Source: an uncultured archaeon (GTDB lineage Archaea; Asgardarchaeota; Heimdallarchaeia; Heimdallarchaeales; Heimdallarchaeaceae). Taken from it: a DNA stretch of 64,000 bases. The position numbers and the translations under genes were made by a program. Under the pieces are notes generated by a model. That model was given only the letters and a program-made list of their open reading frames with translations. It had not been told where the DNA came from and did not search any database. The DNA lies in NCBI GenBank assembly GCA_964534625.1, contig CAZHRF010000008.1:1-64000 (forward strand), written 5' to 3'. Shown piece after piece: positions 1-64,000 of the stretch (position 1 is its first letter; every line of letters starts with the position of its first letter).

Positions 1-17
1 CCTCAGATGATTATCAT

Positions 18-2381
18 ATGTCCATCAAACCATTAATTTCCATTTCAGTGCGTGGATTAGTTGAATACGTATATAGGGGAGGAGATATATTTCTTGGCTT
101 CTTTAAACAATCTTCTGCTATTGATGGAATAAAAGGGCACAAAATTGTTCAAGATTCTAAAGGAAAAGAGTATCGAAAGGAGGTATCTATCTCCTATCTA
201 TATAAAGGAGATCTATTTGACCTTAAAATTGGAGGTAGAGTTGATGGAGTATTCTTTGATAAAGATCAAGTAATTATTGAAGAGATTAAAACTACTAATC
301 GACCATTAGGTGATATATTAAAACCTAAAAGAACTCACCTATCCCAAGCTAAATTATATGCTTACTTCTATGCAAAAAAACATTCATTAGCCTCAGTTAA
401 TGTTCAATTGACCTATTTCCATATTGATAGTAAAAAAACCAAATGTTTCAGTGAGCCTTATGTTCTTGAAGATTTAGAACATTTTTTTAAAAAATTAATC
501 TCTATTTATCTTGAATGGGCCAAAATATTGTATTCTTGGCATTTAACCCGTGATGAATCACTTAGTTCTCTTTCTTTTCCTTTCGCTGAATATAGAACTG
601 GACAAAAGAAGCTGATCAAAATAGCTAAAGAAATGATAAAAAAGGAAAAGTATCTATTTGTACAAGCTCCAACAGGAATAGGTAAAACTATTGGCATTCT
701 TTACCCATCTTTGCAAGCTTTAGCCGGGGAAAACCATTGTAAAATTTTTTATCTTACTGCTAAAACTACAACCCGCTCAGTTGTTCAAGAAACATTTGAA
801 ATTTTGTTTGCAAATGGTTTACACTGCAAAACGATCATTTTAACTGCGAAAGCAAAAACTTGTTTTAAAGAAGAACAAAAATGCACACCCGATTTTTGCG
901 AATTTGCCAAAGGACATTATGACAGAGTTAATGAAGCAATAACAGATGTGTTTTTGCATGAAAATCTTTTTACTCAGCAAGTAATTGAAACTTATGCTCA
1001 GAAACATCAAGTCTGTCCATTTGAGTTTTCTTTAGATCTTAGTTTATACGCTGATGTTATTGTGTGTGATTATAACTATGTTTTTGACCCTAGAGTGTAT
1101 CTCAGACGTTTCTTTTTAGAAGGCAATGATGACTATATTTTTCTGATAGATGAGGCGCATAATCTCGTTGACCGTTCTCGGGCAATGTTTTCTGCGCAAT
1201 TATATAAACGAGAATTTCTAGAACTGAAGAGAAAAACCAAAGAGAAATGCCCTTCTGTTTCCAAGATCCTTTGGAGAATTAATCTAAATTTTGTTGAAAT
1301 CAGAAAGAAAATTGAAAAGACCAGTAAGAACTATCTTATAAAGGATAATCCGCCATCTAAGCACTTAATTCAGAACCTTAATCTGTTATGTAAGAGGGCA
1401 GAAGCGTGGCTAGTTCTAAATGAGGATAGTGTTTTTAGACAGCAATTAATAGACTTGTATTTTGATGTAAGAGCATTTCTCAATATTTTAGAATTATTTG
1501 ATTATTATCACGTTGTCTATTATCAAAATTGGCGAAGAAATCTAAAAATGAACATTTTTTGTATTGATCCTTCTGTGTTATTACATGACATACTTAAAAG
1601 AGGAAAAGCTGTTATATTCTTTTCTGCCACTTTATCGCCAATGAACTATTTTGTTGAGTTGTTAGGTGGAAAAGAGAAAGCCGCAAAATTGATTTTACCC
1701 TCACCCTTTCCTGAAGAAAACTTGAAAGTACTTATTGCAGATAATATTTCCACTAAATATCGTGATCGTGACGTATCTTATACGCCTATTACAGATCTGT
1801 TATCTACTTTTGTTCAGTTTAAAACCAGTAATTATATCTGTTATTTCCCTTCATATGCGTATTTAGAGCACGTTTTAGATGCTTTTCAAGAAAAGAATTC
1901 AAGCATGGATATTCTTATACAAGAGAGTGAAATGTCAGAACACGAACGGGAGATGTTTTTAAACAAATTTTCTGAGGATAACAAAAATACTCTTGTTGGT
2001 TTTGGCGTTTTAGGTGGTATATTTTCTGAATCTATCGATCTAGTTGGTGAAAAACTTACTGGGGTTGCCATAATCGGTCCAGGTTTACCCAAAGTCTGTC
2101 TTGAACGTAATTTGATAAAAGATTATTTTGATAAGATAAACCATCATGGATTTCTTTTTGCATATACATTTCCTGGTCTCAGTAAGGTTCAACAAGCTAT
2201 GGGCAGAGTAATAAGATCAAGTACTGATAAAGGTGTAGTAATTCTCGTTGGTAAGCGTTTTACTAACTACTTTTATTCCAGCATTTTTACAAAAAACATT
2301 AGAAGTTATTCAATTATCAAAACATCAGCTCAACTTAAATCTCAATTAGAATCATTCTGGGTGAGTGAAGAAATCAGATAA
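18..2381 (+). CDS. XPD/DinG (Rad3)-family Fe-S DNA helicase with N-terminal PD-(D/E)XK nuclease-like domain
   Basis: Q motif YRTGQ, Walker A APTGIGKT, DEAH, SAT, QQAMGRVIR; Fe-S Cys set (TCF..KCTPDFC..VCPFEF); N-terminal GRVDG..IEEIKT..QAKLY. Confidence 0.9.
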   Translation: MSIKPLISISVRGLVEYVYRGGDIFLGFFKQSSAIDGIKGHKIVQDSKGKEYRKEVSISYLYKGDLFDLKIGGRVDGVFFDKDQVIIEEIKTTNRPLGDILKPKRTHLSQAKLYAYFYAKKHSLASVNVQLTYFHIDSKKTKCFSEPYVLEDLEHFFKKLISIYLEWAKILYSWHLTRDESLSSLSFPFAEYRTGQKKLIKIAKEMIKKEKYLFVQAPTGIGKTIGILYPSLQALAGENHCKIFYLTAKTTTRSVVQETFEILFANGLHCKTIILTAKAKTCFKEEQKCTPDFCEFAKGHYDRVNEAITDVFLHENLFTQQVIETYAQKHQVCPFEFSLDLSLYADVIVCDYNYVFDPRVYLRRFFLEGNDDYIFLIDEAHNLVDRSRAMFSAQLYKREFLELKRKTKEKCPSVSKILWRINLNFVEIRKKIEKTSKNYLIKDNPPSKHLIQNLNLLCKRAEAWLVLNEDSVFRQQLIDLYFDVRAFLNILELFDYYHVVYYQNWRRNLKMNIFCIDPSVLLHDILKRGKAVIFFSATLSPMNYFVELLGGKEKAAKLILPSPFPEENLKVLIADNISTKYRDRDVSYTPITDLLSTFVQFKTSNYICYFPSYAYLEHVLDAFQEKNSSMDILIQESEMSEHEREMFLNKFSEDNKNTLVGFGVLGGIFSESIDLVGEKLTGVAIIGPGLPKVCLERNLIKDYFDKINHHGFLFAYTFPGLSKVQQAMGRVIRSSTDKGVVILVGKRFTNYFYSSIFTKNIRSYSIIKTSAQLKSQLESFWVSEEIR

Positions 2382-2516
2382 AACAAGGAAAACTACTTTA
2401 GCATTATGCACATAATGTATTACTATCAGTTAAAAACCATCTAAAATTTACTAGAATATAAGAAAATTTTTTCATTCGGAATAGTAATTTAAGTAGAAAA
2501 ATTAATAATCCCTTTT

Positions 2517-2568
2517 TTTTACCTATCCTAGCCAGAATGCCCACTCACTTGGGGGTGGAATAGTTCAT
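2517..2568 (+). mobile_element. ~50-bp IS200/IS605-end-like hairpin mini-element, copy A
   Basis: tttac|ctatcctagccaGAATgcccactcacttgggggtggaatagtTCAT; closely matches the reverse complement of 56830-56879 and is related to 55816-55865. Confidence 0.7.
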
Positions 2569-2610
2569 TCTCTTAACAGCTGAAATCACTAATTTAATGG
2601 ACGAACATTC

Positions 2611-3843
2611 ATGAAACTTTCCAACCCGTGGAAAATTGCAATATTTACGATTCTATTCTATAGTTTTTGTTTTGCTGTACATTTTCTCTATACTCAATAT
2701 ATTGATCCGACTTATCAAAGAATAATTGCTGATCAATGGATCTTCTTTATTAGAGGAGACGGGTTAATTAGCGGATTAATACCCTATAAAGATTTTAGTA
2801 ATGCTGCTGGTCCTCTTGCTCCATTGATGTGGGGGACTATAGTCATTATTTGTCGTTTAACGGGTTTAGATATAACCTATGAAAGCGATTCATTTAGCTA
2901 CATGTTAAGAATATTTTTCATTATTGGCGTTATTTTTTCTGCAATTATTATATATCGAATGGAAAGTGAGAGAAAGAATCCTCACGCGTATTCACTGACT
3001 CTTCTTTATTGTTTTAACCCTTTTTTTGTAATTCTTGCAACATTTTGGGGTTCAGACGAGCTTTTAGTGCCTTTATTGATGATTCTCCCTGTCTATTTAT
3101 ATGAGCGAGGAAATATAACCATGGGAACATTATCTATATTTATTGGTACAGGGCTTAAATATTGGCCAATAATTTTTGCTCCCCTCGTATGGATTTACAC
3201 AAAGGATTGGAGACAAAGAATAAAACAAACGATTCTTTTGATCTCTCTTCTCTTACTAATGCTGGCTGGTGCGTATATTCTGAGTGATGGGGAGGTACTA
3301 AAACATATTGACAGATCTGGTACGGCAGAGGGAGATCATGGAATAACTGCTGTTATGGATGCCATGTTTAACATTGGAATAAAAACATACAGTCGTTTTT
3401 TTACGATAGGAACTATTGTAGGATTAGGATTAGTGGGATTATACTTGTTCTATAGAAGAGAGGATTGGACATATCACAGGGCTGTTGCTCTCTGTTTTAC
3501 TTATCTTTTATTCTATCAAAAAATACAAAGCAGTTATATGGTAATGGCATACCCATTTATTTTAGCTGGAATATATCTAAATTCAGAACGACGATGGTTC
3601 AATTTGGGATATTATTTCCTTGCTATGATGATGGGAGTTGCTGCGATTGAATTGATAGAAAAAAGGGCAAGAACTACTCTGGTTTTGGTTTACTGGGTCT
3701 TCTTGTTTTATACATATTATGCTAACCTGATAGCTGTTCTGATAATCTATCTTTTTGACTTACTAAAAGAACAAGAAAGTGAGGAAGAGATCATTGCGAG
3801 AGGCCATGAAAAATTAAAAAATAGTTTACCTTGTAAAGAATAG
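2611..3843 (+). CDS. GT-C fold polytopic glycosyltransferase (GT87/PIG-M-like)
   Basis: ~10 TM segments; motifs GLIPYKDF, LYCFNPFF, GSDE, GLKYWP. Confidence 0.7.
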   Translation: MKLSNPWKIAIFTILFYSFCFAVHFLYTQYIDPTYQRIIADQWIFFIRGDGLISGLIPYKDFSNAAGPLAPLMWGTIVIICRLTGLDITYESDSFSYMLRIFFIIGVIFSAIIIYRMESERKNPHAYSLTLLYCFNPFFVILATFWGSDELLVPLLMILPVYLYERGNITMGTLSIFIGTGLKYWPIIFAPLVWIYTKDWRQRIKQTILLISLLLLMLAGAYILSDGEVLKHIDRSGTAEGDHGITAVMDAMFNIGIKTYSRFFTIGTIVGLGLVGLYLFYRREDWTYHRAVALCFTYLLFYQKIQSSYMVMAYPFILAGIYLNSERRWFNLGYYFLAMMMGVAAIELIEKRARTTLVLVYWVFLFYTYYANLIAVLIIYLFDLLKEQESEEEIIARGHEKLKNSLPCKE

Positions 3844-3865
3844 TTTATCTTCTTTCATCATTCTT

Positions 3866-5140
3866 TCATTCTCTGTTATTTTCTTTTGTAGGTTCATTAA
3901 TTTTTGTTATTTCATTCAAATAGAGTTTTTCTATGCACTCATTAATTGTAGCACAATCTGCTTTGAAAATATCAATATGCTCGCCCGATAAAAGATAAAA
4001 GGCTATTTCACCAATATCCTTGGTGAATAAAGTATTTATCTCATCTTTAGCTAGCATCTTCGATAGTTTTAGTCCTGCATGTTGCTTCTTTTCTACGAAA
4101 GGATTGTCTACAATTCTTGTTTCCTTAATTTCTTTTTTTTGTCTATCAAGTGAAATAAACAGCAAATGAGGGGCTCTCCCAAAATGATCATAAACAGGAT
4201 AATCCAAATTAATATCATCTTTATTCTTTTCAATATTTATTGGAAAAATAATTCTTAGCTTATTCCTAATGGCGGGTTCAACATGAACAATGAAAGAGAT
4301 AACTTCTGGAATACTCTCTATAATTTTTTGTTGTATTTCATCAGCCAATTCATGGGCACATTCAAAATCTCTTGCTCCTTCAATAGCTATCTCTGCATCA
4401 CCAAGATAATATGCACCCGTTTTTCTAACTCTTATTCTGTTTATATTTTCTACGCCTACAGTATCTTTTATTACCTCTTCAATTTTTTCTTGCATTTTTC
4501 CATCAGAGTAATCTAAGAGTGCCAAGATTGATTCTGTAGCTATTTCTAAACCTACTTTAAAAGCCAACGATGAAATTAAAATCGTTATTATTCCTTCAGC
4601 GTAGTTGATCTTAAAATACGAGCATATTATACCAAACAAAATAATTATCCCTCTAAAAGAATCAGTAATTTTATCTTTTGCATTAGCCAAAATTGTTGGA
4701 GAACTAGTTGCTTGTCCTACTCTTTTTAGATAAATATATAATATTAATGAGGTTATTGAAGAAAAAATTGCAACGCCCATGGCATAAAAAGGGATTTGAA
4801 TAGAAGGTACTTCAAAAAAACTTTTGATTCCTTCATAAACTAGTGTGCCTGATCCTATGAAAATTAAAATGGCAATACCTAGAGTTATCAAATTTTCAAT
4901 TTTATAGTATCCATAAGAAAATCGCTTATCCGGAGGGCGCGAAACTAATTTCAATCCTATGATAGAAGAAATCGCAACTACAAGATCGGTAGAAGAATCA
5001 ACCGCATCAGACAATAACGCTGTGGAATTTGATAGAAACCCAATTAATATTTTAAGAATAATAAATATTGAAACAACTGCAATGACAATATACATACTTT
5101 GAATAGATTTTTTTTGATCTCTTTCCTTTTTCATTTCCAT
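3866..5140 (-). CDS. Cation diffusion facilitator (FieF-like) with C-terminal NifB/NifX-like domain
   Basis: STALLSDA, PPDKRFSYGYYKIE, VHVEP dimerisation domain, then DHFGRAP; start moved to ATG 5140 because the track extension overlaps the upstream gene. Confidence 0.88.
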   Translation of the reverse strand: MEMKKERDQKKSIQSMYIVIAVVSIFIILKILIGFLSNSTALLSDAVDSSTDLVVAISSIIGLKLVSRPPDKRFSYGYYKIENLITLGIAILIFIGSGTLVYEGIKSFFEVPSIQIPFYAMGVAIFSSITSLILYIYLKRVGQATSSPTILANAKDKITDSFRGIIILFGIICSYFKINYAEGIITILISSLAFKVGLEIATESILALLDYSDGKMQEKIEEVIKDTVGVENINRIRVRKTGAYYLGDAEIAIEGARDFECAHELADEIQQKIIESIPEVISFIVHVEPAIRNKLRIIFPINIEKNKDDINLDYPVYDHFGRAPHLLFISLDRQKKEIKETRIVDNPFVEKKQHAGLKLSKMLAKDEINTLFTKDIGEIAFYLLSGEHIDIFKADCATINECIEKLYLNEITKINEPTKENNRE

Positions 5141-5250
5141 AGTAACCGAATCCCACTTGACATAAAGACTTTTTATAAATATACTTTCTTTTGAATTATT
5201 CACCCTTATTTTGATGTCATCAAAAGTGCTTTCTAGGCAATAATAGCACA

Positions 5251-6390
5251 TCAATATTCGTTAATAAGCTTACTATATATGTTTCTTATTCTTTTGCCTA
5301 CAGTATTAATATCATATGAATTTTTAAATATCTCTTTACCTTTAGTCGAAAGATTATTTCTAAGGTCTTTATTTTCTTTCATCAGGTTGATTTTTTCTTT
5401 TATGTCATCTACATCATTTGGGTCATAGAAGACAGCATTATTTTTTGTGGCTACACGATTTATTTTTTGATCTGATGCTAAGATGGGTAATCCCGCCCCT
5501 AAGTATTCTAGAATTTTTCGTGGATATCCGGCCATATTTGTTACTAGATCAAACCATGCAGTTGTACCTTTATGCATATAAATCGTACCTACATCAAATG
5601 TTGAAAGAACAGTTGGAATCTGATGATACGGTACATGCCCCATATATGTTACATTTTTTGGTAGATAAGTGGGTCTTGGTAATCCGTATAACTGCAATTC
5701 TATGTCATCAATCTTGGAAAAAACTCTGTAAAAATCATTCAGGTCTCTTTTTTTCTGGAGTGAACCAATATATCCAAAAATTAATTTTGACCCAAACCTT
5801 TCATTATTTTTCCTTTCAACAGGTTTTAAGTGCATAGTATTTGGAATTACAGCTGAATTTTCATAGTGGTTGTTCATCATGGTTTCATAATACTGTTGAT
5901 GTTCTTTTGTGATAAAGAAATGAAAATCTGCATAATTCATGAATAGTTTTTCAAAATTATACAATCCTCTTTGAATGACCTTTCCCAAATACTTTTTTAT
6001 TTTGAATCTTGCTAAAAGCATTTCTATCCATAGTGATCGAATGTCATTAATGATTTTTGTCTTATTATTTTTTTTAATTCTGCTTAACCATGTTGCCATG
6101 TTAGCTGTTAAATTAGGTTGAAAAGTATGAATAATATCGAAATTATTGATTTGATTGATCATGCTTGCTGAATATGATACAAATTTAAGATTGCCTAATA
6201 ATGAATATGTGTCTGTTTTTGTTCCTACTATTTTCATTTTTCCTTTTTTCTGTGTCGGAGAAGAACAAACGATGGTTACTTCATCCCCTTGCTTAAGAAA
6301 ATAATTGGACATGGCTAAAAGTCTTGATGAGAAAGCCAACTGGTTTTCAAGATTTACATTTTCCACAAAAGCTATTTTCACATTAATCAT
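5251..6390 (-). CDS. Glycosyltransferase family 4
   Basis: DIIHTF, YIGSLQKKRD, PRKILEYLGAGLPILASD; start ATG 6390 or GTG 6381. Confidence 0.88.
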   Translation of the reverse strand: MINVKIAFVENVNLENQLAFSSRLLAMSNYFLKQGDEVTIVCSSPTQKKGKMKIVGTKTDTYSLLGNLKFVSYSASMINQINNFDIIHTFQPNLTANMATWLSRIKKNNKTKIINDIRSLWIEMLLARFKIKKYLGKVIQRGLYNFEKLFMNYADFHFFITKEHQQYYETMMNNHYENSAVIPNTMHLKPVERKNNERFGSKLIFGYIGSLQKKRDLNDFYRVFSKIDDIELQLYGLPRPTYLPKNVTYMGHVPYHQIPTVLSTFDVGTIYMHKGTTAWFDLVTNMAGYPRKILEYLGAGLPILASDQKINRVATKNNAVFYDPNDVDDIKEKINLMKENKDLRNNLSTKGKEIFKNSYDINTVGKRIRNIYSKLINEY

Positions 6391-8281
6391 CCTCAATACA
6401 GGCGAACTTACGTAATGCGTTTCTAATATAATCTAAATTAATCTTTAGGTCATATGAATCGTTTTTATCAAAAAAGTCACTAACAGTAGTGATGGTCTTG
6501 ATATCTGTTATAGAATAAAATGTTCTAAAAGTGAGTTCTAGGTCAATTATATGCATCAAAAACTTCTCCAAATGATTTTTATGCTTATCAAACTCTCTGA
6601 ACATCTTTTGGGTTTTCTTTTTATCTATTATTGTCCATATGATAGAATCTTCATTAAAAATTAGTGGGTCAATAAATGTCTCTTGATATTGTTTGTTTTT
6701 CATCCACTCTTCTAAAGGAATAGCCATATACTGAGGAATGATTTTTAGTCTTGTTATGCTTTCTACTTTCTGCAGTATCTTTAGTCCTTTTTTTGCGAAC
6801 GGTACTCTATTAAACCATTTTTTAGCTGTTGAATCAAGTTCTAACAATTCAGGATTGATATCTTGTAATATTGTCTTGTGAAGATTGCTTTTCCTACGAT
6901 ATTTGTGATGCAATTTGACAAAGTTTGTAAAAACAAGTGGATGGTAATAAGGTTTAACTACTGGTGCATATTGATCCATTGTTAAAGGGTTACCATTAAC
7001 ATATCCTCTCCCCCGGATTTGTGAAATCTGACATTCCAAGTCCATAATTTCATTGTCTATTGGCCACATTAATGTAGTATGCTGCTTTATTCCTTGTAGG
7101 ATTAAATTTTTGATATTATTTTTCCCTTCTTTAGTTATTTTTACAAAGTCTTTGAAAGGAAAAGAGAAATTATGTGTTTGGAGCATAGAAAATAATCTTT
7201 CATTTCTTTTTTCATACTTTGGAAGAGCTTTATCAATATCTACAAAGAATCTGCCTCCAAATTGCGTACCACCCATATATCCATCGACATAACAATAAGG
7301 TTTCTCAAATTCTTCTAGAAAGGGATGAAGGATTGAGGCTATGTGATTGGTATATCCCTCAGATATCCAAAAATGTTCAATGTAATTGTTGCAAACATCT
7401 GTTACTCCTACAATTTTAGCGGCGTGTTCAATATCTAACAACTCGGATACTTGTCTAGCTTTGTTAATCTCTAATCCTGGATCTGACGTATCATAGGTTA
7501 GTGTTTTACTTCTCTTTTTCTTTTTATCTTCTATTAAACTGATATTTAATCTTGAATCAAATCCACCTGTTAGAAAAAAGAAGGTAGGAATAGTTGAATT
7601 GGTGGAGTATAACCGATTTATCACTTGTTTAAATATGGTTGTTATTTTTTTTCTTTGTTCTTCAAATTGCAAATTTTCATTGTAGTCTGTTGGAAATGCA
7701 TACCAAAAATCATAGTGGTGTAAAGCCAAATTAAATTTAGATGGTAAATCACTCTCCCAATCAGTAATTTGGATATGGGCGTTATAAGGTAGAAGTTTAA
7801 TGCTTTTGAATAGTGTTTTATATCCTAAAGCAAAATGACCAAAAATATATTCAATAGCAGCATCATAGTCGATTTTTTCAATAAGTGTGGGTTCTGCAAG
7901 AACTATATATTTGAGATGTGAAGAGAGTAAAAGATCATTATTTTGAGTAATAGCTGCAAAAACATATTCCAAACCGAAAGGATCAGTTTTAACAGAAAGG
8001 TGATTGTGTAACGAATCTACAGTAATATTAGGACCATAAGAATCAACTTCTTTTTTTCCTCCGTCAGAGATGATAGGGTTTTTTATTTTATTTGTTTGAA
8101 GCTCAAACGTGTCATTATTTCCTTTAATCTGATAATTGTTTTCATAGAGGTCACCTATTATCAATTGGTAATTACTTTTTTCGAATTCTTCATAACATTT
8201 AGATCTAGAAAAAATCTGTTTAATTTTTTTGTTAATATAATTTTTTTTGGTGTTTCGGATTATAAGCAAAAAATGTGTCAA
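6383..8281 (-). CDS. Asparagine synthetase-related protein (AsnB-like, no N-terminal Cys)
   Basis: TDPFG, GYKTLFKSIKLLP, PP-loop LTGGFDSR; SD GAGGTGA before a TTG start. Confidence 0.78.
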   Translation of the reverse strand: MTHFLLIIRNTKKNYINKKIKQIFSRSKCYEEFEKSNYQLIIGDLYENNYQIKGNNDTFELQTNKIKNPIISDGGKKEVDSYGPNITVDSLHNHLSVKTDPFGLEYVFAAITQNNDLLLSSHLKYIVLAEPTLIEKIDYDAAIEYIFGHFALGYKTLFKSIKLLPYNAHIQITDWESDLPSKFNLALHHYDFWYAFPTDYNENLQFEEQRKKITTIFKQVINRLYSTNSTIPTFFFLTGGFDSRLNISLIEDKKKKRSKTLTYDTSDPGLEINKARQVSELLDIEHAAKIVGVTDVCNNYIEHFWISEGYTNHIASILHPFLEEFEKPYCYVDGYMGGTQFGGRFFVDIDKALPKYEKRNERLFSMLQTHNFSFPFKDFVKITKEGKNNIKNLILQGIKQHTTLMWPIDNEIMDLECQISQIRGRGYVNGNPLTMDQYAPVVKPYYHPLVFTNFVKLHHKYRRKSNLHKTILQDINPELLELDSTAKKWFNRVPFAKKGLKILQKVESITRLKIIPQYMAIPLEEWMKNKQYQETFIDPLIFNEDSIIWTIIDKKKTQKMFREFDKHKNHLEKFLMHIIDLELTFRTFYSITDIKTITTVSDFFDKNDSYDLKINLDYIRNALRKFACIEDD

Positions 8282-8335
8282 ATATTCACCTCTATTTATT
8301 CTTATTGTGTATTTTTTACCAACATTCGTTGTTAT

Positions 8336-9301
8336 TTATAATTTTCCCAAGTCTCTTCTCCAAGAGTAATCTTCTTTAGCTATTAAGGTTACAGCAGAAT
8401 CTTCTTTTTGATCAATAATTTTTAAATCCGTTTCTTTAATTATCTCCTTACTAAACTCCATAATTTTAGGAAATCTGGGCATTTGAGCATAGGTAAGGCG
8501 TTTTCTTGCATCTCCAACTGACATAAATCCCTTCGGTTCTAAGAAATGCGATTCAGATTGTAAGAATAATTGTGCAAATTTATTGGGCTCAACCATATTG
8601 TATTCTGGAACAAGTGTTAGACGCATAACTTTCCTCGTATCAATAGAAGGCAATAGTTCTATGGTCTCCATTACTTTTTTCCAGGTGTTATCGGAAGATG
8701 GACGAGCTGTTTTTTTGAAAGATTCTTTAGTAGGCGCAATAATAGTCACATAAAGTTGGGTAGGTAAAGGATCAAGTTTTTCAAGTACTTCGGGGGTGGT
8801 TCCATTTGTTACAAGAAAAGTGGTAAAATCTCTTTTATGAAATTCTTCTATCAATTCATTAATTCTTGGATAAAATGTAGGCTCTCCACTTAAAGAGATA
8901 GCTGCATGTCGGGGATTATATGCTTCTTGAAAGAGTTCATTTGGTACCTCTTTATTTCCTTTAAATCCTGAAATGAGTTTTCTTTGTTGATAAATGAGTT
9001 CATCAATAATCTCAGCTGGATCATCGACTTTGCCATCCATCATTTTCTTGTTGTACCATGAAGCACTTCTCCAACAAAATATACATTTTAGATTGCACCA
9101 TATAGTTGCAGGCGTACATTGAAGGCATTGATGAGACTTGATACCATAAAATTGCTGTTTATAACAGACCCCCTCACCACGAAGGGCATGTTTCAACCAT
9201 GTACAGATTTTAACAGCTGAATGGTTACCTGCTATGCGATATTTCTGTTTCTCAAGTTTGTCTTTAATCTTCTCAGGAATGGTGCATCTTTTACTAGACA
9301 T
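8336..9301 (-). CDS. taw1: 4-demethylwyosine synthase (radical SAM, Taw1/TYW1)
   Basis: HSAVKICTW, CYKQQFYGIKSHQCLQ, CNLKCIFCWR, AISLSGEPT, FLVTNGT. Confidence 0.96.
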   Translation of the reverse strand: MSSKRCTIPEKIKDKLEKQKYRIAGNHSAVKICTWLKHALRGEGVCYKQQFYGIKSHQCLQCTPATIWCNLKCIFCWRSASWYNKKMMDGKVDDPAEIIDELIYQQRKLISGFKGNKEVPNELFQEAYNPRHAAISLSGEPTFYPRINELIEEFHKRDFTTFLVTNGTTPEVLEKLDPLPTQLYVTIIAPTKESFKKTARPSSDNTWKKVMETIELLPSIDTRKVMRLTLVPEYNMVEPNKFAQLFLQSESHFLEPKGFMSVGDARKRLTYAQMPRFPKIMEFSKEIIKETDLKIIDQKEDSAVTLIAKEDYSWRRDLGKL

Positions 9302-9349
9302 GGGTTAAGTGATAAATACTTAATCTGTATAAGATATTTACGATATAAT

Positions 9350-9459
9350 TAGTACTATTGTAAATTAAGAAAATATTCAAGGTGTTTATCCATTTAAAGA
9401 GAATTTTAGTCTATTTTATCACATAATTCATACAATAGAGAACTATTTTGAAAAAACTA
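9350..9459 (-). mobile_element. MITE copy 1 (degenerate TIRs)
   Basis: Aligns over its full length with the reverse complement of 16652-16758; 5-bp direct repeat ataat on both sides. Confidence 0.75.
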
Positions 9460-9614
9460 ATAATTAAGAAACACAACTGAAAGACTATGTAGTTCATTCA
9501 TCTTATATTTTTAATATGCCAACTATTAACGACAAAAACGCATTTTATATCTAAACATGCTTTTTTTATGAAAATAGTAGTTAAATTTTTATGAACTAAG
9601 TGTTATTATTAATT

Positions 9615-11687
9615 ATGGAGTTTTCTTCTTTACCTCCCGAAATTGTACATGTTTTTCCTTTACTTTCTTTAGAGGAACAAAAGGTGATTAATGAAGAAAA
9701 CACTATTTCAAACAATGCCTCCTTCATTGAATGCTCAAACTTTTTAATCAGTTGTAAAAGCAAACTTTCTTCGCCTTCTGACATTTTTAATTTTCTTCTC
9801 GGAAGGTTTTTGTATCACTCTGGCAATTACTCAGAATTGCAAAAAGAATATAACATAAATCCAACATCAGCAATTAGTTTATGGGCTATTTATTGGTTTA
9901 TTAATAAAGGAGACGCTTTATTATATGAAGATTTACTCAATCAGCTACTTGTAAGATATAAGGACAGTTTTTTATCTTGTTTTATTCATTACCTTATGGC
10001 TTGTAGTTATCTTAATCAAAAATCTCATGACAACTTTATCCGAGAACTAGAACATTGTTATAATTTTCCTTTACATACGAGTTCTTTGCATTTAAGAGAT
10101 AAAGTTCTTTATAAAACAATCATGGGTTATGTTATGATAATTGATGCTTCTCATCTTCAATTGCACTATAATCTTAACAAGGCAAGAGATAGATCTAGGG
10201 AGACCTTAAAACTGATTAATGAGATCAACGATCGTATTTTAATTCTTCATCTTTACAATTTAATAGGGGTCATAGAAATCGATTGCGGAAAGATTGAAAT
10301 TGGTCACCAATTTCTTTTAAAAAGTGAAACTATGGCTCAAAAACATGGAGAAAAACGCGCTTTAGTCAACATTAAAGCTGATATTGGTAATATGTATTTC
10401 CTTTTAGGTCATATAGACGATGCCAAGTATTTTTATTCACAGAGTTTCCAACTTTTAGATACTTTTGCTGATGATGATATCCTATTAACTCAGCTGTTGC
10501 ATGCTAATTATACTGATATTCTTTGGAGGCGAGGAAAAGAGGAATTAGCAATAGAGAACCTTGAGAAAGCTCTAAAAGAGATGGCGTTAAAGGGTTATAG
10601 GGATTTTTCTCTCAATTTAAAATATGTCGAATTTCTTTTATATTCGAATCGATTAGAAGAAGCTGAGAAAATACTTCAAGCAATATTGTTTCAAGAAACA
10701 AAAATACTTACAGAAAGAAATCTCGCGAATCTCTATTTTTTACAAGGGTACTTAGAATATGAAAAAAGAAATTTCGGAGAAGCGACAGTAAAATTAGAAA
10801 GCGCCATTCATCTAGCTGATGATCTCAATCTTGTCAACTTAAGTTCACAAATTTTAGTTTTACTCACTATTCTATTTTTACACAAATATGAGCTGACTGA
10901 CGATTTGGAGCAACTTATTGAGGCAGATAAGTGTTTAGAAGATATTATTACCTTTCTTAAAGAAAAGGGGAAAATTGCAGAACTTGCTGAAATCTTTTTA
11001 ATTAGAGCTAAAATCAAACTTTTATTGATGGAAATTGAATTGGCAACGACTTTTGTCTCTGAAGGAGAAACAATTGCTCGTAAATACAACCCTGTGTATC
11101 TTCAAAAGTACAAACACTTTGCTGAAAAGTTACAAACTATTAAAGAAACAAATTATGCTGAAGATAAATTAACTTTGCTAAAGCCCTTTGATAAAGAAAT
11201 TAACAATCTTAGGGAAATAATGTTAAGAGAATCAAAAAAAATTGAGATATCAAAAGAAGATAATCCTCTTGCTCTATTGCTTTTCCATCATAGCGGAATA
11301 CCCATCCGTACATATCTTTCTGAGGAGATACAGATTGATGATGATCTTCTCTTCGGGGGGTTCATATCCGCAATTAAAAATATCCTAGATGAGCTTTTTA
11401 TAGATGACAAACAAGGCGTTTTAACAGTAGATCATGGTTCTTATAAGCTATTACTTGAGTTTCATTGGAAATATTTTACTATAGTCGTTATAGCTTTCCG
11501 TGATAGTTATGTTCTCAGACGAAAAATGCATAGGCTTTTAGAGTTTATTGCCTCAAAGAACTATTTTGAGGGATCATTTAAAGGCAAATTAACCGATTCT
11601 CAAGCAAAAAGTCTAGATACGAAGGTAAAAGAATTATTCAATTTTCATGTTTCAGGGTTAAGTAAAGATATAGACTACCAAAAATAG
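9615..11687 (+). CDS. TPR-repeat protein with C-terminal longin-like domain
   Basis: TPR helices (LYNLIGVI, ADIGNMY); C-terminal HHSGIPI..DDLLFGGFISAIKNILDELF; start taken at ATG 9615. Confidence 0.8.
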   Translation: MEFSSLPPEIVHVFPLLSLEEQKVINEENTISNNASFIECSNFLISCKSKLSSPSDIFNFLLGRFLYHSGNYSELQKEYNINPTSAISLWAIYWFINKGDALLYEDLLNQLLVRYKDSFLSCFIHYLMACSYLNQKSHDNFIRELEHCYNFPLHTSSLHLRDKVLYKTIMGYVMIIDASHLQLHYNLNKARDRSRETLKLINEINDRILILHLYNLIGVIEIDCGKIEIGHQFLLKSETMAQKHGEKRALVNIKADIGNMYFLLGHIDDAKYFYSQSFQLLDTFADDDILLTQLLHANYTDILWRRGKEELAIENLEKALKEMALKGYRDFSLNLKYVEFLLYSNRLEEAEKILQAILFQETKILTERNLANLYFLQGYLEYEKRNFGEATVKLESAIHLADDLNLVNLSSQILVLLTILFLHKYELTDDLEQLIEADKCLEDIITFLKEKGKIAELAEIFLIRAKIKLLLMEIELATTFVSEGETIARKYNPVYLQKYKHFAEKLQTIKETNYAEDKLTLLKPFDKEINNLREIMLRESKKIEISKEDNPLALLLFHHSGIPIRTYLSEEIQIDDDLLFGGFISAIKNILDELFIDDKQGVLTVDHGSYKLLLEFHWKYFTIVVIAFRDSYVLRRKMHRLLEFIASKNYFEGSFKGKLTDSQAKSLDTKVKELFNFHVSGLSKDIDYQK

Positions 11688-11770
11688 GCAAAAATCAAAT
11701 GTGAAAATAAAAATTACAATCTACCATAAAATAAATATATTTAGATTGACTAATTAAATCAAGAATACTA

Positions 11771-13858
11771 ATGTCTGTTCCCGTCATAAAAAAAGGCTAT
11801 CCTAATGAAGTATTTATTTACATAAGTTTTTTTTCTCAAGAAGAAAAAGAGCTTCTTCAAAGTAAAGCCATAGAATTTAAAACAAATGATAGTTTAGAGA
11901 AAGTTAGTGATGTACTCACAAAAATATTACCTGAAATAGCTCATCCTTCTAGCTATTTCTTGTATGCTCTAGGAAAAGTTCTTTATATTACTGGTAGTTA
12001 TGAGTTGCTGCAGAAACTTTCAGATAAGTATGATGATCAAGCTATTGAATTATGGTATGCAAAGGTGCTTATACATCAAGGTGAAATTGAGAAAGCTGTT
12101 AATATAGCTACTAAGGCGATAGAAGGAAAAAACATCCCTTGGTTATTTACTTTAAATGCTATTCATTCAATGGCAAAAGTCTATCTCAATATAGGTAATT
12201 ATGAACAATTTGATCATTATAAAGAAAAAATGTTTCAGGCTTCTCTTACTTTACCAAGAATAGAGCCAAATGAAAAACCAATTATTAACGACATTCTTCT
12301 ACTAGGGCACATAGATAACATTTGGGCAGACAGATTCAATTTAGAACTTATCAAATTGGAAAATAAATGTAATGTTGCTCTTCAAATGGCTAAAGAATTA
12401 AATGATCGTGAACACATTGGCACGATCTATAATGTACTTGGTGTTATTAATCGTAATGCCGGTAAAGTTGATGATAGTCTTGAATACTTAGAAAAAGCTA
12501 AAAGTCTATTTGAAGAAATAGGTGATAAACGCGCTGTTGCAGTTACAAAAGGGAACTTAGGTCGTTTGAATATCCTCCTAGGCAACTTAGAAAAAGCAGA
12601 AGACATGTTTTTATCAACATTTGAAATATTTGACCAACTCCAAGATAAACGTAATATGGCTATGTTTTATTCTTCTTTAGGGAATATAGCCCTAGAACGT
12701 TCTAATTATAGTAGAGGAATAGAAAAATACACACAGTCCATAGAAATATTAGAAAAAATGAATTTGCATGAGCCACTCCCATATTGTGTCTTAGCTGAGT
12801 TATATTTCCAAAATGATGATTTGAGCAAATTAGATTTTATTATGGATACCATTGGAGAAGAAGTAAAACAAAAACCAGCAGGTATGATTGAAGCTTATTA
12901 TATCCTTCTTAAAGCCCTATTAGAGATTAAAGAACTTAATTATGGTCAAGGGGAAGAATTACTCAACAAATCTTTAAAGATAGCTGATAGAATAGGACGA
13001 GGAACACTCTCTGCCAAAATACTCATGAACCTTATCTCTTTGCATCTCAAGAAGTATGATTTATCAAAAAAAATAGAAGAGTTACATCATGCATTAAATT
13101 ACATCAGACAGGTGACACCTTATTTCAAAGAAGTTCATAGAGAAGAGGATCAGGTACCCATCTTGATTTTAGAAGCGAAAATCTTTACCATCATAGGCAA
13201 ATTGGACAAAGCATATAACGATTTACAGAAAGCAAAGAATTTAGCAGAAGAGAGTAAGAAGAAAGAGTTAATGTCTTTCATAACTGATAAAGTTCAATTA
13301 ATAGATCAAGCATATAAAGGAGAAAAAAAGAAAGAAACCATAGATTGGGGTAAAGACCCTTTCAGTAACGATATAGCTAAACTTGAAGAATATGGCATAA
13401 AATACATCCCTATATTACAAGAAGAAAAAATAATTACTCCATTAGCATTATTGATCTTACATGGTTCTGGTATTCCTTTACGGTCTTATATTGTAACTCG
13501 ACAAACAGTAAGGGATGAATTGCTTTTTGGTGGTTTTATTGTAGCAGTTAAAGATATGCTCGAAGAACTGTTCCAAAAGCCTAAAAGTCAAGTTATGGTA
13601 ATAACTTATGGTAATCATAAAATAATGATTGAGACATATGAAGATCAGTTTAGTTCAGTTCTTATAGCACCAAAGGATTCGTTTGCGCTTAGAAGGAAAA
13701 TACACGCGCTAAATACTGAAATAGCTAAATTAGACTTACCTAAAAAATTCGTTGGGAATTTGTCAGAAGAGTTGACGAATGAACTAGATAAGCATGTAGA
13801 GACACTCTTTGGAGACCTGCTTAAAGTGATATATGCAAAAAATAAATTTGTTATGTAA
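11771..13858 (+). CDS. TPR-repeat protein with C-terminal longin-like domain (paralog of upstream gene)
   Basis: IYNVLGVI, KGNLGRL, YSSLGNI; C-terminal HGSGIPL..DELLFGGFIVAVKDMLEELF. Confidence 0.82.
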   Translation: MSVPVIKKGYPNEVFIYISFFSQEEKELLQSKAIEFKTNDSLEKVSDVLTKILPEIAHPSSYFLYALGKVLYITGSYELLQKLSDKYDDQAIELWYAKVLIHQGEIEKAVNIATKAIEGKNIPWLFTLNAIHSMAKVYLNIGNYEQFDHYKEKMFQASLTLPRIEPNEKPIINDILLLGHIDNIWADRFNLELIKLENKCNVALQMAKELNDREHIGTIYNVLGVINRNAGKVDDSLEYLEKAKSLFEEIGDKRAVAVTKGNLGRLNILLGNLEKAEDMFLSTFEIFDQLQDKRNMAMFYSSLGNIALERSNYSRGIEKYTQSIEILEKMNLHEPLPYCVLAELYFQNDDLSKLDFIMDTIGEEVKQKPAGMIEAYYILLKALLEIKELNYGQGEELLNKSLKIADRIGRGTLSAKILMNLISLHLKKYDLSKKIEELHHALNYIRQVTPYFKEVHREEDQVPILILEAKIFTIIGKLDKAYNDLQKAKNLAEESKKKELMSFITDKVQLIDQAYKGEKKKETIDWGKDPFSNDIAKLEEYGIKYIPILQEEKIITPLALLILHGSGIPLRSYIVTRQTVRDELLFGGFIVAVKDMLEELFQKPKSQVMVITYGNHKIMIETYEDQFSSVLIAPKDSFALRRKIHALNTEIAKLDLPKKFVGNLSEELTNELDKHVETLFGDLLKVIYAKNKFVM

Positions 13859-14187
13859 CTTTAAAGAACTAACCTGAAATAGAATAAAAGATTAGGAAAT
13901 ATTCTTTTCCTGTAAACATACTGAAAAGTCAAAAAGCCCAATTTAAAGACAACTATGCCGATTACAGAAAAGCAAAATGCAGTCATGTTTTTTTATTATT
14001 CGTATTTTGTGGTATCAGAATCACCCATATAGTGCATAACTGAGAATTACACTTTCTGGAGGATGTTTTCCTCACTTTAATTCTAATATTACTATTTTGA
14101 GTTACAATCAAATTTGTTTTTTAATAAGGTTTATATGCTTTTATAGACTATAGTACAATTAAAAGAATATTTAGTAGGAATAAGAAA

Positions 14188-15084
14188 ATGATAGCTACGA
14201 ATGGTTTTTTTAATATGTTTAAAAAAGGTGATAAGGAAAAGAAAGCTATCTTCCATGGAGATACTGAAGATAAACGAGGCAAAAAAGACATTTTAGAAAT
14301 AGCTTTTTCTTCCGCTAGTTCCACCATACGTTTAGTCGATCTAAACTTAATAAAAATTAATCTTGAACCTGTGAAATTAATGGATCATCTGGTAAATGTT
14401 GTAATAAGTAAAAACCATCTCACCAAAATCGATTTAACTCCACTAGGTTCAAAGTCCTCTTTGTTGTTGCTTGATTTGAGAGAAAATAATTTAACTACAA
14501 TCGATTTACCCCCTATTTCATCAACGGTTAAACTACGTGAACTATATCTTGATCATAACTCTTTAACTCATGTTGATTTGTCCCCTTTAAGTACAATTTT
14601 TGATTTAGAGCGAATATTTTTAGGTTATAATAAACTAGAAATTATAGACCTTACACCTATTTCTCGTCTTAAAAAGATAGAATTCTTAAGATTTGATTGT
14701 AATAAATTAGAGTCATTTGATTTTGATTTACTAATTAACATGGATAATATAAGAAGTTTAAATATACGTTGTAATGAAATTAGGAGTATGAATCTTGAAC
14801 CACTTAGAAATAAGATAAACTTAGTGTCACTATCCCTAGGACATAATCCTATTACTTCAATAGATTTATCTCCATTATCAAATTGTAAAAAATTAGAAAT
14901 TATTCATTTGCTCGGAACACAAATATCAGAATTAGATGTGAGCCCATTAGAGGAATTAAAAGAATTAATAGAGGTACATGTTGACCCGACGGTGAAAATA
15001 AAGTGGACACGTGATGAACCAAATTATGATATCCTCCCTAGAGGTTTACAAAAACTCCAAACAAAAATTCAGGAAAATTTCTAA
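14188..15084 (+). CDS. Leucine-rich repeat protein (internalin-like 22-aa LRR)
   Basis: Repeats of LxxLxLxxNxLxxIDLxPL. Confidence 0.9.
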   Translation: MIATNGFFNMFKKGDKEKKAIFHGDTEDKRGKKDILEIAFSSASSTIRLVDLNLIKINLEPVKLMDHLVNVVISKNHLTKIDLTPLGSKSSLLLLDLRENNLTTIDLPPISSTVKLRELYLDHNSLTHVDLSPLSTIFDLERIFLGYNKLEIIDLTPISRLKKIEFLRFDCNKLESFDFDLLINMDNIRSLNIRCNEIRSMNLEPLRNKINLVSLSLGHNPITSIDLSPLSNCKKLEIIHLLGTQISELDVSPLEELKELIEVHVDPTVKIKWTRDEPNYDILPRGLQKLQTKIQENF

Positions 15085-15086
15085 CC

Positions 15087-15207
15087 TAGTCCTTCCGAAT
15101 TAAGAATATAAAATTGAGTTAAACGTGAGTTAACGTGTTTAAAATGGGGTTAAATTATTTTTTACATATTAATGCAGCTATATTTACACACTATTTTGGA
15201 ACTACTA
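15087..15207 (-). mobile_element. MITE copy 2
   Basis: Ends tagtccttccgaattaag...cactattttggaactacta match family ends; TSD only 3/5 (taacc/taaat); interior divergent. Confidence 0.7.
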
Positions 15208-15273
15208 TAAATATAATAAGACATATATGATAGCTCCAAAAATTTTTATGCCTAAAAAAGAATCTTATAAATA

Positions 15274-16569
15274 ATGAAACTGTATCAGCAATTATCTGAA
15301 GGAGCATTTCCTATTTCTGTAAATAATCTTTCTCCCTCCTTGGAGTCTTGGGTGGAAGAAGCAGAACAAAGAATTTTCTCATTAGCTACAGGTAATAGAC
15401 TGGGTCATATAGCTCCCAAAATAATGGCTATAGGATTAGCAAAGATCCTTTACTCAGCTAATGAGTTAGGATGTGACATTGACTCTGCAAAACCTTATAT
15501 GTTATTTGCACCCGATGGTACTATAACCTTTAATGGTTTACGTATCAAAAGATGTTTCTCGTATGGGGGAATACTCTCAGCTAGTTTTGGTTCATTAATA
15601 GCCACCAACAATAGTATGCCTAATGGTTGTGGTTTCTCGCTCTTTGAACTAGATCCATCATATACTGATGAGCAATTACTCACCCATCTTCACAATATTG
15701 ATGAAGAGATGAAAAAAGAGGATCTAAAAAACATAAGTAAAGGTAACCATTTTGCTTGTCTTTACGAAGTTAAAGACGCCATTACAGGTGAGGATACTGG
15801 CCGACGTATTGTAATGATTCATTGTAGTGGAAAAGAATCACGTAAAGAAAAAATCTATCATACTGACTGGCTAAGTGAACTAGATGGCTATTATTCTGTT
15901 GAAACACCTCATGGACAGATTTCTCTTTTAGAATCTGATGCAAAAGCCATGTATCTTGAAGAATTTCATGATTTTGATCAAACCAATCTTAACTATAAAC
16001 ATAAGCTTATGGCAGATATGTTTGATGGTTTTGACTATTCATTATTAACAGAAATAACTCATCAAGGTCTTACAAAAGATGGTAAAAAACATCTAATTGG
16101 GAGCCAATCACATGAAGAAGGTATTGTGCCTATCGCCTTTAATGCTGAAGAAGGTTCAATTTTAGTGAAAATAAAAAAGAATTTGTCTAAAGAATTCATA
16201 GAAAGGTGGGAATATAGAGAAACTATTCAAGAACTAGGTTATGAACAAATCCTTCAAAATAGTAATATTTCACCGCATGGGGGAGGTTATGAGCTCAAGT
16301 ATCCTATTAAATCATTCAATATGGTTCTAAATAAAGAAGGGCTGGAAACATTTACAATCCATGCAAAACCTAAAAACAACCAAAACCTTATCCTAACTGC
16401 CCATTCATTCAAAGAATTAAGAGAACATATAGTGTATAGGAGAAAACTACCTTTAATGAAGGAAATATTCAAAGCAGAACTAGTAGAACATAAATATGAT
16501 TTGAAACCACTTAAACAGATCCACCCGCGCCCCAGAGAACATATATATGGGATAATAGATAAAAGATGA
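15274..16569 (+). CDS. Divergent RtcB-like protein
   Basis: Colinear RtcB-type motifs: APDG, NGCG, GNHF, IHCSG, THQ, PHGGG, C-terminal LKPL. Confidence 0.65.
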   Translation: MKLYQQLSEGAFPISVNNLSPSLESWVEEAEQRIFSLATGNRLGHIAPKIMAIGLAKILYSANELGCDIDSAKPYMLFAPDGTITFNGLRIKRCFSYGGILSASFGSLIATNNSMPNGCGFSLFELDPSYTDEQLLTHLHNIDEEMKKEDLKNISKGNHFACLYEVKDAITGEDTGRRIVMIHCSGKESRKEKIYHTDWLSELDGYYSVETPHGQISLLESDAKAMYLEEFHDFDQTNLNYKHKLMADMFDGFDYSLLTEITHQGLTKDGKKHLIGSQSHEEGIVPIAFNAEEGSILVKIKKNLSKEFIERWEYRETIQELGYEQILQNSNISPHGGGYELKYPIKSFNMVLNKEGLETFTIHAKPKNNQNLILTAHSFKELREHIVYRRKLPLMKEIFKAELVEHKYDLKPLKQIHPRPREHIYGIIDKR

Positions 16570-16651
16570 AAATAGATCTGTAAAGATAGCGACTTAATGA
16601 GTTTAGCAATATTTTCTTGAAATTTATTTTTTTTCTAATTCATTTAATTTT

Positions 16652-16758
16652 TTGTACTTCCGAAATTGTGCTCTACTTATATGATTTCCGCGATGGGATC
16701 GCTAAAATTCACTTTAAATGAATAGATTCCTTGGATATTTCTTAATTGGTGAGGACTA
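16652..16758 (+). mobile_element. MITE copy 3
   Basis: ttgtacttccgaaattgtg...cttaattggtgaggacta; TSD atttt/atttt; interior homologous to copies 1 and 5. Confidence 0.78.
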
Positions 16759-16802
16759 ATTTTGAAGATAGTTTTAAAAATTAGTGCTAGAAATTAACTA
16801 GT

Positions 16803-17693
16803 ATGACTGCAAAGATAGGATTAATGGTTGACTCAGCTTGTGATTTACCAGATAAAATTTTAGAAAAGTATGACATGTATTTACTGCCTCTAGGGATAAC
16901 ATTTCCAGATGAAAACAAAACATACAAACACCGAGTTGATATAACAGAAGAAGAATATAATAAAAAAATAGCCTCAGCAAAAGAACACCCCCACACGACC
17001 CAAGCAAATGGTTATGACTTTGTTCAATTGCTTGAAAAAATTGAAAAGGATGGATATGCAAAAGTGTTTTATGTTTCCATAGGATCAGGTATTAGCGCTA
17101 ATTATAGCACAGTACAAGGCCATCTCAAAAGATATAAGAAAATGGGAGGAAAACTAGAAGTGCATATCTATGATTCACTTCAAGGCTCTATGGGAATCGG
17201 AATACAAGCAATTCGAGTTGCACTTTGGATACAAGAAGGTAAAAGTATCGATGAACTAGTTGAAGAATTAGACCTTTTCAGAAAGGAAAATATCAAAGTA
17301 ACTTTTACAGTGAAAAGTCTGAAATATTTAATGCGCGGTGGGCGTGTGAGTAAGCTCAAATATGCTTTTGGTTCACTCTTACATATTAACCCTTGTATGG
17401 AAGTTTCCATTGATGAAGGTAAATTAGAAGTATTTACAAAATCTCGAGATTACTTAGAATCAGTAGAAGTAATTGTTGATAGAGCATATGAGTATTTTGA
17501 GAATAAAGATAATCTTGCTTGTTATATAGTAGAAGGCAATGCGACTGAAGGGGCAGAAAAAGCTAGAGAATATATAAAAACCAAATACCCCGATATTACG
17601 ATTTATGATACATACAAGTTAGGTGCGGTTATCTATACCCATTCAGGTCCAGGAACAGTAGAAATAGTTTTATTCAAAGACTTCAAACACTAA
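16803..17693 (+). CDS. DegV/FakB fatty-acid-binding protein
   Basis: VDSACDLP, PHTTQ, YDSLQGSMG, LKYLMRGGRVS, THSGPGT. Confidence 0.93.
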   Translation: MTAKIGLMVDSACDLPDKILEKYDMYLLPLGITFPDENKTYKHRVDITEEEYNKKIASAKEHPHTTQANGYDFVQLLEKIEKDGYAKVFYVSIGSGISANYSTVQGHLKRYKKMGGKLEVHIYDSLQGSMGIGIQAIRVALWIQEGKSIDELVEELDLFRKENIKVTFTVKSLKYLMRGGRVSKLKYAFGSLLHINPCMEVSIDEGKLEVFTKSRDYLESVEVIVDRAYEYFENKDNLACYIVEGNATEGAEKAREYIKTKYPDITIYDTYKLGAVIYTHSGPGTVEIVLFKDFKH

Positions 17694-17861
17694 TCGGTAT
17701 ATAACTTCTTATTTTTCTTTTGTTTCTTAATCTCATTAACTTCTTTTCTCTTAATCTCATTTTCTTTAATATATCAAACCTCATACTTAAAATAGAGCAT
17801 GTGACAAAGGTTAATCCTTATAATCTTGTACGAGAACAATCAATGACAATGGAGAGATAAA

Positions 17862-18596
17862 ATGCATAGAGATATTTGGAATATTGCCCATAGAGGTTTT
17901 TCAGGAGCATACCCAGAGAATACGATGATAGCTTTTAAAAAAGCAATATTTAACCATGCAGATATAATAGAAATTGACTTACAATTAACAAAAGATAATA
18001 TTATCGTCGCTTTCCATGATAGAAAGGTAGATCGAATCTTGGCTGATCATAAAGGAAAACGTATTAAAGATTTTCATTACAAAGAGTTACAAAAATTAGA
18101 TGCGGGAAGTTGGTTCGATTCATCTTTTGAAGGAATAAAAATCCCTTCTTTGCATGATATTATGACCGAATTGCCGTCTAATATCTCATTAATACTCGAA
18201 ATTAAGGATACGAATCATATTTTGATTGAAAAAATGCTTAACTTACTCGATGATTATAGTCGGACACTTGGTAAAGGTTACATTTCTGTAAGAGATATGG
18301 AAACTTATTCTATTGTTAAGGAGCAGAATCAGAAGTATAAAATAGGTGTTATGCAAAAGAAAAGAACACCCGTAGAAACAATAGATCTGATCAAACAACA
18401 TGAGTTATCTATTATTCAGATTAGGTGGCGTAAATGGTCAGAAGATGAATGGGAAGAACTCTTGAGGATAAACCCTGTTATTACTGCTTATTATGCTGAT
18501 ACTATCCCCGATTATAAGTATCTAATAAACAAAGGAGGAAAGGGCATATTAACGAACTTCCCGAATAAACTTCACCAATTATTAAGGAAAAATTGA
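17862..18596 (+). CDS. Glycerophosphodiester phosphodiesterase
   Basis: IAHRGFSGAYPENT, IEIDLQLTKD, FHD, LEIK, GILTNFP. Confidence 0.93.
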   Translation: MHRDIWNIAHRGFSGAYPENTMIAFKKAIFNHADIIEIDLQLTKDNIIVAFHDRKVDRILADHKGKRIKDFHYKELQKLDAGSWFDSSFEGIKIPSLHDIMTELPSNISLILEIKDTNHILIEKMLNLLDDYSRTLGKGYISVRDMETYSIVKEQNQKYKIGVMQKKRTPVETIDLIKQHELSIIQIRWRKWSEDEWEELLRINPVITAYYADTIPDYKYLINKGGKGILTNFPNKLHQLLRKN

Positions 18597-18732
18597 TCAA
18601 TGAACACAATCACTACTAATTAAATTTTTCATAGATAGAATAATTTTATTGTTCGGTTGTCGTTGATCCTTTACTTTTTAGCTTTCTCTCATCTCTCGCA
18701 AATTTTTTTAGACTGTTCTTAATAGCTAGTTT

Positions 18733-18981
18733 ATGACTATTTCAGCTTACATATTATTCACAACAAAATTAGGAAAAACACCTGAAGTAATTAGTAAGAT
18801 AAGATCAATCACTCAATTTCAATCGGTAGCCGTAGTTACAGGTGAGTGGGATATAGTTGCCAGAATACAAGTTAAAGATTTAGAAGAACTATATGAAATT
18901 ACAAGCACTAAACTTCATCTGATTCAAGGAATAATAGAAACACACACAGCTGTAATTGAAAAAGAGTTAGCTAACGACTAA
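18733..18981 (+). CDS. Stand-alone Lrp/AsnC ligand-binding (RAM) domain protein
   Basis: AYIL..VTGEWDIVARI..I.GIIETHT; no HTH. Confidence 0.9.
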   Translation: MTISAYILFTTKLGKTPEVISKIRSITQFQSVAVVTGEWDIVARIQVKDLEELYEITSTKLHLIQGIIETHTAVIEKELAND

Positions 18982-19019
18982 TAGTTATTAAAATTATTAC
19001 ATGAGGAGTTGCAATCAAG

Positions 19020-20288
19020 ATGCCTTTCTATTCTGGTAAAAGTATGGGTAAATTTCGGAGAAAATTTACCTTCTATTTCTTGGGATTAACCTCTGGACTT
19101 CTTACTTCTATTTGGGTTATTCTTGATATGATAGCTAATCGAAGATATATCACTAATGTCTATCTTTTTGGCGCATTTGAAATGTTTGTAGGGCTTATTG
19201 TCTCGCTCCTTCTTGTTCTTGTTTTTCTAATTCCCATTCCTAATAAAAAGAAACCAAAAATGTTGATTGGGCATTTATTTGATCCTTCTTTCAATAAAAT
19301 AGTACTGCCCAAAGATAAACAAGCTCTCTATACTTTGTTAGCTGGGCTTTCTGCTGGTGGTAATACAATACTTTACTTTATCTTGATAGGTAAATATGAT
19401 GCATCGGTAATCATGCCCTTTAGCCAGTTTGTATTAATCTACCTTTTAGCTGGAGATGCGATAACAGAAAGAGAGAAACCTGTTTTAATAGAAATACAAT
19501 CAATCATCACAATTACAATAGGCGTGATAATAGCTTCCATAACACAAGATGCGGCAATCTTCGATATGCAAGGATTCTTATTAGTTATAGGACCATTTAG
19601 CCTCTTTTCTGCTTTCTATACCTACTTCCAGAAAAAAGCACTTGCTGTAAAAGATGACAAAGGAAAGAAAATGGATACAGTTAATTTACGTTTATGGACA
19701 TTGCTGATAATGGTTATTATACAAATCTCATTCTCATTACCATTTATATCTTTCGAAGATTGGCAAGAATTACAGCTAAACTGGGTTTTCTCTTTGCCTT
19801 ATATTATTTCCTCTATGCTATTAGTTTATATTGGAGTTATATTTTATACTAGGGCTTTGAATATGGGTAAAATGAGCGTTGTTAAATCGCTTAATAGTAT
19901 TAATGTTATCATGACCATACCTTTAGCTGCTTTGGCTTCTTTTTGGTGGTCAGATGTCTTTCAGAATGAATTTTCTACAGTAAGCAGTACAATATTAAAG
20001 ATGGTCGGGGCGATTCTTGTTCTAACTGGAGTAATTGCTCTAGCGATGTCTGAAGTACGAGGTATTTTCCTAGCTAAACTGCAACAAGGCGAACCTATTG
20101 AGCTTGAAAAATTGACAAAAATGGCAGGTATAGACAAAGTTTCTTTTGTCACTGGTAGGTATGATTTGTTAATCTCTATTAAAACAAGGTCTATCGGTAA
20201 AACATATAATTTAATTGAGAAGAATATATCTAAAATGCCATGGATAGCAGATATCACAACTTTGCAAGTAATGAAAGAATATAATTAA
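19020..20288 (+). CDS. EamA/DMT-like transporter with C-terminal RAM domain
   Basis: ~10 TM in two halves (ASVIMPFSQ..EREK; GKMSVVKSL..GAILVLTGVIAL); C-terminal VTGRYDLLI..ISKMPWIADITT. Confidence 0.78.
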   Translation: MPFYSGKSMGKFRRKFTFYFLGLTSGLLTSIWVILDMIANRRYITNVYLFGAFEMFVGLIVSLLLVLVFLIPIPNKKKPKMLIGHLFDPSFNKIVLPKDKQALYTLLAGLSAGGNTILYFILIGKYDASVIMPFSQFVLIYLLAGDAITEREKPVLIEIQSIITITIGVIIASITQDAAIFDMQGFLLVIGPFSLFSAFYTYFQKKALAVKDDKGKKMDTVNLRLWTLLIMVIIQISFSLPFISFEDWQELQLNWVFSLPYIISSMLLVYIGVIFYTRALNMGKMSVVKSLNSINVIMTIPLAALASFWWSDVFQNEFSTVSSTILKMVGAILVLTGVIALAMSEVRGIFLAKLQQGEPIELEKLTKMAGIDKVSFVTGRYDLLISIKTRSIGKTYNLIEKNISKMPWIADITTLQVMKEYN

Positions 20289-20366
20289 ATTAACAGGTAT
20301 CAGTCAAATGACATTGATTGACTTTTTTCTTCTTTTATCATGATTAAACTGATTTCGGTAATATTG

Positions 20367-21011
20367 TTAGTTATTCCCACTCATCATTTCATCCATATTT
20401 GTTTTAACATATTCTTTTAGCGCGGTAGGCAATTTCCCATATTTTCTTGTAGAACCATCCCAATATATTTTAACATTAGTATCTATGGTAAGGCTTTCAA
20501 GTTTTTGACAATTAGTTAGCGGTGTTACATTGAGCTCTGTTAAGTTATTACCTAGTACTTTGAATTCTTTAAGTTCAGGTAAATTCTCTAGCGGCGTAAG
20601 ATCAAGTGTTTCCAGTAAATTGCCACTCACATTAATTTTTTGTAATGTCTTACAATTAGAAATGGGTTCTAAGTCTAATTTTTTGAGTTGATTCCTGTAA
20701 AGGTATAGTTCTTGTAAATTAGTTAGATTTGTGAGCGGTGTTAAGTCAACAGTACTGATTTTATTTGAAGAAAGATCAAGTATTCTCAAATTTGAGCATT
20801 TTTTAAGCGGCTTTAGGTCTATAAGATCTAATGCATTGAAATTAATAAAAATAGCTTGCAAGTTACATATTTTCTCATTAGAAAGCGGAGATAAATCGAT
20901 ATCTGTAATGAAACTAAATGAAAAATCTAGTGCTTCATTTATATCTGAGATAGAAAAAGAAATTTGTTTCTCATTGTTTTTCTTTGATTTACAATTGAAA
21001 TTTAACTCCAT
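20367..21011 (-). CDS. Leucine-rich repeat protein
   Basis: 22-aa LRRs; C-cap (IDTNVKIYW..LP) shared with 14188-15084. Confidence 0.9.
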   Translation of the reverse strand: MELNFNCKSKKNNEKQISFSISDINEALDFSFSFITDIDLSPLSNEKICNLQAIFINFNALDLIDLKPLKKCSNLRILDLSSNKISTVDLTPLTNLTNLQELYLYRNQLKKLDLEPISNCKTLQKINVSGNLLETLDLTPLENLPELKEFKVLGNNLTELNVTPLTNCQKLESLTIDTNVKIYWDGSTRKYGKLPTALKEYVKTNMDEMMSGNN

Positions 21012-21311
21012 GATATACCTTAGATGCTTCACTTTAAATATTTAATGGAGAAAACAAGATATATTAATTCTAATCTTATCTCTTGGCACATAAAGTTCTA
21101 TTTGTGGAAAATACTACTTACTAGAAGTCATTCTTTACTTATCATTAAGAATTAAAGAAAAAGGGTTGACAAGAGAAAATTTAATTTCCTTTTTTTCTGG
21201 GGTATATCATCAACAATTACACTATTGAATATATATTCAAACACCAGACCTACTTATCCAAATCTTTTTAATGCCCTCGGTGTCACGATTTTTGAAAAGG
21301 TGTTATTGTAT

Positions 21312-22394
21312 TTGAAACACAAAAACGTACTATTAATAGCAATTGTAACAATAATCCTCGTAGGAGGAGGAACTGCTTTATTGTTGGTTGATATTGGTCC
21401 TACAGGTACAAGGACTGTAACTGATATGGCAGGAAGAAAAGTATCAATACCCTCTAAGGTTGAACGAGTCGTTGGAGTAGGTCCTGGTGCATTAAGGCTT
21501 TTAGTCTATTTAGAAGCAACTGATTTGGTGGTTGGTGTCGAAACAATTGAACATACCAGTAATAATACAAGACCCTATAATATCGCTCATCCAGGGTTAT
21601 TAGATCTCCCTTTAATTGGCCCCATGCATGGAGGAGATCCTGAGCTTATTGCAGCACAAACTCCCGATGTGATACTTTGGACTTATGCCCAAGCGGGAGA
21701 AGCTAATGATTTACAGACAAAGACCGGAATTCCTGTGATAGTGTTGGGTTATGGATCTTTAGAAGCCGAAAGAGACATATTTTATGCAGCATTAGAATTA
21801 ACAGCTATTGTCCTTAATAAAGAAGAAAGAGCCTCATCTCTAATGAACTATTTTGATAATATGATTGCGGATTTAGATAACAGAACGAAAACGATTAGTA
21901 ATCAAAACCGGCCATCAGTTTATGTTGGAGGAGTTAGTTATAGAGGAGCCCATGGCTTAACATCCACTCGATCTATTTATGCCCCATTCAATTTTACTAA
22001 TTCCTTGAATGTAGGAGCGAATTTATCAAGTGACCATACCTTTATTGATCCAGAACAACTAATTGAATGGGACCCTGATATAATTTTTGTAGATCAAGGA
22101 GGATTAAGTTTGGTTATGCAAGATCTGCAAAATACCACCGCTTTCTATTCAACTCTTACTGCTGTTCAAACAGGTGAATTGTATTGTGTTTTGCCTTACA
22201 ATTTCTACACTGGAAATATGGGAACTATATTAGCTGATGCATATTATGTAGGTACAATACTTTATCCAGAGTATTTCACAGATATTGATCCCATTGAAAA
22301 AGCTGGAGAGATTTACTCATTTCTAGTAGGATCTGATGTTTATGCTACCATGGCCCAAACATTTGGCGGCTTCTATAAGTTAAAGTTGGATTAA
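21312..22394 (+). CDS. Fe-siderophore/cobalamin ABC transporter substrate-binding protein
   Basis: N-terminal TM anchor, VTDMAGRKVSIP..RVV, PELI..PDVI, EWDPDIIF; start uncertain (track 21225; TTG 21306 or 21312 after AGGTG). Confidence 0.88.
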   Translation: MKHKNVLLIAIVTIILVGGGTALLLVDIGPTGTRTVTDMAGRKVSIPSKVERVVGVGPGALRLLVYLEATDLVVGVETIEHTSNNTRPYNIAHPGLLDLPLIGPMHGGDPELIAAQTPDVILWTYAQAGEANDLQTKTGIPVIVLGYGSLEAERDIFYAALELTAIVLNKEERASSLMNYFDNMIADLDNRTKTISNQNRPSVYVGGVSYRGAHGLTSTRSIYAPFNFTNSLNVGANLSSDHTFIDPEQLIEWDPDIIFVDQGGLSLVMQDLQNTTAFYSTLTAVQTGELYCVLPYNFYTGNMGTILADAYYVGTILYPEYFTDIDPIEKAGEIYSFLVGSDVYATMAQTFGGFYKLKLD

Positions 22395-22395
22395 C

Positions 22396-23469
22396 ATGAT
22401 CCGAGATAAAGAAACTATAACTTCATCATATGATCAATATGTAAATAAGAAAGTATGGTTTATTGCCATTTCGATAAGTCTCTTGATTTTTTTCATTTTT
22501 TTAGGGTTAACGTTTGGTTCTGCTGATATATCCTTAGGTGAAATAATCAAGGCTTTTTTTAAAAATGGAGATCATGTTCATGAACAAATTATCTGGAAAA
22601 TAAGATTACCCAGAGTTTTATCCGCATCTCTTGCTGGTATGGCTTTGGCTGTTGTCGGGGTATCTATGCAAAGTATTCTTAGGAACCCCTTGGGCTCTCC
22701 TTTCACCCTTGGTTTGTCAAATGCTGCTGCTTTTGGTGCTTCATTTGCTGTTATCATTTTAGGCGCAGGATCTCAACATAGTAGTTCTTCTGATGCAGTA
22801 CTAATTAATAACCCTTATCTTATTACTCTATCTGCTTTTTTTTGGTGTGCAGTAGCAACTTATTGTGTCTTATTAATAATCAAATTAAAACTTGCAGATC
22901 CGAAAACAATGATTCTCATGGGTATTATAATGGGTTCACTTTTTTCAGCAGGAACAACTGCATTACAATATTTTGCAGATGACGTACAATTAGCTTCAAT
23001 AGTTTTTTGGACTTTTGGCGATTTAAGCCGATCAGATTGGAAAAATTTCCTTATTCTCTTACTTGTAGTTTTACCTGGTTCTTTATACTTAATTTCTAAT
23101 AGCTGGAATTATGCCACTTTGAACTCAGGTGATGAAACTGCAATGAGTTTAGGAGTAGATACAGAAAAAATTAGGATACGAGGAATGTTAGTTTCTTCTC
23201 TTTTAACAGCAACAGTAGTGGCTTTTTATGGTATTATAGGCTTTGTAGGCTTAGTTGTTCCACATATTGTACGACGTTTTGTAGGTAATGATGAAAGGTA
23301 CTTGATACCTGCAACAACTGTATTTGGTGGATTATTTCTCTTGGTAGCTGATACAGTAGCTAGGACAATTATTGCGCCAATAGTCTTACCGGTAGGCATT
23401 TTAACATCGTTTCTAGGTGCACCATTGTTCATGTGGCTTTTAATGAAAGAAAAAGGGAGGAACCTATAA
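22396..23469 (+). CDS. FecCD/BtuC-family ABC permease
   Basis: IRLPRV, LRNPLGSPFTLG, GIIGFVGLVVPH, LPVGILTSFLGAP. Confidence 0.95.
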   Translation: MIRDKETITSSYDQYVNKKVWFIAISISLLIFFIFLGLTFGSADISLGEIIKAFFKNGDHVHEQIIWKIRLPRVLSASLAGMALAVVGVSMQSILRNPLGSPFTLGLSNAAAFGASFAVIILGAGSQHSSSSDAVLINNPYLITLSAFFWCAVATYCVLLIIKLKLADPKTMILMGIIMGSLFSAGTTALQYFADDVQLASIVFWTFGDLSRSDWKNFLILLLVVLPGSLYLISNSWNYATLNSGDETAMSLGVDTEKIRIRGMLVSSLLTATVVAFYGIIGFVGLVVPHIVRRFVGNDERYLIPATTVFGGLFLLVADTVARTIIAPIVLPVGILTSFLGAPLFMWLLMKEKGRNL

Positions 23470-23470
23470 G

Positions 23471-24274
23471 ATGATTTTGGACATAAGTGGTTTAAAATTT
23501 GCTTATAATGGAAAACCAGTCTTGAATGATCTAAATTTTAAGATTAACGAAGGAGAAATGGTGGCTATTCTTGGTCCCAATGGATCTGGAAAAAGTACAC
23601 TTTTGAAGTGCATAGATTACATTTTACGTCCTAAGGAAGGTAAAGTTGTGATTAATAATAAAGAATTATCAACTTACAGCAGGAATGATTTAGCTAAAGA
23701 AATAGCCTATGTTCCACAATCGGAAGGTACACCGTTTCCTTCTACTGTGTACGATACAATATTATTGGGAAGAAAACCACATATTGAATGGAAGCCATTA
23801 ACAAAGGATAAAGAGATAGTTTCTTCAATTCTTGATAAACTAGAATTAACTGCTTTTACTTTGAGGAAATTAAATCAGTTAAGTGGTGGTCAAAGACAAA
23901 AAGTTTACATTGGAAGAGCTCTAGCTCAAAAAACGCCTATACTACTTTTAGATGAACCAACAGCCAATTTGGATCCCAAATATCAGCTAGAAGTTATGAA
24001 CCTATTAAAACAACAAGCTGAGAAAGGGGTGAGTATATTGATAGCCATACACGATATTAATCTTGCAGTAAAATATTGTGACAAGATTATTCTACTAAAA
24101 GAAGGTAAAATTTATGCACATGGTGGAATTGAAGTAATTACAAAAAAGAATCTTGAAGAAATATATGAAGTTGATCTAGAGATACTAAAACATAATGGCA
24201 GTATTATAGTAATACCCGAAAAACCAAGAAACCACATTAAGAAGGAAAGTAAAGCAATAATTAAATCCAAATAA
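23471..24274 (+). CDS. FecE/BtuD-family ABC ATPase
   Basis: GPNGSGKST, LSGGQ, LLDEPT, HDINLA. Confidence 0.95.
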   Translation: MILDISGLKFAYNGKPVLNDLNFKINEGEMVAILGPNGSGKSTLLKCIDYILRPKEGKVVINNKELSTYSRNDLAKEIAYVPQSEGTPFPSTVYDTILLGRKPHIEWKPLTKDKEIVSSILDKLELTAFTLRKLNQLSGGQRQKVYIGRALAQKTPILLLDEPTANLDPKYQLEVMNLLKQQAEKGVSILIAIHDINLAVKYCDKIILLKEGKIYAHGGIEVITKKNLEEIYEVDLEILKHNGSIIVIPEKPRNHIKKESKAIIKSK

Positions 24275-24367
24275 TATCTCCTTCTCCTTCTTCAGCATAG
24301 TCTAATTTATTGAAAGGCTGAATTTTTCTTGATATATTTATTCTTTCAATACAGAATTAAATGGCTT

Positions 24368-24405
24368 ATATTCGATGAACGAAATATTCGTTGTTAATTC
24401 GAATT
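24368..24405. promoter_or_regulatory. Candidate transcription-factor operator
   Basis: aacgaa-ata-ttcgtt inverted repeat, aattcgaatt palindrome and atattcg direct repeat, 60-100 bp upstream of the TauE gene. Confidence 0.35.
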
Positions 24406-24466
24406 TGCCTGTTTGATTTAACACAAAATATAATAATCTGAAGTCAAACGCCTATAATGAAAATTT

Positions 24467-25384
24467 ATGATAAACAATGTGCTTCAGTTTATTATCCAAT
24501 TAAATCTAATTATTATAGGCTTAGCTTTTCTATTTCAATTCATGAATGGTACTTTAGGTATGGGTTTTGGCTCTCTCTCTCCCATTCTTATTGCATGGGG
24601 ATTTGCTCCATTAGAGGTAATCCCCGCAATTATTTTTACTAGTGGCATTTTAGGTATAATATCTGGCATATTGCATCTGATTTTTCGTAATATAGATTTC
24701 TGGTATGGTACTAAGAACATTAAAATTGCAGGTTTATTCTTTATTGCTGGTATAATAGCTATATTTATTGGGGTTTTAGTTGCGATAAATATTTCTGCCA
24801 TAGTTTTGAAAACTTATATTGGTTCGCTTACTCTATTAATGGGCTTTATCCTAATTTTTAATGATATCCTTAAAAATCGTAATAAAGAATATTTTATGAA
24901 ACTCCAACAATACTTCAATAGCTTTGAGAAGAAAATTTTAGAAAAAAAGAAAAAGAGTTTTTATGATCCACATGAGGGTATAGAAATGCACAAAGAAGTA
25001 TCTTGGCTAAGACTTGGTGCATTAGCATCCTTGGCATCCTTTAATAAAGGTATGACTGGTAGTGGATATGGTCCTGTTCTATCAGCTGGACAAGTCATTT
25101 CTGGAATGGATAGTAAAAGAGCTGTTGGTATTACTGTTCTTGTTGAAGGTTTAGTCAGTTCTGTGGGTTTTATTGTTTATTATTTTTTAAATCAAACCAC
25201 GACCATTAATTGGACTTTAACAATTTCAATTCTCGCTGGTGGTTTGGTAGCAGCACCAATCTCTGCGTTAATAGTAAAAAAAACACATCCTGGTAATCTC
25301 AAATATGCAATGGGGATTTTATGTGCATTAATAGGCTTATTCTCTATTATCGATACGATTATAGATTTTACAATACTCATGTAA
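24467..25384 (+). CDS. TauE/SafE (TSUP) sulfite exporter family protein
   Basis: GTLGMGFG..SPIL and NKGMTGSGYGP repeats; AAPISA. Confidence 0.88.
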   Translation: MINNVLQFIIQLNLIIIGLAFLFQFMNGTLGMGFGSLSPILIAWGFAPLEVIPAIIFTSGILGIISGILHLIFRNIDFWYGTKNIKIAGLFFIAGIIAIFIGVLVAINISAIVLKTYIGSLTLLMGFILIFNDILKNRNKEYFMKLQQYFNSFEKKILEKKKKSFYDPHEGIEMHKEVSWLRLGALASLASFNKGMTGSGYGPVLSAGQVISGMDSKRAVGITVLVEGLVSSVGFIVYYFLNQTTTINWTLTISILAGGLVAAPISALIVKKTHPGNLKYAMGILCALIGLFSIIDTIIDFTILM

Positions 25385-25435
25385 TTTAAAATATGGTTTA
25401 TGATTGGTTTATGATTGTTTATTGTTGTTCAAAGA

Positions 25436-26200
25436 TCACCAAATAAATGGTATGAGCGCCTTTCTTCTTTCTGGATATTCTTCAAATTTATTGTTGTACC
25501 ATTTATGGTGTTGAACAGCTCTTGGAGCTAAATTTGCAAAAGTCCATATGAAAAATATTAATCCTGCTAATGACCATGTTAATAGTGCCCATCCTGCCCA
25601 TTCGATTATTTCTCCTAAATAGTTGGGGCAAGAAACATATTCAAACATACCTCCTTTTGGTATTTTATACCCTTTCTCACCGGGCTTACGTAGATTTCTT
25701 AAGATGAAATCCGCGTTTCTATTAATACTATATCCTCCATAAAAAACTACTAAACCTACAATAAAGCGTATATCCAAAAACCATTGTAAAGTATAGATAT
25801 GCTCATCAGCAAAATAGAATAAATACCTCCCTTGCAGATATGTATTACATGTATTGAATAACATACCCATGATCATAACGCTTACTGGAAAGTTTTTCTT
25901 TTCATACAATTTTATCGGATAAATAAATGCTCTATGTATATAATGACTTTGCCATATGATCAAAAAAACTATTAACACGGGATTTTTTTGTTTATCACCA
26001 ATTACATAGAAAACTATCATAAGAATTGACGCAGGAGTTTCCATAATTATCCATCCTAGCCTATTAGAAATAGATGTTCCCCATCCTTTACGTTTATACC
26101 TCCCATAAGGAGCTGCAACATAGAGAAGAAAGACAAAGCTAATTGATGCTACAACGATGAAAGAGAAGGCTATAAGATTATAAAATTCTAGTTCTATCAT
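25436..26200 (-). CDS. 3-oxo-5-alpha-steroid 4-dehydrogenase family (SRD5A/DET2-like)
   Basis: APYGRY, WIIMETP, HYIHRA, YKIPKGGMFEYVSCPNYLGEIIEW, NLAPRA..HHKWY, RKALIPF. Confidence 0.93.
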   Translation of the reverse strand: MIELEFYNLIAFSFIVVASISFVFLLYVAAPYGRYKRKGWGTSISNRLGWIIMETPASILMIVFYVIGDKQKNPVLIVFLIIWQSHYIHRAFIYPIKLYEKKNFPVSVMIMGMLFNTCNTYLQGRYLFYFADEHIYTLQWFLDIRFIVGLVVFYGGYSINRNADFILRNLRKPGEKGYKIPKGGMFEYVSCPNYLGEIIEWAGWALLTWSLAGLIFFIWTFANLAPRAVQHHKWYNNKFEEYPERRKALIPFIW

Positions 26201-26372
26201 TTTGATATCCGAAAAAAAGAACACTGATATAAATATCTTTCACCAAAAGGATTACAAAAAAGTGTTGGAAACACGATTAAAGGATTTTTTTATTTTGAAA
26301 CCACCTAAATCTTTTGATTTAAGCCTCCAATACTAATTCTAATCTCGCTTTAATGAGCTTTTTTAACAATAT

Positions 26373-26576
26373 TTATTGTTTTCTTCCGCAATAAGGACAA
26401 TGATCTTGTTCAGGAGTCAATTCTTCTTCACAATACCAGCAGAGTTTGGTATCATAATCTTCTTTAAATTTCTCTTTGTATTTTTGTCTCTTTTTTATAT
26501 AACGAATTGTGCTTATTAAGACAAGTGCAATTAGAACTATAATTATTACAATAATAGTAATTGTTATGACATTCAT
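26373..26576 (-). CDS. Small single-TM zinc-ribbon protein
   Basis: N-terminal TM, then CWYC..CPYCG. Confidence 0.75.
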   Translation of the reverse strand: MNVITITIIVIIIVLIALVLISTIRYIKKRQKYKEKFKEDYDTKLCWYCEEELTPEQDHCPYCGRKQ

Positions 26577-26632
26577 GTTGTACTATACTATAAAACTCAA
26601 TGATAAATATTTCTTAAGTTTTTATTTTTATT

Positions 26633-26746
26633 TTGAACTTCCGAAATAGTGTGATAATACATCAAAATCAAGAAATAAATCGATTTATTTTCGGTGTAAA
26701 CATATTGAAGAGTATATAATATTATTGCTTAATTCGGAAAGTACTA
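26633..26746 (+). mobile_element. MITE copy 4
   Basis: ttgaacttccgaaatagtgtg...cttaattcggaaagtacta; TSD 4/5 (ttatt/ttatg). Confidence 0.72.
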
Positions 26747-26820
26747 TTATGAGTTCTCTCTGTATGAGTTGTGATAGATTTCAAGAAAAGTATTTAAAGC
26801 ATCAAAAATATACCGTTTTT

Positions 26821-28374
26821 ATGAATATCTCTGACATTGGCTCTTTAATTCAAAGACTGGTTCAAAAAACCAACAAATCAGAAGATCAAATCAAGGTAAT
26901 GATTGCAAATAAAGTAAAAGAATATGAAGGTTTATTGACAGAATCAGGTGCAGCCTTTCTTATTCTCAAAGAAATTGATGATACGTTTACGCAAACTACT
27001 ACATACAAACCCGAATTTTTAGCTATCAATAAAATCACTAAGTCCCACGGTATTTGTTCTGTTAAAGGTATAATCGTTTCTAGCTCAAATGTTCGTTCTT
27101 TTCTTAGAAAAGATGGATCAGTAGGCGAGTATACTTCTTTTCTTTTATCGGATAATACAGATTTAATTCGTGTTGTTCTGTGGGATGAGAAAACCTCTTT
27201 TGTTGAATCTCTTGATTTAAAAAGAGGAAAAACCGTTGAAATTATTAATGTTTACCCTAAAACTGACCGTAATCAAAAATTGGAATTACATTCAGGGAGA
27301 AATACAATAATCGAACCTCTTTCTACTGATGAAGAGTATATTTTACCTGAAGCTGAGCATATAGATATAACAAACATTGATGAATCTACTAGCAATTTCA
27401 AAATTATTGCTAAAATAGAATCAATATCTCCAGAGAGAGTATTCGAACGTTCAGATGGTACAGAAGGTAAAGTTATCAATTACGTGCTTAGAGATAAAAC
27501 TGGTACTATCAGTTTAGCATTTTGGAATAAAAGAACGGAAAAGGCTAAAGAAATTATGGGTGCTACTACTCATCTATCAGAAGCGATCATTGAAGTAGTT
27601 AATCCTTATGTCCGCAAGAATAGTTTTGAAGAACTTGAATTAGGTGTTGGGCGAGAAACAGAGATCACTATTTTAGAGAACTACGACTTAGGCTTACCCG
27701 ATGAATATCCAACAAAAGATTTACCCTTAATCAAAATAGGAGAAATTGATAAAGAGAGTGGTTTTGTTAGAACTATGGGTATAGTAGGTAAAGTGCGGGA
27801 GATAAATGAATTTACCCGATCAAATGGAGATTTGGGGGCAGTATGTTCTTTTTATTTAATTGATGAAACGGGTGAGATTAGAGTTGTTCTTTGGAACGAG
27901 AAAACAGAATTGATTAATGAATTGTTAGAGTATGCACCCGTTCAGTTGAACAATTTTATTGCCAAACTAGACAGAGAAAATGAAATAGAATTACATTCCA
28001 TAAACTCTTCTTCTATCACCAAAGAAGGACTTGAAGAAATATTCACCCCTGAAAACTTTCTAAAAAACATCTTCGAGATCAAAGATAGAATGTATAATTT
28101 AACTATCCGAGTAAAAATTAATTCAATAGGCGAAGAGAGAACCTATATAAGAGATGATGGTTCTTCAGCTACCGTATTGAATGTTGATGTGGAAGATTTG
28201 ACAGGAAAAGCGCGATTATCTGTCTGGGATAATGAAATAGCAAAAATAGAATCAATTCCAGAAGAAACATGGGTTGAAATAACAGGTGTAAGATCAAAGG
28301 TATCTGAAATGGGTTTAGACTTAATCTTAAGCAAAGCATCTAAAGTTGAAGTATTAAAACAAGCAAGAAATTAG
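26821..28374 (+). CDS. rpa: Replication protein A (about 4 OB folds)
   Basis: Repeated F.R.DG..G..D.TG.I....W motifs; N-terminal GLLTESGA helical domain; the track's TTG start lies inside MITE copy 4. Confidence 0.88.
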   Translation: MNISDIGSLIQRLVQKTNKSEDQIKVMIANKVKEYEGLLTESGAAFLILKEIDDTFTQTTTYKPEFLAINKITKSHGICSVKGIIVSSSNVRSFLRKDGSVGEYTSFLLSDNTDLIRVVLWDEKTSFVESLDLKRGKTVEIINVYPKTDRNQKLELHSGRNTIIEPLSTDEEYILPEAEHIDITNIDESTSNFKIIAKIESISPERVFERSDGTEGKVINYVLRDKTGTISLAFWNKRTEKAKEIMGATTHLSEAIIEVVNPYVRKNSFEELELGVGRETEITILENYDLGLPDEYPTKDLPLIKIGEIDKESGFVRTMGIVGKVREINEFTRSNGDLGAVCSFYLIDETGEIRVVLWNEKTELINELLEYAPVQLNNFIAKLDRENEIELHSINSSSITKEGLEEIFTPENFLKNIFEIKDRMYNLTIRVKINSIGEERTYIRDDGSSATVLNVDVEDLTGKARLSVWDNEIAKIESIPEETWVEITGVRSKVSEMGLDLILSKASKVEVLKQARN

Positions 28375-28506
28375 AAAATTGCAATAATGGAGATACCATA
28401 TGGTACTTCCTGAGCTGTATAACGCACAGACTCGAAGTCTAGTACACAAGTCGCTGTACAATTTGTTTTTTTAATTTATTAACTATTTGGGATTGATTAC
28501 GTCTGA

Positions 28507-30003
28507 TTACAAATCTATCTCTAGCTTGCCTATGTTTCTAATTACTGATTTGAGAACTTTCCAGATGATTTCGACTGACTCTATTTCTACAAACTCCGAA
28601 GGACTATGAGGATTTCTTATATTAGGACCTATGGACGTAACTTGTAATTCTGGTTTTAATCTCAAGAATAATCCACATTCTAATCCTGCATGTATGGCCC
28701 TTAATTCTACTTTTTCCATATGTTCTAAGTATGATTTTTTCACTAAACGCGTAAACGCTGAATCAGGTTCGGGTTTCCAACCAGGATAAGCTTCTCCTTG
28801 CTCAACTTCAAAATTATAATTTTCGCCCAAATCCGCCAAGCCTTCTCTGAACAAGCCTAATTCTTCCGTAACGGAGCTTCTAGTACTACAATGAATATTT
28901 ACAGTGTTTTCAGCTATTTCCAAAACAGCAAGATTGTTAGATGTCTGAACTAATCCTTTAATAGTTTTACTGAATTTTATAACACCATGGCGGATCGAAC
29001 GAATCAGCATAAGAATATTTATTGTATCCTCTTCAGTAACACTTTTCTGCATCTCTATTGGTTCGTAGTTAATGGTAATTTTTTCTTCATGCTCTTTTTG
29101 TTCTTTAATAGTTCTTTTTATCCACTTATCGAGTATTTCAGTTGCCATTGATTCATAGGTTTTTTCTATAACGAATGTATATTTTGCATCTCTAGGAATA
29201 GCATTATGGGCACTACCACCTGTAGATTTGCCTAAATAGAAGAAAGCCTTATCTACTCCCATCTCTTCTTCAAGTTCTAGCCGCAAGTTAAGTAAACATT
29301 CAGCACCTAATTTGATAGCATTCGCTCTAGGAAGGTGTATATCTGTACCTGAATGTCCGCCTTTTAAACCTCCAATCTTAAGCATATATCCCTGGTACTC
29401 ATCGCTTACATCAACCCAGCTGAGCTTACGCTTAAAAGTCGTCCCACCACCACCTGCTGAACCTATTGTTATCTCTCCCAGTTCTTCGGAATCAATATTT
29501 AATAAATAATCTCCTTCAAAGAATCCTTTATCCATTGCAAAAGCACCAGTAAGACCTGTCTCTTCATCTACAGTAATGAGTACTTCTAAAGGACCATGTT
29601 CTAATTTTTGATCCTGTAAAATTGCTAAAGCTAATGCAACACCCACACCATTATCTGCACCTAAAGATGTACCCTTTGCATAAACAATCTTATCATCATG
29701 AGCTATTGGTATAGGATCATTTTCAAAATCAATCTTTACCTCAGGTTCTTTCTGGCAGACCATATCCATATGCCCTTGTAAAGTTAAAATAGGCCAATCT
29801 TTACATCCCTCGGAAGCACCTTTTTTTATTACTAAGTTACCGATGTCATCACTTTTGTAAGCCAGATTATGTTCTTTAGCCCATTCGATGAGCCATTCCC
29901 TTATCTTCGCTTCTTTTTTAGACGGGCGAGGGATCTTGGTAATTTGCTCAAATATGTTCCAAACTTTCCTGGGTTCTAAATCTCCTAAAATATTATTCGT
30001 CAT
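28507..30003 (-). CDS. pepD: Aminoacyl-histidine dipeptidase (M20C)
   Basis: IPRPSKKE, QGHMDMV, LGADNG, DEETGLTGA, GGHSG, HAGLECG. Confidence 0.93.
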   Translation of the reverse strand: MTNNILGDLEPRKVWNIFEQITKIPRPSKKEAKIREWLIEWAKEHNLAYKSDDIGNLVIKKGASEGCKDWPILTLQGHMDMVCQKEPEVKIDFENDPIPIAHDDKIVYAKGTSLGADNGVGVALALAILQDQKLEHGPLEVLITVDEETGLTGAFAMDKGFFEGDYLLNIDSEELGEITIGSAGGGGTTFKRKLSWVDVSDEYQGYMLKIGGLKGGHSGTDIHLPRANAIKLGAECLLNLRLELEEEMGVDKAFFYLGKSTGGSAHNAIPRDAKYTFVIEKTYESMATEILDKWIKRTIKEQKEHEEKITINYEPIEMQKSVTEEDTINILMLIRSIRHGVIKFSKTIKGLVQTSNNLAVLEIAENTVNIHCSTRSSVTEELGLFREGLADLGENYNFEVEQGEAYPGWKPEPDSAFTRLVKKSYLEHMEKVELRAIHAGLECGLFLRLKPELQVTSIGPNIRNPHSPSEFVEIESVEIIWKVLKSVIRNIGKLEIDL

Positions 30004-30260
30004 TTATTTTCATAAATAATAAAGAATAACCAGTTAAAAAAGATTTTTCAATAACAAATACTCATGACTAATTTAAAAAAAATCTCAATAGCAGAACTTA
30101 TGACAAATTCGAAAGATTTCTTACCTTACTATCAATTCCCCTATGTTCCTCGGAAAATATTAGTAATAGTACCAATGTAATGATTTTCATAACAAAGGTT
30201 ATATTATTGGAATAATAATAATAATTATTGGTAGGTATTCGTTATTAGGAGGTATTTGTC

Positions 30261-30809
30261 ATTTCAGAAGATTTCGAAGAGGAACTGTTAGAATTAGCAA
30301 AGATTCAAAATGACAATGACCAACAAAAAAAGAGAGAAAAAGATCTGCTAGAAAAAAAAAATCGGATGCAAAAAAAACTCTCTCAAAAGCCTACTGCGTT
30401 ACGATTGCCTGTTTTTCAATTTGCGATTATTGAACTATCAGGCATTATTTTATACAATCGCCGATTTGAAAAAGAGCTCATGGATGAATTTCTCTTCTCT
30501 GGTTTTAGCGCGGCAATCATAGCCTTTTCTAAAGAATTAGGAACAACTTTGTATATGATATCTATGAAGGATGTGAATTTCTTCTTCAAAGAATTAGGGG
30601 ACTTTTTTATTGTAATAGCTTCAGATCCAGCAATAAATAACGAGGATGTCAAAACATTAATTGAAACTATTACTAATCAATTAATATCCATTGAACTGAA
30701 CAAGCTTCCTAATATTAACGATTATTTTCTCACGGATGAGTTTGATGATTTTATTCTGCAAGCTATGATCCATTTCCAGATAGAGCAAAAAGGAAATGTT
30801 ATTAAGTAA
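30261..30809 (+). CDS. Longin-like domain protein with charged N-terminal helix (probable ATT start)
   Basis: SGIILY..DEFLFSGFSAAIIAFSKEL; frame open upstream of ATG 30366; SD AGGAGGT 7 nt before ATT 30261. Confidence 0.75.
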   Translation: MSEDFEEELLELAKIQNDNDQQKKREKDLLEKKNRMQKKLSQKPTALRLPVFQFAIIELSGIILYNRRFEKELMDEFLFSGFSAAIIAFSKELGTTLYMISMKDVNFFFKELGDFFIVIASDPAINNEDVKTLIETITNQLISIELNKLPNINDYFLTDEFDDFILQAMIHFQIEQKGNVIK

Positions 30810-30956
30810 ATTATACTACACTAACAACATTACAGTTAAAATAAACTGTACTTTAGAAAAAGGGGATATAGATTAGTTAAAATCATTGTTTTTTGGGATT
30901 TTGGGATCTGGTGTTTTATGTTTTATTACCACTGTTTTTTGCTACCAATCTCATTT

Positions 30957-32732
30957 CTATTCTTCAACCACGCCATATATTCTAAGTACATTAGCCCCTA
31001 TTTTCTTTTGTTTCTTGATTCTAAATTTTCCAATCTCTCCCGTATGGTCTACATGCGGTCCTGCACAAAATTCTTTAGAAAAGTTTCCAACTGAATAGAT
31101 GCTTACTTTATCGCCATATGTTTCATCAAATAATCCTATAGCATTGGATTTTTTCGCTTCTTCAAGTGGCATTATCTCTTTTTCAACTGGCAAATCCGCT
31201 TCAACTTGTTCATTAACTATCTCTTCTACTTGTTTAACTTCTTCTTTAGTCATTTTTCTTTTGAAAGTAACATCAAAGCGTGTTCTTTCTTTGGTGATGT
31301 TAGAACCAGTTTGATGAACAGTATCACCCAAGACATTTCTCAATGCTTGATGGAGCAAATGTGTCGCTGTATGATAACGTTTAACTGTTTTTGAGTGATC
31401 ACTTAATCCAGATTGAAACCTTCCCTTAGCTGCTGTTCTTGATAATTCCTTATGTTCTTCAAAAGAAGCATAAAATTCTTCTTTATTTATAGGTAAATTA
31501 CGTTCTGCCAATAATTCAAAAATGATTTCTTTAGGCATTCCATAGGTTGAAAAGAGCATGAAAGCGTCTTCACCTGATAATCCATTATTATTGTCTACCA
31601 TTCTATTGAATTTCCTCATCCCTCTTTTAATGGTATTACGGAACTTCTTGGCTTCTTTTTCAGTTTGTTGGTATACAAAATCTCTTCTCTCTATTAATTC
31701 CGGATAATGATCGCCAAATTCTTCTATTATTGGATTAATTAATTCTAATATAATATCAAGTTCTAGGTCTAATTGATCTAGTTTAACCATTGCGCGTCTT
31801 AATAACCGTCTAATGACATATCCTTGCTCTTCTTTACCAGGAGGTATGCCTTTAGGATCACCCATAGCGAAAACAGCACTACGAGTATGATCTACAATTA
31901 TTCTAATTCTTTTAATATCCTTATCAGTAAGATCATCTTCCTTTCCAACTAATTCTTTAACTTTTTCAAATAAAGGTTGGAAAACATGTGTATCGTAAAT
32001 TGTTTCTTTTCTATTCAAAATTTGTAGCATTCTCTCCACTCCCATTCCTGTATCGATATTTTGTTGTTCTAATATGTTATATGTTCCATCAGGTTGTTTA
32101 TCATAAAACATAAACACATCATTCCAGACTTCAACATACTTGCCACAACTGCATCCGGGTTTACAGTTTTCACTACATTTATCGAATCCATTATCAAAGA
32201 ACATCTCAGTATCTGGGCCACATGGACCCACATGTCCTACTGGTCCCCACCAATTATCTTCTCGACCTAAAAAGAAAATATGATCTTCAGGAACACCTAA
32301 ATCCATCCATATGTTTTTAGACTCTTCATCTCGCGGAATTTCTTCATCTCCTTCATAGAGAGTAATGTAAATCTGATTTGGATCCATATTCAGCCATTCT
32401 TTACCCGTTAAAAACTCAAATGACCATGATATGGCTTCTTTTTTACCATAATCTCCAAGAGACCAATTTCCTAACATCTCAAAAAATGTTAAATGTGTAG
32501 TATCGCCTACTTCGTCAATATCACCAGTCCGTATACATCTCTGAACATTATATAATCGCGTCCCTAATGGATGCCTTTCACCTAATAAATAAGGAACAAT
32601 AGGATGCATGCCTGCACTTGTGAAAAGTGCACTAGGGTCGTTCTCAGGGTAAAGAGAAAAGTTTTGGATTTTTTTGTGATCTTTGCCTTCAAAGAATTTG
32701 AAATAAAGCTCAATTAGAGTCTTTCTATCCAT
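30957..32732 (-). CDS. alaS: Alanyl-tRNA synthetase, short form lacking C-Ala
   Basis: LFTSAGMHP, HLTFFEMLGNWS, GPCGP, IDTGMGVER; editing motifs HTATH and CAGPH. Confidence 0.96.
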   Translation of the reverse strand: MDRKTLIELYFKFFEGKDHKKIQNFSLYPENDPSALFTSAGMHPIVPYLLGERHPLGTRLYNVQRCIRTGDIDEVGDTTHLTFFEMLGNWSLGDYGKKEAISWSFEFLTGKEWLNMDPNQIYITLYEGDEEIPRDEESKNIWMDLGVPEDHIFFLGREDNWWGPVGHVGPCGPDTEMFFDNGFDKCSENCKPGCSCGKYVEVWNDVFMFYDKQPDGTYNILEQQNIDTGMGVERMLQILNRKETIYDTHVFQPLFEKVKELVGKEDDLTDKDIKRIRIIVDHTRSAVFAMGDPKGIPPGKEEQGYVIRRLLRRAMVKLDQLDLELDIILELINPIIEEFGDHYPELIERRDFVYQQTEKEAKKFRNTIKRGMRKFNRMVDNNNGLSGEDAFMLFSTYGMPKEIIFELLAERNLPINKEEFYASFEEHKELSRTAAKGRFQSGLSDHSKTVKRYHTATHLLHQALRNVLGDTVHQTGSNITKERTRFDVTFKRKMTKEEVKQVEEIVNEQVEADLPVEKEIMPLEEAKKSNAIGLFDETYGDKVSIYSVGNFSKEFCAGPHVDHTGEIGKFRIKKQKKIGANVLRIYGVVEE

Positions 32733-32961
32733 AATTAGTAATACCTCATCTTGAAATGATGAAAAGTCTATAAAAAAATTATTGTTTTACGAGAGTCTCT
32801 CCAAATTTTGTAGGTGAGATTTATTTCTCTCATTATCATATCAATTATTCTTAGATAGTGCATTTTTTGAATTTTTGAGTTGTTTTTTTCTCGTATTCCT
32901 AGTAAATACATTTTTAACTATGTTTACCTCAATTGTGATTGATTAATATACGTGAGTTATA

Positions 32962-34896
32962 ATGAAGTCAATAGAAGAGATCTGTGAAAAATTTGCAGTA
33001 CAAAATGCTCTAGAGCATGGTGAAGCTAAAATCGGTCCTGTTATGGGGAAAGTGATGTCAGCTCATCCTGAACTAAGAAAAAAGGCTAACGAAGTCAAAG
33101 ATATAGCATTAAAACAAATTGACCTAATTAACACATTAACCGTATCAGAAATTCAACAAATAGCTCAAGACCGATATCCAGACTTGCTTAAAGAGGATAA
33201 GAGTAATGAGCAAGAAGGTACAGACTTCATTCGCGCCATAGTCGAAAAACATATGGAAACAGGCCGTTTTAACGGAAAAGTACGTACTCGTTTTCCTCCC
33301 GAACCTAATGGCTTTCTTCATATAGGGCATGCCTTTTCTATCTTATACAACTATAATCTCGCTAAAGAGTATAATGGAACATTTAATTTCCGTTTTGACG
33401 ATACTAATCCCATCAAAGAAGAAGATGTCTATGTTAAGGGAATGATTGAAGATATCAAATGGCTGGATGTCTATGAGAAGCGGGGAGATGATGATAATGT
33501 TTTGTTTGGCTCCGATTATTTCCAACAGTTTTATGATTATGCTTTACAATTAGTAGAAAAAGGTTTAGCCTACGTTGATGATTTGAGTGCTGATGAAATT
33601 AGTGAACTACGTGGAACATTAACTGAACCTGGTGAAAAGAGTCCTTATCGAGATCGACCTGTTGAAGAGAATTTAGATTTATTTAAACGCATGAAAGTAG
33701 GGGAATTTCCCGATGGTGCAAAAGTTTTACGAGCTAAAATCGATATGGCTCACCCTAACATGAATATGCGTGACCCAGTTATGTATAGAATCCTCCATAA
33801 ATCTCATCATAACACGGGAGATAAATGGTGTGTCTATCCCATGTATGACTGGGCTCATGGGTTAGAAGATTCAATTGAAGGTATTACTCATTCTATCTGT
33901 ACTCTGGAATTTGAAAACCATAGACCTCTTTATGATTGGTTTTTAGATCAGCTTGAAGATGAAGAAAATAACCCGATTCATCACCCCCAGCAAATAGAAT
34001 TCGCGAGAGTCAATGTTTCGCATACTGTGTTAAGTAAACGTAGGGCTCTCATTTTAGTCAATGAGGGATATGTAAATGGATGGGATGATCCACGGCTTCT
34101 TACTATAACGGGGTTAAGAAAAGCTGGTGTGCCTGTGGCAGCTATTCGTTCTTTTTGTGAGAGTATAGGAATCTCTAAACGAGATAGAATTATTGATAGG
34201 TCAATTTTAGACCATCACATACGGGAAGAATTAAACAAAATTTGTCCTCGTACTATGGCTGTTATAGACCCATTAAAAGTTGTAATAACTAATTATCCAG
34301 AAGGGAAAGAAGAGAAATTTGAAGTTTCTAACCATCCTTTTGATACATCATATGGAACTCGTAAGATAACATTTTCTCGTGAAATTTATATCGATCGAGA
34401 CGATTTCATGGAAAATCCACCTGATGATTTCTATAGACTATCTAAGGATAGAGAAGTACGCCTTAAATATGCTTATCTAATTACTTGTGATGAAATAATT
34501 AGGGATGAAAAAACAGACCAAATAGTCCAATTAAATTGCTCATACGATCCTAAGACTTATGGTGGGAAAGTACCAGATGGAAGAAATGTAAGAGGAACTA
34601 TTCATTGGATTTCAGTTGCTCATGCAGAAAAAACTACCATACATCTTTATGATAGATTATGTACACGAGCTAATCCAATGGATACTGAAGAAGGAAAAGA
34701 ATTTACAGAATATGTTAATCCTGATTCATTTAAGATTAAAGAAGCATATGTTGAGCCATATTTAATCAAAGAAGAGTTAGGTACAAGAGTGCAGTTTGAA
34801 CGTAATGGCTATTTCTATTTGAGTCCATATGAATCTACTCAAGATAATAAAGTGTTCATACAAATCATCTCTCTAAAAGATTCTTGGTCCAAGTAG
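32962..34896 (+). CDS. glnS: Glutaminyl-tRNA synthetase (bacterial type) with archaeal GluRS-like N-terminal domain
   Basis: TRFPPEPNGFLHIGH, RFDDTNP, YPMYDWAH, THSICTLEF, QIEFAR, VLSKR, GTIHW, QFERNGYF. Confidence 0.92.
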   Translation: MKSIEEICEKFAVQNALEHGEAKIGPVMGKVMSAHPELRKKANEVKDIALKQIDLINTLTVSEIQQIAQDRYPDLLKEDKSNEQEGTDFIRAIVEKHMETGRFNGKVRTRFPPEPNGFLHIGHAFSILYNYNLAKEYNGTFNFRFDDTNPIKEEDVYVKGMIEDIKWLDVYEKRGDDDNVLFGSDYFQQFYDYALQLVEKGLAYVDDLSADEISELRGTLTEPGEKSPYRDRPVEENLDLFKRMKVGEFPDGAKVLRAKIDMAHPNMNMRDPVMYRILHKSHHNTGDKWCVYPMYDWAHGLEDSIEGITHSICTLEFENHRPLYDWFLDQLEDEENNPIHHPQQIEFARVNVSHTVLSKRRALILVNEGYVNGWDDPRLLTITGLRKAGVPVAAIRSFCESIGISKRDRIIDRSILDHHIREELNKICPRTMAVIDPLKVVITNYPEGKEEKFEVSNHPFDTSYGTRKITFSREIYIDRDDFMENPPDDFYRLSKDREVRLKYAYLITCDEIIRDEKTDQIVQLNCSYDPKTYGGKVPDGRNVRGTIHWISVAHAEKTTIHLYDRLCTRANPMDTEEGKEFTEYVNPDSFKIKEAYVEPYLIKEELGTRVQFERNGYFYLSPYESTQDNKVFIQIISLKDSWSK

Positions 34897-35254
34897 AATT
34901 AGAAAAACAGAAAGACTTAGTATCATTTTCTTTTAGAAATAAAGATAGAGGACATAGACGGAGATTTAATGACCTCTTCTCTTTATCCTTTTGTGATGAA
35001 TTACGTTCGTAGAAACGTATCCGTATAACATTTTCTCAATTACTTTTAAACTCACTTAACAAATATAGGATAGTTTTTAAACTAAAAAAAGGGAGAAGAA
35101 GAGACTCAAGATTACACCGTTTTTACACTAGGGAGAACAAGGATAATTAGATAAAAACACAACAAACAAACTAGTTAATAGTCTTAGATGGTCTCTATCA
35201 ATAGTTTAAGATAAATAAAGTTTTACTGGCACCTGGATGAAAAAAAGATCCGCT

Positions 35255-35683
35255 TCAAAGTTTCTTCATACTTATTTGCAATGATTTATTAATTGAATAT
35301 CTAGGATAACCATATTTGTCATATTTGTCTTTATATTTATTTATTGCAACAACAGATAGCTTTACTTTAAACTGATGTACACCACCTCTAAAAGTAAAAT
35401 GATACTTATTCCAAACTTCCTTTAATTGGTCATAATCAATAAATTCTGGTTTAATCTTACTAATATCGTCGTCTCTTTCTTTCGCTGATACTCTATCGGT
35501 CGCATACCAAACTTGGAATGAAGGTTTCCCATGTGGAATTAATCCTTCTTTTCCCTCATCATCTTTAAAATGAACCAATCGTTCCAAAATAAACTTTGCT
35601 GCAAGTATTGTATCATCCTTCACTTCATACTTATTCCATTCTTCTTTTTGTGTTTCAAATTCTATTACTTCATATTCCATCAT
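35255..35683 (-). CDS. Hypothetical protein with duplicated E-x-W-N-K-Y module
   Basis: EFETQKEEWNKYEVKD and DYDQLKEVWNKYHF..YDKYGYPRY; SD GAGGTGA; 6 bp after the hicA stop. Confidence 0.75.
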   Translation of the reverse strand: MMEYEVIEFETQKEEWNKYEVKDDTILAAKFILERLVHFKDDEGKEGLIPHGKPSFQVWYATDRVSAKERDDDISKIKPEFIDYDQLKEVWNKYHFTFRGGVHQFKVKLSVVAINKYKDKYDKYGYPRYSINKSLQISMKKL

Positions 35684-35689
35684 ATCACC

Positions 35690-35914
35690 TCATAATGCCT
35701 CTATAAATTCCTTTTGAGAAATATTTGCTTGTTTTAGAATTGAATCAAGAGTGCCTTTTTTTATCTCTGGATGATTGGGGATTACAACCCTTTTGCCAGT
35801 TGTATCATGTCTTAATACAATATGCTTTTTATGTCGTAATACTTGATATCCAAATTTATTAAGCACTTTTACAACATCCATCGCAGAACACACTGGTAAT
35901 TTAAAAATTAACAC
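35690..35914 (-). CDS. hicA: HicA-family toxin (mRNA interferase)
   Basis: KLPVCS..VVKVL.KFGY..KHIVL..VVIPNH.EIKKGTL.SILKQA. Confidence 0.9.
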   Translation of the reverse strand: MLIFKLPVCSAMDVVKVLNKFGYQVLRHKKHIVLRHDTTGKRVVIPNHPEIKKGTLDSILKQANISQKEFIEAL

Positions 35915-35920
35915 CTCATT

Positions 35921-36190
35921 TTATCTTCTGATAACTTCTAATTCAAACATTGACTTACCAAAATTATAAGGAAATTCTTTTCCCTCTTGTAAAAAAGAGC
36001 GATGTAATTCCCTGTATGCATCACTAAATTGATCTAATGCTTCATCTTCATCTTCACATTCAGTAATTATTTCGGGTATTGAAGGAACTGTGATTGTGAA
36101 ACCTCCTTCTTCTTGTTCTTTTGCAATTACTTTGATTATGGTAAATTCATCTTCTTGGCCTGATGTATTATTATCTAATTGAAGTGTCAT
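35921..36190 (-). CDS. hicB: HicB-family antitoxin (short, no DNA-binding domain)
   Basis: EEGGFTITVPSIPEIITECEDEDEALDQF.DA. Confidence 0.88.
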   Translation of the reverse strand: MTLQLDNNTSGQEDEFTIIKVIAKEQEEGGFTITVPSIPEIITECEDEDEALDQFSDAYRELHRSFLQEGKEFPYNFGKSMFELEVIRR

Positions 36191-36365
36191 TCGTATCTCC
36201 TTTTTCAGTATATATATCTTATAGTCAAATGCTTATAAAATATTTCCCTTAAGAGTGAATTATGAGCTTATTTTCACTGCTTTCTTCCTTTTTTGCTTCT
36301 TTTTTCTAGTCATTTTCACGTGTTTATAAGGAGTAAGTTCACCTAAGAAACAGGTGTAATCTTTT

Positions 36366-37535
36366 TCAACTAGACCCTTTGCTTACTCCAAAATTTGATT
36401 CTACTAATGCATTTACATTTTCAACCTCATTTTTTCTTAGATTAATATCCGTACTCATACTAGCTATCACTTCACCTACGTCTTCTTTGAATCCCTCTAG
36501 TGCTTCAATAAAATACTTTGAAGATAGATCTGTGACTAAAACAATCGATAATTTATCACCCAACGGCTTAATTAAAAGTTTAAGATCTTCAAATGCTATT
36601 TCTTTAATCTCTTTTTCTTCTCCAACAAATTCATGGATGAGATTTGATATGGCTTTTAAGGCACCAGAAAAAAGTATCTGCTTATTTTCACATTCTGTTT
36701 TCGAGAGAGAATTATCCTCTTCAAATGTATTAAAAGAATAACTATAAACAGGAATGCCAGACTCATTGATAATAATCAGATTTCTAAGGCTTTCAGATTG
36801 CAAAAGAAATATTCCACCTTTATTATAAAAGTAGAAAAATAGCCCTAAACTTATAGTGATGATGAATCCTGCTAGATCAATATTTGGATTTTGGAATAAA
36901 ACCCCAATAAAAACGGGCGCCAAGATCATAATCCCTAGAGTAACGGTCATTTTTTTTAACAAATTTTTGACATCTGTGTTTCTCGTGTTTCTTATCTTAC
37001 TCACTAGGCGTTTTATAATACAAACTGCAATTATGAAAAATAACACATAGAGTAATATGCTGAAAATGACATATAAAACACTTACTGATAATTCTAAATA
37101 AGTAGGAACACTATCCTCAAACAAGTGTTCAATGGAAGTTAAATTATATTGACCAATCAATATCCTCATTAACATCGATAGCATAAAATAAAGAGGGGTT
37201 GCGCTCACCATTAACCCACCTAATATTAGATTCTTTTTTGTTAATACATTCTCAGATTCAAATGATTCAATAAATAACAAAATCAAATAAAGACTGATTA
37301 ATTGAACAATGGTAATAAGACTCCAAGCCATAATGCCGATCTCAGTATCAAAAGGGAATATAATAGTGTAAATGTGTGAAAAAATCATCAATCCTACTGC
37401 AATAAAAATAAACACCAACGTTTTGTATCTATACTGAATATAATTACGAATAATCCAAACAAATAACATGAAAAGTATAATAAGCTGAGCTATGAAAAAA
37501 ATGGTATTTAATAGTTGCATAGGAACCAATAACAT
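36366..37535 (-). CDS. Polytopic (~7 TM) membrane protein with C-terminal longin-like domain
   Basis: Hydrophobic N-terminal ~240 aa; ESGIPVYSY..ILFSGALKAISNLIHEF..IKEI. Confidence 0.78.
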   Translation of the reverse strand: MLLVPMQLLNTIFFIAQLIILFMLFVWIIRNYIQYRYKTLVFIFIAVGLMIFSHIYTIIFPFDTEIGIMAWSLITIVQLISLYLILLFIESFESENVLTKKNLILGGLMVSATPLYFMLSMLMRILIGQYNLTSIEHLFEDSVPTYLELSVSVLYVIFSILLYVLFFIIAVCIIKRLVSKIRNTRNTDVKNLLKKMTVTLGIMILAPVFIGVLFQNPNIDLAGFIITISLGLFFYFYNKGGIFLLQSESLRNLIIINESGIPVYSYSFNTFEEDNSLSKTECENKQILFSGALKAISNLIHEFVGEEKEIKEIAFEDLKLLIKPLGDKLSIVLVTDLSSKYFIEALEGFKEDVGEVIASMSTDINLRKNEVENVNALVESNFGVSKGSS

Positions 37536-37723
37536 AGTTTACTTATATTTATTTTCAAACATGTAAAGGTTCAAGCGGATCTTACATTACAGAAATAATT
37601 AAAGGAGCGTAGTTAAATTGCAGTAGACCGATTGTATCTGATTTGGATCACCTTATCATTAAATAATGAAACTCGTGGATTATTAAGATGATTGCATGTG
37701 TGGATTTAGGAATTTTAGTATTC

Positions 37724-38170
37724 CTAACTAATTGCCCCGAAAGGGCATATATCAATACAGGCTCTACAATTTCTACATAGCGATCTATCAATTTGCGCTT
37801 TTCCGTTGACTATTTTAATTGCATTATATTTACAGCTCGCTAGACACTTTCCGCATCCCTTACACTTATCGATATTAACTTTCGGAATATTTCTTTGTTG
37901 GATTACTACCTGTTCGCTATATGAACTTTCTATATTATTTGATCGATATATTTGATTTTGATTTATTGCATTGTTTTGTTTCCAACCTTGTCGTATCATA
38001 GGAGAATTACATGTAGGACAAAACATTTCAGTACAAGGTATTCCTCGTTGATGTGATACAGTTTCTCCACATCTAGGACAGTAACACATTTTTAATCTCA
38101 TTCTACCTTCTGCTTTTCTTCCCTTTTGATTTCTTTTGTGTATACCCACTCTTCTTCCTCTACCACTCAT
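37724..38170 (-). CDS. Cys-rich zinc-binding domain fused to a 2x[4Fe-4S] ferredoxin
   Basis: CYCPRCG..HQRGIPC..CPTCNSPM; CKGCGKC..C and CRNCRAC..CP; start taken at ATG 38170. Confidence 0.82.
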   Translation of the reverse strand: MSGRGRRVGIHKRNQKGRKAEGRMRLKMCYCPRCGETVSHQRGIPCTEMFCPTCNSPMIRQGWKQNNAINQNQIYRSNNIESSYSEQVVIQQRNIPKVNIDKCKGCGKCLASCKYNAIKIVNGKAQIDRSLCRNCRACIDICPFGAIS

Positions 38171-38435
38171 TTCATCACTAAACGATAATGGGTAATAACC
38201 CATTATAAACGTTGTCTTTGTAAACAAAGTTAAATAAGGAGATAGAGCTAAAAGAAACTCATCTCTGATTCTAAAGTGTGGGGTGTATCTCTGTATCTAT
38301 TAATTAGTTATATTTGATAAGTTAAGACGGATTATACTGAGAAAAAACATGGTTGATGAATGTCTGATTTATTTGAGTACTAACTTAATTAAGGCAAAAA
38401 ATTATATACCCTTAATATCTTTACACTTTGATTAT

Positions 38436-39707
38436 ATGCATACTAACGACGAAGATGACCCTTGGCTTATGGCTTTGTCACAATTAGACAGAATAGCCAA
38501 ACTTATAGATTTAGATCCAGATATACATGAATTTTTAAAAAACCCAATGCGTATTTATGAAGTAAATTTTCCTGTCAAAATGGATAATGGCTCAATTAAA
38601 GTATTTAAGGGCTTTAGAGTCCATCATGTAGAGATATTTCCAAGCAAAGGGGGGATAAAATATGCCCCGTACGTAACTAAAGAAGAAATGCAAGCATTAG
38701 CCATGTGGATGACGTGGAAATGTGCAGTTGTTGAACTCCCCTACTCTGGCGCAAAGGGTGGCGTTATATGTGACCCTACTAAGATGTCTGTAAGGGAAAT
38801 AGAGAACCTTACTCGTCGATACACTTTCCAGTTATGTAATGTTTTTGATCCCCAATATGATATACCTGCTCCCGATGTTAATACCTCATCACGCGAAATG
38901 GCTTGGATTTACGACACATATAGTATGAATAAAGGTCATTCAGTACTTGGTGTTGTTACTGGTAAGCCTGTTGAAGTTGGGGGTTCTAAAGGTAGAGATG
39001 CTGCTACAGGAAGAGGGGTCTTTTTCACAACACGTGAGATTCTTAAAAAGAAAAATAAGCCTTTAGAAGGGGCCACTATAGCTATTCAAGGTTTTGGTAA
39101 TGTTGGATCATGGTTTGCTAGAATAGCTCATGAGCATGGGGCAAAGGTGGTTGGTATTGTTGATCTTTATGGTGGGGTATATAATCCCGATGGCTTAGAT
39201 ATAGAAGATTTGTACAAATATGTCTATGAAAATGGAGATAATCCAATAAAAACAGTCAAAGATTATCCCAAAGCTGATCCATTGACCAACGAAGAATTAT
39301 GGAAATTAGATGTGGATGTATTAAGCCCTTGTGCAACTGAAGGTCAGATAACTAAACAAAATGCACCTGATATAAGAGCCAAGATTATTGTTGAAGGAGC
39401 TAATGGACCAACAACACCTGAAGCTGACGACATTCTTACTGAAAAAGACATAGTTGTAGTACCAGATATACTCGCTAATGCTGGTGGTGTAACCGTAAGT
39501 TATTTTGAATGGGTACAAGGCAATGACGCACTCTTTTGGGAAGAAGAAGAAGTTAACAAAAGACTTGAGCAGATAATGGTCAAAGCATTCAATGAAGTTT
39601 ATGATAAGAAACAAGAAATGGATGTACCAAGTTTAAGATTAGCTGCCTACGCCATTGCAGTAAAAAGAGTTGCTAAACAAATAGAACTTAGGGGTATCTA
39701 TCCCTAA
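38436..39707 (+). CDS. gdhA: Glutamate dehydrogenase
   Basis: KGGIKY, MTWKCA, GAKGG, DIPAPDV, VVTGKP, QGFGNVG, EGANGP, NAGGVTVSYFEWVQ. Confidence 0.96.
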   Translation: MHTNDEDDPWLMALSQLDRIAKLIDLDPDIHEFLKNPMRIYEVNFPVKMDNGSIKVFKGFRVHHVEIFPSKGGIKYAPYVTKEEMQALAMWMTWKCAVVELPYSGAKGGVICDPTKMSVREIENLTRRYTFQLCNVFDPQYDIPAPDVNTSSREMAWIYDTYSMNKGHSVLGVVTGKPVEVGGSKGRDAATGRGVFFTTREILKKKNKPLEGATIAIQGFGNVGSWFARIAHEHGAKVVGIVDLYGGVYNPDGLDIEDLYKYVYENGDNPIKTVKDYPKADPLTNEELWKLDVDVLSPCATEGQITKQNAPDIRAKIIVEGANGPTTPEADDILTEKDIVVVPDILANAGGVTVSYFEWVQGNDALFWEEEEVNKRLEQIMVKAFNEVYDKKQEMDVPSLRLAAYAIAVKRVAKQIELRGIYP

Positions 39708-39830
39708 GTTAAACTTACCAATCCGAGCATCATATCTGGGATTTATTTTTGCTCATTATTTTGCTCATTATTTATAGATTTAGAAAAAGGAAAGAAAAAT
39801 AAAAAGGGAAACTTTTCATTCTTGTAGAAC

Positions 39831-41921
39831 TTAGAAATGAATGTTTGTCCAATAAACTGGATGATCAGTATACGATTCTGGGGGTGGTATGTACGTAGAA
39901 CCTGTGATAGTAAATTCGGGAGAAACAAAAATATGATCGATTCGCCTAGTCATGTCTAAACCATTTCCTGTTCCATCAGGATATACTGCCAGCCATGTGT
40001 CAACCAAAACGTCTACGGATTTGTTATAGTAAATTGAACCTTGGCGGAAATTGAAATCCCCCATCGAAATAACATTATCCAATCCCTCTATTCGATCCAT
40101 GAGTGTCTCAATATGAGCTAAAAAGGCATCATGAGATCCTGCGGGATGGTTATTAAATATATGAAAGGTTCTTCCTCCTACTTCAATTTGAACATAAGCT
40201 GTTCCTATCTCATCTTTATCACTATACGTAAAGAAGGTTTCCGCAGCGGTAATTGGATAGCGTGAAAGTATGGCAGTTCCATATGTGCCTGTAACCTTCT
40301 TTGGACCGTAATAGGAGTAGAAGCCGAGTTTTTCAGCATAATATCGTACAACATCGGAATTACCCCCTCCTAGTTTTGCAGTATCGGATTCTTGTAAGGC
40401 AATAATATCCGCATTCGAGTCAATAATAACTTGTAATTGTTGATCATAGTTTTTACTCCCCGCTTCATTAACCCCATTTTGAATGTTGTAAGTCATTAGT
40501 GTTAATGAAGTAATATTATCCAAATCTTGAGGAGCTGCCCAAAGTTCTGGGGATGAAATCAACACCGCGGTGAAGGTACTGAGAAAAGTCATACTAATCA
40601 AGACTATACCTATCATTGCTGTTTTACGTAACTTCCCTTTGAATATTTTATGGTTTACCATAAGATCTTTTAGTTTTTGAATTCCTAGATCTCCATACTT
40701 AACGCAAAGTAAACCTAGCCAGATTCCGAGTATAGCTATAAGGAACGGAAACCAAAATTTGTTACGAAAAATTTGAGAGATTGGTTCAACATAGCCCCAT
40801 ATATTGGTAAAAACAAATATGAAGACTACTAAGATAAAATGCAATCCGCCTAACGTAAATCCTGTCGCCAGTTGGGGGATAGTAGGCTGTAATTGAATTA
40901 GCTGACGGATAATCAGCATAAAATCAAAGTAAATAATTGGTGAACTGAGAACCATTAGATAGAGGGGAATCTGCTGATACCACTCTGGAGAAGTGACAGT
41001 AACAGCTGGTGATGAGGGTAATGGGGGAAATCTGATTGTATGGGCTAGAATCGTGATTAAGAGAGTTATTCCAAAAATTAAATTCCAACCCATGAAATAT
41101 TCTTTTTTGTGAATGAATACTAGCCATTCTGGTTTTATAACAGAAAGTATTATAAAACCACTGAGTGACCCAGATAAAAGTGTGACTATGACAATATAAT
41201 TTCCTTCAGTCCAGCGAGATATAACAGTGGGGCTTTCAAATGCAATATATATTAAAAGAAAAATACTGATGATCCCCAAAATTAATCCAACAACCCGCAT
41301 AAAAGGAGCTTTATTTTTACTTGGTTCTTTCATGGGTTTTGTTGCATATTCATCTGATTTAGTTAAGTTAAAAACATAAAACACCGCTATTATACCAATA
41401 AACCAGGCTATAATTTGATATGTTTTGTAAAATGTTAAATCAACCGTACTGTTCAAAGATCGAAACAATATTGACAATAAAACCGTTCCAGTCAAACCCA
41501 ATCCGAACTTAAGGCTTGATTGTTCATAATTACTATGTGATTGATGCCAGAGAAACAACGGAAAGAAGATCATAAATCCTCCAACTGAGATCCCTGAAAA
41601 AACAAGGCAAAGAACTGTATCAAATAGTGGTGCTAATAAACGAAACAAAATCATTCCCAATCCACTAAAATGCAAGATTTTTGTGTGGATCAGCTTCCAG
41701 TCATGAGAAGAAGATTTTTCTTTATTCAATCCAAATAAATACAGAAATGCTGCGAAAAGAAAGAAAACAATTCCTACTGCGTGTTCATCAATTCCTGTTC
41801 CCAATAAGCCCTTCATGTATATGGCTTCGATTAATAACGTTACCGCTTGGAAGAAAAAGAGGAAAATAACTCCAATACCAATTGCGTCTAGAATTCTATG
41901 TTTATCATACAATGATTCCAT
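39831..41921 (-). CDS. Polytopic membrane protein with C-terminal EEP domain (CWH43/PGAP2IP-like)
   Basis: About 12-13 TM; MTYNI, ALQESD, GTAILSRYPI, MGDFN, IDHIF, TDH. Confidence 0.85.
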   Translation of the reverse strand: MESLYDKHRILDAIGIGVIFLFFFQAVTLLIEAIYMKGLLGTGIDEHAVGIVFFLFAAFLYLFGLNKEKSSSHDWKLIHTKILHFSGLGMILFRLLAPLFDTVLCLVFSGISVGGFMIFFPLFLWHQSHSNYEQSSLKFGLGLTGTVLLSILFRSLNSTVDLTFYKTYQIIAWFIGIIAVFYVFNLTKSDEYATKPMKEPSKNKAPFMRVVGLILGIISIFLLIYIAFESPTVISRWTEGNYIVIVTLLSGSLSGFIILSVIKPEWLVFIHKKEYFMGWNLIFGITLLITILAHTIRFPPLPSSPAVTVTSPEWYQQIPLYLMVLSSPIIYFDFMLIIRQLIQLQPTIPQLATGFTLGGLHFILVVFIFVFTNIWGYVEPISQIFRNKFWFPFLIAILGIWLGLLCVKYGDLGIQKLKDLMVNHKIFKGKLRKTAMIGIVLISMTFLSTFTAVLISSPELWAAPQDLDNITSLTLMTYNIQNGVNEAGSKNYDQQLQVIIDSNADIIALQESDTAKLGGGNSDVVRYYAEKLGFYSYYGPKKVTGTYGTAILSRYPITAAETFFTYSDKDEIGTAYVQIEVGGRTFHIFNNHPAGSHDAFLAHIETLMDRIEGLDNVISMGDFNFRQGSIYYNKSVDVLVDTWLAVYPDGTGNGLDMTRRIDHIFVSPEFTITGSTYIPPPESYTDHPVYWTNIHF

Positions 41922-42177
41922 AATATGAATTCAACTGCAGTTGTATATTAATTTTCTCGGTACTTTATTAGTTTGTTTTCTGAGAAGACTAGTGAGCCTT
42001 TTTAGGGTGATATTATGAAAATTCAACCTAGTCTGTTGTTCTAAATGACTAAATCTTGAAACACATTACAAGTTTCAAAACCTAATCTTATTAGTCTCAT
42101 ATAATATTTCATTAAACCAGCTGGAAATCTTTTATTATTTAAGAACATTTATTATGCTGTATTATTTATCGAACACT

Positions 42178-44043
42178 ATGGCATGTCAAAGATTCCAAGA
42201 TCAATCTTCATCTTTTTATAATTATCTTTCGGCAAAGTGGTATTCTAAAGGCAAACTATGGTGGCTGCTTGGTCATACATTACAGCACAAATTAAGTTTA
42301 ATTACTATTACAATTTTTTCTATAGTTGGGATAGGCTTTCAAACTATTATTCCATTTATCTTAGGTGATCTATTTGAAATTATGTCTCCTTCTTTAGATC
42401 TTACCATTGTGATTAATTATGGTTTGTTGGTTCTTTTTTTAGGAGGAGCTAAGCTCCTTACGAATTTTATTGCTTCTGCACTTAATGAAGTCATGGCTCA
42501 GAAAGTTGAAATGCAAATTAGGATAGAATTTTATGAATCTTTACAAACAAAAAGCATGGATTTTCATGATGAAAGTAGAGTAGGAGATCTAATGAGCATG
42601 GCAACCCAAGATACACGTATGATTAATGCGTCTGTATCTCCTGGAGTTCGAATGATTTCTACCACCATAATATCGTTATTAGTTACATTTATTGCAATGT
42701 GGATAGCATCACCAATCCTTTCGATTATTTTCTTGCTTATTCTTCCTCTCTACATATATTTATTAAAAAGGTTTGCAACCAATCTCATTCCCTTGAGTAT
42801 AGAAAGACAGTCTAAAGTAGCACAGATGAGTGCTGAATTACAAGAAAATTTGACAGGAGTGAGAGTTGTTCGTACATTTAGTGGACAAGATCGTGAGATA
42901 AAAAAATTTGATTTAACCGCTCAAGAATTAAAAGATATTCTTATTAAACGAGGTGTCACTAGTGCTTTTTATATTCCGCTACTTCTCATTGGTCTTGTAA
43001 ATGCTGTCATTTTTCTTGGTGCTGTATATTTGATAGAAGCTACATTAGGTGGAAGTATAATTCTCTTGGGTTTTACTATTGAACAAATAGGGATTGGGGA
43101 ACTAATTACTTTTCTAATTTTAACCTCATTTTTAACTATGCCAACTATGTTTCTAAGATGGATTATAGATATGACTTTACTTGGTTTTGCGGGTGCAGAG
43201 AGAATATTTAATGTGCTTGCTGGTGAAGCGGAACCATCACAAGGGGCTTATATACCTGAAACTGTAAAAGGAGAAATAATATTTGATAATGTCTCTTTTT
43301 CGTATAAAAAAGATAGTCCTCTTGTTATAAACAATGTTTCACTAAAAATAGAGCCAGGGGAATCTATTGTAATACTGGGACCTACAGGTTGTGGCAAAAC
43401 TACACTAGTCAAGCTATTGCTTTATCTCTATTGTGTTAACGGCGGGTCAATTAAAGTCGATGGTGTAAATATTACAGAATGGGATATTAATTATCTGAGA
43501 CAGAATATAGGAGTTATAGAGCAAGATACTTTTTTGTTTAGCTCAACAATTAAAAACAACATAGCGTACGGAAAAAATGACGCCACAGATGAAGAAATAA
43601 TAGCTGCTGCTAAATCTGCTCAAGCTCATGAATTTATAATGAATCTTGAAAATGGATATGATACTGTTGTAGGAGAACGGGGAATTACTCTTTCTGGTGG
43701 TCAAAAACAACGTGTTGCAATGGCTAGAGGTTTTGTTCTTAACCCTAAGATTCTTGTTATGGATTCTTCTACTAGTGCTGTAGATGCTGAAACTGAGGCT
43801 AAGATACAAAAGGCCATTGATACTATTCTGATAGGCAGAACGACCATTATTATTACTCATCGATTATCAACACTTAGAAGTGCTTCCAAAATTGTTTTTA
43901 TGGAAAAGGGCACGATTAAAAAAATTGGCAAGCATGAAGAGTTGATAAAAAGCTTTGAACCCTATCGGGATATTTTTAAACGTTATTTGGATCTTCCTCC
44001 TTTGGAAGAAAACAGTATTGTTGCTGGTGGAGGTGATGATTAA
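42178..44043 (+). CDS. ABC exporter half-transporter (degenerate Walker B)
   Basis: TMD plus GPTGCGKT, LSGGQKQR, LVMDSSTSAVD. Confidence 0.93.
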   Translation: MACQRFQDQSSSFYNYLSAKWYSKGKLWWLLGHTLQHKLSLITITIFSIVGIGFQTIIPFILGDLFEIMSPSLDLTIVINYGLLVLFLGGAKLLTNFIASALNEVMAQKVEMQIRIEFYESLQTKSMDFHDESRVGDLMSMATQDTRMINASVSPGVRMISTTIISLLVTFIAMWIASPILSIIFLLILPLYIYLLKRFATNLIPLSIERQSKVAQMSAELQENLTGVRVVRTFSGQDREIKKFDLTAQELKDILIKRGVTSAFYIPLLLIGLVNAVIFLGAVYLIEATLGGSIILLGFTIEQIGIGELITFLILTSFLTMPTMFLRWIIDMTLLGFAGAERIFNVLAGEAEPSQGAYIPETVKGEIIFDNVSFSYKKDSPLVINNVSLKIEPGESIVILGPTGCGKTTLVKLLLYLYCVNGGSIKVDGVNITEWDINYLRQNIGVIEQDTFLFSSTIKNNIAYGKNDATDEEIIAAAKSAQAHEFIMNLENGYDTVVGERGITLSGGQKQRVAMARGFVLNPKILVMDSSTSAVDAETEAKIQKAIDTILIGRTTIIITHRLSTLRSASKIVFMEKGTIKKIGKHEELIKSFEPYRDIFKRYLDLPPLEENSIVAGGGDD

Positions 44044-45830
44044 TGTCACAAATGTTCGATAAAGCAAAGAAACAATTTTTTGATCAAGAGTACAGTTTCA
44101 GTGAAATCCTCTCCATGCTCTGGGCTTATGCTAGAAACGAGAGAAAAAATCTCTTTCTTTTATTTATTACATTAATTCTCAATACAGCCATTACTATTAT
44201 TGTTCCTCTCCTAATCAGTACAGCTATAGATTATTTAACTTTTGAGGGATCTATTGATTTTAGGACCATACACATCTATGGATGGCTATTTTTAATTGGT
44301 AATATACTCACCTTTATTGCTTTCTTTTTTGTAGTAAGGGCTCAATGGACAATTGTAGCTCGTACAGTTACTAGATTGCGTCTAGATATGTTCATATCAT
44401 TGCAAAAACATGATCTATCTTTCTATGATCGTGTAAAAACAGGACGGATAATGAGCAGAGTAATGGATGATACTTGGGAATTAAGCACCTTTATGCTTAT
44501 TTTTGTTGATCTGGTCATTAATGGCGCAGCTATCATTATTATGGTGTCTATTTTATTCAGTGTTGAATGGAGATTAACTTTTGGAGTTCTAAGCATAGTA
44601 CCTTTAATAGCGTTTATGATGTTTGTATTAGGTTCTTTAATTGTCAGATTAAGCCGTGAATGCCAACAAACTGTTGCAGCAGTTAATGGTGCAATGCAAG
44701 AGTCTGTAGCTGGAATAGCTATCTCTAAAAGTTTTTCTCGTGAGGCTAAAAACAAAAAAGAGTTTTATGATCTAAATAAAGATAATTTAAGAGCGAATAT
44801 TAAACGAAGCTTAACTTTTGCGAGTTTCTTTCCTATTTTTGAATTTCTTTCTCACTTGATTATTTTCGTTATAGTTTTTCAAGGTGCTCGTTATGTTATC
44901 GAAGGTACTATTACCCCAGGTGATTTATATCTTTTCTATCTCTATTCATTACAACTAATAGGCCCACTTATTAATTTCAGCCAACAAATAGCTCAATTTC
45001 AATCAGGTCGTGCTGCAGCTGAAAGGATCTTTTCTTTAATTCAAGTGCCTAGTTTTATGAAAACAGGATCGATTATTACTGAAGATATTACAGGCAGAAT
45101 AGAATTTAGAAATGTTGTATTTGGCTATAGTGATACTGCAATTTTATTTGACAATGTTAGTGTAACAATTGAAGCAGGGCAAAATATAGCCATAGTTGGA
45201 CATACTGGATCAGGTAAAACCTCATTTATTTCTTTACTTGCTCATTTCTACGAGATCCAGAAAGGTGAGATATTAGTTGATGATATGAATATAAGAAAAA
45301 TGAATGTAGATGATTATAGGAACCATTTAGGAATAGTGCTACAAGATCCTTATTTGTTTTCAGGTACTATTCTTGATAATATCAAGTATGGTAATCCCAC
45401 TGCTATAGAAAAAGAAATAGAAAGAGCTATTGAAGCAAGTCATGTAAAAGACTTTATTGAATTTTTACCTGAGGGATTACTGACACAAGTAGGCGAAAGA
45501 GGATCAAAATTATCTTTAGGACAACGTCAATTAGTATCATTAGCTCGTGCTTTAGTAGCCAACCCTAAAATTTTGGTATTGGATGAGGCCACAGCATCAG
45601 TAGATGCTTATACTGAAAGTCTAATACAAGATGCTTTAGAAAGTTTGTTCAAAGACAGAACATCTATCGTTATTGCTCATAGATTATCTACAGTAATTGG
45701 AGCTGATAGGATACTTGTGTTCCAAGAAGGAAAAATTGTTGGTGATGGTTCTCACCATGAATTAATAGAAAATAATCTTACATACCAAGAGCTCTACAAA
45801 ACTTATTATGAGTTTCAAGGTGTCTTCTGA
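44043..45830 (+). CDS. ABC exporter half-transporter (heterodimer partner)
   Basis: TMD plus GHTGSGKT, LSLGQRQ, LVLDEATA; start overlaps the upstream stop (TAATG). Confidence 0.93.
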   Translation: MSQMFDKAKKQFFDQEYSFSEILSMLWAYARNERKNLFLLFITLILNTAITIIVPLLISTAIDYLTFEGSIDFRTIHIYGWLFLIGNILTFIAFFFVVRAQWTIVARTVTRLRLDMFISLQKHDLSFYDRVKTGRIMSRVMDDTWELSTFMLIFVDLVINGAAIIIMVSILFSVEWRLTFGVLSIVPLIAFMMFVLGSLIVRLSRECQQTVAAVNGAMQESVAGIAISKSFSREAKNKKEFYDLNKDNLRANIKRSLTFASFFPIFEFLSHLIIFVIVFQGARYVIEGTITPGDLYLFYLYSLQLIGPLINFSQQIAQFQSGRAAAERIFSLIQVPSFMKTGSIITEDITGRIEFRNVVFGYSDTAILFDNVSVTIEAGQNIAIVGHTGSGKTSFISLLAHFYEIQKGEILVDDMNIRKMNVDDYRNHLGIVLQDPYLFSGTILDNIKYGNPTAIEKEIERAIEASHVKDFIEFLPEGLLTQVGERGSKLSLGQRQLVSLARALVANPKILVLDEATASVDAYTESLIQDALESLFKDRTSIVIAHRLSTVIGADRILVFQEGKIVGDGSHHELIENNLTYQELYKTYYEFQGVF

Positions 45831-45897
45831 TTTCAGATATTTTCTCTTCTTACATTTTCTATGATAACTCATGTTCTATTTTCCTCTCCTTTCTCTA

Positions 45898-46241
45898 TTA
45901 TAGTGTTCGTTCATTTTTAACCCCCTCATTTTTACTAGAATCAAACCTACGTGGGTTATCACAACTCGTGGGAACAGATTCTTCTGTGTTCTCCCTCTCA
46001 TCGAATGTATTCAATAAGTGATAAAGTTCGATATCAATTTCTAACGAGGGAACAGCAGTACTACCTCGTACAAAAACAGCTTTATGGGGATTATACCGCC
46101 CAAAATTAACGTCTTTTCCCAAGATGTCTAATATTATTAGTTCAATAAAAGTAAGTGGAATATCGGTCTTTTCTGCAATCCAATATAAAGGCCTAAAAAA
46201 AGTTTCCTATGTTTTTCTGATAAGTAATACGATAAATACAT
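45898..46241 (-). pseudogene. Frameshifted small winged-helix (PCI-like) protein
   Basis: SD AGGTGAG then ATG 46241; one extra T in the T7 run (46195-46201) joins it to ..IAEKTDIPLTFIELIILDILGKDVNFGRYNP.. Confidence 0.4.
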
Positions 46242-46267
46242 ATAATATCTCACCTAATCGTTAAAAG

Positions 46268-47569
46268 ATGAACATTGTAATGCTTTCAGCTTCATATTAT
46301 CCGAGGACAGATGGAGTAGCTGATCAAGTACACAAAATAGCAGAAAATATGTTAAAACAAGGGCATAATGTTGTTTTATTTGTTCTGGATCAGAAAAATC
46401 AAGTTGAGCAAAAAACGAAAGGTTACAAAGTGCATAGATTCGAAAGTAATAAATTACAAACTTACACAGATAGTTTTTTTTATCGAACAGATTATCCAAA
46501 AGAAAATATCAAAAGCATTCTGGATATATTTGAACCCGATATTCTCCATGTACATTCACCTTTTACAATGGCTCACTGGGCTGAAAGGATTGCAAAAGAT
46601 TATGAAATACCTATTGTGGCAACATATCATACGTTTATGTTAGATCATGCAAAATTGTTATTGAAAAAAAATATTAGAAATGGCCTATACATATCCTTCC
46701 TAAAACTTCTATTAAGAACATTTGGTAACTTTTTCTTAAACAGTATATTCAAGGCAGCCAACCTTAATATTGCTCCTTCAAAAAATGTGAAAGCGTTTTT
46801 GCATAAAAAAGGCATCAATCATGTAGAAACGGTTTATAATTTGGTTGAAATTCCTGAATTCTCAAAAAACACTGAAAAAATACAAAAGAAATTTAATATC
46901 AATGCCGATGATTTTGTTATTTTACACGTAGGGAGACTATCTCCTGAAAAAAGAATTGACGTATTGTTACATGTTACTAAACAGTTGGTTGAAAAAGGCT
47001 ATGGAAATAAAATTAAAGTTGTTATCACAAGTAAAGGAATTCTAGCTAAAGAATTGCGAGAGATCACAAAAGATCTTAATATACAAGATCAAGTTATTTT
47101 TACAGGTTTCTTAAATAGTTCAGATCTTTATACTTGTTACAGTATCGCTGATATATTTGTGGATCCAAGTATCTATGATACGTTTAATATTTGTGTTCTA
47201 GAGGCATTGATAATGGGTCTGCCTGTTGTTGGTGCAGACTCAAAAGGAGTGGGAGAATTGATAGAAAATGATGAAGTAGGAATTGCCATTCCTTCTGATG
47301 AGAAAGAAATAGAAAAATATGCAGAAGCAATAATTGATTTAATAAATAATCCTCACAGATTAAAAAAATTAGCTGAGAAAGCACAAACATATTCAAAAGA
47401 GAAGTATAACATCAAAAAACAAGTAAAAAAATTAGAGCAGTTATATCAAAATGTTATAGATGGTAAATATCAAAGAGAGAAAAAAAGACTAAGACTAAGA
47501 CTAAGATACCTAATCAATCACATTAAGTATAAGATTTTGCTAAATATAGTAAAAAGGCTGAATATATAG
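46268..47569 (+). CDS. Glycosyltransferase family 4 (MGDG synthase/PimA-like)
   Basis: YYPRTDGV, PDILHVHSPF, VATYHT, VGRLSPEKR, DTFNICVLEALIMGLPVV. Confidence 0.92.
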   Translation: MNIVMLSASYYPRTDGVADQVHKIAENMLKQGHNVVLFVLDQKNQVEQKTKGYKVHRFESNKLQTYTDSFFYRTDYPKENIKSILDIFEPDILHVHSPFTMAHWAERIAKDYEIPIVATYHTFMLDHAKLLLKKNIRNGLYISFLKLLLRTFGNFFLNSIFKAANLNIAPSKNVKAFLHKKGINHVETVYNLVEIPEFSKNTEKIQKKFNINADDFVILHVGRLSPEKRIDVLLHVTKQLVEKGYGNKIKVVITSKGILAKELREITKDLNIQDQVIFTGFLNSSDLYTCYSIADIFVDPSIYDTFNICVLEALIMGLPVVGADSKGVGELIENDEVGIAIPSDEKEIEKYAEAIIDLINNPHRLKKLAEKAQTYSKEKYNIKKQVKKLEQLYQNVIDGKYQREKKRLRLRLRYLINHIKYKILLNIVKRLNI

Positions 47570-47614
47570 TGGTAATGATTAACCTAAACATGCTAACAAA
47601 AAAAGAGGAGTATT

Positions 47615-48148
47615 ATGAAATTTTATGTTGATGCTATGCTAGGAAAATTAGGGCGATATCTAAGGCTTTTAGGCTTTGATACTCTAATAGCAGATGAAAT
47701 AACTAAGGATCATCAAATTCTTTGTAAAACTATCAAAGAAGAAAGGATATTAATTACCCGCGACAAAGAATTATATTCTATCACTAAAAGAGAATATCAA
47801 GAGAAAGCGAAGGATTTACCTGATAATCACTTATTAATTAAAAATGATGATTTGGTTTGTCAATTAGCTACTTTCTTTATACACTTTGACATTAACGTTG
47901 ATCAATATACGTGGAAAGGAAAGGATATCCCTTTTGTTAAATCGCGTTGTACGAAATGTAATGCTGAGATTGAAGAAGTAGAAAAAACAGAGATACTAGA
48001 AGAAATCCACCAAAGGACAGCTAAGCATTATGATCTATTTTTTCGCTGTCAAAATGAACAATGTAAACAGGTATATTGGATAGGAAAGGCACATTGGAAG
48101 AATATCGTAAAAACAATAAAAAGAGCAAAAGAAAAAATGGAGAAATAA
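47615..48148 (+). CDS. Mut7-C RNase domain protein
   Basis: FYVDAMLGKLGRYLRLLGFDT, LITRD, SRCTKCN, C..CKQVYW.G.HW. Confidence 0.92.
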   Translation: MKFYVDAMLGKLGRYLRLLGFDTLIADEITKDHQILCKTIKEERILITRDKELYSITKREYQEKAKDLPDNHLLIKNDDLVCQLATFFIHFDINVDQYTWKGKDIPFVKSRCTKCNAEIEEVEKTEILEEIHQRTAKHYDLFFRCQNEQCKQVYWIGKAHWKNIVKTIKRAKEKMEK

Positions 48149-48220
48149 AACAACCTGCATATCTCTATCTTCTTAAGTGCTATTCAGTACTAACCAGAAA
48201 AGTTTTTATCTATTATTTAT

Positions 48221-49156
48221 CTATTTATTTCGGAAGAAAATCTTTCTAAATAGATTTTTGAAAATGTCTATTGCCATCAACGGATTTGCAGTTAATCTTC
48301 TTTTGAGATACGCTGTTGCATTTTTCTTCCTCTCTGCGAAAGGAACGTATAATCGCATTATAAACCCTTTTTCCATAATTATTTGTTGAATTTTTTTTCT
48401 TGGAACGCCTAATAACATCTGATACTCTATTTGTTCTGGAGTATATCTCTTTTTCTCGCTTATTTCCATCATCTTCTTGATTAATTTTTCATCATGGGTT
48501 GCAAAACCAACATAATATCCTTTTGTAATTAATAATTGGGCTTGATCGATCATTCGTTCTTTCATCGATGGTTTGTGTGTGAGAGCTATGTCTTTAGGCT
48601 CTTTGTAAATACCAATACACAACCTAATGCGAGCATTATCCACATTCATTTGTTCAATGTCATTTTTGGTTCTATGTAATCGTGTTTGAAGTACAGTCCC
48701 AAGAGTCGGATACATAGGTTTGAATTTTTCATATGATTCTAATGTAGGATCAGTAAATTTATGATCTTCCATGTCAATTGTAATTTTTATTGCCTTTTCT
48801 TGAGCTTTTTTCAGTACTTTTTCCAAACTCGTGAAGTAATATGTTTTACTTACTAGCAATCCTAAAGAACTAGGTTTGACAGAAATAGTTGTATATTGTT
48901 GCATGTTTTCTTCACTTACCCGCTTAATTAAGTCTTTATAGAGTTCAACTGCATGCTCCACTTCTTCTGCATCTTCTAAATCCTCTCCCAGTAGATCCAT
49001 CGTGGAATATAATCCATTAGTTTCATAAATTTTTTTAGCAGTTTGTATACCTTCTTCAAGACTATTCCCACCCAAATAAGGTGATGCAAAAAGATGTATG
49101 AGAAAAGGAGGCATTAAACGAACAAAGAAAGCATTGATATTTGTTATAATTGACAT
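48221..49156 (-). CDS. Monofunctional proline dehydrogenase
   Basis: DLLGE, SVKPSSLG, IDMED, RLCIGIYKEP, ATHD, EYQMLLGV, RLYVPF..YLKRRL. Confidence 0.92.
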   Translation of the reverse strand: MSIITNINAFFVRLMPPFLIHLFASPYLGGNSLEEGIQTAKKIYETNGLYSTMDLLGEDLEDAEEVEHAVELYKDLIKRVSEENMQQYTTISVKPSSLGLLVSKTYYFTSLEKVLKKAQEKAIKITIDMEDHKFTDPTLESYEKFKPMYPTLGTVLQTRLHRTKNDIEQMNVDNARIRLCIGIYKEPKDIALTHKPSMKERMIDQAQLLITKGYYVGFATHDEKLIKKMMEISEKKRYTPEQIEYQMLLGVPRKKIQQIIMEKGFIMRLYVPFAERKKNATAYLKRRLTANPLMAIDIFKNLFRKIFFRNK

Positions 49157-49266
49157 CTTATTTACCTCGTTTGTTATACTTTGTCTTCAAAACTTTTTGA
49201 ACTTTGTCTATTAGTTTCATAATATCCCTTAAAGTTTTAATATAAGCTCTTTTTTCTATACCACGT

Positions 49267-50178
49267 ATGATAATGAACAAGCGCCCTGATGGGACATTGG
49301 TTAAGAATATATCAAAATTTCAAGAGTTGGCCTTTCATATAATGCCCGACCGTACAAATTCTAATGCCCTTTTTGATTTAAGCATAGATTTACAACATAC
49401 ATTTGCATATTTAGAAAAATATAATGATAAACCTAAAGGAGAAAGAATTACATTATTTGAAATTATTTTGGCAGCTTTGGGTCGCGCTATGATGTTAAGA
49501 CCAAAAAGTAATAGATTCGTGCAAGGGAGGCGATTATTTCAGCGAAATGAATTATCCATAATGTTTGTTGTGAAAAAACAAAAAACAGAGGAAGGTGAAG
49601 AAATAAATGCTAAAATACTTTTTAGCCCATATGATACCCTCCAAGATGTGTCGATTAGAACAAAAAAGATAGTGAGTGAAGCGAGATCTGGAACAAGCTC
49701 AAATGCAGAAAAAATAGAATTTTTCGGTAGATTACCGCGTTGGATAATTAGAATAATAGCTAAAGTTTTGTTTATAACAAATAAGATTAACTGTCCAATT
49801 TATAGTGTAACAAAAGAAATGCCTATGTTTGCGTCTGTATTTCTTACTCACTTGGGTTCAATAGATTTGGATGCTGTGTATCATCATCTCTATGAGATGG
49901 GTACAACTTCGTTCTTCATCTCAACAGGAAAAGTGCATAAAGCCCCTATTATTGATCAAGAAACAGAGGAAATATTAGTTCATCCTATGATGCAATTACG
50001 GTTAAATATAGATGAACGGGTAGCAGACGGAATTTACTGGGTTCGTACAGTCAAATTGCTTAAAAATTTCATACAGAATCCGAGTTTAATGGAAGAACCA
50101 ATCGATGTAACAGATGAATTGCTTGATAAACTGAAATTAAAATATTTGCCAGAAGATAAACAAATTAGTAAAAGATAA
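49267..50178 (+). CDS. 2-oxoacid dehydrogenase E2 catalytic-domain-only protein
   Basis: RP..NRF, FLTHLGSI, IDERVADG; no lipoyl domain. Confidence 0.8.
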   Translation: MIMNKRPDGTLVKNISKFQELAFHIMPDRTNSNALFDLSIDLQHTFAYLEKYNDKPKGERITLFEIILAALGRAMMLRPKSNRFVQGRRLFQRNELSIMFVVKKQKTEEGEEINAKILFSPYDTLQDVSIRTKKIVSEARSGTSSNAEKIEFFGRLPRWIIRIIAKVLFITNKINCPIYSVTKEMPMFASVFLTHLGSIDLDAVYHHLYEMGTTSFFISTGKVHKAPIIDQETEEILVHPMMQLRLNIDERVADGIYWVRTVKLLKNFIQNPSLMEEPIDVTDELLDKLKLKYLPEDKQISKR

Positions 50179-50233
50179 TTTTATATTATAACACCTATTT
50201 TTATTGTTTTTTGTTTTTTCTCATATACTTTGA

Positions 50234-50248
50234 CAAAGCCTTTTAAAC
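50234..50248 (+). promoter_or_regulatory. Putative BRE/TATA promoter for a leaderless ilvE transcript
   Basis: caaagcc-ttttaaa at -29..-23 from ATG 50270. Confidence 0.45.
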
Positions 50249-50269
50249 ATAAAATTTAGGTATGGGTAT

Positions 50270-51349
50270 ATGAGTTCCAAATATACTATTGATATAAAAC
50301 TATGCCCAGAGGAAAAAAGAAAAGAGAAAGTTCCCGACTCAGAATTAGGGTTTGGGAAAATATTTACTGACCATATGTTTCTTATGCAATACAAAGACGA
50401 ACAATGGCAACCTCCAAAAATAGTCCCCTATCAAGATTTGAGTCTTGATCCTGCTGCATTAGTATTTCATTATGGCCAAGAAATTTTTGAGGGAATGAAG
50501 GCTTTCATTCATGATGATGGAAGTGTTCATCTTTTTAAACCGAAAGAAAACGCAAAAAGATTTCAGTTATCAGCTGAACGGATGTGTATGCCTAAGGTGG
50601 ATAAAGAACTTTTTGTCAAGGCTATTAAAGAACTCATTAAAGTGGAAAAAGATTGGATACCTTCAGCTCCCGGAACAGCATTATACATTCGACCAACAAT
50701 GATTGCTACTGAAGTTGCCTTAGGCGTTCATCCTAGCGACGAATATTATTTTTATATCATCTTAAGTCCAGTCGGACCATACTTTAAATCTGGATTCAAA
50801 CCCACAAAAATTTATGTTGCTTCAGAAAATGTAAGAGCATGTCCAGGTGGAACTGGAGAAGCAAAAACAGGCGGTAATTATGCTGCTACTCTTGCTGAGA
50901 CTCAAAATGCTAAAGAGTTAGGATACTCACAAGTTTTATGGTTGGATGCTATTGAACGAAAATATGTCGAAGAAGTAGGCTCAATGAATATAATGTTTGT
51001 AATCAATGGGGATCTCTACACGCCTCCATTAGATGGTACAATACTAAAAGGCATTACTCGTGCTTCCGTTATTCATTTAGCTAAAGATTTGGGATATAAA
51101 GTCTATGAAGAAAAGATAAATATTAATCAATTGACAAACCAAATAAAGAAAGGAGAATGCACAGAAGCATTTGGGGTAGGAACAGCTGCATCCATTACTC
51201 CCGTTGGAGAATTGTATTACAAAAAAGAACAATATGTACTAAATGATTTGGAAGTAGGACCAGTGACGCAGCATCTGTATGATGAATTGGTTGGATTACA
51301 GAAAGGCAAAAAAGAAGATAAATATAATTGGTTAGATAAAGTGCTCTAA
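50270..51349 (+). CDS. ilvE: Branched-chain amino acid aminotransferase
   Basis: LGFGKIFTDHM, HYGQEIFEGMKAF, LYIRP, AKTGGNYA, EEVGSMN, ILKGITR, GTAA. Confidence 0.96.
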   Translation: MSSKYTIDIKLCPEEKRKEKVPDSELGFGKIFTDHMFLMQYKDEQWQPPKIVPYQDLSLDPAALVFHYGQEIFEGMKAFIHDDGSVHLFKPKENAKRFQLSAERMCMPKVDKELFVKAIKELIKVEKDWIPSAPGTALYIRPTMIATEVALGVHPSDEYYFYIILSPVGPYFKSGFKPTKIYVASENVRACPGGTGEAKTGGNYAATLAETQNAKELGYSQVLWLDAIERKYVEEVGSMNIMFVINGDLYTPPLDGTILKGITRASVIHLAKDLGYKVYEEKININQLTNQIKKGECTEAFGVGTAASITPVGELYYKKEQYVLNDLEVGPVTQHLYDELVGLQKGKKEDKYNWLDKVL

Positions 51350-51436
51350 ACTGCCATTTTATTACTTTTTTTATTCTTCTCATTTTTTAGTATGGATTGA
51401 ATTAACTTTTAATAAATTAATAACAACAGCATTATA

Positions 51437-51745
51437 ATGACTTCTATTAAAGAATTGACTTTGGAAATAGTCAAATTTAGAGATGAAAGGAAATGGAAAA
51501 AATACCATACGCCTAAAAATCTGTCTCTTTCAATAATAATTGAACTTGCTGAACTATTTGAGTTATATCAATGGGAAACAAACAAAGAAATCTCCACCAA
51601 ACTATCTCAGATACGCCCTCAACTTGCAGAAGAGTTGGCTGATGTAACCATTTATCTTTTCTTGTTAGCTCATGAGTTGGGAATAGATTTAGAAACTGCT
51701 ATACCTGAAAAAATTAAAAAAAATGGTAAAAAATATCCTTTGTAG
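51437..51745 (+). CDS. MazG-like nucleotide pyrophosphohydrolase
   Basis: FRDERKWKKYHTPKNL, ELAELFE, EELADV, KKN.KKYP. Confidence 0.92.
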   Translation: MTSIKELTLEIVKFRDERKWKKYHTPKNLSLSIIIELAELFELYQWETNKEISTKLSQIRPQLAEELADVTIYLFLLAHELGIDLETAIPEKIKKNGKKYPL

Positions 51746-51835
51746 TTGAATCGAGGAGAGAGAGAGATTTTCTATCCATTCTAAGGCAAAGAAATGAAAA
51801 AAAGGTATAAAAAGAGGCTAATCTTCTATTCTATT

Positions 51836-52627
51836 TTATGTTATTAATGCACTTAATCTTTTGGCTACAATGAACATTCTTATTCTTCCTTGAGCTAATT
51901 CAACAATTTTACTTTTTTTCAATCCTTGATTTTCGATTAATTTATTTACACTAAATAAAGGCATATGAAAATTAATTTTATTGATCTTTCTGTATAAAGC
52001 TTGCACACCTAATCTCACCAAGTCGATTAAAGCTATGAATATGTTACTTGAAATAAACTCTTCAACAAGTAATATCTGTCCGTGTTTAAGTAACAATTCT
52101 TTACATTTTTTAATTATATTCTTCCTATCTTCTGAATCTTGTTTCTTCAATCCAAAAAAGATGATTATATTGTAATATTTTTCACTCATAGATTGTAATT
52201 CTTCAAGCTTAAATTGTTTAATGTCTAGTGCTCTCAGTATCTCTTCATCTTTTATTTCTGTTCTAGGGCTAATATATGTTGGACTTGTATCTCTTGCTCT
52301 TAAAGGTAGTTCGGTTTCCCTAATTATTTCTTCACAAAAAGAGCCTATATTATCCCCAATTAATAAAGTACTACCTTCTTTGATTAAAGAGAGTATTTTT
52401 TGTTCTACTTCATCTCTGTAAGAATCCAATTGTACTTTTGATTTTACTTTATTTGTAAAATCATTGATGTCTATTTTTCTTGTCTTTTTTTCTTCAGTTT
52501 CAATTTCAGATTCTGTTTCATTTTCCTCTCTCTTTTTAATTTCAGGTACTTTTAGCTCTTTTTCATCTTGCTTTTTTTGTATCTCTAAAATTTCAGGTAA
52601 TTCGGGAAGTTCTTCATCTTCTTTCAT
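51836..52627 (-). CDS. Class I SAM-methyltransferase-like protein with acidic N-terminus
   Basis: LLIGDNIG (degenerate motif I), YYNIIIFFGL, LLKHGQILLVEE; SD GGTGGTGA before ATG 52627. Confidence 0.55.
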   Translation of the reverse strand: MKEDEELPELPEILEIQKKQDEKELKVPEIKKREENETESEIETEEKKTRKIDINDFTNKVKSKVQLDSYRDEVEQKILSLIKEGSTLLIGDNIGSFCEEIIRETELPLRARDTSPTYISPRTEIKDEEILRALDIKQFKLEELQSMSEKYYNIIIFFGLKKQDSEDRKNIIKKCKELLLKHGQILLVEEFISSNIFIALIDLVRLGVQALYRKINKINFHMPLFSVNKLIENQGLKKSKIVELAQGRIRMFIVAKRLSALIT

Positions 52628-52644
52628 CTTTATCACCACCAATG

Positions 52645-53289
52645 TTAAATTTTCTCTTTCCATTCTCTAACTGAATCTAGTAGGTCGCCTTTTAGTTCTA
52701 CATCTTTTTCAGATATCGAATCTAGTTTTTGGCAATATTTTTCAACTTCATAGATTAAACTACCAGTGAGCCCTATCTCTACTAGACTATCTCTGAGTAG
52801 ACAAAGAGAGCTATATATTTCTTCTGCATTGTTTGGATTAATATCAGAATAATTGTTAAGAATAGTTATTAAATCATCAAATTCTTCATGTATGTTAAGA
52901 GCAATTTTGAAATCAGAATGAATACCTTCTTTAATCAATTCACCAATTAATTCTCCAGCTTCTTCCCATGAATGAACTTTTCCTTCATGATAATATATGT
53001 TCGCTAATTTCGCTGCTAATTGTTTTAGACACAATTCAATAAGATCATTGTTCATCTCAGGAATAAGGTGTAATAATCCCATACGTATTAAGATCATATT
53101 CGTATTTGTTTTTGCATAAGTATATTCCGATTCATCTAATTTATTGATATGTCTCAATCGGTCTAATAAGTCATAAAAACTGTTTTGATCAAACTTGAGA
53201 ATATCATCGTAAGTTAAATAAGGTTTGATTTTTTTAACTATCATTTTCCACTTTGGAATATGTCTATTATTTACTTCGGAATTGTTCAT
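52645..53289 (-). CDS. All-helical hypothetical protein (possibly Vps28-like)
   Basis: 214-aa ORF; LLDRL..NKLDESEYTYA and a four-helix C-terminal pattern. Confidence 0.5.
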   Translation of the reverse strand: MNNSEVNNRHIPKWKMIVKKIKPYLTYDDILKFDQNSFYDLLDRLRHINKLDESEYTYAKTNTNMILIRMGLLHLIPEMNNDLIELCLKQLAAKLANIYYHEGKVHSWEEAGELIGELIKEGIHSDFKIALNIHEEFDDLITILNNYSDINPNNAEEIYSSLCLLRDSLVEIGLTGSLIYEVEKYCQKLDSISEKDVELKGDLLDSVREWKEKI

Positions 53290-53351
53290 GTAAAAACTAT
53301 TGAAAGAACCCCTATTAAAAGATACTTGTGATATTAGTTTCGTGTTTCGTT

Positions 53352-54110
53352 CTATTTTTTGTCCTGTTTCTTTTTTACTAATAAGCGAGTTGTTGAACCT
53401 ACTAGAACTGAAAAAATGATTAGAAAAAAATAAGCATTAGTAAGCCCAGGACTTAATTGGTCATTCATAGCTAATGGATAAATATCTTCGGGGTTTGTCC
53501 AGCCATCTATAGAATAAGGTCCGTTACCATCCCAGTCTGACCAGTAATTTCCTTGTTGAAGGGTCTCATTATACCACCTATTATATTCTCCATAATCAAA
53601 TCCTTGAGAAGAACTACCCCCATTGGCAATAAAACGATTGAGATAAATAGTATTGTTAGTACTAGAAACAGACCAAATATAGACCCCGTAATCCTTATTA
53701 TTTTTAATTGTATTTTGGGTCACAATAGATCGAGTGGAACCTGACCATAGCCCAACACCACCCCAAACATTATTTGTTACATTATTGAAAGTCACAATTG
53801 TCATTGAACTAGATCCTATTCCAACCCCAAGTTCATTGTTTGTGACATTATTATCCGTAATTAAAGTATTTGAACTAGACCAAATGTAGATCCCTCTATA
53901 CGTTTCATTAATTGTATTGTTCAACAAATTAATGGTAGAACTAAACCTAACAGATATACCCCAATTTGTATTGTTTTTTACTATATTTTCTTCAATACTG
54001 GATTGAGTACTATATGAGATTCTAATTGCCCCATCGTTTTCTGAAAACGAATTGTGGGTTATACTTACATTAGTACTATGCCAAGTTGAAATTCCCCATC
54101 TATAATTATC
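53352..54110 (-). pseudogene. 5'-truncated NosD-like parallel beta-helix surface protein
   Basis: GI..S....I..N repeats continue in frame upstream of TTG 53927 to a TGA at 54111-54113 with no start or signal peptide; GNYWSDW and a C-terminal TM. Confidence 0.65.
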
Positions 54111-54352
54111 TCATAATTATTTAACCAATTCTTGTAATGGTTAATTGATTGGTTATAGAACCATTTTTTTCTATATTTTTATATCTTTATGCCTCCATTA
54201 AGTTCTTTATGTCACATTTTTTTTCGTCTACATGTCCATACATGTCCTTAGGTCTCTTGCAACTCGCTTTTGTTTATTTTCAAGTATTTGCAAATATTTA
54301 TAAGGGATAGAGTTACTACTATGGTAGTAATAATTAATTTGGTGAAATCAAG

Positions 54353-55762
54353 ATGTCAAGAAAATATTGGAATGGCTTTTCCATTGTTAGTTTGGTGTTC
54401 TTCATTATCACACTTCTGCCATTAGGTATTGTGGGTGGTATAGGTGCAGGTACTGCAGAATATGACATTACACAAGTAAGTTTGGATATAAACGGAACAA
54501 GAGTCATTTACATTAGCGAAGGAGAAACACATTTCATAAATTATGAAGTGTATAGTAATCAAAAAATAGACGTTTACTTGCTGTCTAAAGATCAATTTGC
54601 AGCTTGGAATGAAACAGGAATCCCCACAGCTTATATTAAAAACTATTATGCTGAAGAACAGTTTTTCTTTTTCAATGGAAACAAAGGCTATGGGATAATA
54701 GATCATCCGCACATGGAGGATGAAGGTGATGAAAATGCCACTTATACCACTACTCATGATCAAGGTGGTCCACAATATGTTTTGGCTAATTATCTGGTTC
54801 TAATCAATACTAGTGATAATTCCGTTCAAATGGATTTTGTACATATTGGGATAAATACAGGTTTACTTATTGCCTCTGTTGTTTTAGGGATCATCAATGC
54901 TACCTTTTTAACCTTCTTGATCCTTCATACGCTCTTCTTTATTTTAGCGTCTATATTCGGTTCTGGTTCTAAAAAAGAGGATCAATCTGAATATCAAAAA
55001 TCAAAGGTGTATATGTCGTATAATCAATCTCAAGGGTCTGAAAGAGAAAAAACATATGAAGCAGCTCCAAAACATGAACAAAAGAAAAAGTTTGACACGC
55101 CTGAAGATGTGTCCGTAGTTGTTCAGCAAAAGAAAGGTCAAATTGTTTATGAAAGTTCAGGAAATGTTGTAAAAGCAAAAGAACCTAAAGATTATGGTGA
55201 AATACATCAGCTTAAAGGGAGAATTGAAAAACTTTGGGACTATGCTGGTGTAGCAGAAAAAATATTGATCGGTATTGCCGTTTTCTGGGTTTTAATAGGC
55301 GTAACTACGTTTAACTGGTGGATGTTATTGGCTTTTGCAGCCCCATTGGTACTTATAGCATATATAGTTGGAGCAGTAAGAGAACACAACCGCAATAGAA
55401 TTATCTCACTTATTGAAGGACATGGGGCTATTGATGTACTAACGCTTGAAAAATATATTGAAGCATCCGCAAATAATATTAGAAATCACATTTGGGATAT
55501 AATTAGGCTAGGATTAGCAAATGTTGCCTATGATGTTTCTAATGATGTTGTTTTTATTCCCGGACAAGTATCAGTCAAAACTAGAGAAAAAAAAGAAAAC
55601 TATGAAAAAGGACCACAACATGTGATAGAAGATCAACAACAGCAAAAAACAGAAAAAACAGTAGATGAAAAGATAATTTATTGTCCTTTCTGTGATGCAG
55701 AGAACCCAGCAGATAGCAAATTCTGTATAAAATGTGGAGCCAGCTTACATCCAGCAAAATAA
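54353..55762 (+). CDS. Membrane protein with extracellular beta domain, winged-helix and C-terminal zinc ribbon
   Basis: Signal/TM segments; IISLIE..IWDIIRLG..YDVSNDVV; CPFC..N..SKFCIKCG. Confidence 0.72.
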   Translation: MSRKYWNGFSIVSLVFFIITLLPLGIVGGIGAGTAEYDITQVSLDINGTRVIYISEGETHFINYEVYSNQKIDVYLLSKDQFAAWNETGIPTAYIKNYYAEEQFFFFNGNKGYGIIDHPHMEDEGDENATYTTTHDQGGPQYVLANYLVLINTSDNSVQMDFVHIGINTGLLIASVVLGIINATFLTFLILHTLFFILASIFGSGSKKEDQSEYQKSKVYMSYNQSQGSEREKTYEAAPKHEQKKKFDTPEDVSVVVQQKKGQIVYESSGNVVKAKEPKDYGEIHQLKGRIEKLWDYAGVAEKILIGIAVFWVLIGVTTFNWWMLLAFAAPLVLIAYIVGAVREHNRNRIISLIEGHGAIDVLTLEKYIEASANNIRNHIWDIIRLGLANVAYDVSNDVVFIPGQVSVKTREKKENYEKGPQHVIEDQQQQKTEKTVDEKIIYCPFCDAENPADSKFCIKCGASLHPAK

Positions 55763-55815
55763 TATTCTTCCTTTTTCTATTTTTTTCTTTCCTTTTGAGT
55801 TTTTGTTTTCTTTGT

Positions 55816-55865
55816 CATTCATCCCACCCCTCAAGGAGTGGGTCTTCTGGCTAAGCATAGATAAA
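55816..55865 (-). mobile_element. IS200/IS605 left-end-like hairpin, copy B
   Basis: Minus strand tttat|ctatgcttagccagaagacccactccttgaggggtgggatgaatg. Confidence 0.65.
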
Positions 55866-55924
55866 AATCGAATAGAAAAAATTGAAATAAATTAAAAATA
55901 AGTTTACAAGAGAGATCTTTTGTT

Positions 55925-56635
55925 TTATTGTTCTTTTTTGGTTGATTCTGTCTTACGATCTTTTGGTTCTTTTTCTTGTTTTTTTAGCTCTTTTTCTTGT
56001 TCTTCTGGTTGTTTTTCTTGTTCTTTTGGTTTCTTATCCTTCTTCTTCTTTTTCTTGTCCTTGTGATCAGTTTTTTCCTTTCCAACAATTCCATCAAGAA
56101 TTAGACCTGAACTAGTAATTAAGAATAGAAAAGCCATATAGTAAATAACAGATTCACCTACGTTTTGAGTTTGAGTAATCAAAACAACTAGAGCTAAAGT
56201 AACACAAACAGAGCCATTCATTATATAGATATTTGTTAACCACCGAGGGAACTCTGTATTTGTCCACCCAGCATATACTCGAAATCCTCCAACTACAATC
56301 ATAACCAGCATTATGATGATAGTAATCATAAGGTTGGCAATTCCTGCAAATATCATAGGGAGAATACCTAATACAACCAAAACAATTCCTGCACCAATAA
56401 CTAACATGCGCTTTCTTGGCTTTTCTTTATAATCTTTATTCAGAAAGCCTAAGATGGCAAAGACAATGCCAATAATTATGAGTGATACGGATAACACCCA
56501 CCTCATAATATCAAGTGTTTCTTGAGCATAAATTGTACCGATGACTGCAAGTACAATTAAGACAATACCACTAGCTATTTGTGCAACTCTAATCCATAAA
56601 GCTATTTTATTTGTAGTTTCTTTATTTTCTGACAT
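55925..56635 (-). CDS. HdeD/DUF308-like membrane protein with repetitive charged tail
   Basis: 6 TM in hairpin repeats; KEQEKQP/EEQEKEL/KKQEKEP 7-aa repeats. Confidence 0.72.
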   Translation of the reverse strand: MSENKETTNKIALWIRVAQIASGIVLIVLAVIGTIYAQETLDIMRWVLSVSLIIIGIVFAILGFLNKDYKEKPRKRMLVIGAGIVLVVLGILPMIFAGIANLMITIIIMLVMIVVGGFRVYAGWTNTEFPRWLTNIYIMNGSVCVTLALVVLITQTQNVGESVIYYMAFLFLITSSGLILDGIVGKEKTDHKDKKKKKKDKKPKEQEKQPEEQEKELKKQEKEPKDRKTESTKKEQ

Positions 56636-56678
56636 AAAAGTTAATGGATTTCTATATTAATAAACCTTATGTAGAATC

Positions 56679-56787
56679 TAGTACTTCCGAAATAGTGTTC
56701 TGCTGCTATAATTTCGGTAATCAACTCTGCAAAGATGAGTTCTAAATGAATATAGTCTTTAATATTTACGTTAATTCGGAAGTACTA
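56679..56787 (+). mobile_element. MITE copy 5 (best preserved)
   Basis: Perfect 13-bp TIR TAGTACTTCCGAA/TTCGGAAGTACTA; 5-bp TSD gaatc/gaatc; 109 bp. Confidence 0.88.
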
Positions 56788-56829
56788 GAATCAAGAGTTA
56801 AAAATGATTAAATGTACTGAATAAAAAAC

Positions 56830-56879
56830 ATGAATTACTCCACCCCAAGTGATAGGCATTCTGGCTAGGCAAGGTAAAA
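56830..56879 (-). mobile_element. IS200/IS605-end-like hairpin mini-element, copy C
   Basis: Minus strand tttac|cttgcctagccaGAATgcctatcacttggggtggagtaatTCAT; close match to 2517-2568. Confidence 0.7.
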
Positions 56880-56996
56880 TTTTCTTTAATCGCATTTTCT
56901 AGATCCATAAATTAATGGAGAAAAAACCACCATATTTTAAAAATAACAACCTTAAAAAATAAAAAATACAAGAATGAGGAATTAGATTAAATTAGA

Positions 56997-57272
56997 TTAG
57001 ATACTGATAATAATGTTTTTCACATTAGTTTTGCATATTTTCCTTACGCCATGATTACCAGGCTCATATCTTCCTTTAACGATCCCTACTTTTTCAAGAT
57101 ATTTAATTTGAGCAGATGTGTTAGCTTCAGTTTGCCCGATTTCATCTGCGATTTCGCTAATTGAGAGCTCTTTGTCTGTTAACAATTTGACAATCTTATA
57201 TCTTGTATCAGAACTTAGCGCTTTAGCTAATTTCTTGATTTTTTCCGGTTCACTTATTTTTATATCTTCCAT
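56997..57272 (-). CDS. ArsR-family HTH transcriptional regulator
   Basis: AKALSSDTRYKIVKLL..LSISEIA..TSAQIKYLEKVGIV..G..KIC. Confidence 0.9.
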   Translation of the reverse strand: MEDIKISEPEKIKKLAKALSSDTRYKIVKLLTDKELSISEIADEIGQTEANTSAQIKYLEKVGIVKGRYEPGNHGVRKICKTNVKNIIISI

Positions 57273-57774
57273 TTTGAATCTCTCACCAAATTCGGTAAAT
57301 ATTTTACCTAAATAACAAATAATAATAGTATTATTTATACTTTATTATTTGACTAAATAAAATAACAGACAATACGATACTACTTTCAAACATGCTGTTT
57401 AACTTACAACTCTTTTCTCCAAAAAGGATTTCTAGGTGCATTCTATATGCCTTTTAGTTATAGTTTCTAATCTATTTCTCTAGTATATAGTTAAAACTCG
57501 TTAACGCAATCTGTATATATTACTCATATCCATTTAAATAAAAATAAGAACCCCCAGTTATGTTAATTTTGTAACTTTTTTATTTTCATGTGATCAAAAA
57601 ATCTAACTCGGGGATAGGTGACCGTGTCACCAGCGAGGTTTTACATCTTTTTTAATGTAAATTTGTTAAACTTGACATATAACGAATTAGAGGATAATAT
57701 AGTCTTATTATATGAATCCGCGTTTTTCATTGTTTCACCTTAGAACTTTTATAGTTTTTTTTTCTCAGTATCTT

Positions 57775-59115
57775 ATGAAAAAAGACAATATTATTTTATC
57801 CATGCTTTTTATTATAGCATTATTATCAGTTAATGTTGTTAGCTCACATACTCATGTTGATTTTTACGATGATAGACAAATAATAACCGAACAAAAGTCT
57901 ACTTCAAAAAATGTTATACTCATGATCGCTGATGGACTGGGTTATGAACATGTAAAACTTGCTAGACTGGTTGAATACGGATATACGGCAAATTTGACTA
58001 TGGAAGCCCTTCCTTATTATTGTAATGTTTATACAGAAAATTATTACGGAGAGATAACTGACTCTGCTGCAGCTGCTACTGCTTTAGCTACTGGTGTAAA
58101 AACAAGCGACAGATATTTGGGGTTAGATAAAGATAAGAATGTTGTAAAGAATATTGTAGAGATAGCACATGAACTCAATAAGTCTACAGGTGTCATAGCA
58201 ACAGCCACAATATACCATGCCACACCAGCTGGGTTTATAGCTCATACTGATAGTAGATATAATACAGAAGAAATAATAAAACAGATAGCTGAATCATCAG
58301 TGAATGTTCTTTTAGGAGGAGGTAAAACAGACATTATCATAAACAATTATTATGAACAATTTGAAAATAATTACACAATTGTTGAAAATAGAACAGATCT
58401 TCTTTCAACTACCGAAGAGAATAATTTATTAGGTCTTTTTGCTGGATTTAGTTTACCTCAAGAAAAAGATCGTAATTTTACAACTATACCAAGTTTAGCT
58501 GAGATTACAGAAAAAGCACTTGATATTCTTTCCTTGAATGAGAATGGTTTTTTCTTGATGGTTGAGGGAAGTCAAATAGATTGGGGCGGGCACGATAATG
58601 ATCCTGTATACGTTGCTCTGGAAACTATAGCTTTTGATTATGCAGTAAAAAAAGCATTAGAATATGTGCAAAATAACGATGATACAATACTTATTGTGAC
58701 TTCTGATCATGAAACCGGTGGTCTTCAAGTAAAAAGTAACACTTTAAATGACACCTTACCTGATTCCTTATCGACAGAAGAAGAAAAAAGAGAATTAAGG
58801 CTAGCTAGAGCAAACCAGATATCTGTATCGTGGAGTACTGGCGATCATAGTGATATACCTGTTCCATTATATGCGTATGGAGAACCATTTGATTCCTTAA
58901 ATGAGGGAATCTATATTGAAAATACTGACGTTTTTCATATGATGAATCAGAGTATACAAGGAGAACCTATAGCTGTAACGGAGAAAGAACCACCAGAAAT
59001 AACTGAACCAACTACAACACCTGAAAAAACACATTGGTTTATAGTTTTTTCTTTAATACCGATTTCAGTAGTTGCCATTGGTAAAAAACATAAACACAAA
59101 AAACAGAACCAATAG
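57775..59115 (+). CDS. phoA: Alkaline phosphatase, secreted with C-terminal anchor
   Basis: IADGLG, TDSAAAATALATG, HATPA, EGSQIDWGGH, SDHETGG; signal peptide; Thr/Pro linker then TM. Confidence 0.93.
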   Translation: MKKDNIILSMLFIIALLSVNVVSSHTHVDFYDDRQIITEQKSTSKNVILMIADGLGYEHVKLARLVEYGYTANLTMEALPYYCNVYTENYYGEITDSAAAATALATGVKTSDRYLGLDKDKNVVKNIVEIAHELNKSTGVIATATIYHATPAGFIAHTDSRYNTEEIIKQIAESSVNVLLGGGKTDIIINNYYEQFENNYTIVENRTDLLSTTEENNLLGLFAGFSLPQEKDRNFTTIPSLAEITEKALDILSLNENGFFLMVEGSQIDWGGHDNDPVYVALETIAFDYAVKKALEYVQNNDDTILIVTSDHETGGLQVKSNTLNDTLPDSLSTEEEKRELRLARANQISVSWSTGDHSDIPVPLYAYGEPFDSLNEGIYIENTDVFHMMNQSIQGEPIAVTEKEPPEITEPTTTPEKTHWFIVFSLIPISVVAIGKKHKHKKQNQ

Positions 59116-59296
59116 AGGAATACCAATTATACTATTATGTTCTTCTTTTTTATTTCAGTTTTTAGTCAGTGTTATTGACAAATGTTGTAAGAGGGATAAA
59201 TAGTTAATTTCTCTCCAAACCTTTATAAAATTAATACGAACTATTATTTATATTTAGAGTGAAACAATCCTAATTCAAAAATAAAGAGGTACTAAA

Positions 59297-60154
59297 ATGG
59301 GATTAAAAGATTTAATATCAAGAGGTTTCGAGAAACTTAATCAAAATATAGCTGAAAATAACCTTCAAGAGGAATTAAGACGTCGTCCTAAAAATGCTGA
59401 TGCATGGTACAATTTTGGACTACTAAGAGCTCATCAAAACCGTCTTGATGAAGCTGAAACTGCATTTAAAACTTCGCTTAAATATCGCCCTAAACATTCT
59501 GGAGTGTACTATAATTTGGGTGTCCTCTATGAGAGCAAGAATCAGATAAATAAAGCCGAAGAAGCATACAAGAGTGCAGTAAACGTCAATATGAAAAATG
59601 TTGAGGCATGGAATAACTTGGGATTTTTACTTGCCAAAAAAGGAGATAGTATAGGAGCTGAAGATGCTTTATCCTCTGTTCTAAAGCACAAACCTAAAAC
59701 AGCAAAAGCATGGTACGGATTAGGTGTAATAAAATATCAGCAAAAAAAGATCAAAGACGCAAAAAAAGCGTTAAGAACAGCAGTCAAGTACAATTCTAAA
59801 TTTGTACAAGCTTGGTTTTATTTGGGAATATTATTAGGCGAAAAAGGCGATTTAAAAGGAGCTGAAGAATCATTGAATGTGGCTTTAAAATATCTACCAG
59901 ATTCAGCTGAGCTGTGGTACAATTTAGGTGTTATAGAAAATGCACAAAAGAAGTTTTCAGATGCTGAAACATCAAATAGAAATGCTATTCAATATAACCC
60001 TGATTATCTCGAAGCATGGACAAATCTTGGTGTTACGCTCGAGAACCAAGGTAAACTTGAACAAGCTAAAGAAGCATATGAAACTGCACTAAAATTAGCC
60101 CCGGCAAATTGGCCCTATAAACAGGTATTAGAAGCCAAATTAGGAAAAAGATAA
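59297..60154 (+). CDS. Tetratricopeptide repeat protein
   Basis: About 7 34-aa AW.NLG repeats; SD GAGGT. Confidence 0.92.
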   Translation: MGLKDLISRGFEKLNQNIAENNLQEELRRRPKNADAWYNFGLLRAHQNRLDEAETAFKTSLKYRPKHSGVYYNLGVLYESKNQINKAEEAYKSAVNVNMKNVEAWNNLGFLLAKKGDSIGAEDALSSVLKHKPKTAKAWYGLGVIKYQQKKIKDAKKALRTAVKYNSKFVQAWFYLGILLGEKGDLKGAEESLNVALKYLPDSAELWYNLGVIENAQKKFSDAETSNRNAIQYNPDYLEAWTNLGVTLENQGKLEQAKEAYETALKLAPANWPYKQVLEAKLGKR

Positions 60155-60223
60155 ATAATAGGAAAAAACACTTTTTTTTTGATTTCTTTTTTCATGTTAT
60201 ACTTGATTTATGTTTAACCAATT

Positions 60224-60376
60224 TTATTGTCTGTTTTTTCCATGTGCTTTATCCCAACAAGTTTTACAAACAGTTTGCTTGATCATACTACAACATGTAC
60301 GTATTTGCATTGTTTTTGTTTCATTGTATGGTACCTCTTCACCACAAGCATCACATGTAACCATTTTTGCAGTCAT
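60224..60376 (-). CDS. 50-aa zinc-finger microprotein (not in ORF track)
   Basis: SD AGGAGGT; MTAKMVTCDACGEEVPYNETKTMQIRTCCSMIKQTVCKTCWDKAHGKNRQ. Confidence 0.72.
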   Translation of the reverse strand: MTAKMVTCDACGEEVPYNETKTMQIRTCCSMIKQTVCKTCWDKAHGKNRQ

Positions 60377-60538
60377 ATCTATCTATACCTCCTCTTTTCT
60401 TTAACTGTCAAGATGGGTGCTCATATCGACATATTTAACTTTGTCGGTATAACGAGAATTATTTGATTTAAAAAAGAAACTGATGATAAAAGATATACAG
60501 AGAATTGGCATAAAGCAAAGAAAAGTAGAAAAAAGTAG

Positions 60539-61567
60539 CTATCTAATCTTTTTGACTAGATTTGTGCCACATCGAGGACAATGAAATGTTCCTTTTGGGA
60601 TTTGATAGCCACAGGATGGACAGAATTTGGGGTATTTCTTTTTTTCCTCTTCCTTATGTAAAGGCTGGAGAATTATCTGATTTTCTTCTACTTTCCACGA
60701 GAATAATTTATGTCCTTCAAATTGCATAGTCAACTTTTCAGGTAACGGTAACCTATTTTGTTGATCTAACACAAGTATTCTTGATGAATCAAGATCCATA
60801 AAATCAAGATCTAGTCCATGTTGACCTAGTATCAATCCATCTTGTATTTCTAGTGTTCTATCTGAAAATTCTCCTACAATTGGATCATGTGAGCAAAGTA
60901 AATAACTTGTTCCTGTTTCATCCTTTAATTCTTTAAATAGTTCAAGAATAGTTTGTGATGTTTCAGCATCCACAGCTCCTGTTGGTTCATCAGCAAGTAT
61001 GATAGCAGGTTCATTTGCTAACGCCCTACAAATTGCTACTCGCTGTCTTTCCCCTCCTGAGAGTCTAGTGGGCTGATGATCTTTTCGATGCCAGATACCT
61101 AATCTTTCCATTAAGTCTTGTGATCGTTTTCGCCTTTCCGCCAAAGGTTTATTTATAAGTTTCATTGGCATTTCAATGTTTTCTCTTGCAGTAAGATAGT
61201 TGATAAGGTTCCCTTCTTGAAATACATAACCAACATTATATCTTCTGAAAGAAAATAACATTTCTTCAGGTAGTTTGGTAATATCGGTTCCATCGCTAAA
61301 AATAATTTCTCCTGCTGTAGGTTTTAGCATTCCGCCTAAAGATAATAATAAAGTGGATTTACCAGCTCCACTCGGTCCAATTATCCCCAAAATTTCTGCT
61401 TTGTTTAGTTCTAAACTAACGCCTTTTAATGCGACAACCTTTGTTGCTCCTTGTATCCCATACACATGGTATATATCGTTAATTTTCATGGTCATATTAC
61501 CAGGTAAAGGAGGTCTTTGCATGTTCATATTCGTCATGTAATGGGTATTATTTGTCATTTTTTTCAT
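60539..61567 (-). CDS. LolD/MacB-type ABC ATPase with C-terminal AbrB-like segment and zinc ribbon
   Basis: GPSGAGKST, LSGGERQR, ADEPTG, SHD; LDQQNRLPLP; CPSCG..CPRCG. Confidence 0.9.
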   Translation of the reverse strand: MKKMTNNTHYMTNMNMQRPPLPGNMTMKINDIYHVYGIQGATKVVALKGVSLELNKAEILGIIGPSGAGKSTLLLSLGGMLKPTAGEIIFSDGTDITKLPEEMLFSFRRYNVGYVFQEGNLINYLTARENIEMPMKLINKPLAERRKRSQDLMERLGIWHRKDHQPTRLSGGERQRVAICRALANEPAIILADEPTGAVDAETSQTILELFKELKDETGTSYLLCSHDPIVGEFSDRTLEIQDGLILGQHGLDLDFMDLDSSRILVLDQQNRLPLPEKLTMQFEGHKLFSWKVEENQIILQPLHKEEEKKKYPKFCPSCGYQIPKGTFHCPRCGTNLVKKIR

Positions 61568-61573
61568 CTCCTT

Positions 61574-64000
61574 TTATACTACACGCATTTCCTCCACTAC
61601 TTTGATTCTAGAAGCTGCTATGGCAGGTAACAAAGTCGCCAAGATAATCACTGCAAAGGATCCTAAAACAGTGAATGACAAGGTTATTGGCGGAAAGATT
61701 AATCGCCTGTTCATAGTTGAAGTTGATAGAAGATCAAAAAAGCCATTAAATTGAAAAGCAAGTAAACCTCCAATAATTGTACCAAAAATAGTAGCAAAAA
61801 ATGCCATGGATAAGATTTCGGATAATACAAGCAAAATAAGTTGCTTCCTAGATGCTCCTTCTGCAATTAAAATTGCAAATTCCTTACGCCGTCTATTAAT
61901 AATCATAAACATAAAGATAAAGACACCAATCAAAGCTGTTATTTGGGAAACTAAAAAGGCAATGGTAAGTAAACCCGGAATACCAAAATTTCTCCCTTGA
62001 GCTTGTTTCACTTGTTCATAGTAGTCCTCAAATGTTATTGCGTCACTTACAAAATCGAAATTGTTGATAAATTCAAATGAAAGGTTTTCTTTTTCTGGAT
62101 CGACATTACTCTTGAAATTAACGATAGCACTAACAATTGGTGTTTCTGGAGCATGTTCTAAAATAAATTCTTTGCTTGTAAAACATGTAAATGAGCTTAC
62201 TGACCCTGAATCCATTATTCCACCAGGCAAATGATCAAATTGACCAACAATATTTATTGTGGTATTGCTTCCAGTAGGCGTCATAACATTAAATTCTTGC
62301 CTTTCTTCATTAACCTCCATAAAGAAAGCAGAACGCCACCCTATTATAACATTCTTTGTTTTATTTTGAGATAAACTGGTAAATACTGTGTTTGTGTCCG
62401 CTTTATACATTGAATCAGGATGGATGAAAGTATGCTGGCGATAGAGAGAGAGATCTGCTCCATAAACAGTAATTAATCTCTGTCCAATAGTGAATTCTGC
62501 AGAGTAAATAGGGATGACTGTATCAATTTTGTCTTCAAGTCCAGTAAAGTTCTCTTTAGTTAAAGTAGATCCATATCCAATGTCTAATTTCATCTCTCCA
62601 CCAATTTGAAATTCAGCTTGACGAGTGAGGTCATATGTTCCTGTTTCACCTTGTACAGCACTAAGCACACTAAGAGAAATACTTAGGCATAGTAAAACTG
62701 TTATTCTTGGAAAACTTTGATCCCTTCTTGAAAGACTGCCTTTAATTAAAATACCTATGTCGCGAAAGATTTTCAATAGGATTTTATCTAGTTTTTCAGG
62801 AACTTTCACGGATATTCTACTAGCCACTCCAGCACTACCATACCACAATGTTAATGGGCTGAAAAATTGCACTAATTGAATCCCAAATCCAAAAGAAATA
62901 TTAGGATTAATTGCTTGGGTGATGCTTAAAACGACGCCTATTAAACCTAGGAAGAAAAAGATTACATCTCCATAAATTTTCTTAAACCATCCTTCCTTTT
63001 CTTTGTCAATAGTTGAAGCCAGGGCAACTTCTTGTTGAATAAAAACATTGGTTTTTTTAGCAGTGGTTATTAATAATACACCAAGTGTGACAATAGCTGT
63101 TACAATTATTGTCCATGTTTTAATTTGTAGTAGCGAAAGAGCTCTGGTGAATTCAACCAGATCAATATTCATGAAACTGTATATGGATATCACGCTAGCT
63201 GCCCCTAACGCCCCTAAAAACAGTCCAATAACCTCTCCAATTATTCCAATAATAATAACCTCAGTAAAGATTTGAAATCGTATCTGTTTTGGGCTAGCTC
63301 CTTGAGCTTTCAGAACCGATACTTCATATTTTCGCTCTTGTAAAGCCAATTCGGCACCAAAATTAATTAAAATTAATGATAATACAATAGCTGGAATATA
63401 AAGCACCATATCTATAATCTGCATTAATACTAACATGAATTGATTCATAACTATAAGAAAACCAATTGCATTCCTGCCTGTTAATGCATTGTTTGACTTT
63501 TCTTCAATTCGGAAAATAATCCGGTCGATTGCATCATTAAGATTACCAAGGTCGTTTACAGGAAGTTTATTGAAATCAAGTTTTGTGGGTAGAGAAAATA
63601 ATAGATTATCTACGAAAACATCAATGAGTTCCTTTTCAAAAACAGCACTAGACATTATAATGCTACGACCACCGTAGCCAGTAAATGGGCCGGACATTTC
63701 TTGCGTTCTATAAAAACCATTAATGGTCAAATTAAGAGTACGTTGATACACAATTGATATATTGTGTTCATACTCTGTAAATTCCATTTTCATAAGAGTA
63801 TAATTAAAACTAATTGTTTGCCCTACTTGGAGATTGAATTCTTTATAAGCTTGATATGATAATAAGACTCCATCAGAGCTGAGAGTGTTTTCGCCTACAA
63901 CTATATCAATACTATTGACAATGGCAGAGTCAGTAAAAGATTCATCCACTATTTTTGGAAATACAATCTCGTGTGGTCTAAAACTAGTAAAATTCTCTAT
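61574..64000 (-). CDS. FtsX/MacB-like ABC permease (5'-partial, extends beyond window)
   Basis: Two FtsX modules (ERKYEVSVLKAQGAS; RRKEFAILIAEGAS); frame open to the window edge. Confidence 0.9.
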   Translation of the reverse strand: MENFTSFRPHEIVFPKIVDESFTDSAIVNSIDIVVGENTLSSDGVLLSYQAYKEFNLQVGQTISFNYTLMKMEFTEYEHNISIVYQRTLNLTINGFYRTQEMSGPFTGYGGRSIIMSSAVFEKELIDVFVDNLLFSLPTKLDFNKLPVNDLGNLNDAIDRIIFRIEEKSNNALTGRNAIGFLIVMNQFMLVLMQIIDMVLYIPAIVLSLILINFGAELALQERKYEVSVLKAQGASPKQIRFQIFTEVIIIGIIGEVIGLFLGALGAASVISIYSFMNIDLVEFTRALSLLQIKTWTIIVTAIVTLGVLLITTAKKTNVFIQQEVALASTIDKEKEGWFKKIYGDVIFFFLGLIGVVLSITQAINPNISFGFGIQLVQFFSPLTLWYGSAGVASRISVKVPEKLDKILLKIFRDIGILIKGSLSRRDQSFPRITVLLCLSISLSVLSAVQGETGTYDLTRQAEFQIGGEMKLDIGYGSTLTKENFTGLEDKIDTVIPIYSAEFTIGQRLITVYGADLSLYRQHTFIHPDSMYKADTNTVFTSLSQNKTKNVIIGWRSAFFMEVNEERQEFNVMTPTGSNTTINIVGQFDHLPGGIMDSGSVSSFTCFTSKEFILEHAPETPIVSAIVNFKSNVDPEKENLSFEFINNFDFVSDAITFEDYYEQVKQAQGRNFGIPGLLTIAFLVSQITALIGVFIFMFMIINRRRKEFAILIAEGASRKQLILLVLSEILSMAFFATIFGTIIGGLLAFQFNGFFDLLSTSTMNRRLIFPPITLSFTVLGSFAVIILATLLPAIAASRIKVVEEMRVV

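Follow-up and report, generated by a model that had tools for sequence, protein, structure and literature searches.

Background

Reviews published between 2017 and 2022 describe archaea as devoid of glutaminyl-tRNA synthetase (GlnRS), one of them with the hedged wording 'almost all archaea' (PMC8762117), and attribute the absence to the orthogonality of archaeal tRNA-Gln with respect to the bacterial and eukaryotic enzymes (PMC9499178, PMC8762117, PMC7373986, PMC5388404); a 2022 paper states loosely that GlnRS was passed to archaea (PMC8879553). Three insertions distinguish GlnRS from the archaeal ND-GluRS, and the acceptor-stem unpairing loop is described in the same work, where the ND-GluRS region homologous to the domain studied below is called a YqeY domain and is disordered in the structure 3AII (PMC2978374). 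The YqeY domain of the Deinococcus GlnRS is an enhancer of tRNA affinity in cis (PMC1865053). On the indirect route to Gln-tRNA, a motif in the C-terminal tail of GatE has been linked to tRNA-Gln recognition (PMC2811023).

No account of archaeal GlnRS clades, or of the fusion described here, was found in the literature searched, some subscription papers excepted. A 'GlnRS' beside coxABC is a passing annotation in bioRxiv 2024.07.04.601786, and databases already annotate the fused proteins as glutamine-tRNA ligase. What is added here is a tRNA contrast between fused and unfused lineages, the paralogy of GatE, several candidate donors of the N-terminal domain and the relocation of glnS.

Results

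Architecture of the fused gene

The window is a stretch of 64,000 nucleotides from a Heimdallarchaeaceae genome (GCA_964534625.1, contig CAZHRF010000008.1). It encodes a protein in which the N-terminal domain of an archaeal GluRS is joined to a bacterial-type GlnRS; this chimeric architecture, proposed from the sequence alone, was confirmed by profile matches to both parts. The features are listed below, with E. coli equivalents in brackets.

32962..34896, + strand: glnS, fused glutaminyl-tRNA synthetase, 644 aa, an open reading frame without internal stops
32962..33192, + strand: N-terminal helical domain, aa 1-77, homolog of the archaeal GluRS N-domain (PRK04156 and 3AII matches)
33193..33219, + strand: flexible acidic linker, the junction, aa 78-86 (pLDDT below 50 at 78-86)
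33220..34893, + strand: bacterial-type GlnRS core, aa 87-644 (PF00749, PF03950, PF20974)
33319..33330, + strand: HIGH motif, aa 120-123 (aligns to E. coli 40-43)
33610..33633, + strand: acceptor-stem unpairing loop by alignment, aa 217-224 (133-140; Leu220 = Leu136)
33835..33912, + strand: Gln pocket by alignment, Tyr295 (Y211), His299 (H215), Ser311 (S227), Cys313 (C229), Phe317 (F233)
34027..34041, + strand: KMSKS equivalent by alignment, aa 356-360 (Lys359 = Lys270)
34405..34452, + strand: G36-reading anticodon loop by alignment, aa 482-497 (Arg492 = Arg402)
30957..32732, - strand: short PRK01584-type alaS, divergent from glnS; context, not part of the enzyme

The switch to TDFIRAIV lies at residue 87 (nt 33220), where the sequence-only reading had placed it, and every motif quoted there was found in the open reading frame. 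The Pfam matches of the core correspond to a Rossmann fold, a CP domain and two anticodon-binding beta-barrels. The AlphaFold model of the whole protein has a mean pLDDT of 91 and shows a helical domain at residues 4-76 (helices at 4-19, 24-34, 36-57 and 61-71); its best fold matches are the bacterial GlnRSs 5BNZ and 4JXZ. The distance from the YP motif to the start of the core is 16-19 aa in 46 homologs.

GlnRS identity and specificity

The whole protein scores 628 bits with TIGR00440, against a cut-off of 425.8, over residues 107-644. It misses the cut-offs of both archaeal GluRS models, with 357 against 402 bits for TIGR00463 and 349 against 516 bits for PRK04156; these scores, and Cys313 instead of Arg, rule out an archaeal ND-GluRS.

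In the following, residues are numbered as in E. coli GlnRS. Thirteen positions (R30, D66, Y211, H215, S227, C229, F233, Q255, K270, R341, R402, Q517 and R520) show no variation across the 67 fused rows, of which some are redundant. Pocket position 229 is Cys in the fused enzymes and Arg in 11 of 11 GluRSs, and Arg402, present in all 67 rows, falls in a gap in the same 11. The loops found only in GlnRS (134-139, 392-407 and 473-494) are all present in the fused enzyme and missing from the GluRS of the same genome; the unpairing loop is missing from archaeal GluRS and also from most sampled eukaryotic GlnRSs. The Gln pocket of the window protein is complete (Cys229, His215, Ser227, Gln255, Tyr211), and the motifs YPMYD and HSICTLEF, from which Gln specificity had been read, are present, with Cys replacing the GluRS Arg. 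All sequence criteria tested agree, and the protein is therefore a GlnRS by sequence; it very probably glutaminylates tRNA-Gln directly. The direct route proposed earlier for an archaeal host, with archaeal-type tRNA-Gln as substrate, is probable.

Distribution and authenticity

Families are designated f1 (Heimdallarchaeaceae), f6 (Gerdarchaeota) and f5, an Asgard family with unfused GlnRS, which is probably Hodarchaeales, judged partly from named AlaRS matches. The GlnRS cut-off was passed in 40 of 301 Asgard genomes (21 f1 and 7 f6 with the fused form, 12 f5 with the unfused one), and GlnRS was thus detected in only three of the 30 sampled Asgard families. The fused enzyme occurs in 19 of 24 other Heimdallarchaeaceae genomes and in none of 16 genomes of three sister families; several f1 genomes (72-92% complete) gave no GlnRS match. 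The full-length fused homologs number about 50, are 57-66% identical and carry the labels Heimdallarchaeaceae, Heimdallarchaeota or Asgard; they include Ca. Heimdallarchaeum aukensis and endolithica, plus one Gerdarchaeota protein, and both one-contig (closed) Heimdallarchaeum genomes encode the fusion. A 559-aa Heimdallarchaeota protein (P0112) sits within the fused clade of the tree, its short form probably reflecting a late start call. Two candidates for fused forms elsewhere were discarded: one from a Chloroflexota bin (L054), with a match beginning at residue 8, has the open reading frame of an ordinary 560-aa GlnRS, and the GlnRS of a phage locus (L213) is unfused. Unfused GlnRSs were found in Thermoplasmata too, so that, with those of f5, archaeal GlnRS is not confined to the fused lineage. 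The suggestion of a new system gives way to that of a variant of known parts.

That the gene is a chimeric assembly or bacterial contaminant DNA might be suspected from its source, a metagenome-assembled genome with 2.6% contamination, and from the position of glnS away from the usual family locus. The probability of such an artefact is practically nil, and misassembly and contamination are ruled out by the roughly 50 divergent homologs and the two closed genomes, by four Logan assemblies that carry positions 32500-35300 unbroken and with zero differences (all from one study, which may be the source), and by the GC3 of the two gene parts (0.26 and 0.24), which is like that of the neighbours (0.22-0.27). 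The junction, which the sequence-only reading had wanted checked, is thus genuine.

Locus and movement of glnS

In many relatives glnS is directly followed by tRNA-Gln genes; in H. aukensis its neighbours are an M24-like peptidase gene on one side and a kinase-like gene on the other. In the present genome the same two genes flank a tRNA-Gln pair on contig C27, without glnS, so that glnS has been relocated or replaced here, away from the tRNA-Gln genes. Its divergent pairing with the short alaS was seen in this genome only, among those searched. The short type of alaS was likewise met in no other genome of the order among those searched; it is common in f5 and two other Asgard families, and its named matches are mostly Thorarchaeota and Hodarchaeales.

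tRNA-Gln sets

The two tRNA-Gln genes of this genome (contig C27) have A1-U72, G2-C71, A73, A37 and either C3-G70 or U3-A70. Compared with the identity set of E. coli GlnRS (G73, U1-A72, G2-C71, G3-C70, anticodon, A37, U38), they agree in G2-C71, the anticodon and A37, as well as U38 in the CUG species, and deviate in A1-U72, A73 and the third pair, a feature of this enzyme variant and not a criterion for the family. Over the fused lineages, A73 is found in 40 of 46 tRNA-Gln and G3-C70 in none. The Asp at position 235 contacts G3-C70 in E. coli; every fused row has Val, Asn or Ile there, and the window protein has Asn, a residue also common among bacterial GlnRSs (11 of 34).

The f5 genomes with unfused GlnRS carry an extra tRNA-Gln set, mostly adjoining glnS, with G73 and A37 in 21 of 21 genes, beside a native, mostly intron-bearing set with A73 and G37 in 16 of 16; the closed f1 genomes have a single set. 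The contrast rests on two clades, and the counts are therefore not independent. G73 was also observed in six f1 tRNA-Gln(CUG) genes and in four genomes of family f3 without detected GlnRS. Several unfused Thermoplasmata GlnRSs adjoin A73 tRNAs, so that the N-terminal domain is not strictly needed for an A73 tRNA. With this limit, the sets suggest two different solutions to the proposed tRNA barrier, an extra tRNA set in f5 and the N-terminal domain in the fused enzyme.

GluRS and GatDE

In the present genome GluRS (contig C17) and a gatE-gatD pair (contig C33, above cut-off) are intact. The sequence-only reading had asked for gatD, gatE and gltX, and all three are present; the GatE is, however, not the canonical one but a divergent paralog, which revises the straightforward view of an unchanged classical pathway. 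Its score is about 390 bits, against 560-640 for most GatEs of sister families. It falls in a distinct clade (100/100), whose members occur alongside canonical GatE in Gerdarchaeota, f2 and one f5 genome. In f1, the two closed genomes included, no GatE other than the divergent paralog was found. The paralog retains the catalytic motifs and a gatD partner of its own, but its C-terminal tail motif is degenerate.

Gerdarchaeota have canonical GatDE alongside the fused GlnRS, and families f2, f3, f4 and f7, where GlnRS was not found, have canonical GatE wherever the full gene was recovered. Four f5 genomes with GlnRS (G131, G142, G193 and G201) likewise show only the divergent GatE, and in these a sequence-pattern search did not find the native tRNA-Gln set; of 10 Thermoplasmata genomes with GlnRS that were checked, 7 gave no gatE. 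Since f1 has only the divergent GatE with its degenerate tail, the fused GlnRS is probably the main Gln-tRNA route in Heimdallarchaeaceae; since the catalytic motifs, gatD and GluRS are intact, the indirect route may persist beside it.

The N-terminal domain

Residues 1-90 alone match the archaeal GluRS models (PRK04156, E 1.8e-16; TIGR00463, E 6.7e-9), and the N-terminus aligns to residues 3-82 of the M. thermautotrophicus ND-GluRS 3AII (E 2.8e-8; 6.8e-15 by profile). When the domain profile was compared with 1.84 billion representatives, every full-length match (>490 aa) was closer to the GluRS core, and the named ones are archaeal GluRSs. These matches bear out the homology claimed earlier. 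The claim that the host's own GluRS had supplied the domain fared less well: the profile of fused domains gives 75-81 bits with a GluRS subgroup of f5, 41-63 with own-family GluRSs and 43-61 with those of f6, and AU tests on an 82-column tree reject none of them as donor (own-family 0.12, f6 0.19, f5 subgroup 0.49). As the f5 GluRSs score highest and the tree names no donor, such borrowing is not established.

The domain has a mean column identity of 62%, about that of the whole protein, with N15, G20 and A22 invariant over two orders; it is not net basic (11 K/R against 12 D/E). It has no Pfam match, including the YqeY/GatB tail and PF04558/PF04557, fold searches gave nothing above background, and the leads of an Atlas feature search were all below 0.9. 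Superposition on the YqeY structure 8XJG gave a VIA Z of 4.9, with rmsd 2.0 over 46 residues, at rank 29. The hhalign alignment of the domain's conserved stretch G-x-A-x-x-G-P-V-M-G to the tail motif of canonical GatE was weak (probability 23%, 33 columns), though it accords with the YqeY label. The convergence on the eukaryotic architecture that had been proposed holds only loosely, as an N-terminal appendage, since hhalign picked up no likeness to the eukaryotic NTD (probability 0.2%).

Origin of the core

The core is 48-61% identical to bacterial GlnRS, 37-44% to eukaryotic GlnRS and 26-34% to archaeal GluRS. In a tree with an archaeal GluRS outgroup, which also took in plant, protist and giant-virus GlnRSs, the fused enzymes fall together (SH-aLRT 100) within a prokaryotic-type clade (99), separate from eukaryotes (97). 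Rooted AU tests were performed on constrained trees (LG+F+G4, 44 rows). They reject the fused enzymes alone as sister to eukaryotes (0.0016) or as deepest branch (0.0014), and do not reject fused as sister to all bacterial GlnRS (0.40), a clade of fused and f5 enzymes, as a single entry would give (0.55), or that clade as deepest (0.116) or as sister to eukaryotes (0.106); the unrooted test of fused plus eukaryotes gave p 0.28. Seven alignment columns unite fused and bacterial enzymes against eukaryotes and GluRS, and zero support other groupings. The proposal of a bacterial-type core agrees with this branching and with the two rejected placements. The sequences of f1 and f6 are intermixed in both trees, which suggests a single fusion event, followed by transfer or loss.

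Discussion

Import of the core from bacteria is highly probable. The reverse course, in which an archaeal GluRS was duplicated in Heimdallarchaeia and one copy became GlnRS, with the N-domain retained, and later passed to bacteria and perhaps eukaryotes, is very unlikely. It would account for a domain order identical to that of archaeal GluRS and for an N-domain that groups with no single GluRS lineage, as expected after an old duplication, and it can draw on the placements left standing by the AU tests (fused sister to all bacteria, 0.40; fused plus f5 deepest, 0.116, or eukaryote-sister, 0.106). Against it are the best trees, which place the fused clade among bacteria, the rejection of the fused-only deepest and eukaryote-sister positions, the closer identity of the core to bacterial than to eukaryotic GlnRS, the lack of any column pairing fused enzymes with GluRS against the remainder, and the restriction of GlnRS to 3 of 30 sampled Asgard families. 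An imported enzyme could still be active with an N-domain that is a neutral leftover of the gene's arrival, the bacterial core having taken the place of the main part of a duplicated gluRS gene, or that serves protein contacts or stability and not tRNA binding. The unfused Thermoplasmata GlnRSs beside A73/G37 tRNA-Gln, the lack of net positive charge, the disorder of the homologous part in 3AII and the absence of a fold match that stands out would suit this reading; conservation over two orders, the f5 tRNA contrast, which fits a tRNA role, and the precedent of the Deinococcus YqeY domain (PMC1865053) make it rather unlikely. By the same analogy, enhancement of tRNA affinity in cis is the role slightly favoured for the domain.

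For the enzyme as a whole, it is improbable that ND-GluRS and GatDE make most Gln-tRNA while the fused GlnRS serves one isoacceptor or condition. The intact GluRS and gatE-gatD pair, the canonical GatDE retained by Gerdarchaeota beside the fusion and the f1 genomes in which glnS was not seen speak for such an auxiliary part, but f1 has the divergent, degenerate-tailed GatE only, canonical GatE is the form kept by the lineages in which GlnRS was not found, and the closed f1 genomes carry one tRNA-Gln set only. The divergent GatDE was also considered as an Asn-tRNA amidotransferase, to which the failure to find GatB and AsnB in this genome would lend weight; however, AsnRS is encoded, and the AspRS carries Gln at the position that is His in non-discriminating enzymes. 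A fused protein that is a true GlnRS and charges Gln directly onto archaeal-type tRNA-Gln is, taken as a whole, the likely account.

On this account, Heimdallarchaeia would have acquired a bacterial glnS, which was joined in a single event to the N-terminal domain from an archaeal GluRS gene, giving the fusion that now appears common to Heimdallarchaeaceae and Gerdarchaeota. The core would activate Gln, read U35 and G36 of the anticodon and use its CP loop to part the weak A1-U72 pair. Asp235 has been lost from the fused enzyme, and the local tRNAs are without G3-C70 and mostly without G73; most likely, the tethered helical domain makes contact with the tRNA elbow and thereby restores affinity in cis, like the YqeY domain of Deinococcus GlnRS. 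With canonical GatE not found in Heimdallarchaeaceae and a divergent paralog remaining, GlnRS would probably be the main route to Gln-tRNA. A wider reading is offered tentatively: Heimdallarchaeia may have crossed the tRNA-Gln barrier twice, in opposite ways, after which f1 lost canonical GatDE and the second GatDE paralog took another substrate. In such a scheme f5 keeps dedicated G73/A37 tRNAs for an unmodified bacterial enzyme, f1 and Gerdarchaeota refit the enzyme with an archaeal GluRS domain for the ordinary A73 tRNA, and direct Gln-tRNA synthesis in f1 is likened to that of the eukaryotic cytosol.

With a conserved GlnRS in three families of Heimdallarchaeia, the statement that archaea lack GlnRS does not hold in its absolute form. 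The fused and unfused enzymes, with their differing tRNAs, are ready pairs for testing the idea of tRNA orthogonality, and a way to learn the role of the archaeal GluRS N-domain, disordered in the only crystal structure. In the group closest to eukaryotes they add one more instance of a translation component replaced from bacteria; the fused enzyme most likely does not account for how eukaryotic GlnRS arose.

Comparison with known systems

Bacterial GlnRS (E. coli GlnS 1GTR/4JXX, P. aeruginosa 5BNZ) has the same fold (TM 0.94-0.96, by target), Gln pocket, unpairing loop, G36 loop and proximal barrel loop, at 48-50% identity; the fused enzyme differs by its archaeal N-domain and host, by the replacement of Asp235, and by a tRNA with A1-U72 and A73 and without G3-C70. 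Archaeal ND-GluRS (3AII; TIGR00463, PRK04156) has the same N-terminal domain in the same position, whereas the fused core is under both cut-offs, has Cys and not Arg in the pocket, and contains three insertions that ND-GluRS lacks.

The Deinococcus radiodurans GlnRS-YqeY (2HZ7; PRK14703) likewise combines a bacterial-type core with an appended helical domain and, as an affinity enhancer in cis, may be taken as the likely working model. Its appendage is C-terminal, of 215 aa and GatB-derived, whereas that of the fused enzyme is N-terminal, of 77 aa and GluRS-derived. A fusion of the Deinococcus type is ruled out: the PRK14703 match spans model positions 8-558 of 769, and the protein ends with the core, without a C-terminal YqeY extension. 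The NCBI label 'YqeY domain fusion' is also carried by unfused proteins and does not describe the fused GlnRS.

Eukaryotic GlnRS (yeast Gln4 4H3S, human QARS 4YE6; PF04558/PF04557) also bears an N-terminal helical appendage, but this NTD comprises two GatB-like subdomains in about 187 aa (PMC3333875), to which the fused domain shows no detected likeness, and the two cores branch apart. The nearest parallel among archaea, the unfused GlnRS of Thermoplasmata and f5, is likewise bacterial-type and usually adjoins tRNA-Gln genes; it is without the N-domain and, in f5, is accompanied by the extra G73/A37 tRNA-Gln set.

Divergent GatDE and the asparagine route

A divergent gatE-gatD pair is the only GatDE found in the Heimdallarchaeaceae. 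Its sequences are paralogs that form a clade of their own (support 100/100); the catalytic motifs are intact and the tRNA-binding tail is degenerate.

Divergent gatE-gatD pair: genome G000, contig C33, 32917-36145 (loci L001, L314)
Further loci of the pair: L302, L304, L305, L306

The pair occurs as a second copy in the Gerdarchaeota, in Asgard family f2 and in one genome of family f5 (probably Hodarchaeales), and matches also come from Asgard family f27 and from a single Thermoplasmata bin. AsnRS is present in G000, the 90% complete genome that holds the window, despite the fact that neither GatB nor an asparagine synthetase (AsnB, or a third hit of AsnA type) was found in it.

tRNA-Gln sets in relatives

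In family f5 the GlnRS is of bacterial type, unfused and accompanied by a tRNA-Gln pair of its own (G73, A37), besides a native A73/G37 set (loci L147-L158, L167, L170, L173 and L373-L391); the enzyme and its G73/A37 tRNAs possibly constitute a natural orthogonal pair. A tRNA-Gln(UUG) bearing the E. coli identity elements G3-C70, G73 and U38 is found in family f3 (L357-L360), and no GlnRS was found in the f3 genomes concerned (G034, G035, G037 and G040, 68-86% complete).

The glnS cluster of relatives also contains additional tRNA-Gln-like genes with odd anticodon loops, which are absent from G000:

L007: 1132-1206
L009
L011
L022: 2229-2302
L036: 10105-10179
L037: 6538-6612

One of them is called UUA (ochre) and has an A1-A72 mismatch, the remaining ones showing irregular UUUAGG or UUUUGG loops; they may be pseudogenes or suppressor-like tRNAs.

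Genes surrounding glnS

26725-28374 (+), RPA-like multi-OB-fold protein
30366-30809 (+), small longin-like protein, weak PF19036 match
30957-32732 (-), short PRK01584-type AlaRS, 591 aa
35255-36190 (-), pair of small ORFs located downstream of glnS, one of which weakly resembles HicB (E 0.05)
36366-37535 (-), membrane protein, C-terminal part longin-like by eye

The AlaRS is the only one found in G000. Its short type did not turn up in 40 further genomes of the order, but f5 and two other Asgard families commonly have it: it is a lineage-specific replacement adjoining the relocated glnS. The two small ORFs, for which the glnS loci of relatives show no counterpart, may mark a mobile patch. The longin-like small protein and the membrane protein look like typical Asgard signature types. 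Two more paralogs of the RPA-like protein are encoded in G000 (contigs C44 and C1).

GlnRS outside Asgard archaea

In many Thermoplasmata, tRNA-Gln genes flank an unfused GlnRS of bacterial type (L043, L055, L057, L060, L061, L066, L084 and others), and gatE was not found in 7 of the 10 GlnRS-bearing genomes checked. Compact bacterial-type GlnRSs of 510-550 aa are also encoded by large viral contigs (L200-L245, several exceeding 300 kb), while those of viral contigs L246-L255 are of the giant-virus, eukaryote-related type.
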